Assembly (NCBI GenBank): GCA_049516875.1
Contig: JBEKSS010000012.1
Location: forward strand, 1 to 64,000
Length of the DNA stretch: 64,000 nucleotides
Source of the DNA: Candidatus Bathyarchaeia archaeon
Lineage (GTDB): Archaea; Thermoproteota; Bathyarchaeia; Bathyarchaeales; Bathycorpusculaceae
Reading direction: 5' to 3'
In this document: positions 1 through 64,000 of the stretch, piece after piece
Layout of the letters: each line of letters starts with the position of its first letter
Numbering within the stretch: position 1 is the first letter of the stretch
Notes under the pieces: generated by a model
Databases searched by the model: none
The model's input: the letters and a program-made list of their open reading frames with translations, nothing else
What the model was told of the DNA's origin: nothing
Position numbers and translations under genes: made by a program

Positions 1-6
1 CCAGAT

Positions 7-327
7 TTGGAAGTGGATTCTGCAGGGACAAAAATTACAGGTAAAATCACAAAGGAAGCAAGAGAATACTTGATGTCAGAAGATGCTATACAGTATCTTA
101 AGAAGACACCTGAAAGCATTGACAACAAACAATTGGAGCAGTATGATATTATTATTGCTATGGAACAGAGACACAGAGACTCAGTCTTAAAGAAATGTCC
201 TGAATGCAAAAATAAAGTAGTTGTTTGGGATGTTCGAGATAAGATTCCCTTTTTGCATAGACGGACCGAGAAGATTAACAATCAGATTAAAAAGAATGTC
301 ACCGAATATGCAGGGTCATTAGCATAA
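7..327 (+). CDS. Low-molecular-weight phosphatase/ArsC-like protein, 5' end cut by the window edge
   Basis: VDSAGT ... YDIIIAME..HRD ... VWDV.D pattern of the LMWPc family; the P-loop would lie upstream of base 1. Confidence 0.75.
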   Translation: MEVDSAGTKITGKITKEAREYLMSEDAIQYLKKTPESIDNKQLEQYDIIIAMEQRHRDSVLKKCPECKNKVVVWDVRDKIPFLHRRTEKINNQIKKNVTEYAGSLA

Positions 328-411
328 AGACTCACCCGATCGATCGATAGTCGGTAGTCATTTGTTAATCAAAAAAACGGTTGGAAATCTCCAAGTCGGC
401 TTGGTTGATTG

Positions 412-1077
412 CTATTTTTTCTGCGCATAGATGGACTCTGTCTTGCAGCCTATTCTTTTCCCTTCATGGATTAAATACGCGTATATGGTGTAGTACCCTG
501 TTTCCTTTGGTGTAAACTCAGCGGAGTAGCGGGCTTCTTCTCCAACGGAAAGTTCCTTTATATTCATTTTTGCCTGCTCTTCAAGCTTTCCTGAGGGGGG
601 TTCCACCCAGAATTCCAGTTTGAGACCTGTACTTTTTTCCAAGCCCTTAATGGTTGCCTCGGCTTCGAGGGCCTTTCCAATTGCCGCATACGGGTTTGAA
701 AGCACTAGTAAACGTTCGATTTCTGCTTTTTCCTCGCTTACATGGATATGTGTCCAACCGGATTCCCACCAGAAGAAGTCTCCACCAAACTTACGTCCAG
801 TGATAGTGGTGTATACATCAGCTGATCCGTATGCGTTAACCCGGAAAACCAATTCTTTCTCTTCATTTGGCTTAAGCTCTGTGAGATAATGTCCTTGATA
901 TATATAGGGAAGAGAAAGATAGAAGGTGTCTAAAGAGTGCAATTGCACGTCAAGTTTTTTAAGAGTTTCCTTTCCTATGTTTTTCAGTTTCAATGTTAAC
1001 CATTGTATTCCTTTGTCTATCTCCGTAGGATTGAATTCATACTCAATAGGGTGCTTATATCTCAACACTTTTTTCAC
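412..1077 (-). CDS. Hypothetical protein with two Ig-like/CARDB-like beta-sandwich segments
   Basis: 221 aa ORF, GGAG directly before the GTG; LKLKNIG..ELKPNEEKEL and FTPKETGYYTI motifs. Confidence 0.65.
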   Translation of the reverse strand: MKKVLRYKHPIEYEFNPTEIDKGIQWLTLKLKNIGKETLKKLDVQLHSLDTFYLSLPYIYQGHYLTELKPNEEKELVFRVNAYGSADVYTTITGRKFGGDFFWWESGWTHIHVSEEKAEIERLLVLSNPYAAIGKALEAEATIKGLEKSTGLKLEFWVEPPSGKLEEQAKMNIKELSVGEEARYSAEFTPKETGYYTIYAYLIHEGKRIGCKTESIYAQKK

Positions 1078-1325
1078 CTCCTTTCATCTTGTAAATTTAC
1101 TCCACTCGCTTTCGCGGGACCATCTGTTCAAACGCGTCACTACTAATTAAATTCGCACCTAAACCCAAATAGTGGGCGTTCACTCAATCAACTTGGTCAT
1201 TAGCGCGCGCGAGATATCTCCATTCTGTTGAGACTGCAAAGCCGATGGGTTACCTGAAACCGAAGACTAAGACGAAAAAAGAGGGTTTTGGTATGGGTTT
1301 TGGCATAAATTACAGTCTGTGAAGG

Positions 1326-1493
1326 CTATCTTTTGTCTCCACTCAAGACATGTCTTCCAGTCAACAGTCGATATACTATTACAATCACGGCAATCACAAG
1401 CAGTATATGTATCAATTCGTTGAAACCAGTAGCAAATAAACCCAGTGCCCACAATATCACGAGAATAACAACAATCGTCCAGAACCAGTCCAT
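1326..1493 (-). CDS. lmo0937/DUF5670-like small membrane protein, 55 aa (not in ORF track)
   Basis: Hand translation MDWFWTIVVILVILWALGLFATGFNELIHILLVIAVIVIVYRLLTGRHVLSGDKR; LIHILLVIA signature; starts 14 nt after the PRC-barrel stop. Confidence 0.85.
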   Translation of the reverse strand: MDWFWTIVVILVILWALGLFATGFNELIHILLVIAVIVIVYRLLTGRHVLSGDKR

Positions 1494-1507
1494 AGCAAAC
1501 GCCCCAA

Positions 1508-1804
1508 CTAAGTCTCAACTACTGGTCTTAGGTACATGTGAAGTTGGTCTTTTGATACTTTTAGGTGTAGTCCCTTCTCCGTCCAGCGTGCAATCCCTTT
1601 CTCTAGGGCTGAAGTGGCTAACATGTTTCGTACTCCGCCTTTCTTTGCGCCAAGCACAGATTCAGCTACATCCTTGGTCAATTCGAGTTCAAGATGAGTT
1701 ACTTTCCAATTTTCTGGGTCTATTCCGATTTCTTTGACTTGGCCGATTTTTTCGTCTAACGCATAGACATCTTTGTCCATAAACTCTTTGCTTTTCATGC
1801 TCAT
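1508..1804 (-). CDS. PRC-barrel domain protein
   Basis: KDVY...KIGQVKEIGIDPENWKVTHL pattern; GGAGG SD. Confidence 0.85.
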   Translation of the reverse strand: MSMKSKEFMDKDVYALDEKIGQVKEIGIDPENWKVTHLELELTKDVAESVLGAKKGGVRNMLATSALEKGIARWTEKGLHLKVSKDQLHMYLRPVVET

Positions 1805-1937
1805 TTTTCCCTCCTTTTTGAAAATAAATTATTTGAAGCACATGTTTTAAGCTTTTTGGCTTAGGTGCTCCTGATAGAATGCCTAGAAGATGAACCGTGT
1901 CATGCAATCAGACGACATCGGAAGAAATGTGGCGCGC

Positions 1938-2097
1938 ATCTGTTTTCTTCTTCTGAAGAGCATATATCCATTGTGAGAGCAGATGTACTCGAAGCCTACC
2001 GCTATCAGCTTCTGGGCTTCTACGCTACTTGCTACAGCCGAGCAATACTCGTCTCCTTCAAACTCTAGAATTTGAACGTAGTCTATGCCGATCTTCA
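1938..2097 (-). pseudogene. C-terminal remnant of an archaeal tyrosine integrase
   Basis: YVQILEFEGDEYCSAVA..EAQKLIAVGFEYICSHNGYMLFRRRK resembles the tail of Bathyarchaeia/Nitrososphaeria integrases as recalled; catalytic core absent. Confidence 0.7.
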
Positions 2098-2106
2098 CGC
2101 GCGCGC

Positions 2107-2265
2107 TCAAAGGAAGTATAAGGTGATGAGAGTAACTCCAACACCAGCTCGTATAACTCTTATTAGATGTTCTTGACGTGTCTGCTTGCGGTATTCGAAT
2201 ATGCTGTAGAGTCCATCAATGACTAAATATATGCCAATTCCCACGATAACTATCGCAAATTTCAT
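2107..2265 (-). CDS. Small 2-TM membrane protein, 52 aa (not in ORF track)
   Basis: MKFAIVIVGIGIYLVIDGLYSIFEYRKQTRQEHLIRVIRAGVGVTLITLYFL; GAGGTGA SD. Confidence 0.7.
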   Translation of the reverse strand: MKFAIVIVGIGIYLVIDGLYSIFEYRKQTRQEHLIRVIRAGVGVTLITLYFL

Positions 2266-2704
2266 GTTCTCACCTCGAGTGGACTATACCTAGCATTTGC
2301 TGTAGAGTTATTTATGTAAATAGTTGTCCAAGTATCCGTATTTTGAGTTGTTCCATTCGCTTTACTGCTTATTCAGGACTTTTGCGAGTGTGTTAATAGT
2401 TTTAGCGACTTTCAGCGCGCGCCGGGTTTCATGCTAGCGCTCTGAAATCCATTGGAACAAGAGTTATGTGCAAGATTGCCATTGCCTTATCAAGGTATAT
2501 CGGAAATTTCGAAAAGTCCGATTAATAATAAGGGCTTCGGGAGAAATGCAGCCCGCACGTCCATTGTTTCCATCAGAGGCGTTGTATATCCTTAAAGTAA
2601 TCGTTTTGAATGAAGAAATGGTCTGTGCGGGCTGCGGCAAAAATTTTATATAAGAGTTTCCGAAGTTACTTGTAGATAAAAAGAGCCAAAATTTTGGGAG
2701 AACT

Positions 2705-2998
2705 ATGTCAATTCCACCTGAGATCGCCTGGCTAATCCCGGTTGTCCTGCCATTCATCATAGGCTTGCTGGTAGGTGCTATAGTCAAGAAAGGTTTCAAA
2801 CTTCTGATAGCCGTTGTCGCACTCATCATAGTACTCGTCGCGACCGGGATCCTGAGCTTGACCTTCACCGGCCTTTTCGATGATGCCATGAAGTTTTTGC
2901 CTAAGCTCTACGATGTCGGAAGTGGATGGCTCAACGTCTTACCTTATTCTTCCGTTGCATTCCTGATAGGCCTCGCGCTGGGATTTCTGTTTGCGTGA
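2705..2998 (+). CDS. FUN14-like small membrane protein
   Basis: IIGLLVGAIVKKGFKLL...FLIGLALG; upstream TTTATATA box. Confidence 0.7.
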   Translation: MSIPPEIAWLIPVVLPFIIGLLVGAIVKKGFKLLIAVVALIIVLVATGILSLTFTGLFDDAMKFLPKLYDVGSGWLNVLPYSSVAFLIGLALGFLFA

Positions 2999-3161
2999 AG
3001 TTAGACGCCGCGCGCGCCTCCGAAAAGAATCTTAAGATATTTATAAATGGGAATTTAGACTATTATCTGAGTAATCGGCACCGTGTTTTTCCTGAGGATC
3101 CATCGTGGCAGAAGAATCAAATGAGCTAGTTGAGACGCATCTTTAGATTGGAGGTGAAAGA

Positions 3162-3320
3162 ATGCCTGAAAAAAAGGAAAAGAAGGGCAAAGCTGAAGAG
3201 GCTGCAGAGAAAACCGGAGAAGCAATCGGGAAAGGCCTTAAGAAAGGTTTTGGAGTTGTGAAGGGTGTTGGGAAGGGAATAAAGGAAGGGGTTAAGGGAG
3301 AAGAAAAGAAGAAAGACTGA
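3162..3320 (+). CDS. Lys/Gly/Glu-rich 52-aa protein, LEA/CsbD-like composition (not in ORF track)
   Basis: MPEKKEKKGKAEEAAEKTGEAIGKGLKKGFGVVKGVGKGIKEGVKGEEKKKD; GGAGGTGA SD. Confidence 0.75.
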   Translation: MPEKKEKKGKAEEAAEKTGEAIGKGLKKGFGVVKGVGKGIKEGVKGEEKKKD

Positions 3321-3383
3321 TTTCCTTCTCAACAATAGACATAGACTTCGAACCAGCGCGCTTGGTCTTATTCTGGCATAATG

Positions 3384-3398
3384 TTTAGCGCGCGCTAA
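3384..3398. repeat. TTTAGCGCGCGCTAA, copy 1 (contains a 14-bp palindrome)
   Basis: Identical to 3712-3726. Confidence 0.95.
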
Positions 3399-3442
3399 CT
3401 CATGCAGATGCAGAAGTTCGAAAAAAGAGAAAGTGTGGGTTT

Positions 3443-3634
3443 CTAGGTTGTGTAGTCTTTTGTTTCTGCTTTGAAAGCATTTTCCTTGACTGATGCTATT
3501 CCTTTTTGGCATCCCTCTTTTGATTCGTACCCTTGGCTTTCCGCTATGATCTCCCCATTTTGAGCTCTAAGTCTGAACCTGAATTTTCCTACCGAATCTT
3601 TGAATATTTCAAAACGTTCTCCTGCCAATTTCAC
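3443..3634 (-). CDS. YegP/DUF1508 family protein
   Basis: FEIFKD..GKFRFRLRAQNGEIIAESQGY.SK..C..GI.SVKENA. Confidence 0.9.
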   Translation of the reverse strand: MKLAGERFEIFKDSVGKFRFRLRAQNGEIIAESQGYESKEGCQKGIASVKENAFKAETKDYTT

Positions 3635-3711
3635 ACCTCTTTCATTCTTGGTCTCAGTTTGTGAAAACTTCTATTTATAAATTTCCATCCGTCAATGTTC
3701 AAGCAATCCAC

Positions 3712-3726
3712 TTTAGCGCGCGCTAA
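3712..3726. repeat. TTTAGCGCGCGCTAA, copy 2
   Basis: Identical to 3384-3398. Confidence 0.95.
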
Positions 3727-3946
3727 TGTTAAACTCTGCTATTCTCCAATCTGCGACCACGCTCTGCCAAGTATGATAATCACTGGAACCAAGATGTCGA
3801 CGAGCCAATCCGGTGGTCCCATCTGCCCCAACAACCCTGAATAAGCCATGAAACCTATAGCGCGGCGGCAGATTCTATCTTTTGAAGCTGATTTCAGACA
3901 AATTTTTTATATTGGTTCCTCTCATCTGAAGGGGCAAGGTGGAAGC

Positions 3947-4312
3947 ATGGGAAGTCTGTGGCTGGGAGCTTTCGTTGGCTTTCTCATAACGCTGGTTCTT
4001 GGCTGGGTATTTCCGGGAATTGGACACCTGATAGGCGGGTTCATTGGCGGGTTCGTGGCAGGACTCATAGCCGGAGGCATGGGTAAAGGAGCGTTAGCCG
4101 GTTTCCTCGCGGGAATATTCGGCGGGATTATCATCGCAGTACTACTAGTAGCAGGTTTAACGGTGGCAGGTGGAGTAGCGGGTGGGGCGCAAGGCGGAAT
4201 TTTTGGGTTCCTGTCAGGAGCAGCCCTTGGAATCGCAGTGATTATCTTGGCTGCCTTCGGCGCAATCGCCTCAACGATAGGCGGACTAATAGGCGGACTG
4301 CTCACAAGATAG
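3947..4312 (+). CDS. Gly-rich membrane protein (DUF5518-like)
   Basis: IGGFIGGFVAG...GALAGFLAGIFGG; ATG at 3947 preferred over 3848. Confidence 0.75.
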   Translation: MGSLWLGAFVGFLITLVLGWVFPGIGHLIGGFIGGFVAGLIAGGMGKGALAGFLAGIFGGIIIAVLLVAGLTVAGGVAGGAQGGIFGFLSGAALGIAVIILAAFGAIASTIGGLIGGLLTR

Positions 4313-4430
4313 AAAATTCCCCCATTTTTTCGGTTCAGAAGAGCGCACGCTGCAAGTGAAATTGCCGTTACTCGAAGCCGCGCTAGGTTTAAGTATATTA
4401 TTCCAGTTTTCTATTGTCAATGTGGTTCCA

Positions 4431-5210
4431 ATGACAGTCAGCAATGTGTCCGCAGTTGAGCTAACAGGGGTTGTGAAACGTTATGGCGAGATTTTGGCCG
4501 TGGATAACCTTAATCTGAGCATCAAGTCAGCGGAGGTCTTCGGCCTGTTGGGGCCGAACGGCTCGGGCAAGTCAACGAGTCTAAAGATGCTTCTGGGTCT
4601 GGTTCAGCCTGACTTCGGCTCGGTTAATGTTCTGGGGATCGATGTGCAGAAAGACCCGGTTGCTGTGAAGCGGCTGGTCGGTTATGTTCCAGAATCTCCG
4701 CGTCTGTACGAGTTCTTGACTGGAATCGAGTATCTGGATTTCATAGGCGACGTGTACGGCATGCAGACTGAGGAGAAGAAGGCTAGAATCAACGAGTATT
4801 TGAAGGCGCTCGAGCTTGAAGGCAGGGAGGGCGACATGATAAGCAGCTACTCTGAGGGGATGAAACAGAAGATAGCGTTGATTTCGGCTTTTCTGCACAG
4901 GCCAAAGCTGCTGATCCTTGATGAGCCGCTGAGCGGCTTGGACCCTCGGTCCGCACGAATCGTCAAAGACTTCTTGCATGAACTGAAGGGGCAGGGGGTG
5001 ACCACGATAATGTCGACTCACGTTCTTGAGATTGCTCAGGCTTTGTGCGATCGCATAGCCATCATGTACCACGGAAGGCTTCTCGCCCTGGGTTCGATGG
5101 GCGAGCTGAGGCAAATGGCGAGACTGCCCGACTCGGGCTTAGAGGACATTTTCCTGAAACTGACCGGCACAGGCGATATAAGAGCCGTCGTTGAGGAACT
5201 GCTGAAATGA
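4431..5210 (+). CDS. ABC-2 type transporter ATP-binding protein
   Basis: GPNGSGKS Walker A, YSEGMKQK signature, LILDEP Walker B; start at 4431 inferred. Confidence 0.95.
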   Translation: MTVSNVSAVELTGVVKRYGEILAVDNLNLSIKSAEVFGLLGPNGSGKSTSLKMLLGLVQPDFGSVNVLGIDVQKDPVAVKRLVGYVPESPRLYEFLTGIEYLDFIGDVYGMQTEEKKARINEYLKALELEGREGDMISSYSEGMKQKIALISAFLHRPKLLILDEPLSGLDPRSARIVKDFLHELKGQGVTTIMSTHVLEIAQALCDRIAIMYHGRLLALGSMGELRQMARLPDSGLEDIFLKLTGTGDIRAVVEELLK

Positions 5211-6886
5211 ACTGGAAAAACGTGGCGCACCTGATTCGCGTGGACATGAGGTCGGGTAGGCTTCTCAGAGGACGAAGACTTACGAGATATCGCGAGCATC
5301 GGCTCTTCAACTACCTGGCTTATGGTGGAGCGCTGGTCTTGGGGCTGGTGATCGGCGGACTGGTGGGAGTCTACTACGCGTCTGCAGCGGCGACTATCCC
5401 GGATTTTGAGTCGTTGGTGAAGGATGCAATGCAGAGTCTTCTTCTCTCGTTGCCGACGATTATTCTGATTTACGGTGTGGTTCTGACGATGCTGCAGCAG
5501 ATTCAGCGTAGCGGGGCCAAGTTTTCGGTTCAGGCACAGTATTGGCTGCCAATCACGTGGGAGGAACACACGCTGGCGTCTGTGTTGGCTAGCATGTTGG
5601 GCATGACACTCATTACGATAGTGTTTCTTGCGTCAACGGTCATCGTGTTCTCGACTTTCACGGGGCAAGTTGTCCAGGCTGTATCGTCTGCGCTTGGCAT
5701 GTGTGCGGCTGCTTTCATGGCCAGCGTCATCACGGAGATTCTTAGGATTCTGCAGATGAGGTTCGTGGGTGCGGTCTACAAGTCCACGGGTCGAGCGGCG
5801 GTGTGGGTGAGGTTTGTAGGCTCTCTGGCGTTCTTCCTCGTGTTCTACATCATTTATTTCTACCTTATTTCAGGCGTGGGTGGTGTAACGTTCTTGCAAA
5901 ATGTTGCTTCTGCGCAGAGTGTGGTCTGGTTCGTGCCGTTCGTGTGGTTGGCTATGACGCTTTACTCTTTTATGAATGGACTGTTGCTGCAGGCACTGGC
6001 CTTCTTGGCCCTTTCTCTCTTGTTCATCTTCGCCCTGTTCTACCTGGCCACGTTGCTCAACAGGAGGTTCGGGTTGTATGAGCCTCCGGCGATAACGGTG
6101 TCGCATGGACTGTACGCGCCCAGAACGGGCTTCCTCGGCAGACTCGGGTTCTCCACGGTCGAAGCGGCACTGATAAGAAAGGATCTCAAGGCGTTCACGC
6201 GTCGAAGAGAGCTGATGACAATCTTCATACTGCCGATAGTTTTCATCATAGCTCCGCTGATGCAGTCTCTTGGCACGAAGGGAACATCAGCCTCGTCTGC
6301 ATCTTCGCCGTACTTTTTTGCCTTCATTTTTCTGTTGCCAGCCTCTGCTATGGCTGTTTTCGTGGGCAGCTTCATGACGGGCGAAGAAGGCCAGGCTGTG
6401 TGGCGAATATACTCTTCTCCCATCTCAGCCAAGAACCTGGTGAAGAGCAAGTACTTCATTGTCATCCTTTTCTCAATTCTGGTACTGGCAGTCACTGGAA
6501 TCGTCGGATTCCTCATCCTGCACCCATCCTTGAAGGCTGTTCTTGTAAGCCTGGTCGAATCAGTTTTCCTGGTTTTCGCCTTAGGTTCTCTTTCATTGTC
6601 AATCGGGATAAAGGGAGCCGACTTCACCGAAGTGCCCAGGCCTCGAATGATACGCACCCTCTGGAATTTCCTGAACCTAGCAGCGTGTTTCGTAACAGCC
6701 ATAATAATATTGACCCCCTTTGTGCCCTACATGCTCTCAACGTTCCTTCCCGGCCTAACGGGACCACTCATAGACCTCTACACAGCACTTGTCCTCAGCG
6801 CAATAATCTCGGTTGTCTCAACTCTGATCTTCTATCAAATCGCCGTCAAAAACGCAAGAGAACTCTTAACAAGAGCAGAAATATGA
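5207..6886 (+). CDS. ABC-2 type exporter permease
   Basis: 559 aa multi-TM protein, ATGA overlap with the ATPase, LIRKDLKAF.R motif. Confidence 0.85.
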   Translation: MNWKNVAHLIRVDMRSGRLLRGRRLTRYREHRLFNYLAYGGALVLGLVIGGLVGVYYASAAATIPDFESLVKDAMQSLLLSLPTIILIYGVVLTMLQQIQRSGAKFSVQAQYWLPITWEEHTLASVLASMLGMTLITIVFLASTVIVFSTFTGQVVQAVSSALGMCAAAFMASVITEILRILQMRFVGAVYKSTGRAAVWVRFVGSLAFFLVFYIIYFYLISGVGGVTFLQNVASAQSVVWFVPFVWLAMTLYSFMNGLLLQALAFLALSLLFIFALFYLATLLNRRFGLYEPPAITVSHGLYAPRTGFLGRLGFSTVEAALIRKDLKAFTRRRELMTIFILPIVFIIAPLMQSLGTKGTSASSASSPYFFAFIFLLPASAMAVFVGSFMTGEEGQAVWRIYSSPISAKNLVKSKYFIVILFSILVLAVTGIVGFLILHPSLKAVLVSLVESVFLVFALGSLSLSIGIKGADFTEVPRPRMIRTLWNFLNLAACFVTAIIILTPFVPYMLSTFLPGLTGPLIDLYTALVLSAIISVVSTLIFYQIAVKNARELLTRAEI

Positions 6887-6976
6887 TCTTGTGTCCCATC
6901 GGTAGCGCGCCCATGGAAATAAGCTGCAAGATACTTATAGGCACTCAATAAGCTTATCTGAACGTATTGAAGACGT

Positions 6977-7252
6977 ATGGGCAGTATCATTCTGACAGGT
7001 TGGACGATTCTGAAGCATGAAACCTATGCTGGGAACAAGTTCGGAAAGAGACAATACATCAATGAAACAAAGAACAGAGAATTTCTGGATCGTCTTAGAC
7101 GTCATTTTGAGACTAAAGTAACCATTCCTCAAACACGACGGGGAGAACATCAGGAGATTGAAACTCTAATCACTGAAGAAACCTTCCTGTTCGCCAAATA
7201 CCTGAGGGGTGAAAAACCAAGTTGGAATCCGAGAATCGCAGAGCTGGCGTAG
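6977..7252 (+). pseudogene. C-terminal remnant of a Cas1-family (solo/casposase-like) protein
   Basis: GKRQYIN...FETKVTIP..RRG..QEIETLI.EE..LFAKYLRGEKPSWNPRI resembles the recalled C-terminus of bathyarchaeial solo Cas1. Confidence 0.6.
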
Positions 7253-7452
7253 GTGGTTCCCATGAGAATACGGATTCCTCCCAGAAAAATACGGGAGGCA
7301 AGTATTTTTCGTGTATTCGGTGAAACAAAGAGAGAAAAAGGTCATTCAAGACAAGGAAGTAATAGAAGAAATTAGAAAAGAAATAGGAAAGTTCTCAAGA
7401 CAACCCGATGCTCTTTCCCAGGGCAAATGCGCTCCTCTTTAACCGCTGATCT

Positions 7453-8472
7453 CTACTTAAGCAAAAAAATCTCAGTAGGGTCAATTTGGTCTCGGGAAAG
7501 AAGTTGGGGAATATTCTCTTCCTGGATGCCTGACAACATAAGCTCGTTTATCCCTTGATCAAACGCGTTTTTTATGCTCCTTTCTGATGACAGAGCCAAA
7601 TAGAAAGCAGAAGAGAAAGCGATAGCAGCTTCATCGCTTATGGTCGAAGACATGCCGATTACACAATCAATGTGCTGATTTATTGCAAGCGCTTGTTCAA
7701 GTGAAAAGCATGCGTTCAGAACTATACAACGCACATTGTCCTTAAGAGTTTCAAATACTCTCGCCAATGCATCTGGAGGGATAGTTACAGGGTTTCCAAT
7801 TTTATCTTCAAGGATTATTCTGCCTTCACTTGTTCCATGTCCACTAAAATGAACAATCGTTGGTCTCTCTTGGTTCAGATATAATTGAAGGTCACCCACT
7901 CTTACAGCACCTTTCTTAATTAGAACAAGCTGATCTTTCTTTTGAGCCAAAAGGATTTTATGTTCTATTTCTCTAACTTCCTCGTCAAGCCTTAAGCTGA
8001 CAGTGCTTTTGGGGTTTGCAGCAAGAAAGAGAATTCTAATTTTCTTTTCTGCTTTCTTGGGAGTTGGATGCGTAGTACCTTTTGTTTTCAGAGTTTGGGG
8101 TAATTTTTCATATTTAGAAGAGCCTAGTTGCATCTTGATTTGAAATTTTTGCCTTGCAAGCTCATGAGTTACAAGGTACAAAATTCTCTCTTTGTGTAAA
8201 GAAAAGAAATCGTCTTTGAGATAAGTTAGTCTCCCTTTGATTTTTTGTTTTCCTATTATCTTAGCTTTGTAAAGAATAAGCGCCTCTTGAAGTACTCTGA
8301 TCGGTTCTATGCCAATTCTTGATGCGATTTCTTCTGCAGCCTTTCCGCTACTTTTTCCTCTATAAATCTCCTTGAATACCTCACGCCGATCTTCGGAGCG
8401 GCAAATTACATTAACTGCATGCATTATCTGTGCGTCGGCGTTAGACCTTACATCTGTTGTATTAATTACCAC
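7453..8472 (-). CDS. N-terminal winged-HTH plus C-terminal CHAT (caspase-like) protease
   Basis: ILFLAANP...LRLDEEVREI, VHFSGHG (His), VLNAC (Cys), F..AFY..L; N-terminal EEIASRIGIEPIRVLQE. Confidence 0.9.
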   Translation of the reverse strand: MVINTTDVRSNADAQIMHAVNVICRSEDRREVFKEIYRGKSSGKAAEEIASRIGIEPIRVLQEALILYKAKIIGKQKIKGRLTYLKDDFFSLHKERILYLVTHELARQKFQIKMQLGSSKYEKLPQTLKTKGTTHPTPKKAEKKIRILFLAANPKSTVSLRLDEEVREIEHKILLAQKKDQLVLIKKGAVRVGDLQLYLNQERPTIVHFSGHGTSEGRIILEDKIGNPVTIPPDALARVFETLKDNVRCIVLNACFSLEQALAINQHIDCVIGMSSTISDEAAIAFSSAFYLALSSERSIKNAFDQGINELMLSGIQEENIPQLLSRDQIDPTEIFLLK

Positions 8473-8677
8473 TTTGAGGCAAACCCTTCTTTTTCACTCC
8501 AGCAAACATTTTCACATTGGGGAACATGGCTCTGACGTGACTGGCACCCATTCCCGTAGCCATATCGATTTCCTCTGAGGGTGTTCCGTTTTTCAACAAT
8601 TGAAGAATAAGAAGGTTCCTTATAGATTGGAGTTCTCTCAACTCGTTCCTTTTCTTTCCTCGTTTTTCCTCGGTTAT
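8462..8677 (-). CDS. Small HTH-like protein C' (not in ORF track); ATA start at 8677 or TTG at 8641
   Basis: ITEEKRGKKRNELRELQSIRNLLILQLLKNGTPSEEIDMATGMGASHVRAMFPNVK...; paralogue of 8990-9178; AGGAGG SD. Confidence 0.8.
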   Translation of the reverse strand: MTEEKRGKKRNELRELQSIRNLLILQLLKNGTPSEEIDMATGMGASHVRAMFPNVKMFAGVKKKGLPQSGN

Positions 8678-8708
8678 CGATTTCTCCCTCCTTTCGTAGA
8701 TTATCAGC

Positions 8709-8993
8709 TCATTTCTGGACAGAGGATTTGTCTTCTAATTGAGCATCATCTTCAGGTTTTCTCTTTTTTTTGGGGTACAGATACGCGGAAACATCTGTTG
8801 CTGATTTCTTGCCCAGTATTTTTGCTATTTCTGTAGGAGTCAAGCCAACGGACTTTAGCAAACGTGCTACATCACCTTCGTTGAGTTTCCCCTTTTTGTT
8901 AGGTTTGTTCATCTCTATAAAGAGTCTAATTAATGCATCAAGTCTTCTGACTACGGCTTCATTCGTTGCAGCTTCATTTTGGTTTTTTGTCAT
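8709..8993 (-). CDS. Small HTH protein B'
   Basis: RRLDALIRL...LLKSVGLTPTEIAKILGK....VSAYL. Confidence 0.85.
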   Translation of the reverse strand: MTKNQNEAATNEAVVRRLDALIRLFIEMNKPNKKGKLNEGDVARLLKSVGLTPTEIAKILGKKSATDVSAYLYPKKKRKPEDDAQLEDKSSVQK

Positions 8994-9178
8994 GGTTCTT
9001 CTGCCTTCGATTTCTTTATTAGTTTCATCGGAAACTTCCCTCTTATCGTCATTTCAGGAATGCCTGTAGCTGTTTCGATTATTTCTGGGTCAACGCCCTC
9101 TTTCAAGAGTAAGATAATGAGGAGATTTTTTGTTGCTTCGCTATTTTCAACTTCTTTTTTCTTTGACATTTTGTTCAC
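8990..9178 (-). CDS. Small HTH-like protein C
   Basis: KNLLIILLLKEGVDPEIIETATGIPEMTIRGKFP; overlaps both neighbours. Confidence 0.8.
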   Translation of the reverse strand: MNKMSKKKEVENSEATKNLLIILLLKEGVDPEIIETATGIPEMTIRGKFPMKLIKKSKAEEP

Positions 9179-9426
9179 TATTGTCCCTGCTCATTCTTGC
9201 CCACTTCAGGTTCAATTTGCTGCACAGGTTCAGGCTCTATTTTCTTGTTTTTTGTTCCTTTTATCTTGGAAACAGATATTAATCGCTCAATCGTTTTTTC
9301 GCTAACCTCCAAAGCTTCAGCAATTTCCTTTCTTGTTAAACCTGACCTTACAAGCAAAATCACAGTTATGAGATCTAATCTTTTGACTATTTTGTCAAGT
9401 CTTTCGTTCAAGAACTTGTCGCTCAT
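9178..9426 (-). CDS. Small HTH protein B
   Basis: KRLDLITVILL..SGLTRKEIAEALEVSEKTIER. Confidence 0.85.
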   Translation of the reverse strand: MSDKFLNERLDKIVKRLDLITVILLVRSGLTRKEIAEALEVSEKTIERLISVSKIKGTKNKKIEPEPVQQIEPEVGKNEQGQ

Positions 9427-9451
9427 TGTTTATCTTGCACTTCCTCATGCT

Positions 9452-9535
9452 TTAGTTCAGTTTTCTGAGCCCTTTAAGAATCTCTCTCAGAATCTTGATT
9501 TGTTCACTTTGCTGCTCCATTTTTTCAGACCCCAT
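9452..9535 (-). pseudogene. 27-codon mini-ORF, possibly a truncated operon member
   Basis: MGSEKMEQQSEQIKILREILKGLRKLN is amphipathic like the N-terminus of 9571-9936. Confidence 0.4.
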
Positions 9536-9570
9536 TTATTTCGGATGAGTTTTTTGGGCTCAGTTTTTAC

Positions 9571-9936
9571 TTATTCTGTGGTAGCAGGGCTTGGTTGTGC
9601 GCTAGGTTTAGAAGTCTTCGCGCGTTTTTTCAGAGTTCCAAATTCTATCCCGAGTTCTTGTAACGTGAATAGTGCTCTATGAGAACTGTTATACTGGTCT
9701 GGCGGTGCAACAAATCCCGCTTGGATAAACCCAGTGAGCCAGGTACTAATAGTTGGTTGTGGAACCTTTGTCTCAGCTTCAATTTTGCTTTGAGTATTCT
9801 TCCCATCAAGCTTACTGTATACAAGTGCTTTCTCATAAGTATCCAAGACACTAATTGCATTGGCTCTCGAGACGGCCGCTACGGAGAGACGGAGATAAGC
9901 CCTTATATCGTTAAGAAGCTTTTCAGTTTCGCTCAA
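9571..9936 (-). CDS. Winged-HTH protein A, first gene of the HTH-CHAT operon
   Basis: LDGKNTQSKIEAETKVPQPTISTWL..F..AGFV. Confidence 0.85.
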   Translation of the reverse strand: MSETEKLLNDIRAYLRLSVAAVSRANAISVLDTYEKALVYSKLDGKNTQSKIEAETKVPQPTISTWLTGFIQAGFVAPPDQYNSSHRALFTLQELGIEFGTLKKRAKTSKPSAQPSPATTE

Positions 9937-10600
9937 TTTATTCTACTTCCTTTACCGATTATAACAAGCTGGAACTTAAATTTTATGTTTGCGTCTGGAA
10001 CTGAAGTATTTTACGAAGAAATGATCGTAAATAGTCATTCATTGAAAGCGTTTCGTTTGGTTTGGTAAATTTCCATCAATATCTTATACTACATCTCTCT
10101 CAGACCGACATCAAAGGGCAGAACGTGCGCCTTTTTTGAAGCCTTTCATATATTTGCATAAACAAGTTTGACATATGGGAGGATTACAGACAAACCTATT
10201 TGAACTACGAATTATCAGTGACTCAGACAAGGTTAATCTCAGCCATTTCAAGTTCAATGTTGAAGGATTTTCCCCAAAGCTTGCCTAAAGATATGGTGGT
10301 GCCAGCGTTTGCGGAACTCAGTGAGATTTTTGGAACTATTGCCCAGTGGCAGAAGCAAGTGTCTGAGAACAGAGATTCGCCTAGAAAAGAAGCTGAAAAA
10401 GGCAGACTTTTCGTATACTCGCGATTGGCCTCTTCAAAGTGAACATGAAAAAGCCGCCGAACTCAATTCCGCCTTTAAGATTTGCCAAAATCTCCGATGC
10501 TCCGTAGGCCACTTGTGAGAGCAAATATCACTTTAAAGGGTGAAGTATATATTTCTGTTTGGATACGCTAGAAATCTGCGTGTTAGATGGAGAGGCTTCG

Positions 10601-11149
10601 ATGGGTGAAGAGCAGAAGGAACCGCAGAAAGACGCTGAGCAAGTGGAGGCGCTGAAGGATGCTTTGGACGCGGAGAAGAAGCGTTCAGAAGAGTATCTGG
10701 CCAGGCTGAAGTACGCGCAGGCGGACATTGAGAACCTGAAGAAGAGATATGAAAGACAGATGGAGGAAGTGAAGAAGTACTGCACGGAGCCTCTCATCAT
10801 CGAGTTGCTGGATGTTGTTGACGAGTTGGAGTTAGCGGTCAAGTCTGGCCGTTCTTCCAACTCTGCAGAAGCGGTAGTTCAAGGAGTGGAGATGACCCTG
10901 AAGAAACTCAAAAAAGTGCTCGAAGATCAGGGCGTCTCTCCCATAGAGAGCGTGGGTAAACCCTTCGATCCCTCGAAACACAACGCTGTAGCCAAGACAG
11001 AAAAAGAAGGCGTGGATGGATGCACAATAGCTGAGGAAGTCCGAAAAGGTTATACCATGAGAGAAAAGGTGATTAGACCGAGCGTCGTTAAGGTTGTGGT
11101 GAAACCTTCAAAATCACAAGAGGAGATGAATTCAAATGAGCAATGTTAA
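10601..11149 (+). CDS. grpE: Nucleotide exchange factor GrpE
   Basis: [22 protein letters not shown]...VIRPS.V; ATG at 10601 preferred. Confidence 0.95.
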
Positions 11150-13001
11150 AGCCGGAGAAAAAATACTCGGCATAGATTTAGGAACGACAAACTCGGCCGC
11201 AGCGATTTATGAGAACGGACGAGCAACGGTGATACCCAGCGCCGAAGGACCCACGATGGCAGGGAAAATGTTCCCCTCAGTTGTAGCCTTCACCAAAGAC
11301 GGCCAACTGCTGGTCGGCGAATCGGCAAAGAGACAGGCAACCGCCAATCCCGAAGGAACAGTGTACGAAATAAAAAGAAAGATGGGAACCGACTACAAAG
11401 TCAACATCTATGGAAAAGAGTACACTCCACAGCAGATATCCTCATTCATTCTGCAGAAGATAAAGAAAGACGCCGAAACCTACCTGGCAGTTCCAATAAG
11501 GAAAGCCGTTATCACGGTGCCTGCCCACTTCAACGACAACCAACGTCAAGCCACGAAGGATGCCGGAGAGATAGCAGGCTTCGAAGTTGCAAGGATAATA
11601 AACGAGCCCACGGCAGCCTGCCTCGCCTACGGAGTTGACAAGGTGGAAAAAGAGATGAAGATACTCGTCTTCAGCTTCGGCGGGGGCACTCACGACGTGA
11701 CCGTGATGGATTTCGGCAAAGGAGTCTTCCAAGTACTGTCAACCAGCGGCGACACACAAATCGGCGGCACAGACTTGGACAAGGCAATAATGGATTATCT
11801 GCTCGACGAATTCAAAAGACAGACAGGCGTCAACATGGCCGGAGACAAAAATGCCATGGGAAGACTTAAGGAAGCTGCAGAGAAAGCAAAGATAGAACTG
11901 TCGACGTTGATGGCGACAGACATTGACCTGCCCTTCCTGTCCTCAGATGTTTCTGGACCAAAACACTTGCACCTCACCCTGACCCGGGCAAAACTCGAGG
12001 GACTGGCCCAGCCGATAGTGCAGAAAACGGAGCACACGATGGTTAAGGCGCTCGAGGATGCGAAGCTGACGCCCAAAGGCATAGACAAGATAATTCTCAT
12101 AGGCGGCATGACCCGAATGCCTCTTGTCCAGAGGTTTGTGGAACAGATAATGGGCAAACCAGCGGAGAGAGGCGTAGACCCGATGGAATGCGTTGCAGTC
12201 GGCGCAGCGATACAGGCGGCGGTGCTCACGGGAGAGGTGAAGGATCTGCTGCTGCTCGATGTTACACCATTGTCGCTCGGCGTTGAAACCCTCGGCCACA
12301 TATCTACAAGAATACTTGAGAAGAACACCACTATTCCCACACGGAGAAGCCAGATATTCACAACGGCGGCAGATTTCCAAACAGCCGTCACGATTCACGT
12401 GCTTCAAGGAGAACGGGCAATAGCGTCGGACAACGTGTCCCTCGGCATGTTCAACCTAGAAGGAATACCGCCATCTCCGAGAGGCGTTCCACAGATAGAA
12501 GTAACTTTTGACATGGACGCAAACGGAATACTCAACGTCACCGCCAAGGACCTAGGCACGGGAAAAGAGGCAAAAATAACTATAACAGCCTCCACGAAGC
12601 TGTCGAAAGAAGAGAAAGAGAGACTCATCAAGGACTCTGAACAATACGCCGAACAAGACAAGAGAAAACGCGAAGAGGCCGAGCTGAGAAACAACGCGGA
12701 CAACCTCATGTACACGGCCGAAAAGACAAAGAAAGACCTTGGAGAGAAACTCGCACCGGATCAGAAGAGCAAGATAGACGCGGCCGTTTCTGCGCTGAGA
12801 GACGCGCTAGCCGGCAGCGATTTGGAGAGAATCAAGTCGACATCTGACGAACTCACCAAGGTGCTTCAAGAAGTCGGAACAGCCGTTTATCAACAAGCCG
12901 CAGCACAACAAGCGAAACAGCAAGCCCCCCCTCCAAGCGGAGAGGAACCTCCAACAGGCGACGGAAAAGTAGTTGACTCTGAGGATTACAAAGTGAAGTG
13001 A
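11136..13001 (+). CDS. dnaK: Chaperone DnaK (Hsp70)
   Basis: [27 protein letters not shown]. Confidence 0.99.
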
Positions 13002-13056
13002 GCGCTTCGGACGGCATCGTTTAGACTCTCGAAATCTTTAACCTGATGGTAGAACG

Positions 13057-14178
13057 ATGGCGAGCAAGAGAGATTACTACGAAGTCCTTGGCGTTCCGAG
13101 AACTGCCTCTGCCGACGAAATCAAGGATACCTACAGAAAACTGGCAATGCAATACCATCCCGATCGGAACAAAGCACCCGAAGCCGAAGAGAAGTTCAAA
13201 GACATATCGGAAGCCTACGCCGTTCTGTCAGATTCTGAGAAACGAAGACAGTACGACACGCTGGGCCACGCGGGATTCGATCAACGCTACACGACCGAAG
13301 ACATCTTCAGAGGCGCAGACTTCGAATCGATATTCAGAGACATCGGGTTCAACTTCGGATTCGGAGACCTATTCGGCACCATTTTCGGTCAACACAACTT
13401 CGAAGAAAGAGCCACGAGGGGCAGAGATCTCGGCTATGATTTGGAAATAACATTGGAAGAAGCAGCACACGGAACAGAAAAAGAAATCGAGTTCAGAAGA
13501 ATCGAGAAGTGCGACGTCTGCGGCGGCACAGGAGCCGCTCCCGGCACTTCCCCACGAACATGCCCCAACTGCAAGGGCGCCGGAAGGATTCAAAAAGTCA
13601 ACAGGAGCAACTTTGGAACATTCGTCCAAGTTGTACCCTGCTCCACATGCAGAGGACAAGGCAAAATCATCGATTCACAATGCCCAATGTGCCGCGGCAC
13701 GGGCCTAATGCGAAAACAGAGAAAGATCACCGTGAAGGTCCCGCCCGGTATTGACGAAGGATACCAGCTCAGACTCCAAGGACAAGGAGAAATGGCGCCA
13801 GAAAGTGATACTCCAGGCGACCTCTACGCCCTGATTCACATTGCACCTCATTCGTATTTCAAGAGAGACGAAGACGACCTCCTATACGACCTGCAAATAG
13901 GTTTTCCCCAAGCAGCCCTCGGAGCAAGAGTCTCCGTACCCACGCTTGACGGGAACACTGATATGGATGTCCCTGCCGGAACCCAGCCAGGACAGATCAT
14001 CAGACTGAGAGGCAGAGGTATGCCCAAGTTCAGAGGCTACGGAAGAGGCGACCTGCTACTACGAATTGAAATCGTAGTGCCCGAAAAACTCACACAACAA
14101 CAGAGAACCCTGCTCGAGGAATTGGCTAAAGAATTCGACCAGACCGTCCGGCCAAAAAGCCACAGATTAAGATTCTAG
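13057..14178 (+). CDS. dnaJ: Chaperone DnaJ
   Basis: J domain with HPD and four CxxCxGxG repeats. Confidence 0.99.
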
Positions 14179-14211
14179 ACAAGCAGCTGACGGACGTATG
14201 ATGCATCATTC

Positions 14212-14550
14212 TTACTCGGACGCTTTTTCGCGGTTCCTCAGCAGATAGAGCACGAGAAGCACTTCGACGATGATGTTGCCGACTGTGAAGACAGCTTCGG
14301 CCAAGACGCCTAGGGCGCTCGCGCGTGCCAGCTGAATCGAAAAAATGTAGAAGACAAGAAGACCAAGCAAAACAAACACGAATGCAAATTCCCTGCCCAC
14401 ATTTAAGGCACTGGCCTTTCTTCGCGTGTCCTCCTTGCGTCTCGACTTGCTGTCAATGAAGAGATAGATGCTTACAAGAGTGAGGAATATGCTGCTGAAA
14501 CTAATGCTCAGGGCCCACCAAGTGAACAGGTCAATTTCTGGCATATTCAT
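14212..14550 (-). CDS. Small 3-TM membrane protein downstream of mgtA
   Basis: MNMPEIDLF... after a GGAGGA SD, 10 nt beyond the ATPase stop. Confidence 0.7.
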   Translation of the reverse strand: MNMPEIDLFTWWALSISFSSIFLTLVSIYLFIDSKSRRKEDTRRKASALNVGREFAFVFVLLGLLVFYIFSIQLARASALGVLAEAVFTVGNIIVEVLLVLYLLRNREKASE

Positions 14551-14560
14551 TTGTCCTCCT

Positions 14561-17134
14561 TCAGTACTTGCATATTTTGTAGAAGAACACCTTACCAGCA
14601 TCCACGAGAACAAGGTACGTCGCAACCATAAGCACCAGTAGCACCCAGTATTCAGGAGGAAGCGCTGCAAACCCCATAAAACTACCGAGAATGGTGAAGG
14701 GCAGTATGGTTCCGAAGGCCACGCATGAAAGCGTGAGCAAGGCAAGCCATTTTCCAGGACGACTCGTAAAGAAAGGTATTCGCCTGGTTCTAATCACGAA
14801 CATGACTAATACTTCTGTCCAGAATGACTCTACGAACCATCCGGCTTGGAACACTGGCGCTGTAGCTTGTGTTTGGGCGTTGAATATGAAGAGCATTATG
14901 CCGTATGTTAGGAAGTCGTACAGTGAGCTGAACGGCCCGAAAAAGAGAGTGTATTTCCTGACGAAGCTCATGTCCCAACGCTTTGGCGACTTGACATATT
15001 CGTCATCAACATTGTCCGTTGGTAGTGTCATGTTCGAAACGTCGTAGAGCAAGTTCATAAAGAGAATCTGTGATGCCAGCATAGGCTCGAACGGGAGAAA
15101 AACAGATGCAGCGGCGGCGCTGAACATGTTCCCGAAGTTTGAGCTGGTTCCCATCAGAATGTATTTCATGGTGTTGCCGAATATTTTTCGCCCCTCGTTT
15201 ATGCCGTTAGCAAGTACGAGGAGATCCTTCTTGAGGAGCACGATGTCGGCTGCCTCTTTTGCCACGTCTACTGCCGTATCGACGGATATGCCCACGTCGG
15301 CCTCGTAAAGGGCTGGAGCATCGTTCACACCGTCTCCTAAGAAGCCTACGACGTTCTTGTCTGCCTTCAAGGCCTTGATTATGTCGAGTTTCTGTTCAGG
15401 TGTGACTCTCGCGAAAATCGTCGCTTCTTCCACGACTGACTTGATTTCGTTCCAGTTCATCTGCATTAAGTCTGAGCCTACCACTACTCTCTTGACCGGA
15501 ATCTTGAGGTCCTCACAGACTGTTCTTGCAACGAGCTCATTGTCCCCTGTGAGTATTTTCACTGCGACTCCCATGTCATTCAACTTGTTAATGGCATCGT
15601 GGGCATCTTTCTTGGGAGGGTCTGTGAATATGAGAAAGCCCAAAAGAGTCAGATCTCTCTCGTCCTCAACCGAGTAAGAAGTCTTGCCTTGTATGCTTCT
15701 GGAGGCGACTGCGAGAAGGCGGTAACCAAGTTCTGAAAGACTGTAGAACTTATCGTTGATCGCCTTCTGAACATCAGCAATCAACTCGGTTTTTCCGCTA
15801 ATGTCGGCATGCTTGCACTTGCTGAAAACAGATTCTGGGGCGCCTTTGCTGATGAGGGTGTATTCACCATTCTTCTTCACGACGACGGACATCATCCGCC
15901 GCTGATAATCGAAAGGAACTTCATCGACCTTGTTGTAAGGCTCAACATCCCTTTGTGCATCAATCTGTTTGGCATATTCCCATATTGCAACGTCCATCGG
16001 GTTTCCGACGATAGTCTCTCCTAGTACCGCAGCGTTGCAGAGCATCGAATAAGTCAGAAGCGTGTGGTCTTTTTCTTCGCCAAGCGGGTAAACATCCTTT
16101 AACGCTATCTTTCCCTCGGTAAGCGTGCCAGTCTTGTCAGTGCAGAGAACGTTCATGTTGCCGAAATCTTCAATCGAAACCAAACGTTTCACGACAACTT
16201 TCACTTTGGCCATTCTGCTCGCTCCCTGCGAAAGACTGATTGTCACGATTGCAGGCATCAGCTCAGGCACCAACCCGACGGCGATTGCAAGAGAAAAAGT
16301 CAGAGACCAAACAAGGTCATGACCGATCGCCGCGTTTAACGAGAATATTGAGACTGCAAGAACGAGAGTAAAAGCAAGAAGCATGTTCCCGTAACTTTTC
16401 ACTCCTTTCTGGAACTCGGTCTCAGGATGGGAGCGAGTCAAACTTCCTGATATCGACCCCAACTTGCTATTCTTGCCAGTGGAGACTACAACGCCCTGAG
16501 CACTTCCATGAACCACTGCGGAGCCCATGAACAAGTAGTTCGTCAACTGTTGAGGTGTGGGATTCTGAATGTCAAGCTTGTCAGACGTTTTCTCAACTGG
16601 AAATGACTCCCCAGTAAATGTTGCTTCATTAGTCTCAAGATCCTTTGATTTCACGATTCTCAAGTCTGCAGGCACAAGGTCACCGACGTAAACCGAGACC
16701 AGGTCTCCTGGAACCAGCAGTTTTGAATCTATCTGAGAGGATTTTCCGTCTCGGGTAACCACAGCCTTAATCGACACCGCTCGCCGAAGACCCTGAACAG
16801 TCTTCTCTGCTTTGTACTCGTTGTAATACCCCAAGACAACGGCGATTCCTATCATTGCAGCTATTACTAGGGACTGGTCTGGCTCACCAAAGAAACCCGC
16901 AATAGCAGCGCATGCGACAAGAATGGCGAATATAGGGTTCTTGAACTGCCTGAAAAGCACCTGAGCCCGGCTGAAGGCGTGAACGGCCAACTCGTTGAAG
17001 CCGTGGACCTTGAGACGACGCTGAACTTCCTGTTCGGTTAGTCCCTGCTCGCCCGTCTCAAGGGATTTGTAAACATCCGTAGGAGGAATAGACCAATAAT
17101 CCTTTTCGCTGTTTACGGTATGCTCCTTTGCCGT
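14561..17134 (-). CDS. mgtA: Mg2+-transporting P-type ATPase (MgtA-like); frame stays open upstream of the 16990 TTG
   Basis: DKTGT, TGES, GDGVND, SSNFGNMFS, NLLYD; upstream frame encodes YWS...GLTEQEVQRRL..HGFNEL; start at 17134 inferred. Confidence 0.9.
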   Translation of the reverse strand, partial: TAKEHTVNSEKDYWSIPPTDVYKSLETGEQGLTEQEVQRRLKVHGFNELAVHAFSRAQVLFRQFKNPIFAILVACAAIAGFFGEPDQSLVIAAMIGIAVVLGYYNEYKAEKTVQGLRRAVSIKAVVTRDGKSSQIDSKLLVPGDLVSVYVGDLVPADLRIVKSKDLETNEATFTGESFPVEKTSDKLDIQNPTPQQLTNYLFMGSAVVHGSAQGVVVSTGKNSKLGSISGSLTRSHPETEFQKGVKSYGNMLLAFTLVLAVSIFSLNAAIGHDLVWSLTFSLAIAVGLVPELMPAIVTISLSQGASRMAKVKVVVKRLVSIEDFGNMNVLCTDKTGTLTEGKIALKDVYPLGEEKDHTLLTYSMLCNAAVLGETIVGNPMDVAIWEYAKQIDAQRDVEPYNKVDEVPFDYQRRMMSVVVKKNGEYTLISKGAPESVFSKCKHADISGKTELIADVQKAINDKFYSLSELGYRLLAVASRSIQGKTSYSVEDERDLTLLGFLIFTDPPKKDAHDAINKLNDMGVAVKILTGDNELVARTVCEDLKIPVKRVVVGSDLMQMNWNEIKSVVEEATIFARVTPEQKLDIIKALKADKNVVGFLGDGVNDAPALYEADVGISVDTAVDVAKEAADIVLLKKDLLVLANGINEGRKIFGNTMKYILMGTSSNFGNMFSAAAASVFLPFEPMLASQILFMNLLYDVSNMTLPTDNVDDEYVKSPKRWDMSFVRKYTLFFGPFSSLYDFLTYGIMLFIFNAQTQATAPVFQAGWFVESFWTEVLVMFVIRTRRIPFFTSRPGKWLALLTLSCVAFGTILPFTILGSFMGFAALPPEYWVLLVLMVATYLVLVDAGKVFFYKICKY

Positions 17135-17258
17135 ATTCTTGAATCCGCCTCAAGCATGGTCCTCTTGACATTCACAAGGTTTTACTCCTAATACCATCGT
17201 GCGGTATTTAGGCGTTGCGTCACGTTTCCCATGTGCTAGGTTGAGCAGACATCCAGAC

Positions 17259-18080
17259 TCAGTCGGGTTCCTCGTGGATGTCGATTCTTGCTATCTTGGG
17301 ATAGGCTTTCTTGATGTCGCTTTCAAGCTTGCTAGAAATCTCGTGTGCCTCTTTTATGGTGAGTTTCGGGTCAAATCGACATTTGAGGACGACGTGAATA
17401 ATGTCGCCGAACCTCCGAATCCTGATGTCGCTGACGCACTTGATTTCAGGGAACCTCTTTGCAACATCCTCAATGTATGCTTCAAGCTCAGTTTCGACCC
17501 CTGTCAATTCTTTTGAGATGCGATCCGACGCGGATTCCATGTGGACGGTCACCCCTGCCACGTCTGAGTTGATTGCCTTTATTCTTTTTTCAACCTCATC
17601 AGCCACATCATGCGCTTGCCTCACCGTCATGTTCGCGCTCACCTCAAGGTGCAGGTCTACATACAATTTTCCATCAACCGTTTGCACGTGAATGTTGTGA
17701 GCGCCCCTCGAACCGGGAGCTCCTTCAGCCGCGTCCTTGACTGCCTTCCATATACTCTCGCGCTCAGACTTGACCGGTTCAGTGTCAACGGAGATTCTGG
17801 CGTTAGGATACTGGGTTCGAACCGCCTTTTCAACGTCGAAGGCAATTCGATGCGTGTCTTCAGTGGAAAGGTTGCCGTCTAAGAAAACGTGAACATCCAC
17901 ATCGAGCCTCTTCGCACTGAGGCGCACCGTGATGTGGCGTATCCCCTTCACATCCTTTAAAGCTTCAACCTTCCGCCTTATTCTCTGCTCAATCTGATGC
18001 GGGGATCGATCAACCAGTGGAAGTGGCAAGGTCGACACCTCAGCTAATCTACCGCCCTTCGAGAATATATATCTGCACAC
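17259..18080 (-). CDS. Stand-alone protein of three CDF cytoplasmic (ZT_dimer) domains; start uncertain
   Basis: Three repeats of V.VDLH.....T..EAH.I...VE..I......V.VH.EP type; no TM segments. Confidence 0.8.
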   Translation of the reverse strand: MCRYIFSKGGRLAEVSTLPLPLVDRSPHQIEQRIRRKVEALKDVKGIRHITVRLSAKRLDVDVHVFLDGNLSTEDTHRIAFDVEKAVRTQYPNARISVDTEPVKSERESIWKAVKDAAEGAPGSRGAHNIHVQTVDGKLYVDLHLEVSANMTVRQAHDVADEVEKRIKAINSDVAGVTVHMESASDRISKELTGVETELEAYIEDVAKRFPEIKCVSDIRIRRFGDIIHVVLKCRFDPKLTIKEAHEISSKLESDIKKAYPKIARIDIHEEPD

Positions 18081-18249
18081 GTTCCACTCGCCATCAAAAC
18101 GTCAACGATTTAATGTCTCCCTACGCCGCCTGCCCCGATTCTTTTCAGACTCAAAACCCGTAATAGCACGCACTTTTGTTCTCTCGCGTATAAGACGCAC
18201 GCGCGCGCAGGGCGACTTCAACGAATGGACGCAGAATCGAGCACACTGT

Positions 18250-18876
18250 CTATTTCCGTACTCTGTAGCGCCAAGCCACGACCAAGGCCCAGAACATGGG
18301 GACAAGCGATACGACTATGATGACGTAGTTCAAGTTAGGACTGAGACCGCCTGAAAATTGGAGAGTCAAGATGAATTCGCGGGCGAAAAACTCCCACAGA
18401 GCCAGATAAGAGATTGTTATGGACACGACAAGGGTCAAAAAGCTCAGCCTGCGGGCGTTCTTTATTTCTAGAACATCTATGTGAGCCTTCAATGTGTCCA
18501 CGAAAACTGTCACGTGGTCAACGGACTCTTCTATCGCGTCCTGAATGAGAAATACAAGGTCGCTACTGAAACTGCCCAGCTTCTCCTTCAAGGGGCTCCA
18601 TTCGTGCGACAGATCCAGTATCGTCAATCTCTCCTTCTGCAGTTCCTGATAGGTTTTCCAAAGCTCTGCCTCATCTTGTTCAAGCGCTTCATTACCTGCA
18701 GTTCGCTTAAGCTTGCGCCCAACCTCCATCAGAGCCTTAACAAGCCTAATGAGGTCGTTCTGAAAATCCTTATCAACCTTCTGGAGCTCCTGAACTTCCT
18801 TCAATATCTCGTCAAAATCAACGTGCACAGCAAAATCGCTCATCCCACCCATTTCTCCTGCTACTTCATTACTCAC
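18250..18876 (-). CDS. Hypothetical coiled-coil protein with two C-terminal TM helices (CorA-like topology)
   Basis: 208 aa helical ORF ending in two hydrophobic segments. Confidence 0.6.
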   Translation of the reverse strand: MSNEVAGEMGGMSDFAVHVDFDEILKEVQELQKVDKDFQNDLIRLVKALMEVGRKLKRTAGNEALEQDEAELWKTYQELQKERLTILDLSHEWSPLKEKLGSFSSDLVFLIQDAIEESVDHVTVFVDTLKAHIDVLEIKNARRLSFLTLVVSITISYLALWEFFAREFILTLQFSGGLSPNLNYVIIVVSLVPMFWALVVAWRYRVRK

Positions 18877-18959
18877 AAAGATAAAGAACTCGATTAAAAA
18901 CAGTGCGTGTCAGCGCACACCTGAAAGCGATGAAGCTGCCCTACGTGTTGATTTGTCTT

Positions 18960-19433
18960 TCAATTCCTTTTCATGTATGCAACTGTCTTTTCATACAGCT
19001 TTTGGAAGTGTTCTCCAAACGTTTCGTCGCCTTTCTCCTTTCTCATAGCCATGATCCAGGGTTCCAGTTTCTTCCAGTTTGAGACTATGTAGGCATTCAA
19101 ACGGTCAGCTATGACGTCGATGTCAATGAATTTCTTTTCAATCAAGAAACCAACTTCCTCAAAGAAGGCGGTGACCTCGAAGGGATAGTCGCTCGCTTCG
19201 TAGTCACTCTCCACCTGTGCCTTGTATTCTTCATAATCTTCAAACTGGAATCTGTCTTCAACCCATCTGAAAGCCTTGTGAAGCCGGTCACTCTCTGCCC
19301 AATCGAACAGCTTCATTGAAATCTCGAGATCCCTGTGCTTGTCCATGTGCCTGAGCTGAAGTAAGATGAAAACCGTTGCAGAAACGCCAGCCACCGCCGA
19401 AAGGACGGCGGCCCACTCGGTCAGAGTGACCAA
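18960..19433 (-). CDS. DUF4760-like protein
   Basis: N-terminal TM, FFEEVGFL..K, W..L..WI...R, F.EHF..L. Confidence 0.7.
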   Translation of the reverse strand: MVTLTEWAAVLSAVAGVSATVFILLQLRHMDKHRDLEISMKLFDWAESDRLHKAFRWVEDRFQFEDYEEYKAQVESDYEASDYPFEVTAFFEEVGFLIEKKFIDIDVIADRLNAYIVSNWKKLEPWIMAMRKEKGDETFGEHFQKLYEKTVAYMKRN

Positions 19434-19670
19434 TTCAAACCGAAACTCCCTGTAGAATGTGGAAGGTTTACCGTTTTAAAACTTCGCGTTGAAGAATGCT
19501 CTCATCCCGTTGCAAACTGCGTACCTCGTTATGGAAGATATTCGAGGACAGCAGCGACAACCCCGCGGAGCCCAGCATCTTTGCCCAGAGGTGTGACTTT
19601 TGTTTCTGGCAACCGTTTGGCTACACTTATTGGTAAAACCTATATTGCCAAGACTCGCTTCTAGTTTGAG

Positions 19671-20375
19671 ATGGGTTCGTTGGCTATGGAAAATGGCATT
19701 GGCTACATATTGAAAGTGTCGAATCTTAGTGTTAGGCTTCAGAATCAGACGATTTTGGACAACGTAAATTTCAAGGTCAAGACGGGAACGACCTTGGCTG
19801 TGCTTGGACCTAATGGTGCGGGCAAAACCGTGCTGTTCAGGGCATTGCTGAACCTTGTGCCCTATAATGGAAAGATTGAATGGGAAGGGAAAGTGAAGAT
19901 AGGTTACGTGCCTCAAAACATCGCCGTGAGTGACATTCCAATTTCTGTGAAAGAGTTCTTGTCGTTCAGGAACGGGTTAGAAGTCGCGAGCTGCCTTGAG
20001 GCAGTCAGGCTTGACGAAAAAGAGGTGTCAGAAAAGAGATTAGGTATTCTTTCAGGTGGACAGCTGCGGAGGGTGTTGATTGCCTGGGCTCTAATCGACA
20101 ACCCCAACGTGCTGCTTTTCGATGAGCCCACGACCGGCGTGGACATCGGTGGCGAAGAGCCTATTCTCGTTATGCTCAACGAGCTGAAAAAGAGCAAAAA
20201 GATGACGATACTCTTGATAACGCATGACGTGCACACCGTCAACGAGTACTCAGACTATCTGTTGGCACTGAACAAATGTGTCACGTTTTTCGGAGAGTCA
20301 AAGGAAATAATGAACCCGACCGTTCAAAGAACGCTCTACGGCGAAACAGTGTGCGTTGGGGCACCACAAAGATAG
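19671..20375 (+). CDS. Zn/Mn ABC transporter ATPase (ZnuC-like)
   Basis: GPNGAGKT, IGYVPQ, LSGGQ, FDEPTTGVD. Confidence 0.9.
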   Translation: MGSLAMENGIGYILKVSNLSVRLQNQTILDNVNFKVKTGTTLAVLGPNGAGKTVLFRALLNLVPYNGKIEWEGKVKIGYVPQNIAVSDIPISVKEFLSFRNGLEVASCLEAVRLDEKEVSEKRLGILSGGQLRRVLIAWALIDNPNVLLFDEPTTGVDIGGEEPILVMLNELKKSKKMTILLITHDVHTVNEYSDYLLALNKCVTFFGESKEIMNPTVQRTLYGETVCVGAPQR

Positions 20376-20378
20376 AAG

Positions 20379-21164
20379 GTGACGTTCACGCTGGAGACAC
20401 TGATTTTTAGCTTATTCATAGGGGTTTCAGTGGGTGTTTCAGCAGGCTATTTAGGTTCCCTCATGGTCCTAAAGAAAATGGCACTTGTTGGCGATGCATT
20501 TTCGCACGTCGCGTTGCCCGGGCTCGCGCTGGGGCTTCTGTTCCATTTCCCCGTTTTCCTAGGGTCGTTTGCCGTCCTCTTCGTGGCGGCCGTGACTATT
20601 TGGTACTTGGGAAGGGTCACGAAATTATCTTTCGAATCCATCGTGGGAGCCACATTCACGTTAGCTTTGGCAATAGGAATACTGATGATACCTGACCGAT
20701 TTGATCTGCTGGAATCTCTTTTCGGCGACATAACCAACGTGACTCTACTGGACGCAATAGCAGCAGTAACCATTTCTATTGCAGCGATTCTTCTTACGAA
20801 GATGATTTACAAGAAACTCGTCTTAGGTATGATTTCGGAAGAACTGGCAGTCTCGAAAGGCATTAACGTTTCCAGGACAGATCTTTTGTATCTTCTGCTA
20901 GTCTCCCTCGTAGTAGCCACGGGCATAAAAATCGTTGGAAGCCTTTTGGTCGGTTTCTTAGTCGCGGTTCCCGCGGCATCCGCGAAGAACATAAGTTCCA
21001 ACCTACTCAAATACGCAGTGATGAGCTCAGCCTTTGGGGCCATCAGCGCCTCCTCAGGGGTCTTGCTATCAAACTATCTGAACGTGCAATCAGGGCCCAT
21101 GGTGGTTATCTCTGGAATCACGGTTTTCGCAGTAACAATAGTGCTAAGATGGAAGACAAAGTGA
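20379..21164 (+). CDS. Zn/Mn ABC transporter permease (ZnuB-like)
   Basis: MALVGDAFSHVALPG, LFGDI. Confidence 0.9.
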   Translation: MTFTLETLIFSLFIGVSVGVSAGYLGSLMVLKKMALVGDAFSHVALPGLALGLLFHFPVFLGSFAVLFVAAVTIWYLGRVTKLSFESIVGATFTLALAIGILMIPDRFDLLESLFGDITNVTLLDAIAAVTISIAAILLTKMIYKKLVLGMISEELAVSKGINVSRTDLLYLLLVSLVVATGIKIVGSLLVGFLVAVPAASAKNISSNLLKYAVMSSAFGAISASSGVLLSNYLNVQSGPMVVISGITVFAVTIVLRWKTK

Positions 21165-21195
21165 CGCGCACAGTCATTGACTTTTACATTCATTT

Positions 21196-23634
21196 CTACT
21201 TCGGATTCCGTTTAAACATCAGGAGCTTCGCAATTTCTCGCCACCCGATAGTGAGAAGAGCTAAGGCGAAGATCAAGCCAATCTGGCTGGCCGTGAGTGT
21301 TGAAAGCTTAAGTTGGACGCCCACAGAAGGCACGGCGACTGCTACGAGCAGGAAGGAGAAGGCAAGAACGGCCCAGACATCCATCACCCTATTTGACAAG
21401 GGACCCACGATGTAAAGCGGTTCGTTCTCTGAACGCATGACGAAGGCAAGGATTATGTGTCCCATTATCCAAGCGGAGAAGGCGAAAGTCTGTGTTTCAA
21501 CGTTTGAAAAGCCTTGCCAACGTGCATAAAAGTATGCAAGCATCACGGCTGCGAAGAGACTTGCCGCAGATATTGCAAGGTCGATTATCATTTTTGAATC
21601 AGGGAACTTTGCTTTGGGGTCTCTTGGCTTTCGGTTGTAAATCGTTCTTTCTGCGGGCTCCGTGACGAATCCAGCAGACGCGGCGAGGTCCATGAATAGT
21701 TCGAGAACGATTATTTGTATTGGGGCAAAGGGCAAAGGCACGCCCAGAGCTAGGGGCAAAAGGAAGATTGAGATTAATGCAGCTTTGACGGCCAGATAGT
21801 ACTTAAGTCCTTTTCTGAGGTTGTCAAATAACGCGCGGCCTTCAAAGACTGCGTGCCCGATGGTTACAAAATTGTCGTCAGTCAACACCACATCCGCCGC
21901 TTCTTTAGCCGCATCAGTGCCTTTCACGCCCATCGCGATGCCGACATCTGCCCCTTTTAGGGCCAGCGTGTCGTTGACGCCGTCGCCTGTTACCGCGACA
22001 ACTTCGTTGTTGGCGTGCAGCGCTTTCACGAGCCGATACTTGTCCTCGGGCGTGGTCCTTGCAAAAACGGAAACCTCCTTCACGGTTTTCTGCAGTTCCC
22101 CATCAGAAAGCTCGTGAAGCTCCTCTCCTGTTAGAACCTTCTCCGAGGGGATGCTGACGCTTTCTGCAATGTAGGCGGCGGTTTGTGGGTGATCGCCAGT
22201 GACCATGATCGTCCTGATCCCTGCTTTGTTAATGGCCTCTATGGTTTCCTTGACGCCTTGGCGCGGGGGATCTTCAATCGAGACCAGACCGACGAAGTCC
22301 CAGTTTCTCTCCAACTCTGAAAAGGGCATGTCTACTTCTTCAGCGGATATGGCTTTTTCTGCAACGGCGATTACTCTTCTCCCTTTCGCTGTTTCTTCTT
22401 TGAGCTCTTCGTCAAGAGGCCCGTTGCTGCTTGGTGAGCCTAATATTCCCTCAGGCGCTCCAACAGTCGAGAGCCAGTGCCCCCCATTTCCCGCGCGCAA
22501 GACGGATTTGGTCCGTTTGTTGATGTCAAAACCGCGTTCGCGTAGAATTCTTCCCAGGCTCGTTTTGACTCCGAGTTCGCGGATTTTTTCCAGAACTGCC
22601 TTGTCAGTTGGGGACAGTGACATTTCAGTTAAGGCAGCCGCAGCTGCTCCAAGCGTTCTGGCCTCTTCTTTCCGCGGATAGACCTGAGCAACTTGCATCT
22701 TGTTCTCAGTGATTGTTCCTGTCTTGTCAGTAACTATGACGGTTGCGTCGCCAAGAACTTCTGCAGCTTTAAGCTTCTTAACCAAGAAACCTTTCTGCGA
22801 AAGCCTGTAAGAGCCTAATCCCAAAATCATCGTGATTATGATTGGCAATTCTTCAGGGATGGCTGCAAACGCAAGGGCAAGCCCTGTCAAGACCAGCTGG
22901 GCAAGATTCTGCGAACCGAAGCGCAAGACGCCTATGAGCGGTATGATCACACTGAAGAATATGGCAACGTAAGCAAGGGTTTTCGAGAGTGCCTTCATCG
23001 CCAATTGTAATGGTGTCTTGGGAGGTTTGATCATCTGGGCCATGGCGGAAATCTTGCCGAATCTAGTGTTTCTGCCGGTGGCGTGTGCTTCTCCTTTTCC
23101 TTCGCCCGAAACTATCAGAGTTCCGGCATAAACGTCGTCTCCGACCTTTTTCTCTTGAGGAAGGGACTCGCCTGTCAGAACTGACTCATCAACTTGCACG
23201 TCATAGCCCACGTCAAGTTTGCAGTCAGCGGCGATCCGTGTGCCCTCAGTGAAAACCAGAACGTCGCCGGGAACCACTTTCTCAGTCTCAACCTCAACTA
23301 TCGTGCCGTCCCGCGCAACTCTGGTTTTCGGGGCAGCCAGCTCAGAAAGCGCGGATATGGCTTTCTTGGCGCGGTATTCGTTCCAGATTTCAACAAAAAC
23401 CAGCACGAAGATAACGCTGAAGATTGTCAGAGCATCTTGCAAGCTTCCCAAGACCGTGTAGACTACACCCACAAAAAGCAACAGCAGTATCATAGGTTCG
23501 GCGACTTCTTCTTTAGCGATGCCGAGGAAACTTGTCTTCTGAGGTTCAGAAAGCTGGTTTGGCCCTGCCTGCTCAAGCCTCCTCGCAGCTTCGACTTGAG
23601 AAAGTCCCTTTGACTCTCCGCCAGAGCTTTCCAT
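21196..23634 (-). CDS. Cation-transporting P-type ATPase (type II)
   Basis: TGES, IPEEL, DKTGT, TGDH, GDGVND. Confidence 0.95.
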   Translation of the reverse strand: MESSGGESKGLSQVEAARRLEQAGPNQLSEPQKTSFLGIAKEEVAEPMILLLLFVGVVYTVLGSLQDALTIFSVIFVLVFVEIWNEYRAKKAISALSELAAPKTRVARDGTIVEVETEKVVPGDVLVFTEGTRIAADCKLDVGYDVQVDESVLTGESLPQEKKVGDDVYAGTLIVSGEGKGEAHATGRNTRFGKISAMAQMIKPPKTPLQLAMKALSKTLAYVAIFFSVIIPLIGVLRFGSQNLAQLVLTGLALAFAAIPEELPIIITMILGLGSYRLSQKGFLVKKLKAAEVLGDATVIVTDKTGTITENKMQVAQVYPRKEEARTLGAAAAALTEMSLSPTDKAVLEKIRELGVKTSLGRILRERGFDINKRTKSVLRAGNGGHWLSTVGAPEGILGSPSSNGPLDEELKEETAKGRRVIAVAEKAISAEEVDMPFSELERNWDFVGLVSIEDPPRQGVKETIEAINKAGIRTIMVTGDHPQTAAYIAESVSIPSEKVLTGEELHELSDGELQKTVKEVSVFARTTPEDKYRLVKALHANNEVVAVTGDGVNDTLALKGADVGIAMGVKGTDAAKEAADVVLTDDNFVTIGHAVFEGRALFDNLRKGLKYYLAVKAALISIFLLPLALGVPLPFAPIQIIVLELFMDLAASAGFVTEPAERTIYNRKPRDPKAKFPDSKMIIDLAISAASLFAAVMLAYFYARWQGFSNVETQTFAFSAWIMGHIILAFVMRSENEPLYIVGPLSNRVMDVWAVLAFSFLLVAVAVPSVGVQLKLSTLTASQIGLIFALALLTIGWREIAKLLMFKRNPK

Positions 23635-23948
23635 AATTCGCTTTAAGCCAGTTCCAATTTTTAAGAGTTTGTACCTTAAAGCGCGCTAAGTCACTTGTTA
23701 CAATTGACGCACTTTCCAACATTGCCTTAAGGAGCTTCAAGTTACAATTTGTTACAAAAACGTCGTCGTCAAAAAAAATAGTTTGTCCTCAGAGCCTTCA
23801 TTGCAGCTCTTGGACTTCTTATTCTCTCGGTTTCTGAGAGCCTTTTGTTACAGGTCGGCAATCACGCGCGCGAGTTCCGTGTCAGTCCTCGATTTCTTCG
23901 CAGTGTCCGCCCTTCTCAAACTGGCATCGGCGTGCAAGGCCGGATTTA

Positions 23949-23978
23949 AACCATTTTTAACCATTTTTAACCATTTTA
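23949..23978. repeat. Tandem 10-mer AACCATTTTT x3
   Basis: Read directly; last copy has one mismatch. Confidence 0.9.
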
Positions 23979-24080
23979 GAAACACGCATGCGCGCTGATT
24001 TCTTTCCCTTTCTTGTCCTGATTGAAATTGATTTATAAGTATTCAGGGTTACAGAAAAAGAGAAATGAGGGTGATAAAAC

Positions 24081-24359
24081 GTGAAAATACAAATCGAGTT
24101 TGAAGATAAATGGGCTGTAATTTTGATCATGTTTCTGACGATAGTGGGTTGGATAGTCTCGTTTAGTCTAATCTATACTACCTATTATTTATCCACTGGT
24201 CAAGACCCGCTTAGCTGGACTGCGGGTTGGATGCCGCCTTGGGTTCATGATATTATAGCATATGTGGGCAAAAATGGTGGCTATTTTTCTGTTATAGGCA
24301 GCACAATTGTTGGCACAATCATAGCCGTGATTATTTGGAGAGGTCATAAAGGAAGATAA
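24081..24359 (+). CDS. Hypothetical 2-TM membrane protein in an AT-rich unit
   Basis: TTTATAAG box, GAGGGTGA SD, two hydrophobic segments. Confidence 0.7.
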   Translation: MKIQIEFEDKWAVILIMFLTIVGWIVSFSLIYTTYYLSTGQDPLSWTAGWMPPWVHDIIAYVGKNGGYFSVIGSTIVGTIIAVIIWRGHKGR

Positions 24360-24580
24360 AAACAGTGACGCCTTAACACGCCCAAACCTGAACCAACTGC
24401 AATTGCTTTTTCATGATACTGAAAGTTTAACTTAGCTTGATGAAAATACTGACAGAACGAATTCATATGCCGGTTGAAATTGAGATAGTCGGGGTCGATA
24501 AGCTTTTTCATTATGCGCGCGCTTGAACAATGGGGAGTCTTGAGTCCCTCCGATAGTTCGTTGAAAACAAGAATGAGTGT

Positions 24581-25432
24581 TTACTCAACTCTTTTTCGCT
24601 TCAGGCTCGTAACTGCCGCTGAAAACTTCTCTTCCACATCCTCGAATGAACTGCCCAGGATCTTTATATTCTCTAGGTTGCCTTCTCCGAGACCTCTTTT
24701 CACAGCCTCGTGCAGCACCGGCATCTTTTCAGGTTTCAAGCCTGCTAGAACTGCTCCAACCGTTTCCACTGCAATCGCGTCTCTGCCAACCAGAAGAGTG
24801 TTCATCTTCACCCGGTATTTTGCACGCTCTGATGCAGCAGGCGGCCTGGCGCCTGGTCCTCTGTAAAGGAATGTGCCGTCAATTACCGCCAAGTCTATTC
24901 CGCCTATCGCTTCGTAGATGTCGGGCAGAAGCTTGTCCAGTTTCTTGTGGAACTTTGCCTTCTTCGGGTCTGGAACCAAGCCGAAAAGGTTCTTCAAAAC
25001 GCTTCCTCTTTCGAACCCTCGCAGCACGTGGGAGCTCACGAAAACGTTGGGTTTGAAGAGTATGTGCGAAAGACGCATTTCTTCATCCGCCAGTTTGACT
25101 TTCTTCGTCTCCGTATCATCTGACAGGTTGAAGGGCACGACGCGTTCCGAGAAGAGCTCCTTCCAGATTTGAAGCCTTTCAGAACCCTTTCCCCTGTAGT
25201 TGTCTGATTCGGCCAAGAAAATCTGCGGAGCCTTGCTGAAACCCCTGATGATAGCATCAACCACGCTGACAGTCGTGTGATTCTCATCTTCAGGATCGAA
25301 GACCCCGACCTTAATGACCACAGAACGCTTAGACGTGTTCAGATCATCTATTCTTCCTATGAGCTCAAGCGCCCGCTCAAAGGATTTCTGAACACTCCCT
25401 TCAAACTCTACTACCGCAACTTTGGACCCCAT
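24581..25432 (-). CDS. DUF362 domain protein
   Basis: KVAVV, VVIK, LKNLFG, AVIDG, D.IAVETV; ATG at 25432 after GGAGGAGG. Confidence 0.85.
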   Translation of the reverse strand: MGSKVAVVEFEGSVQKSFERALELIGRIDDLNTSKRSVVIKVGVFDPEDENHTTVSVVDAIIRGFSKAPQIFLAESDNYRGKGSERLQIWKELFSERVVPFNLSDDTETKKVKLADEEMRLSHILFKPNVFVSSHVLRGFERGSVLKNLFGLVPDPKKAKFHKKLDKLLPDIYEAIGGIDLAVIDGTFLYRGPGARPPAASERAKYRVKMNTLLVGRDAIAVETVGAVLAGLKPEKMPVLHEAVKRGLGEGNLENIKILGSSFEDVEEKFSAAVTSLKRKRVE

Positions 25433-25622
25433 AAACGTGCCCTCCTCCTCTCTCTCACGAACGTTGGAAGATAACTCTTTCCGAATCCTAGAACAAAAAT
25501 GTGTTCCCACGGGCAACTCTAGTTACCGAAAGGAAAAATCCTTGCTCAGAAAGTAGTCCACAATGTTCCACAGTTCGCACGCGCAAAATTGCATGTTTCT
25601 CTTTGATCGTTAGTCTGCGACG

Positions 25623-27053
25623 CTAGGTGATGCTACGGAGGTTTCCTACGATTCCGCCTAGGCGGGTAAGGTTGTTCACGACGGTTCTGACGCGATAGGG
25701 ACTTTTGATCAGTCTCGCCATTTGCTTTGAAACAAAGCTTGGCCGTCGGGCAAAGTGGTAGAAGCCATCATGAACCATCCACCTTATTTCGTTGTAAGGC
25801 ACTGCTGTAGGGCATATCTCTGAGACTGCAATTCCTGTCTCCCAGTAATCGCCGCCTTTCAGAAGGCCCTTGGCTTCGAACTCGTCCCAAATCTCCGTTC
25901 CAGGGTAAACTCCGAGAATGTTGAACTGCGGTATATCTATCGGAATTCTGCTTGCAAACTCTATTGTGTTCCGAATTTCTTCCCTAGTCTCATCGGGCGC
26001 ACCGACGATGAAAGATCCGACTATCACGTCAGCTCCCGCCTTTCTGGCTGTTCTTACAGCAGTTCGGGACTGTTCAGGCGTTATCCGCTTGTTGTAGTAG
26101 TCCAGAATTCTCTGATTGGCACTTTCGATGCCAAAATAAAGGATCTTGCAGCCTGCTCTAGCGGTTTCCCAGAACATCTCGTAAGAGCCACTGTCGACTC
26201 TTCCTTCGCATATCCACTCCATGTCCAGCTTTTCCCTTCTCATCTCCCTGCAAAGCCTTATCACGTTCTTCGGGTTGCCAGTGAAATTGTCATCAACAAA
26301 GATGAACTGCTTGTACCCCTCCGAAGCAAGAAAAAGGAGTTCTTCCATAGTGTTCTTGACGGATCTGGGTCTCCACCTGTTGTGGGCGAACTGTGTGCAG
26401 CAACAGAACCGACAACGGTAAACGCAGCCGCGTGAAGAAACAATACTGGTGAACTTTCTCGGCGCCACGTTGGCTCCTGCCATCACGGAATGATAGTCTT
26501 CACTAACAAGTGAACGATCCGGGAAAGGAAGACTGTCCAAATCCTTTATCAGAGGACTGTCGGCTGTGGAGGCCAATCCACTTTCATTCCTGAAGTTGAT
26601 TCCGAGAACGTCCTTCAGTCTTCCCTTGTGCTTGACACAATCGACCAAGTCGATGACCGTTCGTTCTCCTTCGCCGCGCACGATGATGTCAACTGAAAGA
26701 TACTTTCTCAGAACTCTTTCTGGATTAAATGTGGCGTAATAATTCCCCAAAACCACGGTAATATTCGGGTTCTCCTTTTTGACCTCACGACTTATCAGCG
26801 CGGCTGTACGGCCGGAAGTTGCAAATGTTGAAAACCCCAGAATATCCGGGTTCTCAGCCTTCACCCATTTTACCGTTTCTCTAATCGTGAGACCTTTCGC
26901 CGCCTGATCCAGTACAGAGACCTCGACGCCCTTATCCTCCAGTACCGCAGCCAAATACAGGATCCCCAGAGGAGGCCATGCGCCAACGGACTTTTTCCCT
27001 TCACGCTCATCAAGATCCGAGTTTGGACCAGCATTGACGAAAGAGAATTTCAT
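25623..27053 (-). CDS. B12-binding radical SAM protein
   Basis: PPLGILYLAA, SSRGCVYRCRFC, FVDDNF, GIES. Confidence 0.95.
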   Translation of the reverse strand: MKFSFVNAGPNSDLDEREGKKSVGAWPPLGILYLAAVLEDKGVEVSVLDQAAKGLTIRETVKWVKAENPDILGFSTFATSGRTAALISREVKKENPNITVVLGNYYATFNPERVLRKYLSVDIIVRGEGERTVIDLVDCVKHKGRLKDVLGINFRNESGLASTADSPLIKDLDSLPFPDRSLVSEDYHSVMAGANVAPRKFTSIVSSRGCVYRCRFCCCTQFAHNRWRPRSVKNTMEELLFLASEGYKQFIFVDDNFTGNPKNVIRLCREMRREKLDMEWICEGRVDSGSYEMFWETARAGCKILYFGIESANQRILDYYNKRITPEQSRTAVRTARKAGADVIVGSFIVGAPDETREEIRNTIEFASRIPIDIPQFNILGVYPGTEIWDEFEAKGLLKGGDYWETGIAVSEICPTAVPYNEIRWMVHDGFYHFARRPSFVSKQMARLIKSPYRVRTVVNNLTRLGGIVGNLRSIT

Positions 27054-27174
27054 GCCTCGACCTCACTCCGCCTAAATCTTCATTGAATAATACTATTATT
27101 GCTTTCGATAATCAACGTTTTGAGCTTGCGCAGGCGACCCAACTGAGCTGCATCTTCTTGATAACAGGCGCTGT

Positions 27175-28023
27175 TTATCTCAGACTTTCCATTAGCGCCT
27201 GCAAGCCGCTTGATGCAAGAACCAACAGCTCCAACGTTTTGTACGCTTCCGCCATGCCTTTGGCTGTGTACTCGACCCTTAATCCGTCGATTCTTCTGAT
27301 GCTGGGCAACAGTTCGGCAGCATCCGCATACTGGCTTGCCAAGAAGGTTATCCCCATTTTCACGGGTTTCTTGGCTACCAACAGTTCGAGTTTGCCCTTT
27401 TTCTGCGCAGCTACTGCCCTTCTGACAGCTACTCGCAGTTCCTTCTCGATACTAACCATGCTTGCGCTCTTTGCTGAAAGCCGACTCAGAGAGGTTTTCA
27501 AGGCCACGGTCTCAGCCCACGGCGCGTATCTCCTGACATCATCCTCCAGAAGCTGAGCCTCACCGGCAACCAAAGCAACGGGAACGCCTAGCTCTCCGGC
27601 AACGTACGCGTTGAGTAGGAATTCGCTGGCGGCTACTCCGTTTACTTCCACGAGGTTTATGCTCGCACTGCTGTAAGTGTGGTCAAAGGTTGATTTTGCG
27701 GTCCCGAATTTCGCGTGGTACCCGAGGAACATCGCTGTTTTGCAGCCTTCAATCCCTGAGACCATGCTTAATGGACGAGGAAAACCTCTCACGATTTCCA
27801 CGTACTCGGGCAAGTCTTCGACTAGAAGATTAACCATGGGCCCGTGACTATCGGCAATTACGATTTTTTCGAAACCGTTTTTGTTCAGCTCCTCTGCCGC
27901 AATCAACGTGATCTTGGTGGCGATTCTTCTTGCCTCATCATACAATGAACCCTTCAAGTTCAAGTGACCCGGGATGACAATGTAAGGCATGCCCTCGAGA
28001 TCAACTGAAATGAAAGCCTTCAT
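27175..28023 (-). CDS. M55 D-aminopeptidase (DppA family)
   Basis: ISVDLEG, DSHG, GYHA, HTYS. Confidence 0.95.
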   Translation of the reverse strand: MKAFISVDLEGMPYIVIPGHLNLKGSLYDEARRIATKITLIAAEELNKNGFEKIVIADSHGPMVNLLVEDLPEYVEIVRGFPRPLSMVSGIEGCKTAMFLGYHAKFGTAKSTFDHTYSSASINLVEVNGVAASEFLLNAYVAGELGVPVALVAGEAQLLEDDVRRYAPWAETVALKTSLSRLSAKSASMVSIEKELRVAVRRAVAAQKKGKLELLVAKKPVKMGITFLASQYADAAELLPSIRRIDGLRVEYTAKGMAEAYKTLELLVLASSGLQALMESLR

Positions 28024-28218
28024 AAAACTCACTCAATACAGTTGCATGAGAATGCGATTTAAGAATTACTATTTCTCCGACAGCCAATGTGATTGCGCAC
28101 CTTTGCAGACTCAAACTCAAGAGGCAATGTTGCCTAGACCTATGCTGATTTTTCAAAGATTCTTTTTTATACAAGCAGTGTGCGTAATAGATTCGGAGTG
28201 TGCTGTGAAGGGATTTCG

Positions 28219-28647
28219 ATGGCAGGGATGTTGACGGTTAGAGAGGTAATGACGCGCGATGTGAAGGTCGTCAGAGAAGACACAAGCATGCAAGAAGTGG
28301 TTGCCACAATGATAAAATTCGACATAAGCAGCGTGATTGTTGTTCAGAAGGAGAGACCTATTGGACTGATAACTCACAAGGACATTTTGACCAAAGTGCT
28401 TCAACCGGAATTTGTTCCCGCTACACTGACCGCGAGGAACATCATGTCCACGAACCTCACCACAATAGGAGAAGAGGCCAGTTTGGAAGAGGCAGCGAAA
28501 CTTATGGCCAAGAAGAGATTCAAAAAACTGCCAGTAGTGCGAGACGGCAAGGTCATCGGCATAATCACAAGCACGGACATTGCCAGGGAAGAGCCTAGAC
28601 TAACAAAGCTTTTTGAGGATCTTCTGAAATATTGCCCTAAACGCTGA
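28219..28647 (+). CDS. CBS-pair protein
   Basis: VREVM...IGLIT..D and LPVV..G.VIGIIT..D; ATG at 28219 inferred. Confidence 0.9.
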   Translation: MAGMLTVREVMTRDVKVVREDTSMQEVVATMIKFDISSVIVVQKERPIGLITHKDILTKVLQPEFVPATLTARNIMSTNLTTIGEEASLEEAAKLMAKKRFKKLPVVRDGKVIGIITSTDIAREEPRLTKLFEDLLKYCPKR

Positions 28648-28664
28648 AAAGGCGCGCGTTAACA

Positions 28665-30113
28665 CTACTCCATAGGAAGGTTGTAGTGTTCTTCTATCAT
28701 GTGATGGTACTGGTCCACCGGCATGCGAGAGGCGAACGCTCTTTGCACAACTTCGCTCAGGGCGGGGTGAATGTGCATTCCTTCGATTATTGGCTCTGCG
28801 CTTTGGGTAGGAGTGTACATGAGGGTTATTATCTCTTGGATGAGGATGGATGCGTATGGTCCGATGATGTGTGCACCCAGGATCTTCGTTGTAGTCGACT
28901 CGACTATAACCTTGGCGAAGTAGTCTTTTACGCTCATGGCCAATCCTTTGGCGGTGTCTTCATATCTTTGGATTCCGATTAGGAGGTTGCTCTTGCCGTA
29001 TTTCTCTGCTGCTTCTCTTTCTTTGAGTCCGACGCTGGCAATCTCTGGATAGGTGAAAACGGCGTGCGGCACGGCGTGATAGTCGACTTTGATGCCTCTT
29101 TTCTGCACAGCGTTGTAATACACTAACATTGCTTCGTAGTTGGCCACGTGTTTGAAGAGGTATTTGCCGTCGGCATCCCCTAAGGCCCAAACGTTTGGCT
29201 GCGACGTTTCCAAATATTCATTGGCAACTATCCATCCGTTTTCATCCGTTCGAATTCCAGCTCTTTCTGGGTGAAGTATGTCCGTGTTCGGGCCTCTTCC
29301 TGACGCGACCAGTATTTCTTCTGCGGTTATCTCTGCTTCTTTTCCGGTCTCTCTGTTAACAGCAACCAGTTTTTTCTTACCGGCTGAAGTGTTCTCGACG
29401 CTGCGCACTTCGTGGTTCGTGATTATCGTGATGTGCTTCTGCAACTCTCTTCTTGCGAGCGCCGACACCTCGGGCTCTTCTTCAGGAATGAACTGGGGAT
29501 TCCTGCCGACGACAGTGACCTTTGATCCCATGGCGGAAAAGAAGTAGCCGTACTCTGCTGCGATGTATCCTCCGCCGATGATGGCGATGCTTTTTGGCAA
29601 CTGATCCATCTTGAGGACGGTGTCGCTGGTGTGATATCTGACGTTTTCCAAGCCTTTTATTGCTGGGATTACGGGTTTTGATCCTGTGCACAGGATAATC
29701 ATCTTTGACTTTACCGTTTCTTTGCCGACCTTCAAGGTGTATGGAGCAACGAATTCGGCTACGGTGTTGTAGTAGTCCAAGTTTTTGGTATGAGTGAGTC
29801 CTCGTCGCATTCCGTTTATGTCTGCATAAATGAGCGTTCTCATTCTCTCCATGACTGCTCGAAAATCAACGTTTTTCATCTCAACGGATATTCCAAACTC
29901 CCCTGCCCTTTCAATCGTCCTCACCAACTCGGCAGGGTACAGCAGGATCTTGGAAGGAATGCAACCGCGGGTCAGGCATATTCCACCAGGCTCGTCTTTA
30001 TCTATCACCGCAACCTTCATGTCAGGGTTATCTTGTTCCATGGCGTTCACTATTTCCATGGCAGAGCCTGAACCTATTACGATGAGGTCGTAGTCTTTCG
30101 TACTAAACACCAT
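28665..30113 (-). CDS. Dihydrolipoamide dehydrogenase-family flavoprotein
   Basis: GGICLTRGCIPSK, GGGYI..E, HIHPALSE. Confidence 0.9.
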   Translation of the reverse strand: MVFSTKDYDLIVIGSGSAMEIVNAMEQDNPDMKVAVIDKDEPGGICLTRGCIPSKILLYPAELVRTIERAGEFGISVEMKNVDFRAVMERMRTLIYADINGMRRGLTHTKNLDYYNTVAEFVAPYTLKVGKETVKSKMIILCTGSKPVIPAIKGLENVRYHTSDTVLKMDQLPKSIAIIGGGYIAAEYGYFFSAMGSKVTVVGRNPQFIPEEEPEVSALARRELQKHITIITNHEVRSVENTSAGKKKLVAVNRETGKEAEITAEEILVASGRGPNTDILHPERAGIRTDENGWIVANEYLETSQPNVWALGDADGKYLFKHVANYEAMLVYYNAVQKRGIKVDYHAVPHAVFTYPEIASVGLKEREAAEKYGKSNLLIGIQRYEDTAKGLAMSVKDYFAKVIVESTTTKILGAHIIGPYASILIQEIITLMYTPTQSAEPIIEGMHIHPALSEVVQRAFASRMPVDQYHHMIEEHYNLPME

Positions 30114-30602
30114 CCGCGCGCGTAGCTTGCCAGAGATTAGGAAGGAAAATGTAATAAGTCTAACCTTTGAGTGCGAGTTTTGATGGCGAAACGCTGGCAG
30201 AGTCTAGTTGTTTCGTGAGTATTTTCCAAATTTCGATGCTAAATTGTTTATTCGGCAAAGAGGCTCTTGGTGGGGCCGTGTTGGCTTGGACTCGCGTCCA
30301 AATCTTGCAATGGCGGTTTACAGAAAAATGATAAGCCGTTTGGTAAGAAATCGCGTGCGGACTTTAACCTGTATGGGTGTAGGGACCATACGAGCCTGGT
30401 TCCATAGAGTTTTAGACCCCCTCGTGTTAAGAAAAGGCAAGAAGCTCAACGATGACTGCGTTCATTGGAATGAAGCGAAAGATATTAAGAAGGCGTTCCG
30501 CAAATGCTGTGATGGCCACCATAGCAAGCCTTAAAAGGTTTTAGAGCAACTTGATTTATCGAATCCAAAGACAGATTCGACTGACAAAATGAAAAAGAGA
30601 GG

Positions 30603-31022
30603 ATGTTTATGACAGGAAAACCAGTGATCATGAAGATAGACAAGCCTCACTTTGTTGTTAAACTTCACGAAGATGTGCTCGAAGTGGATTTGAAGGAAGG
30701 AGCCAAGAAACATCTTGAAGATGTGGTTGAAGCAAATCCGATACTCAGGGAGAGCTTGGGGGTCCTATTCCAAACCATAATTCCGCTGGACGTCGCATTG
30801 AAGGACATAAAATCCGTGAAAGTAGACAACAAAGGCCGACTGCAAATAGTCATGCCTCTAAGAAGAGATCTGCACATTCCACTGGAGAGTGAAGAATCAG
30901 AAAGGCTCGCTGAAAAGTTGAATGAATTGATACCGTTGGCAAAACTGAAGGATGCACAGCGGATGAGCAGACTGAGTGGAGCAGAGGAAGGGCGAACAAG
31001 AGTATCACGCGTCGATGAGTAA
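30603..31022 (+). CDS. Hypothetical protein
   Basis: 139 aa ORF of natural composition. Confidence 0.65.
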   Translation: MFMTGKPVIMKIDKPHFVVKLHEDVLEVDLKEGAKKHLEDVVEANPILRESLGVLFQTIIPLDVALKDIKSVKVDNKGRLQIVMPLRRDLHIPLESEESERLAEKLNELIPLAKLKDAQRMSRLSGAEEGRTRVSRVDE

Positions 31023-31373
31023 GATACGCAAGTTATCATTCCTACCGCTCAAGTTACCAATCTCCTTATCAACCCTCGATTCCAAGTAGCGCTAGCGCGC
31101 GCTTTCATGACGAATTGACCTCTTGACTTTCGATCACGTCACAAGGCGTGACTTGGCAGATAAACCGACTTAAAAGGCCCGAGTTATTCACGAAGGCAGG
31201 GATGGAATGAAAGCCCTCTATTCACTGGGGGAAGCCTAAACTATGCTGGTGCAATCTGATTTCGGGAACTGGCGCGCTCTGTGTTTTTGCTGATTTAGCT
31301 TTTTTGTGCAAGATTTATTACTTCAATCATGAGTAACCATTAAACCGTTGGCGGTTTGCAGGAAGGTATACAC

Positions 31374-32666
31374 ATGCGTACTTGTGTTCATCGTCTGCCC
31401 GGCATCCTGTTGACTGATCATGAATTCAACGTACCACTGGATCACACACAACCCAATGGCGAGAGAATAAGTGTCTTCGGGCGCGAGGTGGTTGCAAGCG
31501 ACAAGGAAAAAAACGATCTGCCGTGGCTTCTCTTCTTTCAGGGCGGTCCCGGCATGGAAGCCCCACGTCCCGAAAACAACAGCGGCTGGTTGAAGAGGGC
31601 GCTGCAAGAATACCGCGTGTTGCTTCTCGATCAACGCGGCACAGGTCGCAGCACGCCCATCAACCATCAAACGTTGGCGGGCTTCGCCACGCCAAGAGAG
31701 CAAGCCGATTACCTGAAGAACTTTCGCGCCGATTCAATCGTGCGGGACGCTGAATTGATTCGTCGTGAACTCCTCGGCGAGGGAAGAAGCTGGAGCGTGC
31801 TGGGGCAGAGCTACGGGGGGTTCTGCATAACGCACTATCTGTCCGTCGCGCCGAGCAGTCTAAAAGAAGCAATAATAACGGGCGGACTGCCGCCACTGAA
31901 CCGGCCGCCCGACGACGTTTACCGTGCAACTTATCGGCGTGTCATCGACAAGAACAGACTCTACTACGAGCGTTACCCCGATGACGTCGAACGCGCAAAA
32001 GACATCGCTGCCCACCTAAAATCTCATGATGCAAACTTGCCAGGGGGCGATCGATTGTCACCACGACGGTTTCAACAACTCGGCTTGGCCTTCGGTATGG
32101 GCAACGGATTTGAACGAGTCCACTACTTGCTTGAAGAAGCGTTCCTGAGAGGCGTAGCCGATCGAGAGATCGCTTACACTTTTCTGCGCGGCTTCGAGAA
32201 TTCCCACTGGTTTGAAACCAATCCCATCTACGCGATTCTGCACGAATCAATCTACTGCGAAGACACCGCCTCCAACTGGTCAGCCGAGCGTGTCCGATCA
32301 GAATATCCTGAATTCGAAATCACTCGCGATAAGCCCGTGTTCTTCACTGGCGAAATGGTGTACCCATGGATGTTTGAGGAGTACAAGTATCTGCGACCAC
32401 TGAAAGAGGCTGCAGAGATTTTGGCCACATACGAGGGCTGGCCGCGTCTCTACAACAAATCAGTGTTACAATCGAACACCGTTCCATGCGCAGCCGTTAT
32501 CTACTACAACGACATGTACGTTGAGCGAACGCTCTCAGAGGAAACTGCCAGGAACATCCGCGGCATCAAGCTATGGGTCACCAGCGAACACGAGCACGAC
32601 GGCCTACGCGTCAATGGCGAGAAGGTGCTTGGACGCCTGTTGGGCATGCTCCACGGAGAAACCTGA
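31374..32666 (+). CDS. Proline iminopeptidase-like alpha/beta hydrolase (S33)
   Basis: QGGPG, DQRGTGRS, GQSYGG, DMYV, HEHDGL; GC-rich; ATG at 31374 inferred. Confidence 0.9.
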   Translation: MRTCVHRLPGILLTDHEFNVPLDHTQPNGERISVFGREVVASDKEKNDLPWLLFFQGGPGMEAPRPENNSGWLKRALQEYRVLLLDQRGTGRSTPINHQTLAGFATPREQADYLKNFRADSIVRDAELIRRELLGEGRSWSVLGQSYGGFCITHYLSVAPSSLKEAIITGGLPPLNRPPDDVYRATYRRVIDKNRLYYERYPDDVERAKDIAAHLKSHDANLPGGDRLSPRRFQQLGLAFGMGNGFERVHYLLEEAFLRGVADREIAYTFLRGFENSHWFETNPIYAILHESIYCEDTASNWSAERVRSEYPEFEITRDKPVFFTGEMVYPWMFEEYKYLRPLKEAAEILATYEGWPRLYNKSVLQSNTVPCAAVIYYNDMYVERTLSEETARNIRGIKLWVTSEHEHDGLRVNGEKVLGRLLGMLHGET

Positions 32667-32705
32667 TGGGGCCAGGGCCGCGCACGCGTTCGGTGTTTGT
32701 GGCAA

Positions 32706-33644
32706 TCATGTTTTGTTTTTGACGTACAAGCAGGCTTGGGCGGCCACTGTGGTGCCATCGCCGATGCACGAAGGAATGATGTCCTTGGTTGTGAGGGCAC
32801 AGCTTCCAGCGGCAAAGACTCCTTCTATGTTTGTCCTGCCGAACATATCTGCTTCAATACAACTGGCTCGGTGTGTTGCGATTCCAGCCTTTTGCAGGAC
32901 GGAAACAAAAGGCACTGGTGGACTAACCACGCAAAGAATGCTTGCCGTAAGCTTCTTGGTTCCATGATTTTTCATCGATCTCAGAACAAGCTGCACGTGT
33001 GGTGGTTTGCCTTTGATAGCCTCTCCAACAAAATCTTTTACCAGTTCCACCCCGTTCCTTCGCAATTCATCTTTCTCTCTTGTTCCTGTGGACACCGTGT
33101 TAGCATGATTAACAAGAAGCAAGTGGCTGGCAATCTTGCTCAGGCAAATCGTTTCATCCACCATCCTCCTCGCATTTCCTATGACAATAATGTCCCGTCC
33201 GTCGATCATCGTTGCATTACATTCTGAGCAGTAACTGATTCCATCGCCAAACCATGTTTCACCCTCTAAACCCAGACCTTTCATTCCCGCACCAGTAGCG
33301 AGTATCAAAGCCTTTGAACGATAAACATCCCGACTTGTTTCAACACGCACTTCATTCTTACAGGAGAGATTGACAACCTCTTCAGACGTGTGTACCTGTG
33401 CACCAGCATCTTCTGCTTGGCGTGCCATCCTGCTTGCCAACTCCCGCCCGGTAATTTTCTCTGGAAAACCAGGATAATTGACTATTTTTCGCGCCATAAG
33501 CATCCTTCCACCAGCCTGTTTTCCAGACTCAAGAACCAGTGTGTCCACACCGAAAAAGGCTGAATAAATCCCTGCAGCCAGTCCAGCCGGGCCAGCACCG
33601 ACTATTATGACATCGAACAAGTTTCTCACGCCACGTTCATTCAA
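32706..33644 (-). CDS. Thioredoxin reductase-like FAD oxidoreductase
   Basis: GAGPAG, NYPGF, ATG, SYCSEC, GVFAAG; NADPH-binding motif degenerate. Confidence 0.85.
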   Translation of the reverse strand: MNERGVRNLFDVIIVGAGPAGLAAGIYSAFFGVDTLVLESGKQAGGRMLMARKIVNYPGFPEKITGRELASRMARQAEDAGAQVHTSEEVVNLSCKNEVRVETSRDVYRSKALILATGAGMKGLGLEGETWFGDGISYCSECNATMIDGRDIIVIGNARRMVDETICLSKIASHLLLVNHANTVSTGTREKDELRRNGVELVKDFVGEAIKGKPPHVQLVLRSMKNHGTKKLTASILCVVSPPVPFVSVLQKAGIATHRASCIEADMFGRTNIEGVFAAGSCALTTKDIIPSCIGDGTTVAAQACLYVKNKT

Positions 33645-33739
33645 GCGATTTTTCTTATTTGCTTTGCTCTGGTTGAATTAGCGCCCATGGAGTAAACTTA
33701 GAATAGCCCAAGGACTCTATTAGAAATGGTGATCTCAAA

Positions 33740-33979
33740 TTGGGTGCGCTCAAAACGATAATTGCAAAGATAGAGTCAGACGTGCTGCAAGTTCCAGAAG
33801 AGGTGAGAGAAATACTCGGCCATGACATGAAAATCGTCGTCGGCACAGCCGCAATCGTCGCGTTTTCAGCGGGCACTTCCTACGCAGATGTCCTCAGAAG
33901 CCTAGAATTGATACAGGATGATCTACAACTTCGCCTATCCAAAGAAAAGTCAGAAGAATCACAAACAAGAAAAAACTAA
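33740..33979 (+). CDS. Small hypothetical protein
   Basis: 79 aa ORF with TTG start. Confidence 0.55.
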   Translation: MGALKTIIAKIESDVLQVPEEVREILGHDMKIVVGTAAIVAFSAGTSYADVLRSLELIQDDLQLRLSKEKSEESQTRKN

Positions 33980-34090
33980 CACGGCGCTAGGATCTCATTG
34001 ATCCACACGTCATATGACTGTAGAATGCTTATCTCGCTGGTTACAATCATTCAAAATGCGAAGTCGATAGAAAAGGAGGCGGAAAGAATA

Positions 34091-34438
34091 ATGTCTGAAA
34101 TGATTGCCTATTGTGGGCTGGACTGCAACGAGTGTAGAGCCTTTGAAGCGACTCAAGCGAAGGACTTTGAACGGAAAAAGCAGATAGCCAAACAGTGGAC
34201 TGAAGGACTCAAGGTTGAGTTTAAACCAGAAGACATTGACTGTCGCGGATGCAAGTCTGATACGCTTTCTGGTTGGTGCCGGAAAATCTGCAAGATAAGA
34301 CCGTGCGCTGAAGAGAAGAAAGTCAAGACATGTGCCCACTGTGACGATTATCCCTGCGGTATATTGAAAGAATTCTTGGCAAACGAGCCCGTCGCCACAG
34401 AGAATCTTGAGAAGATTCGGAAAGCACTCCCAGTCTAG
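34091..34438 (+). CDS. DUF3795 Cys-rich protein
   Basis: AYCGLDC..C, C.GC, C.IR.C, CAHC..YPC; SD-supported ATG at 34091. Confidence 0.9.
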   Translation: MSEMIAYCGLDCNECRAFEATQAKDFERKKQIAKQWTEGLKVEFKPEDIDCRGCKSDTLSGWCRKICKIRPCAEEKKVKTCAHCDDYPCGILKEFLANEPVATENLEKIRKALPV

Positions 34439-34455
34439 CAGGAAGTGCCGGACCA

Positions 34456-35198
34456 TGACGTTGACCCAAGATCTGAAGAAGGAAGCAAAGAAAGCTGGTT
34501 TCGTTGCAGTAGGCGTCTCAAATCTTAATATGCTCCGCGAGTTGCCGTATGGGAAGATCAAGTATGTCGGTGTTCTGAAAAGGCCAGAGGAGGAGCTACC
34601 AGAAGTCAGATCAGTCATATTGATGGGCATCCACGCTTGGGACCCGGTCTTCAATGTCGTCGCCCTCTCCTCTAATCTACACTTCAACAGAGAACAGAAA
34701 CCGAGGGTGCCTTCAGAGAGCTACCAGTTGTACTCCCAAATCGCGAGAAGCAAAGCTTGGAGAATTGCCTATTATCTGATGAAAAGAGGGTATGATTCGA
34801 TTCCCTCGCTCGGCATTCCCCTCAAGACCGCCGCGGTCAAATGCGGTCTCGGCTGCCAAGGCAAGAACACGTTGCTGGTGACTCCGACCTACGGGCCTAG
34901 GGTCAGACTGGTCTCAGTCCTCACAACCGCAGAGTTGGACATCGATGAGCCCTACAGAGAAGATCTGTGCAAGAACTGCGAAAAATGCGTGCTCGCTTGT
35001 CCAGCCAAAGCAATTGAACCGTACAAGCTCAAAGTCAACAAGTGCATGGTATACGCGTCTGAAAACCCACGCTCAAAGCACGTCTCTGATGAGACAAGGG
35101 AGCTGGAGAAGAGACTCGTCAAGCGACCCACTCCCAACAGTTTCATAGACTGCACCACATGCCTAGAAGCTTGCCCAATAGGAAAAGCCGTTGGTTAA
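34456..35198 (+). CDS. Epoxyqueuosine-reductase-like Fe-S protein
   Basis: AAVKCGLG..GKN.L...YGPRVRL, C..C.KC..ACP, C..C...CP. Confidence 0.85.
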
Positions 35199-35226
35199 GG
35201 ACCTTCCATCTGCCGTGTTTCCTTTT

Positions 35227-35961
35227 CTATTCTTCCAAAGGAGCCGCACGCAACGTCCCTGCATTGTTTCTCTTTTCCGGTGCCACGCGCCTGAACAGTT
35301 GAACGTACGGAACTAGAGAGGCGACAAGCTTGTTTTCGGCTTTTTTGAGGTGCTCTTGATAGGTGGTTCTGGAAACCCTTTTTTTGTGTGCAATGTCCTG
35401 AACGTTGGCCTTTCTCGGCAAACTGTAGTATCCATTGCTGTACGCAGCCAACAATGCGTCCATCTGCTTCTCAGTCAAGCCAGAAAACAGCGCGTCCGCA
35501 GTCAAAGTCAGTGAACTTGCTATGCATCCATCAAAATCAACTTTGCGCAGAATCTCATACTTGAGCCTTCTCTCTTCGAATCTTTGCATGAGTCCCTTCA
35601 GCTCTTTGTGTCCAAACGCGATGACGCGATAGTATTCCCAGCCGTGGCGATAGATTATCGGCGGGATTTGGAGAAGATCGAATTCGTCAATGATTCTGGT
35701 CACCGAATCCTCGGTTTTGCAGAAGCATTTCTTTACGAAGAAATGGGCGTTGTGATGGTCGGATGACTTTTCAATCATTCCTTTTATCCGGGATATTTCG
35801 TCTACCACGATAGAATATTCTTCCGGTTTGTCCACTATGAGTTCGATCACGTCGTGTTCTCTGTTGCACCAATCGAACATTTTCAGGCGTGGATATTTCT
35901 TTGAAATGTTGCAATAGGGGCAGTCGTGTGTTAATTTGAATGCGACCTCAAACAGCGTCAT
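35227..35961 (-). CDS. Bacterio-opsin-activator-type (HTH_10) regulator
   Basis: LTEKQ..AL..AY..GYY.LPR...T..EHLKKAE.KL. Confidence 0.9.
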   Translation of the reverse strand: MTLFEVAFKLTHDCPYCNISKKYPRLKMFDWCNREHDVIELIVDKPEEYSIVVDEISRIKGMIEKSSDHHNAHFFVKKCFCKTEDSVTRIIDEFDLLQIPPIIYRHGWEYYRVIAFGHKELKGLMQRFEERRLKYEILRKVDFDGCIASSLTLTADALFSGLTEKQMDALLAAYSNGYYSLPRKANVQDIAHKKRVSRTTYQEHLKKAENKLVASLVPYVQLFRRVAPEKRNNAGTLRAAPLEE

Positions 35962-36086
35962 AATAGAAACTTGCGCATTCTCCTATTTAGCGGTTGAGAC
36001 GTCACATGACGGCACCATGATTCAGTCCGACTCCACCCACAAACGCGATGAATAGCACCCGCAGTTATTTTAGTAAAAAAAGGCTT

Positions 36087-36263
36087 TGGTGGGGCCGGCC
36101 GGATTTGAACCGACGACCTACGGGTTTCTCCGTGGTATGAGTATGACCGTTCCAGAATTTCGTCATTCCCTTTCTGGGTCGGCTCTAAGTACCTAGACTC
36201 CATGTCTAGTGTATGTTGTGCCATTCTGGAGCCCGTCGTCATACCTGCCTAGACTACGACCCC
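36087..36263 (-). tRNA. tRNA-Trp(CCA) with a 100-nt intron at 37/38 (36126-36225); CCA end encoded
   Basis: Acceptor GGGGTCG/CGGCCCC-A-CCA, anticodon stem ACGGG/CCCGT, GTTCAAATC T-loop, BHB core CTCC/GGAG. Confidence 0.95.
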
Positions 36264-36394
36264 TGAGAATTCCTTAAGGGACTTTGGATATATGCGTTAT
36301 TCTTTCACTGACCAGATTTGTAAACGAATAGCATCTGGTACGAAGTTCAAACCTGAAGCGATAAGCTTATGAGTGCAGAACTAACGTGTATGTT

Positions 36395-36520
36395 GGGGTT
36401 TGCCGGTCATAGGGCGTGGGTTCCACCTGATCCCATACCGAACTCAGAAGTTAAACCACGTTCCGTTTCCGGTTGTAGTGTGGTCTTCGGCCATGTGAAC
36501 CCGGGAAAGCTGGTAACCCC
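36395..36520 (+). rRNA. rrf: 5S rRNA (stand-alone)
   Basis: CACCTGATCCCATACCGAACTCAGAAGTTAA core; paired ends GGGGTT/AACCCC. Confidence 0.95.
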
Positions 36521-36603
36521 ACCTAAACAACCTGCTGATTTGGAGGAGAATTAGCTAAGATTTATAACTAAGCGCTGATAGTCTTTTTCCGAAAGGTGAG
36601 TTT

Positions 36604-37743
36604 ATGAATTTAATCGCAGCACTGATAGGTACTCAGACCAAGCTTGCACAGTTTGGAAATACAGATTTAACCTGGATTCTGAACATTCTTTTTTACGTCA
36701 TTTTTATCGTTTTTATATTCTATGGGCAGAAAATTCAGATGTACGTGATGCTCAGGGAAGTGGAAGTGTCACTCTACAAGCTGAAATTCATAAAGGAAGA
36801 GGGACGAAAAATCGCGGTCGAAACCATAAAGGAGATTGGAAAGGCGCAGACAGACCCAACCGACAGAGTTGACAGATTCTTGGAGTACTTCACAATAGGG
36901 CCGCAGAATCTTGACCCGGCAGGAGTAGTTTGGAAGCTTGAACACATACTCGACGTCAGAGACACACGTTTCAAGGACGAAGTAAAGGCGATGGCGCCAG
37001 CATCGGATGAAATCCAAGTGAACAACTTGGAGAACACTCTTGAAGCGGCCAGCGCGCTTAACTTCATCTACAAGGTCATTCGCCATTATTACCTGCTCGG
37101 CAAGAAAACCCTGAGCCTCTACGTTATAATGCAGATACAGATGATTCTGCCGCTCGTCATGAAGGAAGCAGAGGCTTATGCGAGCGCGTTGAAGGCATTT
37201 GCGTACGGACAACCGATAGGCGATGGAGCAGGCGCACTCGTTGCAGCAAAACTCATGCACGGACAAGAAACAAGGAAAATAGCAAAAGACTGTGTTGTCG
37301 CCACTGTTCCCTTTGAAGGACGCACTGCGTTCGTGATAAAGGCTGAAGGACCAGGAGGAAACGTGGGTAAACCTGGAGACGCGATAAAAGCGGTCATTGA
37401 AGAAAACGAAGGAAAAATCGCCACCGTAATCATGATAGACGCTGCCTTGAAGCTTGAAGGGGAAGGACTGGGAGAAGTGGCTGAAGGAGTAGGCGCAGCA
37501 ATCGGCGGACCCGGCGTTGATCAGTACAAGATTGAAGATTCATTGTTGAAATATCACATTTCAATAAACGCCGTGGTGATAAAAGAGGACGTGGGCGATG
37601 CAGTGTCGCCTCTTCGCAAGGAACTGTTTGATTCGGCTGACAAGGTTCTTGAAAGGGTGAAACAGGTCGTTCTTGATAAGACGAAGGAAGGAGACAAGGT
37701 GATAATTGCCGGAATTGGAAACACCATCGGCATTGGACAGTAG
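36604..37743 (+). CDS. DUF1512 family protein
   Basis: PIGDGAG, KAEGPGGNVG.PG, IDAALKLEGE, GIGNTIGIGQ. Confidence 0.85.
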   Translation: MNLIAALIGTQTKLAQFGNTDLTWILNILFYVIFIVFIFYGQKIQMYVMLREVEVSLYKLKFIKEEGRKIAVETIKEIGKAQTDPTDRVDRFLEYFTIGPQNLDPAGVVWKLEHILDVRDTRFKDEVKAMAPASDEIQVNNLENTLEAASALNFIYKVIRHYYLLGKKTLSLYVIMQIQMILPLVMKEAEAYASALKAFAYGQPIGDGAGALVAAKLMHGQETRKIAKDCVVATVPFEGRTAFVIKAEGPGGNVGKPGDAIKAVIEENEGKIATVIMIDAALKLEGEGLGEVAEGVGAAIGGPGVDQYKIEDSLLKYHISINAVVIKEDVGDAVSPLRKELFDSADKVLERVKQVVLDKTKEGDKVIIAGIGNTIGIGQ

Positions 37744-37755
37744 GAGAGGAATTAA

Positions 37756-38172
37756 ATGAGTGAAACTTCAGCATCATCAACAACGACGACCAGAATCTCG
37801 TCATTCGTGCTTCTGGTAGTGTTCATAACCCTGGCATTGTCACTGTTGGCACTGATTTTCTCCGTGACAATTATCGGAGAGAACAGTGACGCCGCATGGA
37901 TCATGCTGGTGCTAGGCCTCCTCGGAGTAGCCATATCCACGTACGTGCTCGTTGAGACGAGAAGAAGACTGTCAAGGCTGAAGATTGTGGTTCCACCCGT
38001 GACGACCACCATTGAATGCAAGAAATGCGGGATCAAGAACGTCAGAGAATTCCAGCGTGGCGACTACATATTCAAGGAAACTGAACCCTGCCAAAAATGC
38101 AGCGACAAGATGTTGATAACGGCAATCTACAGGGAAGTCAAGGAAAAGGAAAAGGAACGATTCCCGTTCTAG
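37756..38172 (+). CDS. Membrane protein with a C-terminal zinc ribbon
   Basis: 2 TM helices then CKKC...GDYIFK...CQKC. Confidence 0.8.
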   Translation: MSETSASSTTTTRISSFVLLVVFITLALSLLALIFSVTIIGENSDAAWIMLVLGLLGVAISTYVLVETRRRLSRLKIVVPPVTTTIECKKCGIKNVREFQRGDYIFKETEPCQKCSDKMLITAIYREVKEKEKERFPF

Positions 38173-39083
38173 GTCAGGACGACGCACCCGTCCTCAACTA
38201 TCATAACCGTGTGCTCGGCCTGAGCTACCGTTTTTCGGCTTGTCTCGATGAAAACTGGGTAATACATGAGAGCCTTGGACGTCAGAAGTTCGTGGAACGC
38301 CTCTCGGTGATGCTCTTTGGGCAGTACGCCTTGCAGCCAGCGCTCAGCAAATGGCAAGGTCCTGAAGTTGTCTTCAATGAACCTTAGAAGCTGTTTGGCA
38401 TGCGGATTTTCCAGCGATCTGGACTTCACGAACCGAAAAATCGTAGACTCGTCCCCGTCTTCAACTCTTCCAGCCGCATCCGGCGACGTCACGAACGGTT
38501 CGATCGCGTAAACTCCGCCAAGCTTGATTTTCGTCAAAGACAACTGCGACACGTTCGGTATCGAAGTGCCGGTGTGCACTATATACCGCCCAACCTGATG
38601 CCCACAAAGATTTGATATGGGCTTGAACCCGCGGGCCTTTATGGTGTTCTCGATCAGTGCGCCGAGCTTCGACGCTGACATCCCAGGTCTGATGCTTTCA
38701 ACAGCGGCCTTCAACGCGCGTTCCGCCGTTCCCACAAGATCTTCATGTTCGTGGCTGAAACAGACAGTCACCGCAGTGTCAGTGACATAGCCGTCCACGT
38801 GAGCACCAATATCCACCTTGACCACAGAGTTTTCAGGAACCCGCTTTTTGTCATTCGGCGGAGACGTGTAGTGCGCGGCCACTTCGTTGATCGAGACGTT
38901 ACATGGAAACGCTGGTTTTGCACCTTTCTTCTTTATTAGATCCTCCGCTTTCTCGCAGATGTCGATTATCATCATGCCTTCACGAACAAAACCTTTAATC
39001 TCCTCCCGGGCTTCGCGAAGAATCCTGCCCGAAAGCTTGAACTTCTCACAAGCTTCCTCGTCATATTCACTCATCAAACTCAC
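38169..39083 (-). CDS. map: Type II methionine aminopeptidase
   Basis: AFP, AAHY, D.G.HVDG..D, GH, AIEPF, EHT. Confidence 0.97.
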   Translation of the reverse strand: MSLMSEYDEEACEKFKLSGRILREAREEIKGFVREGMMIIDICEKAEDLIKKKGAKPAFPCNVSINEVAAHYTSPPNDKKRVPENSVVKVDIGAHVDGYVTDTAVTVCFSHEHEDLVGTAERALKAAVESIRPGMSASKLGALIENTIKARGFKPISNLCGHQVGRYIVHTGTSIPNVSQLSLTKIKLGGVYAIEPFVTSPDAAGRVEDGDESTIFRFVKSRSLENPHAKQLLRFIEDNFRTLPFAERWLQGVLPKEHHREAFHELLTSKALMYYPVFIETSRKTVAQAEHTVMIVEDGCVVLT

Positions 39084-39361
39084 AACCTACAACGGCAAAC
39101 CGAGACTGGAATCCATCCATAATGCCCCTTTTCTATACATCAGTCGCTTAAATGTTTAATCCGCAACGAGTAGAATATACGAGGCCAAAAAACATCCAGA
39201 CATGCTCCCCTTTAAATCGATTGCTTGCCGCGGTTCTGTTAATTCTTCGGCGCTTTTGGTTTTTGCTGAGAGGTCTGTTAACTGTCGGCGCTTTTTGATT
39301 CAGCCTTGAGAGGGGTTCGGTTGATGAGAGGCGCCTAAAAGTTTATCCGTCAGGTTCGCCA

Positions 39362-39781
39362 ATGGTAGAAGTGATGGTTATGGGAAAGAAAGTTACTGTA
39401 TTGGTAACAGTGTGCTTCATGATTATAGTTGCCGTCTTTTTCGAGTTCTTCGTGTTCAGGACTCCAGTGCAGCAGACAATCTCAGTGGACGAAATTGCGA
39501 GTAGCCCTTCTGCATGGTTGAATAGGACAGTCCTAGTTGAAGGTAACATGAGTGGCCCCTCTCTCTTTTTACAACCAGAGATGTTTTCACCGTGGCAATA
39601 CAACCTCACTTCTGCCAGTGCCCACATAGGAGTTTTTTGGAGCACAGGTGTTGCACTGAACGGCTCTGTGCCAGTGAAGGTTTACGGAGTTATCAAGGAG
39701 GTAACAGTCTTTTCCTCTTTACAGCCACCAGTATCTTCAATCGTTTACTACGTCAATGCCGAAAAAGTCGAACTGGTTTGA
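39362..39781 (+). CDS. Membrane-anchored OB-fold-like hypothetical protein
   Basis: N-terminal TM, SVDEI...P..WL...V.VEG, V.VYG. Confidence 0.6.
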   Translation: MVEVMVMGKKVTVLVTVCFMIIVAVFFEFFVFRTPVQQTISVDEIASSPSAWLNRTVLVEGNMSGPSLFLQPEMFSPWQYNLTSASAHIGVFWSTGVALNGSVPVKVYGVIKEVTVFSSLQPPVSSIVYYVNAEKVELV

Positions 39782-39805
39782 AACATACAAGAATTTAGCT
39801 GGTCC

Positions 39806-40444
39806 TTAAGAACTTGTCTCAAACCTCTGATGTTGACTTGCCTTCTTGATTAGAGACATCCATTTTGCTTCATCAGATTCGATATTCGCCTTTTGTGCAG
39901 GCGTTTTTCCGTTGAATGCTGTGTGCGGTCTTATGAAATTATAGTATAGTCTCAGGCCATCCATCATCGTCTGTGCGGTTTCTTCATCATCGAGTCCGCG
40001 CATGACCTTGTTTCTCTGCCTAATCATGCCATGCAACCTTTCGACCATGTTGTTGTTTGAACGGTCTCTAATGTTCGGTATCCTGACGTGCTGTGTCCTC
40101 GGCCCCTTCAAAGTGTAAAACTCCTTGGGTATCGCGTCTTGACAGGCTCTTAATCCGTCTGTCACTATCGCCATCGGTCTTGTCTTTGAAAGTGTCGAAG
40201 TTTGAGCCAACACTTTTCGAGCATCAGCAATTTCCCTTTTCTCCGTTATCTGACCAGCGAGCCAGAGACGACTTTCGTTGTCGATTACGTTCCAAGCCCA
40301 TCTCAAGTTTTCGTGGTTGTCCAAATCCTTTATGTTCAAAGTCATTTCGTCACTGTGCCAGATTCCGCTTACTCTAGGCACTTGCTGATCGCAATATGTC
40401 TTCATCATCGAAACGTACTTACGAATCCACTTGTAAATCGCCAT
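39806..40444 (-). mobile_element. IS6-like DDE transposase, 5'-truncated remnant
   Basis: WHSDE, IVTDG, NN.VERLHG, YNFIRPH...GKTPA; begins mid-HTH at the GNAT stop codon. Confidence 0.85.
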
Positions 40445-41307
40445 CAGCCTTTCATAGCGCCGCCAATCGCGAATATGCAGCTCAGCCTTTCATTTCCAAG
40501 ATTCTTTCCGAAACGCATTCGGATGCTTTTTGAATACTGTTCGAAACCGAACTCTTGAAGGATTTCGATAGTGCTTTTGTTCACAGCTGGAACCCCTAAA
40601 TAGATACTCGTTTTTGAACCAAGTTTTTGCATGCATTTTGCCAAGAGGTCCCGCGCAGTCTGCGACTCTTCAGGATCGCAAACAAAGGGTCCCACATTGT
40701 ACCCCTTTTCTGCTTTTCGACACATTATGTAACCAGTAATTTCGGAACCGTTGTATGATGCAAAGCATAGGTTCGGATTTTCTTGGCAGAGGCTCGTCAG
40801 AACTCGAGTTCTGTTAGCTCCGAAGCATGCAGCATCAAACTCGGCGATTTCATCGATCCTCTCCTTCTCTATAGGAGTTGCAGAATCGCTTTGAAGTGAA
40901 ATAGTTGCTCTGCTTTTTCCCATGAATCTTAAAGAGTCAATTTCATCGAGGAACCCCAGTTTTCGATAAAGATCCGCTATTTCGGGAACAGCTTCCAGCT
41001 TGACTGTTTCGACTCCGCAATGCACGAGATAGTCGATTGCCTTCTGGGTCAGCAGGGTTGCTATTCCCTTTTTTCTGTATTCGGCTTTGACGATGAGTAG
41101 GCCTATCCATCCTAGATTTCCATAGTTGACGGAGAACACGTGAGCCGCTCGTAAGCCTTTTACTTCAGCGATGAAACAGCCGTTTGGTTCATAATTGAAC
41201 ATGCATTTGATGTCAGATTTGCTGACGTTCCACTGCTCTCTCACCGTCATTTTATGCGCGAAATCTGTGTCCCTCTCCCTCAAGAGGCGAATCGAGAGAT
41301 ATTCCAT
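40444..41307 (-). CDS. Tandem GNAT acetyltransferase
   Basis: WIGLLIV..EYRKKGIA, LYRKLGF; ATG at 41307 inferred. Confidence 0.9.
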   Translation of the reverse strand: MEYLSIRLLRERDTDFAHKMTVREQWNVSKSDIKCMFNYEPNGCFIAEVKGLRAAHVFSVNYGNLGWIGLLIVKAEYRKKGIATLLTQKAIDYLVHCGVETVKLEAVPEIADLYRKLGFLDEIDSLRFMGKSRATISLQSDSATPIEKERIDEIAEFDAACFGANRTRVLTSLCQENPNLCFASYNGSEITGYIMCRKAEKGYNVGPFVCDPEESQTARDLLAKCMQKLGSKTSIYLGVPAVNKSTIEILQEFGFEQYSKSIRMRFGKNLGNERLSCIFAIGGAMKG

Positions 41308-41401
41308 GTTAGCCGTCAAAAGGGAACTGAAAAGCGCATATAAGCCTTGTTCCAAACGTTGACTTCGACTTTCTCTTTCTCAGACATGTACAGCGTGTAT
41401 C

Positions 41402-42532
41402 TTAGCGTTTGATGTGGTACTTCTCTATCGTGTTTCTGGCTTTTTCCCTTTTCTTCTGGTGTTCAGCAAGAAATCTGTTGATTCGTTCTGTCAATTCCTT
41501 CTTGCATTCGCCGCACAATATTCCGCCAGTCCTGCATTGTTTCTCTCTTTCTGCAAGCTTCTTGTCGTCTTCTTCGAACAGGTAGAGGAAGTACTGGTAG
41601 ACCGAGCAGATATCTGGGTTCGCGCCTTCCTTTCTCTGTTCTGCTACAGTTCCTTTTCCGCCTGTGAAAGCGTTCCAGACTTTTCTCTTCACAACATCAG
41701 GTGGGTCAATGGTGAATATCGCTGTGTCCGGTTCTGAAGCGCTCATTTTTCCTCCTATTCCCAGCCCAGGTAAGAAGCGATTGTGAATTTGCGCTGGCTT
41801 GAAGTAGCCGAGTTTTGAAGCAATGTCGCGGGTGATTCGCCAGAAGGGATCTTGATCTATGGCCGCGGGGATTAGAGCCGGAACGTTTTCTCCTGTCAGT
41901 TTCTTATGTATGAAGCATGGAGCCGCCTGCACAGCCGGCCAGAAAACCCATCCGAGGTTCGTGCTCTCCTGAAATCCGAAAGTGGCTTTGGCCGTTGAGT
42001 AGGTTATTCGCTTGGCAACTTCCAACGCAATGTCGTAGAGCAGGTCAATGTCTTGAACGTCGTAGATTATGAACGTGTTCTCCGGCTTAAAACCTAGCGC
42101 AACCAGGTCCAAGGCGTTATCGTAACCCATTTCTGTGGTTTCTGCAAGCTTGCGTTCATCATCTACGACGAATTTCTCGTCATCAGTCATCTGAAAATAA
42201 AGCCTAGTGTCAAACGCGTCCTGCAAATGTTTCGTAAAAATCCACGGAACAAGATGCCCTATGTGAACCGGACCCGATGGACCTCGGCCAGTGTACAACA
42301 CAAACTTGGTCCCTTTCTCATACAAGTCTAAGACAACATCCAAGTCACGGTGGGAAAAGAACAGTTCTCTCCGCAGTTGGAAATGAACCCCACCCGTGTA
42401 TTTTGCCAGTCTCCGCAACAATTCGTTGGTCAAAGGCTGAGTTCCGAACTCACGTATCAAACGCTCATAGTCGACTTTTCCCCGAACTTCCCACGGAGTG
42501 ACGATCATCTCGTTTTTTTCTTCATCAGTCAA
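41402..42532 (-). CDS. trpS: Tryptophan-tRNA ligase
   Basis: TPW, YTGRGPS..HIGH, IDQDP, KMSAS. Confidence 0.98.
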   Translation of the reverse strand: MTDEEKNEMIVTPWEVRGKVDYERLIREFGTQPLTNELLRRLAKYTGGVHFQLRRELFFSHRDLDVVLDLYEKGTKFVLYTGRGPSGPVHIGHLVPWIFTKHLQDAFDTRLYFQMTDDEKFVVDDERKLAETTEMGYDNALDLVALGFKPENTFIIYDVQDIDLLYDIALEVAKRITYSTAKATFGFQESTNLGWVFWPAVQAAPCFIHKKLTGENVPALIPAAIDQDPFWRITRDIASKLGYFKPAQIHNRFLPGLGIGGKMSASEPDTAIFTIDPPDVVKRKVWNAFTGGKGTVAEQRKEGANPDICSVYQYFLYLFEEDDKKLAEREKQCRTGGILCGECKKELTERINRFLAEHQKKREKARNTIEKYHIKR

Positions 42533-42880
42533 ACCTAAACCGCCTAGTCAGTCATGGCTCCCTATACAATTCAACGAAAGCATATTAAATCTTGTGCGCA
42601 CATGCGCTTCTCAAAAGGCACATTCGCGCCATACATCAACGCCATACATCAAACAAGACAGCCATCACAATTGCAGTCTGCTGTTCGTGGAACAGAACAA
42701 GATATAAATACAGTTTCCACGTTTTTGATTGCGGAAGGTCAAGTGATGCCCTGCCAATTTACCTAGAATGTCAAGCTCTTTCTGCCCAAAAGTTATCGGA
42801 GAACACGCATACTTTTATTGAAACACCAACAACTACATTACGAAAAGTCCAGTCTATCATGTTTGTGAAGGGGAAACATC

Positions 42881-44392
42881 ATGGTTGAATTGAGGGAAAA
42901 CGAACGTCGAACGCTTTCAACGCTGGACACACTCGGCGGAGACGCGACCGCAGAGCGACTCATGAAGGAGAGCGGATTGTCGGACGCAGCAATAATGCGT
43001 GCCGCCATCACTTTGCAAGAAAAGGGATTTGTGAAAATTCACGAACAGAAAGAGTCTCTTCTAAAGCTCAATGCAGAAGGGAGACTTCACGCAAGAAAAG
43101 GCCTGCCGGAACGGCGCCTCATAAACGCTCTGGAAAGTCTCGGCGGAAAGGCTCCACGCCAAAGCGCCTTTGAAAAAGCAGGCTTGGAAAAGCAATTTAT
43201 TCCCATAGCGCTCGGCTGGGCCCAGAGAAAAAAATGGACAACACTGGACACGAGAGCAGACACGTTGCAGTCAATCATGAAGCCTGAAGCAGGCAACGAT
43301 GAAAGATTGCTGCAACTCCTGAACACAGAAGAAAAGGCGACAGTTGAAAAACTGAACCCTGAACTTCAAGAAACGGTGCAAGTCCTCAAAGGCAGAAAAC
43401 TCCTTGACGTAGAAGTAAGGACAAAACGCATCATTGAGTTGACACCTGCCGGCAGGGAAACATTGAAAAAAGGAACAAAGGAAACACCTGAACTAACCCA
43501 GTTGACGCAGGAACTTATTGTCAGCGGAAAATGGAAGAGGGCGAAGCTTCAAAAATACAACATAGAAGCACCAGTGGCCAGGACTTGGCCAGGCAAGAAG
43601 CATCCCTACCTGCAATTCCTCGAAGAAGTAAGAGATAAGCTTGTCACTTTAGGGTTCAAGGAGATGGTTGGCACTGCTGTTGAAACGTCCTTCTTCAACT
43701 TCGACGCCCTTTACACGCCTCAAGATCACCCAGCTCGCGAAGCATCAGGCATATACTTTGTCAAGTCGCCAAAGGAAGGGAGCATAAACGCTCCAAAGAA
43801 AATCCTTGCCAACGTGAGGGAGACTCATGAAAACGGCTGGAAAACAGGCTCCACGGGCTGGAAGTACAAGTACTCTTTGAACGAGGCCAAGCGCTTGATT
43901 CTGCGAGGACACGGAACGTGCCTCAGCGCCAGAACGCTGTTGAGCAAGGACCTGCAGGTTCCGAGCAGATACTTCTCAATCGTTCGATGCTACAGGCCGG
44001 AGATAGTGGACAAGACGCATCTGACAGAGTTCAATCAGGTTGAAGGCATAATCATCGACAAGGATCTGACATTGCGCGATTTGCTGGGTGTGCTTGGAAA
44101 ATTCGCCACTGAAATGGCTGGTGCGGACAAGGTCAAATTCAGGCCGGACTACTTTCCCTTCACCGAGCCAAGTGTCGAACTGGCAGCATACAGGAAGGGT
44201 TACGGGTGGATAGAGTTTGGCGGTTCGGGAATCTTCAGACCTGAGGTTACAATGCCCTTTGGCATTAAGGAACCCGTTATCGCCTGGGGTTTAGGCATTG
44301 ACCGTCTGTTCATGATGAGGGCCAGGATAGAGGAGATACGTTACATTTTCACTCAAGACTTGGACTGGATAAGGAAGAAAGCGGTGGTCTAG
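42881..44392 (+). CDS. pheS: Phenylalanine-tRNA ligase alpha subunit
   Basis: FNFDAL..PQDHPAR, FPFTEPS, AWGLGIDR. Confidence 0.98.
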   Translation: MVELRENERRTLSTLDTLGGDATAERLMKESGLSDAAIMRAAITLQEKGFVKIHEQKESLLKLNAEGRLHARKGLPERRLINALESLGGKAPRQSAFEKAGLEKQFIPIALGWAQRKKWTTLDTRADTLQSIMKPEAGNDERLLQLLNTEEKATVEKLNPELQETVQVLKGRKLLDVEVRTKRIIELTPAGRETLKKGTKETPELTQLTQELIVSGKWKRAKLQKYNIEAPVARTWPGKKHPYLQFLEEVRDKLVTLGFKEMVGTAVETSFFNFDALYTPQDHPAREASGIYFVKSPKEGSINAPKKILANVRETHENGWKTGSTGWKYKYSLNEAKRLILRGHGTCLSARTLLSKDLQVPSRYFSIVRCYRPEIVDKTHLTEFNQVEGIIIDKDLTLRDLLGVLGKFATEMAGADKVKFRPDYFPFTEPSVELAAYRKGYGWIEFGGSGIFRPEVTMPFGIKEPVIAWGLGIDRLFMMRARIEEIRYIFTQDLDWIRKKAVV

Positions 44393-46090
44393 ATGCCGAC
44401 AATAGACATAGACTATGCAGAGTTTGAAAAACTGCTTGGAATCGAATTGCACAAAGACTTGGACAAAATCAATGACGTACTGGCTTTTGTCAAGGGAGAA
44501 GCGAAGCTCTTCGACGAAAAAGAAGGCACGATGAGCGTTGAAATAAAGGACACGAATCGGCCGGACATCTGGAACGTTGAGGGCTTGGTCAGAGCTTTGC
44601 GAGGGTTCCTAGGCATTCAAGAAGGCTTAAAGGAGTACACGGTTGGCAAGAAGTCAGGCGAGGTTCACGTTGGCCAAAGACTGGAAAACATACGTCCTTA
44701 CATCGGCTGTTCAATAGTCAAGAATCTGAAGTTGACGGACAGCATAATTCGCGGCTTCATGCACATGCAGGACAAGCTTGATCAGACTTACGGAAGAAAC
44801 AGACGACGAACATCAATTGGACTTTACAACCTAGACTTGATCAAACTGCCACTGCAGTACACCGTCGCAAAGCCAAACGAAGTCAGCTTCGTGCCACTAG
44901 GCTTCACAGAAGAGATGAGTCTAAAAGAAATACTCGCTCGTCATCCGAGGGGTCTTGAGTACGGGCACATAGTGCGCAAACACCAGGTATACCCCATTCT
45001 TCTAGATGCAGAGGATAAGCCTCTCTCGTTCCCGCCAATAATCAACTCGAACGATCTCGGAAGAGTTACAGAGGATACAAAGAACATTCTCGTCGAAGTT
45101 ACTGGGACAATGGATGAAGCTGTGCTCAATACCCTGAAAATCGTCACTCTGTCCCTAATCGACCGTGGAGGCGAAGCCTACGCCGCCAAAATCCACTATC
45201 CGCACAGGCACGTGGATACAATGACGCCCAATTTCGACACCAGCAAGATGGATCTGAATGTTGCCTATACTAACAGGGTGCTAGGTTTGCAGCTTAAGCC
45301 CAAACAGATTGCACAAATGCTTCGCAGGGCAGGTCATGGTACTGAAGAAACGAAGAAAAACGAAGTGCACGTGCAGATTCCCTGTTACAGAATCGACGTC
45401 ATGCATCCCATAGACCTCGTCGAAGACGTAGCAATAGCCTACGATTACAACAACATCAAACCATTGTGGCGTGAAATGCCCACAACCGGCCGAGTAAGGC
45501 CTGAACAAGGATTAATTGATGTTGCGAGAGAGCTGATGGTTGGACTTGGATTTCAAGAGGTGCTAAGCTACACTCTTACGAACCCTGAAAACCTGTTCAA
45601 AAAAATGAACTGCAAGAAAGAGAGAATAGTTGAGGTATCCAACCCTAAAGTCATAACGCTAACTTGCCTGAGAAACTGGCTGTTACCAAGCCTCATTGAA
45701 TTTGTAAGCAACAACCTGCATGTTGAATGCCCACAGAAACTCTTCGAACTCGGCAAAGTCACCCTTCTAGATGAGAAGAAGGAAACGAGAACTAGGGACG
45801 AAGATAGGCTTGCCGCAATCATCTACGATGCAAACGCCAGCTTCACCCAAGCAAAATCAACCCTGGAAGCCTTCATGATGAACTTCGGGTTGGAATGGCA
45901 AATAAAAGAAACAGAACATCCAAGCTTCATAAACGGCAGAGCAGGCAAGGCAATCGTTAAAGGAACAGAAGTTGGAATCCTAGGCGAAATCAACCCAAAA
46001 GTCTTGGAAACATGGAAACTGGAAAACCCCGCAGCGGCTTTCGAGCTAGACGTTGAAAAGATGATCAAGATCAAGCAAAAAGAACAGTAA
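44393..46090 (+). CDS. pheT: Phenylalanine-tRNA ligase beta subunit
   Basis: MPTI, NRPD, SFPPIINS, R.DV.H..D..EDVAIAY. Confidence 0.98.
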   Translation: MPTIDIDYAEFEKLLGIELHKDLDKINDVLAFVKGEAKLFDEKEGTMSVEIKDTNRPDIWNVEGLVRALRGFLGIQEGLKEYTVGKKSGEVHVGQRLENIRPYIGCSIVKNLKLTDSIIRGFMHMQDKLDQTYGRNRRRTSIGLYNLDLIKLPLQYTVAKPNEVSFVPLGFTEEMSLKEILARHPRGLEYGHIVRKHQVYPILLDAEDKPLSFPPIINSNDLGRVTEDTKNILVEVTGTMDEAVLNTLKIVTLSLIDRGGEAYAAKIHYPHRHVDTMTPNFDTSKMDLNVAYTNRVLGLQLKPKQIAQMLRRAGHGTEETKKNEVHVQIPCYRIDVMHPIDLVEDVAIAYDYNNIKPLWREMPTTGRVRPEQGLIDVARELMVGLGFQEVLSYTLTNPENLFKKMNCKKERIVEVSNPKVITLTCLRNWLLPSLIEFVSNNLHVECPQKLFELGKVTLLDEKKETRTRDEDRLAAIIYDANASFTQAKSTLEAFMMNFGLEWQIKETEHPSFINGRAGKAIVKGTEVGILGEINPKVLETWKLENPAAAFELDVEKMIKIKQKEQ

Positions 46091-46150
46091 TGTTGCTCTT
46101 TCGAAACTCACATTTCTCCGGTGTTTGAAACAAGACGTATCTTAGCGTCT

Positions 46151-46738
46151 TCAGAGTACGTATCTCATCACAGGCCGAGTTTTTGACCGGCGAGCGACCT
46201 CCACAAACCCAGCCTTGCGGAAAGCTGAGACGAGGCCAGTGTAGACGAAAGGATCTGGAGGTGTCCAATCTTTCTTGGGTTCAACTGGATATCCTTCAAC
46301 GATATCGCCACCTTGTTTTTTCACATAATCAACAGCCGCGGTCAACAGTCTCACGCTCATTCCCTTTCGTCTGAATGGTTTTGCAACAAAGAAGCACACA
46401 ACTGACCATGCAGGCTTATTATCAATCCGGCTGAGTATCTTGGACCGCTCCAATCTTGGGAAAGTCTCTCGTAGCGCAACGGCACACCATCCTATCGGCT
46501 GGCCTTCTGCATAGGCGAGGATTCCGGGAACCTTGTCGGAATCCACCAGGTTTTTCAAAGCTTTCCTGTTCATTTCACCTCGCTGCCGCATGAAATCTGA
46601 GCGGGCTAATCTCCAATACATGCACCAACAACCTCCACATGCCCCGCGCTGACCGAACAACTTCTCAAGATCAACCCATCTCTCTTGTGTCAACGGATGA
46701 AACTCCAGACCTGAAACCTCTCTTTCCTTTGATAACAC
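46151..46738 (-). CDS. GNAT family acetyltransferase
   Basis: CGGCWCM.WR, W.V.CFFV...R..G, VEGYP; GTG at 46738 inferred. Confidence 0.9.
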   Translation of the reverse strand: MLSKEREVSGLEFHPLTQERWVDLEKLFGQRGACGGCWCMYWRLARSDFMRQRGEMNRKALKNLVDSDKVPGILAYAEGQPIGWCAVALRETFPRLERSKILSRIDNKPAWSVVCFFVAKPFRRKGMSVRLLTAAVDYVKKQGGDIVEGYPVEPKKDWTPPDPFVYTGLVSAFRKAGFVEVARRSKTRPVMRYVL

Positions 46739-46903
46739 TTTATATCCCCAATTGCCCGTTAGATGCTGAATCATTTGAGACTAATGAATCACACATTCCA
46801 GTTTTTATGGCTTATGCAGGAGCTCGGGACCCTATCTGTTTAGACAAATCATGCAAGAATGAGGTTATCTCCCGCAAATCCCTTTTTTTACTGTTTGGAG
46901 AGT

Positions 46904-49687
46904 TTAGAGATCCGTGCGCGACGCACGCGATAGTTTACGTGTCAGCATTTTTCTTAGCTCCTCCAGCAGAAGAGCCGCGGGGGCTAGCAGAAGAAGGAAG
47001 AGTAGGTCCAACGGAAGTAGTGGGGCTGTGCCGAACAACGGCTGAAGGAACGGTACGTATACGATCGTTGCCATTATAGCGAATTGACCCAGTATCCCTA
47101 GGAAAATCCATCTGTTTCTGAACGGACTTAGCCGAAATGCTGATAGTGAACTCGTTCGTGCGGAAAAGAGGTTCCCAAGCTGACCCATCATTATCCCTGC
47201 CATGACTATCGTCGTACCTCTCGCATATACCATGGCATCGCTCACGGTGCTCTGGCCCAAAACCCATCCTCCAATCCCCCAAACGTGGAAGGCCCAGCAG
47301 ATCGCACCAGCCGATACAGCCACGCCTACATAGAGGCCTTTGAGTAATGTCGAAACATTGATCAGTCTGGTGCCAGTCTTTCTGGGGGGCTTCATCATAA
47401 CGTCGGGCTCGGGAGGCTCCATTATCAGGGCAAGGGAAGGAAGGACGTCCATCCCCAGGTCTATCGCGAGCACCTGGATAACAAGCAGCGGAAGCGGGGT
47501 CTGGAGTAGTACAAAGACGACGAACGCGACTAGTTCAGCCCAGTTATGCGTGTAGACATAGTAAACGAATTTCCTTAGGTTGTCAAAAGTTGATCTTCCC
47601 AGCTTGACCCCTTCGATAATCGATGTGAAATCATTGTCCAGAAGCACCATATCAGCGGATTCTCGTGCCACATCGGTTCCACCTGCCCCCATGGCTATGC
47701 CCACATTTGCTTCAGTAAGCGCGGGGGAGTCATTCACGCCATCCCCAGTCACTGCCACTACTTCACCCATGGATTTCAGGATGTGAACTATCCTTAGCTT
47801 CTGTTCTGGCGCTATCCTCGCAAACACGGACTCGCCTCTGACGAGGATGTCTGTTAGGTCTTTGTCACTCATCTGGCCTAGTTCTTTTCCAGTGTAGACT
47901 TCCTGATCCTCTGACGTTATGATGCCCACTTTTTTTGCTATGGAATATGCAGTAAGTTCGTGATCTCCCGTCAGCATAATGACTCGAATGCCCGCGCTCT
48001 TGGCTTCCTGAACAGCAGCCTCTACCTTTGGTCTCGGCGGATCGAGTAACGCTGCCAAACCCAGAAAGGTCATGTTTTCTTCGACACCTTGGGATAGATT
48101 TTCAGGTTCGTTTGGGAGAGCTCTTGTTGCCATTGCGAGAACTCGAAAGCCTTCTGAAGCAAAATCATTCATTTGTTTTGTTACGGCTTTTTTGATCTCG
48201 TCTGTGAGAAGGATGCATTTTTTGTCATAGAAAACATTAGTGCATCGTCTAAGCACTTCCAAGCCGGCTCCCTTGGTAAAAGCGGTTATCTTTCCCTCTG
48301 GACCCCTGTGAACACTCGTCATCATTCGCCTCTTAGAATCAAATGGAATCAGGCCAATTCTCTGATTTCCCGCGAGAGCTTTACTGACGTTGAAATCCCC
48401 CTTTCCAGCGAAGACGAGAAACGCCCCATCAGTGGGATCTCCCAAAACCGTCCATCTGCCAATTCTGTCCGACGGTGGGTTCAGTTTGGCATTGTTGCAG
48501 AAAGCACCAACCTCCAAAAGCTTAGAGACGGCGGGGTCCTCACTACGACCGATTCTTCTGCCATTGAAGGTGATATGGCCATCTGGACTGTATCCGTCAC
48601 CAGTGACTTCAAAAATCTCGTCTGCAGCCCAAAGTTTCTTCACCATCATCTCTCCACTCGTAATCGTGCCCGTCTTGTCCACACATAACACAGTCATTGA
48701 CCCAGCCGTTTCAACAGAGGAAAGTCGTTTTACGACAACATTTCTCTCAGCCATCCTACGAGCAGTCAGAGCTAGCGAAAGAGAGACAGTCAGCTGGAAG
48801 CCCTCTGGTACTAGACATATCATCACGCCAATTGCGAATAGTATACTCGTGGCGAGGTTCAGTTTAACAAACAACAAAGCTGCCGAAAAGAAGATTAGAC
48901 TCACACCAATCGCCAACAGGAAATTCAGTCTAGCGGTGTAGTCAATATCCCTCTCAAGTGGGCTCATAGGTTCATGCACTTCGCCGGATAAGGAAACAAT
49001 TCTCCCGAACTCTGTATCCTTTGCTGTTGACAACACAACACCTCTGGCGACTCCTGAAACCAGAGTGGTTCCAGCAAAGAGAATGTTGTGCACATCATAA
49101 GGAGTGTTTGTCTCCATCTCCGGAGACATCGTAGCAAATCGCCTTTGAGGGTCAGACTCTCCTGTCAATATCGAGTTGTCAACAGAAACCTCAAATGCAC
49201 TGATTAACCGCAGGTCAGCTGGCACTCTATCTCCCTCCTCGAAAGCCAAAATATCTCCAGGAACAACATCGGTCACGTCAATTTCCCTCATTTGACCGTC
49301 TCTGATGGCCTTCGTCTTGGTGGGGATTAGGCTTCTTATCACCTGCACAGCCTTCTCGGCCCTATACTCTTGAAAAAGGCTGAAGATTGTGTTTAAAACA
49401 ACTACGAAAAATATTGCAAGACCCATCTGAACTGAGGTTGGATCATTGGAGGTGAAGCCGCTTAGAAACGAGAGGAATGAAGCGACCAGCAGAAGGATGT
49501 TGAACATGTTCTTGAATTGTGAAATAATCTTCCTAGCCAAGCTGGTCTTCTTGCCCCTAGGAAGGACGTTCAAACCGGTCTTCAGAAGGCGGCGTTTCGC
49601 CTCTTCATCCGAAAGACCCTCAGGTCCAGTTTGAAGTTCTTTGAAGAGATCTTCGATCTTGGCTAGAGCAGCTCTCCCATACGACAT
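46904..49687 (-). CDS. Cation-transporting P-type ATPase (type II)
   Basis: TGES, VPEG, DKTGT, GDPTD, TGD, GDGVND. Confidence 0.95.
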   Translation of the reverse strand: MSYGRAALAKIEDLFKELQTGPEGLSDEEAKRRLLKTGLNVLPRGKKTSLARKIISQFKNMFNILLLVASFLSFLSGFTSNDPTSVQMGLAIFFVVVLNTIFSLFQEYRAEKAVQVIRSLIPTKTKAIRDGQMREIDVTDVVPGDILAFEEGDRVPADLRLISAFEVSVDNSILTGESDPQRRFATMSPEMETNTPYDVHNILFAGTTLVSGVARGVVLSTAKDTEFGRIVSLSGEVHEPMSPLERDIDYTARLNFLLAIGVSLIFFSAALLFVKLNLATSILFAIGVMICLVPEGFQLTVSLSLALTARRMAERNVVVKRLSSVETAGSMTVLCVDKTGTITSGEMMVKKLWAADEIFEVTGDGYSPDGHITFNGRRIGRSEDPAVSKLLEVGAFCNNAKLNPPSDRIGRWTVLGDPTDGAFLVFAGKGDFNVSKALAGNQRIGLIPFDSKRRMMTSVHRGPEGKITAFTKGAGLEVLRRCTNVFYDKKCILLTDEIKKAVTKQMNDFASEGFRVLAMATRALPNEPENLSQGVEENMTFLGLAALLDPPRPKVEAAVQEAKSAGIRVIMLTGDHELTAYSIAKKVGIITSEDQEVYTGKELGQMSDKDLTDILVRGESVFARIAPEQKLRIVHILKSMGEVVAVTGDGVNDSPALTEANVGIAMGAGGTDVARESADMVLLDNDFTSIIEGVKLGRSTFDNLRKFVYYVYTHNWAELVAFVVFVLLQTPLPLLVIQVLAIDLGMDVLPSLALIMEPPEPDVMMKPPRKTGTRLINVSTLLKGLYVGVAVSAGAICWAFHVWGIGGWVLGQSTVSDAMVYARGTTIVMAGIMMGQLGNLFSARTSSLSAFRLSPFRNRWIFLGILGQFAIMATIVYVPFLQPLFGTAPLLPLDLLFLLLLAPAALLLEELRKMLTRKLSRASRTDL

Positions 49688-49910
49688 AAAGTTACCTCTT
49701 AAGAAAGGTATTATTAGATTGGAGGGAGACCAAGGAGAGACATACGCTTAGCCTTATCACATTACTTTAGCCACAGCCATTCGCAAAAAGGGCTTATTAA
49801 TCTTTCCGAAGTGTACCCAAGAAAGAGGTCTAGTAAACTGAGTATTCAAAAACCCATAGGTTGCACGTGCGTGTGTGTACTCGGACCAGCCCTCGTATTA
49901 TTCAAGACCC

Positions 49911-49953
49911 TGGTGGGTTTAAACCCGAGACAAATGGAGACATCTCCCGAAAA
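49911..49953. repeat. Direct repeat copy 1: degenerate tRNA-like segment plus GACAAATGGAGACATCTCCCGAAAA
   Basis: 49929-49953 matches 50801-50825 at 24 of 25 nt. Confidence 0.85.
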
Positions 49954-50067
49954 ATCCCCCTTTTTCATAGCTTTAGAAATATAATGCATTACACGAGTGC
50001 ATTGAAAGAGATGTCTTCGGCAAGCTCTTCTTGCTTATTGCATAAGACCAATGGGCACTTTGCAGAT

Positions 50068-50616
50068 TCAAGAACGGATTTCTGTATCTTCTGTTGACTG
50101 CTTTTGACAGTAAGATCTGAATAGATTGTATCTCTGCAGGCGTGGCCAACCAGTCTTTGCGTAAATTAGTTTTTCTGGATTTCTCTTCAGCCAGTTCATC
50201 ATGTGGAAGAAGCTCTTTGCTTTTTTCTCGTCTCTCTCTTTTATAGGCTCATAACCCAAGTTTCTGATTTCGTCAAGGTATGCTATTTCCGTAAGCCTCT
50301 GCGGTTCGCCGGTGACTGTGATTCTGTCGATTTGATTGTCGCCATACATCTCTCTTAGACCTTTTACCGCTTCGTCGAAGATGTAGCCTCTGCAGATTTG
50401 AATTCGTTCGTCTTTCTTGAGTCCGAGTTTACTCAATAGTTGAAACACGACTGTCGAAGCCTGCTTCAGGTACTCTTTTGATCGGAATCGCGGGTATCTG
50501 AAGTATTTGACATCCAAGACGTCGTATCTAAATTCCTGAGTCTCGCAGCGATAGGCACCTATGACCACGCCAAAAAGCAGGTCGCCTATGCCAGCATCAT
50601 CGACGATTATTGTCAG
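50068..50616 (-). CDS. RNase H-fold (RNase HII-like) protein; probable CTG start
   Basis: Frame extends to (M)TIIVDDAGIGDLLFGVVIG, with an in-frame TAA immediately before the CTG. Confidence 0.7.
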   Translation of the reverse strand: MTIIVDDAGIGDLLFGVVIGAYRCETQEFRYDVLDVKYFRYPRFRSKEYLKQASTVVFQLLSKLGLKKDERIQICRGYIFDEAVKGLREMYGDNQIDRITVTGEPQRLTEIAYLDEIRNLGYEPIKERDEKKAKSFFHMMNWLKRNPEKLIYAKTGWPRLQRYNLFRSYCQKQSTEDTEIRS

Positions 50617-50774
50617 TTAACGCCATCCCCTTCTGTAAGAGATAAATGAACTATACACGCATCTATAAAAATGCCCCATATGTGTCTTATATCGTTTATT
50701 TCTCGGATTTCTTATCGCTCATACATGTGATGTCTATTCTCCCAAAAAGATCGGATTGTCCAGATGATGATGCA

Positions 50775-50825
50775 GTGGGATCGCTGGGATTTGAACTCAG
50801 GACAAATGGAGATATCTCCCGAAAA
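50775..50825. repeat. Direct repeat copy 2: tRNA 3'-end-like fragment (minus strand) plus GACAAATGGAGATATCTCCCGAAAA
   Basis: Reverse complement of 50775-50802 is TCCTGAGTTCAAATCCCAGCGATCCCAC (T-arm and acceptor-like). Confidence 0.8.
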
Positions 50826-51214
50826 CTCGCTTTAGACTCGACATTTTAGATATCTCCGATATACCATGAGCAACCAGACGCTTAGAAACAATATGCCGAA
50901 AGTGTAGCACAAGAATACAACTGGAAACGATAGTGCAAAAAGTTAAGGTGTGGGAGATTTCTCCAGCACAATCCCTTTTTTCTCTTCGTTTTTGCCCTTT
51001 TTGAGTTTTCTTCTGAGAATCAACGGGTCAAACATACTTTACAAAGACGCAGAGAACAATCTTCCACTATGAATTTCAGCAACTTTGTAAAGAAGAACTG
51101 GTTAGGCTTGCAGATTAGAGTGCGTCAATAGGCAATGCACCAAAACCAATAGAAGATTTCTCCATAAGCTTTATCCTGTTCGTTGAACTAAACTGCAGCA
51201 GGAGAAGGGAGAAT

Positions 51215-53815
51215 ACGAAGAGAGTACTAGCGGTAACAGCGATGCTAGTAGTTGTTTTTTCCATGTTTTCAGTCTTCACACAGGTGAAGGCTCAAGGTGC
51301 AAGTAGTCTTAACGCGAGTAGTACTCAGTCTTCACCAGAGACTTATCCAATTTCAAATTTCACTGATTTCCAAAATGGAACGACGTTGACGGTCGTCGAC
51401 TTTGGAAATGGGACATTGGATGAAACTTTCGAGACCCTAGTCAACAAAACCGCAACTCTTAACGTTCTGAATGACGCGTCGAATCAGTCTATCTCCTTGT
51501 TCACTTCTGAACAGGAACATACGAGTTACAAAAACTCAACCCAAACAGCAATGATGGAGCAGCAGCTGCTCATGGGTTTCACATATGAAATCGCCAAATA
51601 CCGTATGCAATGGGATTGGAGCACAAATCTATGGTTACTGCAGGCTTATGTTGAGGTAGGAATCAATGTAGACATTGAATTTGGGCTGAGATTACCTGTA
51701 AACATAACTGTTGAATATCCCGAACAAATGACCATTGGTCGTAATTACACCTTCTACGCGACCATTACACCCATTGACAAACCCAATTTCAATGAGGGTC
51801 TATGCGTGTTCCAAGCGTATGTATGGGCGGAAGCTGGAGTTTGGACACCTTTTACAGGTTGGGTGGTGTATCGTGCACAGTATGGGCCTGACTATGATCT
51901 TTCACAGAGTTTTCAAACGCCTCTTGGTCACGCTATAGCGTTTCCAATTAGCCCAATATATGCGAAAGTGTTTGAGGCAGATTGGGTTTGTCCTTTTGAT
52001 TTTCTCGATATTTATTTGGGAGGTCAACCCGGATTCGGCTCAGACAGAGTTACTGCCGTGGCCAACGTAACAGGAGACGGCCAAGTAGTGGCTGGATCCA
52101 ACATAACATGGACAGCACCTGGCCAGCGTCTACCATTCACAGTGCTTGCCAACAACTTGGATCCGACGACTAGTTACGCAAATATCAGCATTTCAAATTT
52201 CAGGTACTACTTCACCAACTTCTATATGCGGTTCTGGCTGAAATTCGATTTTAATTCATGGATAGACTGGCTTACAGGCGACCCAGAGATACCTATCTAC
52301 ACTCTAGATCTTAGCTGGCTTGTCAGAAACCTCAATGGATATGTGGGGACGCATCTTGGATATCCAAACAGCGTCAACGTGGATCTATTCGTCAAGAACT
52401 ATGGTGTTCAAATAATACAGATTAACCCCTCAGTCGCGAGTATAGAAGCCACTGAATCAGCTTTATTCGAAGTTTCAATAATGAACACAGGCAGTGTTAA
52501 CGATACATTTGAATTGTCTCTTCAAGGAGTTCCAAGTGATTGGCAATATAGCTTTTCTGAGAACGATCTTAATGTGACGCCAGGAAATATGATGAAATCG
52601 CACTTTTCGATAAAACCGCCTGGAAACGTCAGTCAGGGGCATTTCTCTTACAACGTTACAGTCTCCAGCATGATGGCGCCTTTAGACGGCTTGGTCGCAA
52701 CTGATCTGAGGACTTTTGCGATTGATGTCTCGCCACGGGCTCCTCCTCAAATCCAAGTTCTTATTCCCCAAAACACAACATATGCCACCAATACCATTGC
52801 GCTCAACTTCACGATCAACAAACCTAGCGTTTGGATCGGATACAACCTTGACAACACTGGGAATATCACAGTTCTCGGAAACACAACCCTTATCGGCTTG
52901 CTCGATGGTTCTCATAACGTCGTCGTTTTCGCGAATGATAGCTTGGGGGATATGGGCTCATCCGATCTCGTCTATTTCTCAGTCCGAATTCCAATTCATG
53001 ATGTCGCCGTGATTGACGTCGTATCCTCCGCTGCTCAAGTGTTTCAAGGTGCCGTGGTGAATGTCGACGTCACCGTCAAAAACAACGGAACAGAACCAGA
53101 AACATTCACTGTCAAAGCATACTATAACACTACAGCAATAGGCACGATTAATAACGTGTTTCTCAACCCAGCCGATACTCAGATCCTTACGTTTGCCTGG
53201 AATACTTCAACTGTTACTCCTGGAGTTTATACCCTGAAAGGGGAGGCTGGCCAAGTTCCTAATGAGGTCAACACAGCTAATAACGTGAAAGTCGATGGAA
53301 CTGTGTCGATTCAAGCGCAAGCTGAAGAAAAGTTCTACGTCACAGTCAATGTGACTGACAACAAGGGAAATCCAATATCAAATGCTGCCGTTTACACCAA
53401 CCTAGAATCGAAACTGACGGACGGCGGATTTGTAGTGTTCACGTTCACAAAGGGCAACTATACGATAAACGCCTATAAACAAGGTTATCAGTCTGGATCA
53501 GCCAACGTTTACGTGGACCAGAACATGACCCTCGTCCTTGTTCTATCACCGATACCGATTCCTTCAGTAGTCGGGGGCTACTCCGTTTCTATGAAAGGAC
53601 ATAGCACAACAACACCAACTTCATTCTATCTCACTATGGCAATAATGCTGTCCGCTCTCTTCACAGCAATTAGACGCAAAACACGGAAAGAAAAAACAAC
53701 TAGTATTTTAGGAGAACGCGTTCCTTCCATCGATAGACAATGTACTTCGCAAGGTTCAGTTGTCTGTTCTTCTCTGTTTTGTCCAAACTGTAAGGCAAGA
53801 AGGAAAGCGCAGTAA
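51215..53815 (+). CDS. Large secreted/surface glycoprotein with Ig-like and CARDB domains and a C-terminal anchor
   Basis: Signal peptide, many NxS/T sites, HDVAV...V.V.VKNNG, VGGYS plus TM tail; ACG start inferred (ATG at 51242 is the alternative). Confidence 0.85.
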   Translation, partial: TKRVLAVTAMLVVVFSMFSVFTQVKAQGASSLNASSTQSSPETYPISNFTDFQNGTTLTVVDFGNGTLDETFETLVNKTATLNVLNDASNQSISLFTSEQEHTSYKNSTQTAMMEQQLLMGFTYEIAKYRMQWDWSTNLWLLQAYVEVGINVDIEFGLRLPVNITVEYPEQMTIGRNYTFYATITPIDKPNFNEGLCVFQAYVWAEAGVWTPFTGWVVYRAQYGPDYDLSQSFQTPLGHAIAFPISPIYAKVFEADWVCPFDFLDIYLGGQPGFGSDRVTAVANVTGDGQVVAGSNITWTAPGQRLPFTVLANNLDPTTSYANISISNFRYYFTNFYMRFWLKFDFNSWIDWLTGDPEIPIYTLDLSWLVRNLNGYVGTHLGYPNSVNVDLFVKNYGVQIIQINPSVASIEATESALFEVSIMNTGSVNDTFELSLQGVPSDWQYSFSENDLNVTPGNMMKSHFSIKPPGNVSQGHFSYNVTVSSMMAPLDGLVATDLRTFAIDVSPRAPPQIQVLIPQNTTYATNTIALNFTINKPSVWIGYNLDNTGNITVLGNTTLIGLLDGSHNVVVFANDSLGDMGSSDLVYFSVRIPIHDVAVIDVVSSAAQVFQGAVVNVDVTVKNNGTEPETFTVKAYYNTTAIGTINNVFLNPADTQILTFAWNTSTVTPGVYTLKGEAGQVPNEVNTANNVKVDGTVSIQAQAEEKFYVTVNVTDNKGNPISNAAVYTNLESKLTDGGFVVFTFTKGNYTINAYKQGYQSGSANVYVDQNMTLVLVLSPIPIPSVVGGYSVSMKGHSTTTPTSFYLTMAIMLSALFTAIRRKTRKEKTTSILGERVPSIDRQCTSQGSVVCSSLFCPNCKARRKAQ

Positions 53816-54184
53816 TTAGAAGACTGTGTTTGACTACAATCTTTGAAAACCACCCACCAAAACGTTAGGGCTAGGGTCGTTTAGATACCATGACGCTTCA
53901 AGACCCCTGAGCGTGCCATTTTTGCATGCCTTGGTTATACTGATGGCGTGAGATATGGTTGAACTTGATGTTTGGCATTGATGGTAGTTCGGGATTGCCT
54001 CTGATATCTCCCTAGTCTTGATGGTATTTCAGAAAGTGTTAACAGAACAAGATTGTTGTATCTGATAGTCTAACTATTAGAAGAATGACAAATGCACATA
54101 CGGCACATACCGAGCCTTGACCTTGACTCTCAATTATCGGCTAGAATCGCAGTTTTCTCGGATTATTGAGAGCGCGCGCTCGAA

Positions 54185-54480
54185 CCCGCGACGTGTGGAG
54201 CGGGAGACAGTAACCCTTAACTTTTCAGCCACTCCATTCTTCCTTGGCGATGACAAGAAATCGAGCCCTTCACAATCCCGCCGATACATCCACGCAGACG
54301 GACTCAACGGAAGAGGGCAAGCCTCAGGCTTGCCGGTTCTTGTGATGGCGAGTTTACCCAAGCATGGGACACGGCGGGCGCGGGCCAAAAACCCTACGAC
54401 GGAGAGAGCTTAACCTAGAAGGGCGCAACGCCCCACAGTGAAGTTAAGTGTTAGGTTACGTAGGAAACAAGCAGGCCCGC
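54185..54480. ncRNA. Candidate structured non-coding RNA, ~300 nt, probably minus strand
   Basis: GC-rich intergenic segment with several nested long-range helices and no credible ORF. Confidence 0.55.
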
Positions 54481-54547
54481 GAAAAACAACTCTTAAGTTT
54501 GTCATATGCATACAGATAGGTAAAACCTGAAGCAGGCAGAGCAGAAT

Positions 54548-55636
54548 TTGGACATAGAAACAAAAATCGAGCTCGTGTGCAGACCGCCAACGGAAGAAGT
54601 CATAACCCCGGAAGACTTGCGGAAGCTTTTGGAAACCGAGCAGCATCCCATAGCCTACAACGGCTGGGAACCATCGGGCCTGGTGCATCTTGGAACCGGG
54701 TTGGTTTGCGCGTACAAGATGAAGGATTTCATAGAAGCAGGAATACGGTATAAAGCCTATCTTTCTACGTGGCATGCTTGGCTCAACAATAAGATGGGCG
54801 GCGACCTGAAACTCATCAGAAAAGCCGCAGATCTCTTCAAACACTCATGGATAGCCCTGGGTGTTCCAGAAGACAAAGTCGAATTCATCTACTCAGACGA
54901 ACTCTACGATGACTTGAAGTACTGGGAAAAAATGGTACTGATAGCAAAAAACCTTTCAATAGCCAGAGTAACCCGCACACTCGAGATCGCGGGAAGACAG
55001 GAATCTGAAGCCAAACACGTTTCAGACTACCTGTACACGCCCATGCAGGTAGCCGACATATTCCACATGGAAGTTAAAATCTGCCAACTCGGCATAGACC
55101 AACGCAAAGCCAACGTCGTAGCACGTGAACTGGGCGAAAAACTCGGATGCTGGAAACCCGTGTGCGTCCATCACAGCCAGCTCCAAGGCCTCGCCAAACC
55201 GCCCGTCTGGCCCATTCCGAAAGAGAAAGAAAGAGAAATATTATCATCAATAAAGATGTCAAAAAGCAAACCAGAAACCTGCATCTTCATCTATGACCAC
55301 CCTGAGGAAATCAAACAGAAAATCTCACAGGCCTTCTGCCCCGAAAAAACCGTGGAGTACAACCCAATCCTAGAAATATGCAAATTCATAATCTTCAGAG
55401 AAAACAAAACCTTCACCATACAAAGACCAGACAAGTTCGGCGGCCCAATCACCTTCGACAACCTCAAAGAACTTCAGAAAGCCTATGCAGAGGGAAAACT
55501 GCACCCGCAAGACCTCAAGAACGCTGTCGCAGAGGAACTCGCAAGAATCCTCGAACCCGTCAGAAAATACTTTGAAAACAACAAAGAAGCAAAAGAATGC
55601 CTCAACACCGTGAAAAACGTTAAGGTAACAAGGTAA
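54548..55636 (+). CDS. tyrS: Tyrosine-tRNA ligase
   Basis: YNGWEPSG..HLG, Y..MQVAD, G.DQRK, KMSKS. Confidence 0.97.
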   Translation: MDIETKIELVCRPPTEEVITPEDLRKLLETEQHPIAYNGWEPSGLVHLGTGLVCAYKMKDFIEAGIRYKAYLSTWHAWLNNKMGGDLKLIRKAADLFKHSWIALGVPEDKVEFIYSDELYDDLKYWEKMVLIAKNLSIARVTRTLEIAGRQESEAKHVSDYLYTPMQVADIFHMEVKICQLGIDQRKANVVARELGEKLGCWKPVCVHHSQLQGLAKPPVWPIPKEKEREILSSIKMSKSKPETCIFIYDHPEEIKQKISQAFCPEKTVEYNPILEICKFIIFRENKTFTIQRPDKFGGPITFDNLKELQKAYAEGKLHPQDLKNAVAEELARILEPVRKYFENNKEAKECLNTVKNVKVTR

Positions 55637-55641
55637 AAACC

Positions 55642-56004
55642 TTGTCGGCACATCTCAGGGAAAGACAAGAAAAAATCCAGCAAATTCTAGAATGCCTAGC
55701 AGAAGAATCAGCCAGAGGAACACCCATAATAGTTGAAGGAAAAAAAGACGTAGAGACCCTGAGAACGCTGGGAGTGCAAGGGCAAATAGTGACTGCAAAA
55801 ACCGGCGGAAAATCCCGTTTAGACCTCATCTCTGAAATAGAGACAACCGGAAACCGAGAAGTCATTCTGCTCCTGGATTTTGACAGACGAGGAAAAGAAT
55901 GGACAGCAATCTTGAGAGAAAACCTGGAAAAAGCAAGGATAAAAACCAACATCACATTCCGGAAAGAACTGCAAACGTTGAGTAGAAAACTCGGCGAAAC
56001 ATGA
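55642..56004 (+). CDS. Small TOPRIM-domain protein, C-terminus possibly truncated
   Basis: IIVEGKKD, ILLLDFDRRG. Confidence 0.85.
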   Translation: MSAHLRERQEKIQQILECLAEESARGTPIIVEGKKDVETLRTLGVQGQIVTAKTGGKSRLDLISEIETTGNREVILLLDFDRRGKEWTAILRENLEKARIKTNITFRKELQTLSRKLGET

Positions 56005-56196
56005 AACCTGACCTGCTTCCAGTCGGTCCACACCACATCCATCACCCGATCCTCTCAGCACGATAGCACTCAAGGCTTCGCCGCAGAAACACTCGTCGGC
56101 AAATGAACCTTTGACAAAACCTAGAGAAGAATAAGAGGTTCTGTGTAGTCTTTGTCGAATTAGGGGTTCATGCGAAAAATCGTCGGATGACTAATC

Positions 56197-56661
56197 TTAG
56201 ACTAATGTTAATTCTACTTTCTTTTTATCAACATAAACTTGGAACTTTGCAAGGACTTCCATTCCCAGTACACTTGGACAGTATCTAAGCATTTTTTCTC
56301 TCTCCACCTCTGTTGCGTCTGCAGGAATGCCGATTATTTGAAAACCGCCACCGTATGTAATCTTGTGTTCTTCTTTTGGAGACTTGAATGTCAAAATGAC
56401 TGAGCGATTTATTATCTTGTTCCTGAACGTCCCACCGAATCCTATCGCTCCCTTTTTAGCTTCTGGCAGAAGCGCAAACTCAAGTCCAAGAAGGTTAGCT
56501 TCTTTTTCAGTTATTGCAGAATACGTGGAACCAGTATCAACAAGAAAATTAATGATTCTACCACAATGAAAAGCAGGTACCTCAAATAAAACAGGGATTA
56601 TCGGACGATTGTTGTTAATAGTTAACCCAGTAAACTTGAAAAGTTTTCCCTCACAATGGGC
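56197..56661 (-). CDS. Retropepsin-like aspartyl protease; no canonical start upstream of the active site
   Basis: Open frame upstream of the 65-aa ORF gives RPII...FLVDTGSTYSAI...GFGG, ending SVLGMEVL; 5' coordinate is the frame limit. Confidence 0.8.
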   Translation of the reverse strand, partial: AHCEGKLFKFTGLTINNNRPIIPVLFEVPAFHCGRIINFLVDTGSTYSAITEKEANLLGLEFALLPEAKKGAIGFGGTFRNKIINRSVILTFKSPKEEHKITYGGGFQIIGIPADATEVEREKMLRYCPSVLGMEVLAKFQVYVDKKKVELTLV

Positions 56662-56898
56662 CTAGAAGAACATAGCCAATTGCTTTGAATCTATGAACTC
56701 TACTATCGCAGCTTTTTTGTCTGCTTTCTTGAGCATATTGGTTATATTTTCGTATGTGCTACCCTTTGCAATTATTTTCTTGTTTTGTATTACAATCCAT
56801 TGATTGTTATAATCTCTCCTTATATTTTTATAATTCTCCTTAAACCATTCCAAATTTTCTCTTGAAAGCTTGAACAATTCATCCTTTTCTGTTGGCAT
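56662..56898 (-). CDS. DUF5678-like protein
   Basis: EWF.ENY..I...Y..QWIVI....IIA.G. Confidence 0.8.
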   Translation of the reverse strand: MPTEKDELFKLSRENLEWFKENYKNIRRDYNNQWIVIQNKKIIAKGSTYENITNMLKKADKKAAIVEFIDSKQLAMFF

Positions 56899-57364
56899 GT
56901 TTTCTCTCTCCCATTAGCCAATATCAACATGAAACAGTTATTTAATTGTTGTTCTAACAACAAGTCTGAAACATTATATGATTTATGAAGCTTTCATACA
57001 CTTTACAGCTTCAAGCAACAATGTTATGGCTGAGATTACGCAGATAAACACTCCATCGTTTTACCCAATAGCTTGAGATACAATTCTCTCATAAACAAGG
57101 CTCAAACATTAATTGAGGAGATAATCACTCAAGATACGCCCTTGTTTCTGCAACACCGAAAGCTATCCGACGAATTTTCACAGAGAAAACCATCCGACGA
57201 AGACTACACAGAACCAAATAAGAAAACCTTAAAGAGCATGATCAATAATTCATAAACGTAATATATAGTGAACGTTAAGATACAGTCTCGTGATTCGAAA
57301 ACAAATAATCTCGAGTCACGCGATTAACGCTAACCCTTAACAAATCACTCGGAGGTGCATTAAT

Positions 57365-58525
57365 ACGGGTTCATCCCAAACGTTTACCATAAAGTATGTT
57401 ATACACGCGCAATTCGAAATAGAAGGAGTAGTTGAAAAACCGGACGTGATAGGCGCAGTTTTCGGGCAGACAGAAGGCCTTTTTGGACCAGAGCTTGACC
57501 TGAGGGAACTGCAAAAATCGGGCAGAATCGGAAGAATAGAAATAGAGTTACACTCAAAAAACGATAAGACAACTGGCACGATAACCGTTCCAACAAGCCT
57601 AGACAGGGTTTCCACAGCGTTGATTGCCGCGAGCATCGAAAGCATAAACAGGGTAGGCCCATGCGCTTCAAAGGTAACCCTTGAAAAGGTCGAGGATGTC
57701 AGAGAAGCCCGAAGAAAGGTAATCATTGACAGAGCCAAAGACATCCTTCACAAGTGGACAATCGAGTCGATGCCTTCAGTGGACGAAGTGTTCAAGGAAG
57801 TGTCTGAAACACTCAAAATGGGCAAAGTTGGAAAATACGGCACGGAAGAACTGCCTTCAGGCCCTGGACTTGAAATTGCAAAAGAAATAATCATTGTTGA
57901 AGGAAGAGCAGACATCATAAACCTCATGCGCTGCGGGCTGATGAACACTGTGGCTCTGGAAGGTGCAAAGGTTCCAGAGGCGATAAAGACGCTGTGCAAG
58001 GAAAAGGAAGCAACAGCCCTCCTCGACGGAGACAGAGGCGGAGACCTGATCTTCAAAGAACTCTTACAGGTCACCGACATAAAATACATTGCCAGAGCAC
58101 CAAGAGGAAAAGAAGTTGAGGAACTAAACTGCAAGGAAATATTCGAAGCCCTCGAGGCAAAAATCTCCATCCAAGAACCAACCAAACTGGAAGCGCCGAA
58201 ACCGCCGAAACGGGAAAAGCAGAAAATAGAGGTTCCAAAAGAAATCGTTGAAACAATGAAATCATTAGAAGGCACGTTGGAAGCCGTGCTTCTGAACGAA
58301 AAATCGGAACAGATGGAACGGTTGCCGGTGAGCCAACTTGCCGAAAAACTCCAAAAGGCTGAAGGCGTGGACACCATAGTCTTCGACGGCATCATAACAC
58401 AGCGAATCGTCGACGTGTCAAGCGAGAAGAATATAAAAAGAATAATCGCTTCACGCGTCTCGGACGCTGTTAGACCGTCATTAACGGTGCAGCTCATGAC
58501 CTTTGCAGAAGTCACCGAGGGCTAA
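57365..58525 (+). CDS. dnaG: Archaeal DnaG (exosome-associated); probable ACG start
   Basis: KY.I.A.FEIEGVVEKPDVIGA.FGQTEGL, VEGRAD, DGDRGG. Confidence 0.97.
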   Translation, partial: TGSSQTFTIKYVIHAQFEIEGVVEKPDVIGAVFGQTEGLFGPELDLRELQKSGRIGRIEIELHSKNDKTTGTITVPTSLDRVSTALIAASIESINRVGPCASKVTLEKVEDVREARRKVIIDRAKDILHKWTIESMPSVDEVFKEVSETLKMGKVGKYGTEELPSGPGLEIAKEIIIVEGRADIINLMRCGLMNTVALEGAKVPEAIKTLCKEKEATALLDGDRGGDLIFKELLQVTDIKYIARAPRGKEVEELNCKEIFEALEAKISIQEPTKLEAPKPPKREKQKIEVPKEIVETMKSLEGTLEAVLLNEKSEQMERLPVSQLAEKLQKAEGVDTIVFDGIITQRIVDVSSEKNIKRIIASRVSDAVRPSLTVQLMTFAEVTEG

Positions 58526-60912
58526 CCGCCAAAAAAATCTGTGAGTTTCCTGGTTTCTTTCCCACCAGTCCTAGACTCCAACAGTTGCTCCTCAGCCACC
58601 CCGAAGCTTTCAAGAATTCTGGCCGCCGCGGGCACAATTTGCTTAGACACGTAGTACTCTATGTCAACGTCATCGTAAGAAGCCAGCACGTAGGGCTTAA
58701 CCCTTTCATACAAGCGGCCTGTGCCACCGACCACCACGTAGCCTATTTTATCCCCCACTGCCAGTTCCCAGCCCTTCGCCCTCAGCATCTTTGCAGCTTC
58801 AACATGCGAGGCTCTAACCTCATACTGCTCAGCAGGCTTACTCAGCGTTTTCCAGATGACAAGATCATGGTATGGAACGCGCTTTTGCTGAAGCTCATAG
58901 ATGAACTGATGCACAAAATCCACAGCCTTCCTAGGCGATTGCTCCTTCAAAACTATTTCCAGAACCTTCTCTTGAACCGTTTTGGCAATGGTCGCCCAGT
59001 CTCCCCGTACAACCTCCATGCCCACGATGTCAAGCCGACCATCAGGCAGAAGTCCAGCATACCGCTTCTTGGCCTCTGTGAAAAAGATTCTCACATAAAC
59101 CTTGTCGAGCTTGATTTCCAATCCCAACTTTTTCCCGATGTCCTTCGCAAGTTTCTCAATTCTGCCAGGCTGATTCTCTATGAATATGCTGTCTGTGTCG
59201 CCGTAAACGACCTTCAACCCGTCCTTCTCAGCCATGTCAATCGCTGTGAGTATGGTGTGTCTTCCCCAAGCGGCCGCTGCCTCAGCCACGGGCTTAACGT
59301 ACCACCTTGCACCCGTCCACCCAGCATAGCCGTAAGACGCGTTAGTGATAACCTTCAGGGCCTTTTGCCGCGCGTCCAGAACACGATACTCAACGCTTTT
59401 CGGCTGAAGCTCCTTCATTTTTAGACGGATTTCATCCCGTACGCTGATGAGATAGGACAGGACTTCCTTGTAGAAGCCGGGAGGTTCTTTGCGAAACTTG
59501 TGCTTGACTTCTGGGGTCACGTAAACTCCGCCAGGCGGTTCAGGTTCTTTCGGCGTTACGTAAGTGTCTGGAGAGAGGTTGTAGGTGATCATGATGTTAG
59601 GGTACATAGACTTGAAGTCGAGGACAGCGATGTTTTCGTGCAATCCCGGCTTTGGCTGAAGCACAAGGCCACCAGCGTACGGTCTGTAAGGCTGCTCGAT
59701 TCTCCTAGGCACAAGCTCACCGAGTTTGTGAGTGTGCCTTATCAGAAACCATTCAACCCGAAAGCCTGCTGCTGCCGTGCCGACATGATCCAACGGCAGA
59801 CCTACAAGGTTAGAGAGTTGCATGGCAAAATCCAAGATTGCATCAGTTATTCCCATGACACAACAAGTGTTGTCCATGGAAAACTGTTTCAGGATTCCGC
59901 GTTTCTCTTTGTTGTCCCAGTAGTCTGCGAAGTTTATGTCCTCGACGATTTCGCGGTTTTCAATCTTCATGACGCCAAGATAGTCGGCCAAATTAGCCAG
60001 AGTCTTCACTTTAACTTCTGGAAACTCTTCCGCATAATCGACCAAATCCAGATTAACCCTGCCATTAAGCGAGATATGACCGTAAACACTCGTGTGCGGT
60101 TCCGTTTTCGCTCGGTCAATGCGCAGATGCATACCAAGCTTCTTGCACCTTTCAGTGAGGTACGGCCATTCCTGCCCATTCACACCATAGCCAACGATAA
60201 TGTCAGGATTAACGCTTTCAACATAATTCATGAAGGCCTCCAGGACTGGCTTGTCGCTTCTGCTTTCGTCCGCCAAGAATTGCTTTTGTTCGCCACGGTT
60301 CGTCGCAGCCGAAATGATGACAACGGGGTTTCTGTCGGGTTTAGGAGAGCCTTCTCGGCTATAGTATATTGTAGAAAAGCCCAGCACGCGCAGCGGCGGA
60401 CCCTCAGCTTTTTCAACCGGTTTTGGGAACGATTTTGCCAGGTAAACCTTGTCTATTCGGACGCCCAGCCTGTTTGCTTCCTCAACTGCCTCTATTTCAT
60501 GCCATCCACACGGAACAACATCGTTGTCAATAAGGTAACGCATGGCAACACGAACGTCATCTTCGAAACACTCTCTCACGCCTTCGAACTCTCGAACCTG
60601 CTTTGCACACCTCGCTATTCCTTCAGCATTCTTGCAGTAAACCCTGACTGCTTTCACAGGTTTTCCAAAAAACTTGCGCTCAACAACCTCAGGCTTCGCC
60701 GCCAAAACGCAATGGCTCGCGACAATTTCTTCAACAACCTTTCCAGGATCCGCATCATCTGCAACTACCGCATAGAAGTACGGAACAAAACTCCTGTCGA
60801 CGATAAGCACTCTCTCGCCCGCGCTGCTTATGCCCCAGACCCAAATTTCCGACAACTCATCCTTGGCCTCATAGTTAATATCGAGAAGCCAAAAAGTGAC
60901 CTTCATGGCCAA
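58522..60912 (-). CDS. polB: Family B DNA polymerase (PolB3-like)
   Basis: DFKSMYP, K...NASYGY, YGDTDS, KKRYA. Confidence 0.97.
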   Translation of the reverse strand: MAMKVTFWLLDINYEAKDELSEIWVWGISSAGERVLIVDRSFVPYFYAVVADDADPGKVVEEIVASHCVLAAKPEVVERKFFGKPVKAVRVYCKNAEGIARCAKQVREFEGVRECFEDDVRVAMRYLIDNDVVPCGWHEIEAVEEANRLGVRIDKVYLAKSFPKPVEKAEGPPLRVLGFSTIYYSREGSPKPDRNPVVIISAATNRGEQKQFLADESRSDKPVLEAFMNYVESVNPDIIVGYGVNGQEWPYLTERCKKLGMHLRIDRAKTEPHTSVYGHISLNGRVNLDLVDYAEEFPEVKVKTLANLADYLGVMKIENREIVEDINFADYWDNKEKRGILKQFSMDNTCCVMGITDAILDFAMQLSNLVGLPLDHVGTAAAGFRVEWFLIRHTHKLGELVPRRIEQPYRPYAGGLVLQPKPGLHENIAVLDFKSMYPNIMITYNLSPDTYVTPKEPEPPGGVYVTPEVKHKFRKEPPGFYKEVLSYLISVRDEIRLKMKELQPKSVEYRVLDARQKALKVITNASYGYAGWTGARWYVKPVAEAAAAWGRHTILTAIDMAEKDGLKVVYGDTDSIFIENQPGRIEKLAKDIGKKLGLEIKLDKVYVRIFFTEAKKRYAGLLPDGRLDIVGMEVVRGDWATIAKTVQEKVLEIVLKEQSPRKAVDFVHQFIYELQQKRVPYHDLVIWKTLSKPAEQYEVRASHVEAAKMLRAKGWELAVGDKIGYVVVGGTGRLYERVKPYVLASYDDVDIEYYVSKQIVPAAARILESFGVAEEQLLESRTGGKETRKLTDFFGG

Positions 60913-61078
60913 CCCCCCATCTCAAATAACCAATACTGAGCAAAAGCCACTCTTAAACACTTCACGCATGAAAAGCAAGAAAAAAGAATCGAACACAAAA
61001 CAAAAGATTCGTACCCCCACTCGACGGTTTGAGCCTCAAAAAAACCACGGTTTAGTCACAAATTAGAATCACTTTTCG

Positions 61079-61094
61079 ACGCGCGCGCGCGCGT
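61079..61094. repeat. A(CG)7T perfect palindrome, the longest (GC)n tract in the window
   Basis: ACGCGCGCGCGCGCGT read directly. Confidence 0.95.
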
Positions 61095-61310
61095 GATTTA
61101 TGACGATTTCATCATGGCCAAAATCACAAACGGTCGGAATCCCCGTCTATGGTGGGAAGAAGAGGGAGAAGAATCGGCTATTTTCCTTCGGTTTCTAAAA
61201 TGACATGGAGACATGAGTCAGTTATGATATATGGCAAATCTCAAGACCGATACAGAGACCTTAAGACGGGTCGTTTCATCAAGAAGCCTTAGAAAAACAG
61301 AAGCGCGCGC

Positions 61311-61547
61311 TTGCTGAGTGTTGTTTACGAAGTTATTGTGGAATATCACGTTATCCGAAGAGGACCAGAGGGAGATGCCGTAACCACTGTTTGCTATTAT
61401 GTTGTTTTCCAAAATGGTGTTGTTTGAAGAGGAGAGGAGGCACATGCCGTAGCTGCTGCTTGATGATGCGTTGTTTCCAGAAATGATGTTGTAGTTTGAA
61501 GAGGAGGAGAGCACGATACCTGTCCAGTTGTTTGCCATTACGTCGTT
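61311..61547 (-). pseudogene. Internal fragment of a NosD/PbH1 beta-helix surface protein
   Basis: GI.L..SS.N.I..NN repeats and IFHNNFVNN; bounded by GC tracts on both sides. Confidence 0.85.
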
Positions 61548-61792
61548 TTAGCGCGGCCGCGCCAAACGGGTTCAAGTCCCCTTTCAAATAGCGACCACGA
61601 TAAGATCGATAGAACCTGTATTGTGTGCATAATAACCCCAAGCTACCGATGTTTTCTTCTGTATATCGTGGTAGCGCGCGCCTGGCAGTCAAGCTATATA
61701 AGTGATGTTGAGAATACTGAGATGCACGTTCTAGATCTATTATTTTAGTGATGGATTTGCGCGTCAAAAACAACAGAGTGGAAACAAGTTAG

Positions 61793-62458
61793 ATGGCGAA
61801 ACATATTTGGAGAGGTAGAGGCAGGCCTCTTAAGAGGATGCATTCACACAAAGATGGAAGGGTTCTGGAGAACCTTGCCAGAATCGCGGTGTTGCATAAG
61901 GTTGATGCAAGTGAATTTTTCAATCGCATTGTGGAAGCTTGGAATCACGAGGGGTCAGAATGTGAGCAGGTGATTATAGAATGTCGCAAGAGGACGAAGA
62001 ATTCAGCGATTTTTCTCTTTACCACCGATCGAGAGGTTGTAGCTCAATTTCCAATATCGATTACCATCCTGCAAGGAAAGAATCAGCTCGAAAGCTACAC
62101 GAAAACCATTTTTGCCAGAATTTCTTCAGTCAAGAATTTCGAAGGTGTAAACTCTAAGATTGGGGACTTGAAAGTTGGAATGAAAAAGGTCAGCCTCAAA
62201 GCAGAGGTGCTTGAGATTCCAAAATCCAAAATCGTCTACACGAGATACGGAACAACGGCTTGTGTATCAAACGCACTCATCAGAGACGAAACTGGTTCAA
62301 TGAAAATGAGTTTATGGAACCAGCAGATCAACACGGTGCATAAGGGCGACGTAATTGACGTCAAAAATGGTACAGTAACTTGGTTCAGCGGTGAAAGGCA
62401 GTTGCGACTGGGGAGAAGCGGAAGCTTAAGCGTCATCGAATGCGTGCTCGCACCATAG
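61793..62458 (+). CDS. OB-fold ssDNA-binding (RPA/SSB-like) protein with an N-terminal extension
   Basis: KIGDLK.GM, DETGS..MSLW, GD.I...NG. Confidence 0.85.
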   Translation: MAKHIWRGRGRPLKRMHSHKDGRVLENLARIAVLHKVDASEFFNRIVEAWNHEGSECEQVIIECRKRTKNSAIFLFTTDREVVAQFPISITILQGKNQLESYTKTIFARISSVKNFEGVNSKIGDLKVGMKKVSLKAEVLEIPKSKIVYTRYGTTACVSNALIRDETGSMKMSLWNQQINTVHKGDVIDVKNGTVTWFSGERQLRLGRSGSLSVIECVLAP

Positions 62459-62471
62459 GAAGTGGTTTTTA

Positions 62472-62594
62472 ATGCCGAAGACTAAAGCCATAATAAACAT
62501 TCAAAACGTCGTTGCCGCTGCCACCTTGAACCAAAAAGTTGACTTAAACGCTGTCGTGAAGAGTTTTCCAGGAGTTCAGTATCGCCCAGAACAA
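62472..62594 (+). pseudogene. Truncated TATA-binding protein (first ~41 codons)
   Basis: INIQNVVA.A.L....DL..V........YRPEQ, then similarity stops before FPGL. Confidence 0.85.
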
Positions 62595-62738
62595 GAACAG
62601 AATCCCCGCAGAAAACCTATCAATAGCGCTCGACGTGATAGAGCTAAGGCCATCAAACGAGAAGAGCTCGTGGTGGAAAGAAGCAGAAGAGAAGATGATA
62701 GCCCAATTTTGTCTTTTCACCTCCAAAAGTAACTCTTT

Positions 62739-63917
62739 ATGAGTGCTTCAGAAGAGCTTGAGAAGAATGCAACCAACTACGCGTTGGAAGCAGTGCGCTT
62801 GGACAAGCAAGGGTCAAGAGGCATGGCAATAACCATGTATCAGAAATCCATAGAAAGCCTGCTTCAACTTGTTCAACTCTATCCTGAATACGGCTTGAAC
62901 AAAGTCTACGTGCAAAAAGCGATCGCCTACCAAGAACGCATAAAGGCGATACAAGGCGCCGTAGGTGTGCCGCGCGAACAACCTCACGCAGAAGTTAGAA
63001 ACGGCGGGTGTGAGGGTGAAACCAAAAAGAGTGAAGGCAGCAAGTCCAGTTACGAAGAACTGATAGTCACAGAGAAGCTCAACGTGAAATGGGAGGAAGT
63101 CGTTGGACTGGACCCCGCAAAGAAGGCGGTGAAGGAGGCAATAATCTATCCTGTTCAGAGACCCGACCTGTTTCCATTAGGATGGCCACGGGGAATATTG
63201 CTCTTCGGGCCGCCAGGTTGCGGGAAAACATTGCTGGCAGCAGCCGTCGCTACGGAAATAGACGCTACTTTCGTCTCAATTGACGCGGCTTCGATAATGT
63301 CAAAATGGCTGGGTGAAGCTGAACAGAATGTCGCACGCCTGTTCGGTCAAGTAAGAAAATCATCGTTGGAAGGAAAGCCTGCAATAGTCTTCGTCGATGA
63401 GCTTGACTCTTTGATGGGAAAACACGCAAATGAAGTAGGCGGCGAAATCCGTGTTCGCAACCAGTTCTTGAAAGAGATGGACGGTATCGTAGACAAGGGC
63501 AAGAACCTTCACGTGTACGTGATTGGAGCGACGAACAAGCCTTGGGACTTGGACTGGGCTTTCATAAGAAGATTTCAGAAAAGAATTCTGGTCCCACTGC
63601 CTGACCACCATACACGATTGATGATGTTCAAGCTCTACACTGCCAGTCTTCAACTTGCTCCAGATGTCGAGCTGCAGGAGCTCGCGAGACTCTCAGAGGG
63701 ATTCTCAGGAAGCGACATAAGAGATTTCAACCAGTCGGCACAGCTGAAACTCATCGGCGAATTCTTTGAGTCAGGTAAGGCAAGCGACAGAATGGCCAAG
63801 CCACGACCGTTGACCATGGAGGATTTCAGGCAGATACTCGAGGAAAGAAAGCCCAGTGTATCCCTTGACATGCTGACGCTTTACAACAGATGGTTTGAAG
63901 CATTTAAGGCTCTCTAG
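62739..63917 (+). CDS. MIT-domain AAA+ ATPase (Vps4/CdvC-like)
   Basis: N-terminal MIT helices, GPPGCGKT, SKWLGE, FVDELD, ATNKPW.LD....RRF. Confidence 0.9.
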   Translation: MSASEELEKNATNYALEAVRLDKQGSRGMAITMYQKSIESLLQLVQLYPEYGLNKVYVQKAIAYQERIKAIQGAVGVPREQPHAEVRNGGCEGETKKSEGSKSSYEELIVTEKLNVKWEEVVGLDPAKKAVKEAIIYPVQRPDLFPLGWPRGILLFGPPGCGKTLLAAAVATEIDATFVSIDAASIMSKWLGEAEQNVARLFGQVRKSSLEGKPAIVFVDELDSLMGKHANEVGGEIRVRNQFLKEMDGIVDKGKNLHVYVIGATNKPWDLDWAFIRRFQKRILVPLPDHHTRLMMFKLYTASLQLAPDVELQELARLSEGFSGSDIRDFNQSAQLKLIGEFFESGKASDRMAKPRPLTMEDFRQILEERKPSVSLDMLTLYNRWFEAFKAL

Positions 63918-64000
63918 AAGGAGGATGATGCAACAAGAGTGTGTTGAAGCGTTGGGTGGATAGGTTTAGCCTTTCTCCGTTTCCTCTAAAGTTTCTTCTG

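Follow-up and report, generated by a model that had tools for sequence, protein, structure and literature searches.

The window analysed here is a stretch of 64,000 nucleotides from a Bathyarchaeia-like archaeon, and its positions 7453 to 9936 hold an operon on the minus strand. A sequence-only reading had proposed the gene order A, stub, B, C, B', C', and effector, and we confirmed each of these ORFs on that strand. The first gene, A (9571–9936), begins with TTG and encodes a 121-aa winged helix-turn-helix (wHTH) protein with an N-terminal helix, hereafter A-type. It is followed by the 27-codon stub (9452–9535), by B (9178–9426), an 82-aa HTH protein of the short B-type, by C (8990–9178), a 62-aa minimal HTH protein of subfamily C1, and by B' (8709–8993), a 94-aa HTH protein of subfamily B2. 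C' (8462–8677) encodes a second minimal HTH protein, of subfamily C2, and the effector gene (7453–8472) starts with GTG and encodes a 339-aa wHTH-CHAT protein. The overlaps of stop and start codons were as described, namely, 1 nt between B and C, 4 nt (ATGA) between C and B', and 11 nt between C' and the effector. The range of 59 to 71 aa given for C' is fair because its homologues start at the codon that is ATA (8677) here. The shorter form begins at TTG (8641), the frame is open upstream to 8734, and L086, a related locus, has GTG where position 8677 here reads ATA.

The stub is probably not a gene and is possibly a remnant of the N-terminal helix of an A- or B-type protein. It matched no family, and at 9456, within the stub, contigs from three runs lack one nucleotide. 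It recurs in three contigs near-identical to the 7453–9936 locus (L089–L091), and no counterpart was found at other loci by an ORF scan that began at 40 aa, too long to list 27 codons. Upstream of A lies a putative promoter or operator (9937–10010, minus strand), with a TATA-like box (TTATAA) approximately 30 nt from the start codon of A and two direct repeats of CTGGAACT (plus strand; repeat family D7) 26 nt apart. The upstream regions of other loci contain TATA-like boxes and are devoid of this repeat.

The cassette and a convergent 91-aa ORF (6977–7252, plus strand) are carried on a strain-variable islet (6896–10445). The islet is AT-rich, in line with the description of the unit, with a GC content of 0.37 to 0.42 over positions 7000–10500 versus approximately 0.47 to 0.54 in the flanks. 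It is missing in an abundant relative that is approximately 94% identical (run X8), whose contigs cover both flanks and continue into unrelated sequence from 6895 and 10446. A search for the empty site via grpE in 30 relatives from the same family found no shared synteny with the permease gene and was uninformative. Among the runs listed for this locus, none was an RNA run.

The effector is built from two parts. Residues 1 to 110 (8143–8472, minus strand) form an ArsR/MarR-like wHTH domain, designated wN, and residues ~124 to 339 (7453–8101, minus strand) form a caspase-like domain of the clan CD protease type with a His/Cys dyad. CHAT (PF12770) was the sole Pfam domain found (residues 124–306; E 1.8e-7, 31.3 bits versus a cut-off of 24), and two PADLOC models also matched, 'chat' (4.1e-17) and SAVED_CHAT, the latter with its CHAT part only (profile positions 278–457; 4.5e-8). 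The closest solved chain to the CHAT domain was 8tl0_A (E 3.7e-19), titled 'CHAT domain-containing protein', and we take 8tl0 to be a SAVED-CHAT protein. The dyad that had been recognized in the motifs HFSGHG and LNAC, behind the protein's own wHTH, held in alignment, where H208, H212, and C255 were invariant in 26 of 26 full-length homologues. The profile match and the conserved His and Cys residues point to a CHAT, or clan CD caspase-like, peptidase with predicted activity. Some relatives of the CHAT domain elsewhere carry PF19955 or PF19960, presumably EAD adaptor domains. Neither an NTPase nor a TPR partner was found in the cassette or directly beside it, as had been stated, and PADLOC matched the CHAT domain alone. 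A search with the wN region returned 19 CHAT and 7 non-CHAT proteins, and a wN profile returned 399 representatives at E ≤ 1e-3. When 401 genomes from the phylum were searched by profile, wN turned up in only four, one of them by a weak match. A homologous wN domain, folded from a protein of the ALT type described below, gave a VIA Z of approximately 10 to wHTH repressors.

Among the small proteins, B clears the Pfam threshold for HTH_23 (25.5 bits versus a cut-off of 24.6, E 1.1e-5) and also matches Sigma70_r4_2 (2.5e-5) and GerE (4.6e-5). A gave sub-threshold Pfam matches of the MarR/ArsR type only (MarR_2 and HTH_5), and C and C' had no Pfam match. In PHROGs, B has generic HTH matches and A has one weak match of this kind. 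In what follows, we assume that B, C, and C' bind DNA, although C and C' are without a family match. B and C appear, from alignments, to be built of an amphipathic helix followed by an HTH. Profiles of A and B are related according to hhalign (probability 96%, E 2.6e-9), as are those of B and C (probability 80%, E 1.4e-5). The sequence-only reading had also taken the two B–C pairs for a duplication. The kinship of C and C' was clear (BLASTP E 2e-9, 43% identity over 37 aa); that of B and B' was only marginal in pairwise comparison (E 0.053), and each of the two has its own orthologues elsewhere. The prediction of a complex between wN and C' scored 0.09 versus a mark of 0.32 and was not counted either way.

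Related loci have between two and eight small HTH genes, compared with five here. A close homologue of B is present in L105 (5753–6004), orthologues of C with the same motifs were found at eight loci, and orthologues of B' with 46 to 60% identity were found at seven. Identity of C2 proteins across loci is 40 to 78%, and we judged B2, C1, and C2, with identities mostly of 46 to 78% between loci, to be well conserved. Homologues of C' fall into 64 protein clusters, and the named ones all belong to Candidatus Bathyarchaeota/Bathyarchaeia. A-type wHTH genes lie upstream of the arrays, on the same strand, at 36 of 47 loci, and their proteins are numerous and very diverse, with 10 to 29% identity to A of this locus. 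The alignment from which the A-type profile was made (A11) takes in A itself, so that its E of 3.4e-21 holds by construction. At E ≤ 1e-5, the A-type profile matched 173 of 401 genomes, mostly through partial, generic wHTH hits, and arrays were accepted only in the 11 genomes with a full-length A-type match at E ≤ 1e-14.

Using C' alone, we retrieved 43 metagenome loci, and at 34 of them a wN-bearing effector lies directly downstream of C' (7 CHAT, 23 ALT, and 4 cut by the end of the contig). Because these loci were selected with C', the constant place of C' next to an effector is partly built in; at both loci that were found via the effector instead (L002 and L086), C' is directly upstream. 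Two further C' loci encode a CHAT protein with a different N-terminal domain after an interposed A-type gene. The loci include near-duplicates, with L089–L091 matching the locus studied here and L093/94, L108/109, L130/131, and L114/116 forming pairs. Among the best 150 of the 399 wN representatives, 79 were ALT proteins, 9 were CHAT proteins, 13 had other tails, and 49 were fragments. Seven proteins with other tails were scanned, and four matched TIR_2, one matched CAP12-PCTIR_TIR (1e-39), and two were without a family. At five loci, B–C–B–C arrays and wN serve the nuclease-like ALT domain. These data bear out the earlier suggestion that the array may be kept while the effector domain is swapped: the array and wN are conserved, and the effectors end in CHAT, nuclease-like, TIR, or CAP12-TIR domains. 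On the wN tree, the effector type changes 8 times versus 28 to 37 times with shuffled labels, and a single CHAT-linked clade was not rejected by the AU test (p 0.09). Related arrays at four loci end in HEPN_Swt1 proteins, as do two more cassettes in the same genome. L177 carries an array without a recognizable effector, and L105 and L124 carry arrays without a wN effector. One contig of run X7 (85% likeness) joins position 8509 to 9011; it may be a one-pair array or a relative, and this observation is too weak to use.

We folded the C-terminal domain of the ALT effector alone because the wHTH dominated fold searches with the whole protein, whose model gave a weak match to FokI (E 0.013). The model of the domain (pLDDT 85.5, pTM 0.85) aligned best with restriction-type nuclease domains, namely, 1y88 (Z 7.6, rmsd 3.1 over 109 residues), AspBHI (Z 7.2), and the cleavage domain of FokI (Z 7.1), the overall range being Z 5 to 7.6, and according to the tool's own warning values of Z under 8 may reflect a common arrangement. 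Going by their titles, eight of the 13 top rows are endonucleases of restriction, nicking, or repair, and Foldseek proposed MspJI (probability 0.85, E 0.03), with Mrr_cat (0.89) as the lead from the Atlas. No significant match was found when the ALT effector profile was compared with PDB sequences, and plasmid and phage collections contained only distant homologues of the domain, encoded by unannotated genes on plasmids from Rhodococcus and Gordonia and in one phage record. Set beside the catalytic Asp/Glu...Lys constellation of PD-(D/E)xK restriction-type nucleases, the invariant residues of ALT are D55, E59, D62, and K82. Because the fold matches are consistent but modest and the usual acidic residue two positions before the conserved Lys is missing, we describe ALT as nuclease-like and regard its nuclease activity as uncertain.

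The surroundings of the arrays are those of mobile and defence-related DNA. Integrase genes adjoin the arrays at five loci and large terminase genes at two, and genes for MjaI, a methyltransferase, GmrSD, OLD, Cas1, TumE, SocA, PLD, and MNT-like proteins were found nearby. PADLOC recognized no system; its matches were limited to the CHAT domain and to weak HTH hits of a generic kind. Scans of IMG/VR for C' patterns and a wN pattern returned no relatives, a weak result since it is pattern-based.

The exchange of effectors, the lack of an NTPase or TPR partner, and the setting in mobile and defence islands support the earlier proposal of a system for defence or conflict in which HTH proteins act as the sensor or controller, and the mechanism is our inference. 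That the cassette is a conflict system of this kind seems to us quite probable. Our preferred reading, which we hold at slightly less than even confidence, is an accessory conflict (antiviral or anti-plasmid) cassette of a 'poly-HTH' type that works without an NTPase, with a DNA-sensing array and a docked effector activated by proximity. It builds on what was observed: the genes, the dyad, the conserved succession of array, wN, and effector, the different domains in the effector position, and surroundings of mobile and defence-related DNA. The five co-translated small HTH proteins, that is, the winged protein A and the pairs B–C and B'–C', would be the DNA-recognizing part. Their target, which they would bind or coat, would most likely be the DNA of an invading element, with their own promoter as a possible further binding site. 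Through wN, the effector would dock onto the same DNA or onto the array, crowding would bring effector domains together and thereby activate them, and the active CHAT protease would cleave proteins of the cell or the virus, leading to growth arrest (abortive infection). Dimerization or oligomerization activates caspase-type proteases, FokI-type nucleases, TIR domains, and HEPN domains alike, so that one mechanism of DNA-templated crowding could serve all of these effectors. Activation by DNA-templated proximity is the more speculative element and, taken by itself, somewhat unlikely.

The preferred reading has a bolder variant, in which the small HTH proteins do more than bind DNA and form a fixed hetero-oligomeric platform (A, B1–C1, and B2–C2), wN is a universal docking tag, and caspase-like, nuclease-like, TIR, or HEPN executioners are assembled on DNA without an NTPase. 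We consider this variant doubtful as a whole. Among the points against the preferred reading, B2, C1, and C2 are so well conserved between loci that they look more like fixed partners than like parties to an arms race with viral DNA. The sparse occurrence of wN in the phylum (4 of 401 genomes) and the lack of relatives in the IMG/VR pattern scans also count against it. The same conservation, in proteins that are not fast-evolving, speaks against a rival model of fairly low probability in which the array coats and silences invading DNA and the effector is a backup killer for cases in which coating fails. That model is itself put forward in a preprint (bioRxiv 10.64898/2026.10.19.760177) and would account for the effector-free arrays and for the many divergent A-type genes. 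However, in this sub-family the effector is seldom missing, its translation is coupled to that of C' (34 of 43 loci), and it has its own DNA-binding tag, the last of which suggests that it is an integral rather than an optional part.

It is also possible, if rather unlikely, that the cassette is an addiction module similar to toxin–antitoxin systems, mainly stabilizing a mobile islet, in which a wN-tagged toxin is held in check by the small HTH proteins, acting as antitoxins and autorepressors. The small HTH genes do immediately precede the gene of a potentially toxic enzyme, with stop codons running into start codons, cassettes occur on integrase-bearing or variable islets beside toxin–antitoxin genes (TumE, SocA, and MNT-like), and the direct repeat next to the TATA-like box in front of A may serve as an operator. 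Nevertheless, no known type II module resembles a set of five regulators for one toxin, conserved as two B–C pairs with 1 to 4 A genes, and outside the HTH there is hardly any sequence left in C and C' with which to wrap a toxin.

A circuit from protease to transcription, in which CHAT cleaves one or more of the HTH proteins and thereby switches a transcriptional programme, is very unlikely. Protease/anti-sigma/sigma modules attached to type III CRISPR offer a resembling case, protease-controlled regulators are an established theme, reported examples including CalpL with an anti-sigma and a sigma factor, and the B-type resembles sigma-70 region 4 and LuxR HTHs in the matches given above. However, the same arrays and wN serve a nuclease-like domain, and wN is also fused to TIR, so that a relation of protease and substrate cannot be the common logic; the suggestion that the HTH proteins are substrates of the protease is for the same reason a poor fit. 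Finally, it is highly improbable that there is no system at all and that ordinary regulators belonging to an integrated element simply have an unrelated cargo gene as their neighbour: integrated archaeal elements do carry many small HTH genes, and B is only generic in PHROGs, but the same-strand order and overlapping codons recur in dozens of loci with differing flanks and effectors bearing the same tag.

Many immune systems use caspase-like proteases, TIR domains, or restriction-type nucleases as their executioners, and in those known to us an NTPase, a cyclic nucleotide, or a CRISPR complex turns the executioner on. Here, executioner-type domains are wired only to HTH modules. Should the array sense foreign DNA and activate a docked effector, it would couple DNA recognition to cell suicide in a very compact way. 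If the platform variant is true, the cassette would be an HTH-based adaptor system, an archaeal counterpart of Death-like and EAD adaptors with STAND NTPases, and DNA-templated induced proximity would be a new logic of immune signalling. To our knowledge, virus defence is almost unknown in Bathyarchaeia, which are abundant archaea of sediment and peat. The modularity of the family, with one tag, at least four effector domains, and conserved B–C pairs, lends itself to testing with defined constructs.

Several known systems share parts of this architecture. In the ternary conflict systems described in eLife in 2020, a STAND NTPase is reportedly partnered with an effector via an adaptor domain such as EAD, whereas this cassette has no NTPase gene in it or directly beside it. 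In type II toxin–antitoxin modules, too, small HTH genes precede and overlap the gene of a potentially toxic enzyme, and the DNA is mobile; the differences are the five HTH genes in conserved pairs and the wHTH of the putative toxin itself. FokI-type enzymes combine DNA-recognizing wHTH domains with a nuclease domain that cuts non-specifically and works as a dimer, and the sister effector wN-ALT similarly consists of a wHTH followed by a domain that aligns to the FokI cleavage domain. By contrast, no methyltransferase is consistently linked to the arrays, the catalytic residues of ALT are putative, and the effector of this locus is a predicted protease. The CHAT proteases SAVED-CHAT and Csx29 of Craspase serve type III CRISPR as immune effectors, and the caspase-like CHAT domain is common to them and the present protein; here, a wHTH and an HTH array take the place of the SAVED or TPR sensor domain and of cyclic-nucleotide or crRNA input.

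The nearest description is a preprint of 22 October 2026, the only prior one found in the literature, which we compared through its main text (bioRxiv 10.64898/2026.10.19.760177). It describes, among others, ParA-wHTH systems, mainly archaeal, in which a wHTH is fused to an elongated N-terminal helix and encoded by at least one gene. The A-type proteins look like such a wHTH with an elongated N-terminal helix in alignment A11, whereas a ParA-type family occurs neither in the flanks of this locus nor among the 74 and 26 flanking ORFs of related and further arrays. The same preprint predicts 'poly-wHTH systems', linked wHTH genes with variable effectors, of which HEPN is the commonest and TIR, HKD, cNMP cyclase, and ParA-Tox-RelA are others. 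Their small wHTH proteins have N-terminal extensions and undergo rapid sequence diversification, some arrays are effector-free, and the context is one of defence. It independently predicts that such arrays and effectors act on invader DNA. The model has so far been a computational prediction in this one preprint, as are poly-wHTH systems themselves.

The cassette fits this architecture in its linked small HTH genes, its variable downstream effector, the HEPN_Swt1 proteins on related arrays, and the wN-TIR fusions, in a comparison of described features. As to diversification, the A-type proteins are 10 to 29% identical to A of this locus, compared with 46 to 60% for B2 and 40 to 78% for C2 across loci. 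The claim that the system is undescribed is weakened, since the preprint predicts the general architecture, although the CHAT and nuclease fusions and the small B and C proteins are absent from its available text. Relative to that text, the present family adds effectors of the CHAT and restriction-type, nuclease-like kinds that carry a wHTH tag of their own and minimal, wingless B and C proteins in conserved B–C pairs.

The cassette occupies the minus strand at 7453–9936, and the ORF list agreed with the gene set given by the sequence-only reading: A (9571–9936, 121 aa, with sub-threshold MarR/ArsR matches), a 27-codon ORF (9452–9535), B (9178–9426, 82 aa, passing HTH_23), C (8990–9178, 62 aa), B′ (8709–8993, 94 aa), C′ (8462–8641, 59 aa counted from TTG), and the effector (7453–8472, 339 aa). 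The stop/start overlaps were also borne out, namely, 1 nt for B/C, ATGA for C/B′, and 11 nt for C′/effector. The C′ frame is open further upstream of TTG, and its homologues start at a codon that is ATA here (8677) and GTG in the related locus L086; the true start of C′ is therefore uncertain. C and C′ had no family match in Pfam but are clearly related to each other (BLASTP, 2e-9), whereas the pairwise similarity of B and B′ is marginal (0.053). The effector scored 31.3 bits against the Pfam CHAT model (cut-off, 24) and matched PADLOC "chat" at 4.1e-17; among solved CHAT chains, 8tl0_A is the closest (E 3.7e-19). The catalytic dyad is kept, with H208, H212, and C255 invariant in 26 of 26 full-length homologues. 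Direct repeats of CTGGAACT at 9969–9984 and 9995–10010, 26 nt apart and just upstream of a TTATAA box and the start codon of A, are a candidate operator; this repeat is not conserved in the other loci.

A protein search with the whole effector returned thousands of CHAT-domain matches; among the 120 listed, 27 span the full length, and the named full-length one is from Candidatus Bathyarchaeota. Restricting the query to residues 1–112 gave 26 proteins, comprising 19 with CHAT and 7 of ~300 aa without a Pfam domain. Two loci reached via the effector carry B′ and C′ homologues upstream of it (L086) or three A-type genes (wHTH with an N-terminal helix) and a C′ homologue followed by a frameshifted effector (L002). 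L087, a locus from a different family within the phylum, contains C′ and two B-type genes along with five further HTH genes in a divergent set; the HTH genes adjoin a 312-aa protein whose N-terminus matches that of the effector (E 9e-11) but whose C-terminus is not CHAT. The wHTH-CHAT gene of L002 (5995–7004), a locus from a Bathyarchaeota MAG, is broken by a frameshift or an assembly error into ORFs of 71 aa and 239 aa, and a tRNA-like fragment and integrase pieces lie downstream.

A metagenome scan with C′ alone as the query returned 43 loci, which were annotated with local profiles for the N-terminal wHTH tag of the effector (wN, residues 1–110), CHAT, an alternative nuclease-like C-terminal domain (ALT), and the A, B, and C types. 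A wN effector was the very next gene in 34 of the 43 (7 CHAT, 23 ALT, and 4 cut by the contig end), an adjacency that is partly built in because the loci were selected through C′. CHAT with a different N-terminal domain followed an interposed A-type gene in two loci, other genes lay downstream in four, and the contig edge was reached in three; the loci include near-duplicates (L089–91 of the window, L093/94, L108/109, L130/131, and L114/116). The full B-C-B-C-effector order was seen with CHAT in L095 and with ALT in L093, L098, L100, L112, and L118. The apparent duplication of the B-C pair is old and conserved and not local, because C falls into orthologous subfamilies C1 (to which the window's C belongs) and C2 (C′), and orthologues of B′ at 46–60% identity occur in other loci. 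In 36 of 47 loci, one to four A-type genes of very diverse sequence lie upstream. Profile comparison linked A with B (probability 96%, E 2.6e-9) and B with C (80%, 1.4e-5), and wN with A at only 56%. Judged by sequence comparison, the cassette is a conserved unit.

The question of whether the effector domain swaps behind a conserved array was answered in the affirmative: CHAT and ALT follow the same arrays, and TIR also occurs on wN. Searching 1.84 billion proteins with a profile built from 27 wN domains gave 399 representatives (E ≤ 1e-3), and the best 150 of these comprised 79 ALT, 9 CHAT, 49 fragments, and 13 other tails; seven of the last group were scanned, giving four TIR_2, one CAP12/Pycsar-type TIR (1e-39), and two without a family. 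Across trees built from 139 distinct wN domains, at least 8 changes of effector label are needed, compared with 28–37 for shuffled labels, and a single CHAT-linked clade was not rejected by the AU test (p 0.09); the effector domains therefore differ behind one wN tag, whatever the number of exchanges. The CHAT domain is also found, at 53–77% identity over the domain, in proteins with many unrelated N-terminal domains. In a second CHAT architecture, the N-terminal domain is a different one of ~100 aa (L111 1319–2179, L121 766–1617, and L116 1031–1386; proteins P0027, P0032, P0035–37, P0051, P0059–63, and P0066), and in the three loci an A-type gene precedes and overlaps it; near-identical CHAT domains elsewhere are joined to yet other N-terminal domains. 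Within the L125 array, a 225-aa protein encoded at 4373–5050 joins an HTH-like segment at its N-terminus to a Hypoth_Ymh domain and could represent a further type of effector.

The full ALT protein model (pLDDT 83.8) has an N-terminal ArsR/MarR-like wHTH (VIA Z ~10). Folded alone (pLDDT 85.5, pTM 0.85), the ALT domain aligned best to restriction-type nuclease domains, namely, AF1548 (Z 7.6), AspBHI (7.2), and FokI (7.1), followed by MspJI, BspD6I, LlaBIII, and the Avs4 nuclease; the Foldseek probability against MspJI was 0.85. Given the modest fold scores and an atypical catalytic motif, a nuclease function for the modeled ALT is a reasoned guess. ALT homologues (~34% identity) are also found in unannotated "hypothetical" genes of actinobacterial plasmids from Rhodococcus (NZ_CP023721.1; L144 3443–4459) and Gordonia (NC_005307.1).

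Among 401 genomes sampled from the phylum, 11 were matched over the full length of the A-type profile at E ≤ 1e-14, with weaker matches left out as generic wHTH. Nine stretches fetched with it contain two to eight A, B, or C genes each; in three, the array ends in a 262–281-aa protein with a Swt1-like HEPN domain, and in L117, such a protein lies within the array. Two more cassettes are present in the genome that contains the window, each with two B-type genes followed by a 256–257-aa HEPN_Swt1 protein: one on contig C4 (~163971–165348; L192 1489–2866), adjoined by an ORF with a sub-threshold AbiJ_NTD4 match, and one on contig C10 (~10381–11875; L196 1360–2854), adjoined by an integrase fragment. 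No second copy of C or wN was found in this genome. The occurrence of the small HTH types extends beyond archaea, as a 2.7-Mb, bacterial-looking contig carries one B-type and three C-type genes (L124 5574–7050) with a T9SS sorting-domain protein nearby; directly after them comes a 232-aa protein that has an HTH at its N-terminus and a C-terminal domain without an assigned family.

The GC content is 0.37–0.42 across 7000–10500 and ~0.47–0.54 in the flanks; one flank encodes an ABC ATPase and permease, the other grpE-dnaK. When contigs of four metagenome runs were aligned onto 4500–12500, a ~94% identical and roughly 300-fold more abundant relative in run X8 spanned 4565–6895, resumed between 10446 and 10538, and continued to 12458, its contigs diverging into unrelated sequence at precisely 6895 and 10446; between these points, the islet (6896–10445) was covered only by low-depth, identical contigs. 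The cassette therefore occupies a strain-variable slot, and the whole intergenic islet is variable. ORFs of 91 aa (6977–7252, plus strand) and 43 aa (7311–7442, plus strand) in the islet are convergent with the effector; neither matched Pfam, nor the former PHROGs, and the former also occurs beside the cassette in L089–L091. Eight runs, from peat, wetland, and sediment metagenomes, share half or more of the words sampled from the stretch, and six of them may be the assembly's own source. Genes beside the arrays include integrases (L087, L095, L102, L104, and L118), large terminases (L086 and L125), MjaI with a methyltransferase, GmrSD, an OLD-type nuclease, Cas1, a PLD nuclease with RelA/SpoT, TumE, SocA, and MNT-like genes. 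The terminases, in two unrelated loci, are lone T4-type genes directly upstream of the HTH array (L086 5092–6546 and L125 23–1384), with no other virion genes seen nearby, and could represent a provirus remnant or satellite-like element. A tRNA-Ala (L105 7801–7878) ~235 nt downstream of one cassette and a tRNA-His (L126 4692–4765) ~630 nt upstream of another are consistent with integration next to tRNA genes.

Comparative genomics supports a defense or conflict system with interchangeable effectors, in line with the defense or signaling role originally suggested. The lack of an NTPase partner was upheld: what is shared is the HTH modules, without an NTPase or nucleotide-signal domain. The effector domains found (caspase-like, FokI/Mrr-like, TIR, and HEPN) are of types each activated by dimerization or oligomerization, and we therefore favor induced crowding as the most likely model: the array proteins would assemble on target DNA, the wN tag would dock effectors beside them, and the resulting crowding would activate the effectors, so that the infected cell would stop growing or die. 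The conservation of B2 (the B′ subfamily), C1, and C2 between loci argues that these at least would have fixed partners and would not track viral sequence, and for this reason the bolder reading that the HTH proteins form an adaptor platform is kept open. A rival to the crowding model comes from the accessible part of a preprint predicting "poly-wHTH systems" (bioRxiv 10.64898/2026.10.19.760177, 22 Oct 2026), whose authors suggest coating of invading DNA by the arrays, with the effectors as a backup. Another is a toxin-antitoxin or addiction role serving the islet. The suggestion that the HTH proteins are protease substrates in a regulatory switch is disfavored because the same arrays also precede the nuclease-like ALT effector.

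In a literature search for a prior description, the only relevant text was this preprint, which concerns ParA-like NTPases in immunity. Its accessible part describes poly-wHTH systems as several linked copies of a fast-evolving wHTH, in separate genes or tandem domains and numbering up to six or more, with varying N-terminal extensions and interchangeable downstream effectors (mostly HEPN, but also cNMP cyclase, HKD phosphoesterase, TIR, and ParA-Tox-RelA); in archaeal ParA-wHTH systems, the wHTH has an elongated N-terminal helix (bioRxiv 10.64898/2026.10.19.760177). No ParA gene was found in the cassette or the scanned flanking ORFs of the window and related loci, in contrast to those ParA-wHTH systems as the text presents them. 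Unlike SAVED-CHAT and TPR-CHAT proteases, the window's effector has no SAVED or TPR domain by Pfam and PADLOC. In its architecture, the cassette matches the poly-wHTH systems, and HEPN and TIR effectors occur among its relatives. The CHAT and restriction-type nuclease-like effectors, the effectors' own wHTH tag and translational coupling to the dedicated minimal HTH protein C2, and the conserved wingless B-C pairs are absent from the accessible text. The label "undescribed" is thus only partly true since October 2026, and, as far as the accessible text allows, the cassette would be a variant of the very recently predicted poly-wHTH kind with added features.

Follow-up and report, generated by a model that had tools for sequence, protein, structure and literature searches.

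A probable two-hairpin box H/ACA guide RNA upstream of tyrS in Bathyarchaeia, and head-to-tail joints best read as its circular form

Analysis of a 64,000-nt stretch of DNA from a Bathyarchaeia archaeon (contig JBEKSS010000012.1; the window) suggests, with a probability of roughly 0.8, that positions 54277-54482 of the plus strand encode a box H/ACA guide RNA with two hairpins, the orthologue in Bathyarchaeia of Haloferax sR-h45 and stems II-III of Pyrococcus Pf7/Pab40 (HgcG). The RNA has its own promoter and is made with a K-turn leader of about 31 nt in most lineages, and head-to-tail joints in assembled contigs are best read as a covalently closed circular RNA of 206 nt. H/ACA guides, the target pair in the peptidyl-transferase centre (PTC) and helix 69 of 23S rRNA, and circular guide RNAs are already known; the literature searched yielded neither a two-hairpin H/ACA guide with its ends on conserved splint helices and closed to a circle, nor the K-turn leader of this RNA, nor its class-wide presence in Bathyarchaeia. 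An "unknown RNA" would thus become an annotatable gene, an H/ACA guide for two functionally central pseudouridine sites of 23S rRNA, in an archaeal class that is large and uncultivated and in which Rfam does not pick this RNA up.

The RNA is contained in a 730-nt gap between an 857-aa open reading frame (51242-53815, plus strand) and tyrS, the start of which lies 66 nt downstream of the RNA body on the same strand. Outside the body, the locus comprises:

54209..54223, plus strand: BRE/TATA-like promoter of the RNA, AGTAACC CTTAACTT, identified by its spacing to the leader and its likeness to other promoters
54246..54276, plus strand: 5' leader, 31 nt, absent from the circle; K-turn or C/D-like (GGC-GAU-GA...GA-GCC), ending in AAU before the 5' cut
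54490..54497, plus strand: TATA-like box CTCTTAAG, by eye retained at loci with tyrS immediately adjacent and missing from those with a more distant tyrS
54548..55636, plus strand: tyrS, class I Tyr/Trp tRNA synthetase (PF00579, 2.4e-37)

An earlier, sequence-only reading had proposed a structured RNA of about 300 nt at this place, unrecognised and divergent from tyrS. As it had supposed, Rfam is silent on the locus: there was no match at gathering score, nothing relevant between 53900 and 54800 at E<=10 (a single chance match, Ms_IGR-2, E 3.5), and 5S rRNA, away from the RNA, was the sole family detected in the whole window. That the RNA is neither RNase P nor SRP RNA was likewise correct, because both genes are located elsewhere in the genome (RNase P RNA, tested with RF00373, at C14:34820-35127, 196.6 bits; SRP RNA, tested with RF01857, at C2:14336-14649, 156.2 bits). 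ARAGORN returned no tRNA in the window, and the open reading frames at 54117-54413 (plus), 54134-54388 (minus) and 54410-54844 (minus) were without a Pfam family.

The central proposal of that reading, a conserved structured non-coding RNA, is upheld by blastn matches in 48 of 61 related genomes (70-94% identity), together with the fold and the covariation described below, at a body length of 206 nt and not 300; the T-arm-like GTCGCGGGTTCGAG that was to end the segment is not conserved even within the genus, as sequences diverge below about 54195. A 25-letter degenerate core pattern occurs in at least 119 places in genome contigs, and among the 80 matches listed nearly all belong to Bathyarchaeota/Bathyarchaeia, apart from a "Krumholzibacteriaceae" MAG and a Thermoproteota SAG. 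An alignment (A1) was made of 114 distinct body homologues, and from it a covariance model of 203 positions (R1) was built. In its own genome R1 has a single full-length match, at 198 bits; within the class, each of the 20 genomes sampled gave a match, and elsewhere in the phylum 37 of 131 genomes did so, at 25-55 bits. Genomes hold one copy of the gene, or two that are kilobases apart, and never a tandem arrangement. A1 and R1 could seed an Rfam family for Bathyarchaeia and, more weakly, for other Thermoproteota.

The body is organised as two long irregular hairpins, B (circle nt 8-95) and A (circle nt 110-198), each enclosed by a GC helix of 7 bp, namely H5 (1-7/96-102) round B and H1 (103-109/199-205) round A. 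Its elements are as follows, with conservation and covariation taken from A1:

54277..54482, plus strand: RNA body, 206 nt, defined by the head-to-tail joints and the single R1 match
54277..54283, plus strand: H5 5' strand, closing helix of hairpin B; its first base is the 5' end of the circle
54290..54295, plus strand: H6 5' strand, lower stem of hairpin B; inner five pairs 98.9% paired, two with changes on both sides
54296..54299, plus strand: 5' strand of the hairpin B pocket, AGAC, where the guide may extend into GGA; A22, C23 and G24 invariant
54300..54305, plus strand: H7 5' strand, upper stem of hairpin B; 99% paired, three pairs with changes on both sides, two G.U pairs invariant
54310..54311, plus strand: G34 A35 of the hairpin B K-turn, at least 90% conserved
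54312..54340, plus strand: H8, apical stem-loop of hairpin B, of variable length; eight of eight pairs in the minimum free energy (MFE) fold
54343..54345, plus strand: U67 G68 A69 of the hairpin B K-turn, after a 3-nt bulge; at least 90% conserved
54350..54355, plus strand: H7 3' strand, upper stem of hairpin B, covarying
54356..54361, plus strand: 3' strand of the hairpin B pocket, ACCCAA; U79, A80, C81, C82, C83 and A84 invariant
54362..54367, plus strand: H6 3' strand, lower stem of hairpin B, covarying
54369..54371, plus strand: ACA box of hairpin B, one nt 3' of the lower stem; A93, C94 and A95 invariant in 114 sequences
54372..54378, plus strand: H5 3' strand, which runs directly into the H1 5' strand to make up the splint across the ligation junction
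54379..54385, plus strand: H1 5' strand, closing helix of hairpin A; 99.6% paired, four pairs changed on both sides, in few sequences each
54393..54398, plus strand: H2 5' strand, lower stem of hairpin A; 95.2% paired, four pairs with changes on both sides
54401..54407, plus strand: 5' strand of the hairpin A pocket, GGAGAGA, running on into G54408; G126, G128, A129 and G130 invariant
54408..54414, plus strand: H3 5' strand, upper stem of hairpin A; 94.7% paired, five pairs with changes on both sides
54417..54419, plus strand: A141 G142 A143 of the K-turn-like motif of hairpin A, after a 3-nt bulge; A141 and G142 invariant
54421..54433, plus strand: H4, apical hairpin of hairpin A; 88.6% paired, three pairs with changes on both sides
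54439..54441, plus strand: U163 G164 A165 of the K-turn-like motif of hairpin A, invariant, aligning with GAUGA of HgcG motif 3
54443..54449, plus strand: H3 3' strand, upper stem of hairpin A, covarying
54450..54453, plus strand: 3' strand of the hairpin A pocket, GUUA; G174 and U176 invariant
54459..54464, plus strand: H2 3' strand, lower stem of hairpin A, covarying
54467..54469, plus strand: ACA box of hairpin A; A193 invariant, A191 and C192 at least 90% conserved
54475..54481, plus strand: H1 3' strand, placed by the joints and by pairing, followed by A54482, the 3' end of the circle

Across the 114 homologues a hand-built structure of 47 pairs is paired in 94.7% of 5349 cells, 27 of the 47 pairs show changes on both sides (246 cells), and none of 500 shuffles reaches any of five pairing measures, which answers in the affirmative the covariation check proposed in the sequence-only reading; when partners are slid by 1-3 columns as a control, pairing falls to 36-45%. 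H5 is 100% paired over its 7 pairs (pair 4 is AU in 69, GC in 24 and GU in 21 sequences; pair 6 is CG in 89, UA in 17 and UG in 8), and in H3 a pair with changes on both sides is UA in 81 and CG in 30 of the 114. The stem directly after G34 A35 covaries (first pair GC in 61, AU in 45), H8 is reduced to GGC-GAAAA-GCC in many lineages, and the sixth pair of H6 (54295 with 54362) is paired in 65.8% of cells. Folded as a circle, the window sequence has a z of -3.96, and its MFE structure recovers H5, H1, H2, H3, H4, the top of H8 and five of the six pairs of H6, without the non-canonical K-turn region. Of six pairings put forward earlier for the minus strand, four are real and covarying when read as complements on the plus strand: CCCGCCG/CGGCGGG corresponds to H5, fully paired with two covarying pairs, CCATGC/GCGTGG to the hairpin B lower stem H6, GGCAAGCC-TGA-GGCTTGCC to the apical stem H8, and GGGCG-TTG-CGCCC to H4. 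The terminal helix and the pseudoknot did not survive. In the former, CTTAACTT pairs locally with AGGTTAAG within H3 (TA 68 and CG 28 of 100; UA 81 and CG 30 of 114), and the stretch put forward as its partner, 54210-54223, is the BRE/TATA of the RNA itself, upstream of the transcript start; the latter (ACAAGAA/TTCTTGT) would join the leader to H8 and is complementary, by eye, only within the genus of the window.

Both hairpins are built alike: a lower stem leads to an internal loop whose strands are invariant and on to an upper stem with a tandem G.A motif beside a 3-nt bulge, and an ACA box follows the lower stem. These are the sequence and structure hallmarks of a two-hairpin box H/ACA pseudouridylation guide, not of the new class of non-coding RNA first envisaged. 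The descriptor used for Pyrococcus H/ACA RNAs calls for a lower stem of about 7 bp or more, loop strands of 5-11 nt and an upper stem of at least 5 bp (PMC2377435). Hairpin B has a lower stem of 6 bp (7 with U13.G92), loop strands of 4-7 and 6-9 nt and an upper stem of 6 bp, and hairpin A a lower stem of 6-7 bp, loop strands of 7-9 and 5-10 nt and an upper stem of 7 bp; in each, the ACA box stands directly 3' of the lower stem. The L7Ae site of such guides is a K-turn or K-loop (tandem sheared G.A plus a 3-nt bulge) above the upper stem, and at the sequence level a K-turn is found there in both hairpins, with one extra A in hairpin A. The distance from pocket top to ACA is usually about 14-16 nt; it is 13-16 nt in hairpin B, depending on where the pocket is taken to start, and 18 nt in hairpin A, or 15 if a UUA bulge below a CC/GG extension is discounted. 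Distances of up to 17 are tolerated and one of 19 needs the ACA (PMC7075261). A cbf5 gene is present in the genome (340 bits).

A close counterpart appears to be Haloferax volcanii sR-h45, likened here by its description, which likewise has two hairpins with the same order of target sites; compared with that description, the Bathyarchaeia RNA adds a GC closing helix to each hairpin, the K-turn leader and the circular form (PMC7075261). The haloarchaeal hairpins HP1 and HP2 have been described as homologues of Pf7 stems II and III (PMC2584109). With HgcG/Pab40 (Pf7/Pab40, Archaeoglobus Afu4; RF00064), hairpin A shares the G-UGUUA and GAUGA/GUGAAG of motif 3, the UGUUA of its pocket being also part of the motif 3 consensus, whereas Pab40 has three hairpins and the window RNA two. 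Among 20 of the weaker, distant R1 matches, 5 overlap HgcG/Pab40 matches that are themselves below threshold (25-35 bits, against a gathering score of 77 bits); within the window itself, neither HgcG nor any other H/ACA family of Rfam matched at E<=10. The 159-nt H/ACA sRNA of Nanoarchaeum equitans similarly has two hairpins, a K-turn in each and two ACA motifs, and sits next to NEQ389, but it is shorter, its hairpins are parted by the ACA alone, and no circular form is reported in the portion of the source available (PMC3491384).

Candidate targets were sought in the complete 16S and 23S rRNAs of a family member (G012) and in the partial 23S rRNA of the genome itself, the former being used because the own assembly is without 16S rRNA and has its 23S split between contigs. 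A strict scan of these sequences, in which only UN was left unpaired, returned nothing convincing. A relaxed scan of the 16S and 23S rRNAs of the family member, allowing up to three further unpaired target bases, returned exactly one match scoring at least 20 for each hairpin. For hairpin B this was 23S UGGGU|UUAGA|CCGUC, with GACGG complementary to CCGUC and ACCCA to UGGGU, which presumably is the peptidyl-transferase loop at E. coli U2585/2586; for hairpin A it was 23S UAAC|UCUGA|CUCUCUC, with GAGAGAG complementary to the CUCUCUC of helix 69 and GUUA to UAAC, taken here to be the helix 69 loop at E. coli U1915/U1917. The accepted pairings are short (5+5 bp for B and 4+7 bp for A, with five target bases unpaired), and the statistics are modest, shuffled guides equalling the score in 5 of 300 trials for hairpin B and 19 of 300 for hairpin A. 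Both matches nevertheless fall at sR-h45 sites and in the same order of 5' and 3' hairpin. In Haloferax, the 5' stem-loop makes Psi2605 in the peptidyl-transferase loop, and the 3' stem-loop makes Psi1940 and Psi1942, two alternate U's of helix 69, and needs an unpaired UVUN (PMC7075261), which the unpaired UCUG of the helix 69 target here fits; Pab40, through its motif 3, and Afu4 make helix 69 pseudouridine in vitro (PMC2377435, PMC2584109). Two 10-bp alternatives for hairpin B, 23S GGGUAAG|UU|CCG and 16S GGUGAA|UA|CGUC, were set aside in favour of the known orthologue site. By orthology, then, the two internal loops would pair with 23S rRNA and set uridines for conversion to pseudouridine together with Cbf5, Nop10, Gar1 and L7Ae, the 5' hairpin (B) possibly acting on the peptidyl-transferase loop UGGGU|UUAGA|CCGUC and the 3' hairpin (A) on helix 69 UAAC|UCUGA|CUCUCUC, where two alternate U's may be addressed.

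The atypical guide-target pairing, and the lack of any Rfam family at threshold, would also suit a new structured RNA class unrelated to H/ACA, in which the ACA and G.A motifs were coincidental. This is very improbable, however, as the layout of lower and upper stem parted by a loop, with a G.A motif and an invariant ACA, is seen in each hairpin independently, the two sites of the Haloferax orthologue have their complements in the two loops and in the same order (PMC7075261), and the tyrS neighbourhood matches that of the N. equitans H/ACA RNA.

The assignment of this H/ACA guide to the plus strand follows from promoter spacing, base pairs and the ACA and K-turn motifs, all of which favour it; this places the RNA upstream of tyrS and in the same direction, and not divergent from it as had been claimed. 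In 81 of 115 non-redundant loci a promoter consensus, AGTAAYG-TTTAAYTT, has its start 29-33 nt ahead of the first base of the leader, with its conserved GGCGAUGA; it resembles the promoters of the SRP, 5S and RNase P RNAs of the same genome (motifs at 31-38 nt). In 14 leaderless loci the distance from the start of the same TATA-like motif to the circle's first base is 31 nt, and in these lineages the transcription start must coincide with the first nucleotide of the circle or lie no more than a few bases from it. At the opposite end, the motif AACTTAAAAG appears, by eye, to be confined to loci with an immediately adjacent tyrS, and its simplest reading is the TATA box of tyrS; thus a TATA-like box near 54492, suggested earlier to be shared, stands as the most likely promoter of tyrS but does not serve the RNA, whose own promoter is at 54209-54223. 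In A1, 94.7% of cells pair in the standard way on the plus strand against 87.7% on the minus strand, and G.U outnumbers A.C on the plus strand of the final alignment by 465 to 92, a count of which 226 of the 465 come from two invariant, hand-placed G.U pairs. The claim that G-U pairs favour the minus strand is thereby reversed; a first count on a rough alignment (194 vs 150) had left the strand undecided.

A functional RNA on the minus strand, divergent from tyrS, would find some room in the RNAalifold energies, which are nearly equal between strands (-49.0 vs -47.3), in a circular MFE slightly lower on the minus strand (-84.2 vs -78.8), and in the few pairs that show G.U there. It is nonetheless scarcely credible, since a conserved promoter lies at the other end, at a fixed distance to the plus-strand start in leader-bearing and leaderless lineages alike, the motif upstream of a minus-strand transcript is lost, by eye, where tyrS is not adjacent, pairing is the lower of the two strands, and the ACA boxes and tandem G.A (K-turn) motifs are readable on the plus strand only.

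Returning to the plus-strand guide, the leader is itself a conserved element: its NGYRAUGA (NGC-RAU-GA...GA-GCN) is found in 96 of 115 loci, with a downstream GAGY in 93 of these, and the first pair of its stem covaries, being standard in 78 of the 93 (G-C 53, G.U 8, U-A 8, A-U 6, U.G 3). Pab21 offers an earlier example of an H/ACA RNA combined with a C/D motif (PMC2377435, PMC4652768).

Presence of the RNA in RNA libraries, implied by the sequence-only reading, was seen in contigs of four metatranscriptome runs (X1, X2, X3 and X5, from four different studies) that lie on 54263-54482, to which contig cover in these runs is confined; 0.05-0.08 of sampled words were present in the RNA runs. One contig of X1 runs from the leader (54263) into the body, so linear precursors exist. 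Four contigs from three runs and studies (X2, X3 and X5) join head to tail. The joint 54482->54277 is unambiguous in X3, where its shorter side spans 81 letters, and is found also in X5, the joint 54481->54277 in X2, and a joint 54474->54275 with CCCGCG between in X5; further, a loose end in X3 reads ...CCCGCGA and then enters a diverged copy, from a relative, of the body start, and one contig of 254 letters circles the 206-nt unit more than once. These are assembled contigs, which carry no strand, level or circular:linear ratio and come from RNA libraries that can hold DNA, and the joints are read as circular RNA because the gene is single or its copies lie kilobases apart, never in tandem.

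The ends coincide with the two GC helices, the 5' cut being flush with H5 (AAU|CCC) and the 3' cut one base past H1 (GCGA|A). GGCGGG-CGCGGGC is a single unbroken strand whose two halves are the pairing partners of the 5' end (CCCGCC) and of the 3' end (GCCCGCG-A), and ligation would therefore seal a nick in a 14-bp helix, leaving one bulged A. The ends are probably trimmed to H5 and H1, flush at the 5' side and one base beyond at the 3' side, and then joined without recourse to any bulge-helix-bulge (BHB) element. When a BHB (a 4-bp helix between two 3-nt bulges) was sought at the junction, the best of 16 registers averaged 2.03 of 4 pairs, and all four pairs formed in at most 2 of 115 sequences. 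A self-cleaving ribozyme was considered and set aside, as there were no Rfam matches; to our knowledge, the cut contexts AAU|CCC and CGA|A do not fit the rules of hammerhead or hairpin ribozymes. The genome encodes RtcB (598.7 bits), and a Pab1020-type ATP-dependent RNA ligase (Rnl) was not found in this genome, which is 97% complete.

An H/ACA guide whose working form is linear, with the joints reflecting a decay intermediate, an artefact of assembly or a by-product made in minor amounts, is rather unlikely. Such a guide would accord with the linear precursors indicated by the X1 contig, with contigs that give no ratio of circle to linear form, and with the precedent of S. solfataricus, where circular sR109 is backed by few reads (PMC3326292). 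However, contigs from three studies, as well as a diverged relative, agree to the base on where the joint falls, and this is precisely the point at which two invariant 7-bp helices meet along a single unbroken strand; such abutment, conserved in 114 sequences, has no role in a linear guide.

The circular reading has several parallels. The circular C/D box sRNAs of Pyrococcus, Sulfolobus and Nanoarchaeum are K-turn guides that, like the window RNA, form circles without a BHB (PMC3326292, PMC3491384), and C/D RNAs of T. kodakarensis are closed to circles by an ATP-dependent Rnl (PMC9014305); the window genome differs in being without a Pab1020-type Rnl, and the junction of its RNA in being splinted by conserved helices. 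S. solfataricus sR109 is a circular H/ACA RNA, but a single hairpin of 70 nt with few junction reads (PMC3326292). Circles that depend on a BHB (tRNA introns, pre-16S and pre-23S rRNA) share the circularity and a genome that encodes RtcB, whereas the window RNA is without a BHB.

There is a tentative model, given somewhat less than an even chance, by which, throughout Bathyarchaeia, an ancient guide for helix 69 and the PTC may work as a closed circle, its two GC helices having evolved as a splint for closure without a BHB or a Pab1020-type ligase, and by which the K-turn of the leader may be an L7Ae-dependent signal for processing or assembly. If true, a splint-closed circle would be a new way to make a stable circular guide RNP. 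Because junction, splint helices and leader are all defined to the base, the RNA offers a clean case for the study of BHB-independent RNA circularisation.

The association with tyrS is widespread. Of 30 related loci, 25 have the gene no more than 1.5 kb from the RNA, with TyrS identity falling as low as 46%, and it is near the RNA in 16 of 32 further loci, other classes included, a count for which loci from other classes offered 400 nt of flank only; in the loci with strands compared (L002, L169 and L172), tyrS is downstream and on the same strand as the RNA. This linkage across the phylum, with the RNA directly upstream on the same strand, might suggest a cis-acting leader that regulates tyrS in the manner of an archaeal T-box analogue, yet this is highly improbable: tyrS has a TATA-like box of its own between the two genes, the RNA is kept in related loci where tyrS is 200-800 nt off or not found, the RNA is excised as a circle, and no conserved specifier resembling a Tyr codon was seen. 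As for the guide RNA, in N. equitans the sole H/ACA sRNA also sits between a tyrosyl-tRNA synthetase gene (NEQ389) and NEQ392 (PMC3491384), and the pairing of guide RNA and tyrS is on this ground old, a gene pair retained from Nanoarchaeum to Bathyarchaeia; the literature searched yielded no statement of a wider conservation of this pairing.

Finally, the RNA gene is an attachment site for integrase-bearing elements, which extends the list of small RNA genes so used.

The H/ACA RNA gene, which lies upstream of tyrS in the window, serves as an attachment site of integrated elements of ~4.7-6 kb, three of which are as follows.

G025:C6:129300-134600, integrated element at the H/ACA RNA gene, locus L189
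G021:C2:146500-153000, integrated element at the H/ACA RNA gene, locus L190
G013:C84, integrated element at the H/ACA RNA gene, third case

Each element-bearing locus holds two full-length matches to R1, the covariance model of the RNA body (134-143 bits), and besides these a remnant of the 5' hairpin, hairpin B (model 18-86), which is adjoined by a tyrosine integrase (PF00589, 1e-21 and 1e-19); at L189, the integrase ORF starts within the H/ACA RNA fragment. The duplicated core corresponds to window 54342-54364. The 5' part of the RNA is also missing at L039, L051, L076, L106 and L144, which may be similar cases. In A1, the alignment of 114 distinct homologues, hairpin B carries lineage-specific changes in columns 10-30 and 60-98, many sequences possess an additional small hairpin (AACCU...GGGCU) between its closing helix H5 and its lower stem, and its apical stem H8 can be as long as ~30 nt or as short as GGC-GAAAA-GCC. 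Outside the class, hairpin B and the 3' hairpin, hairpin A, are found in some families as separate matches on the same strand, 60-120 nt apart (L179, L180 and L181, in genomes G183, G122 and G107; also G145, G153, G168 and G176), an arrangement reminiscent of haloarchaea, for which a "long spacer" has been reported between HP1 and HP2 (PMC2584109). In the alignment of L167 (G167:C57), from a distant lineage, a 12-bp outer helix (GGCAGACUGCUG/CAGCAGUCUGCC) surrounds hairpin A and begins directly after the ACA box; a closing helix around hairpin A therefore predates Bathyarchaeia.

Within the window's own genome, the peptidyl-transferase-loop sequence targeted, by prediction, by hairpin B lies at the start of contig C9, the 23S rRNA being interrupted by contig ends (model positions 16-2591 on C17); no 16S rRNA was found in this assembly, and an isolated 5S rRNA gene lies at window 36399-36518 (73 bits). 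A small cbf5 pre-mRNA intron is known from Crenarchaeota. Here the match of cbf5 (G000:C2:125984-126960) to TIGR00425 is split by 20 nt into two segments, which cover model 5-70 and 70-322, and this break may represent an intron of that type. Finally, this archaeal H/ACA RNA, with a variant leader, is present at L088 (DATKLC010000064.1), in a MAG titled "Krumholzibacteriaceae bacterium"; the contig is probably archaeal and mis-binned.
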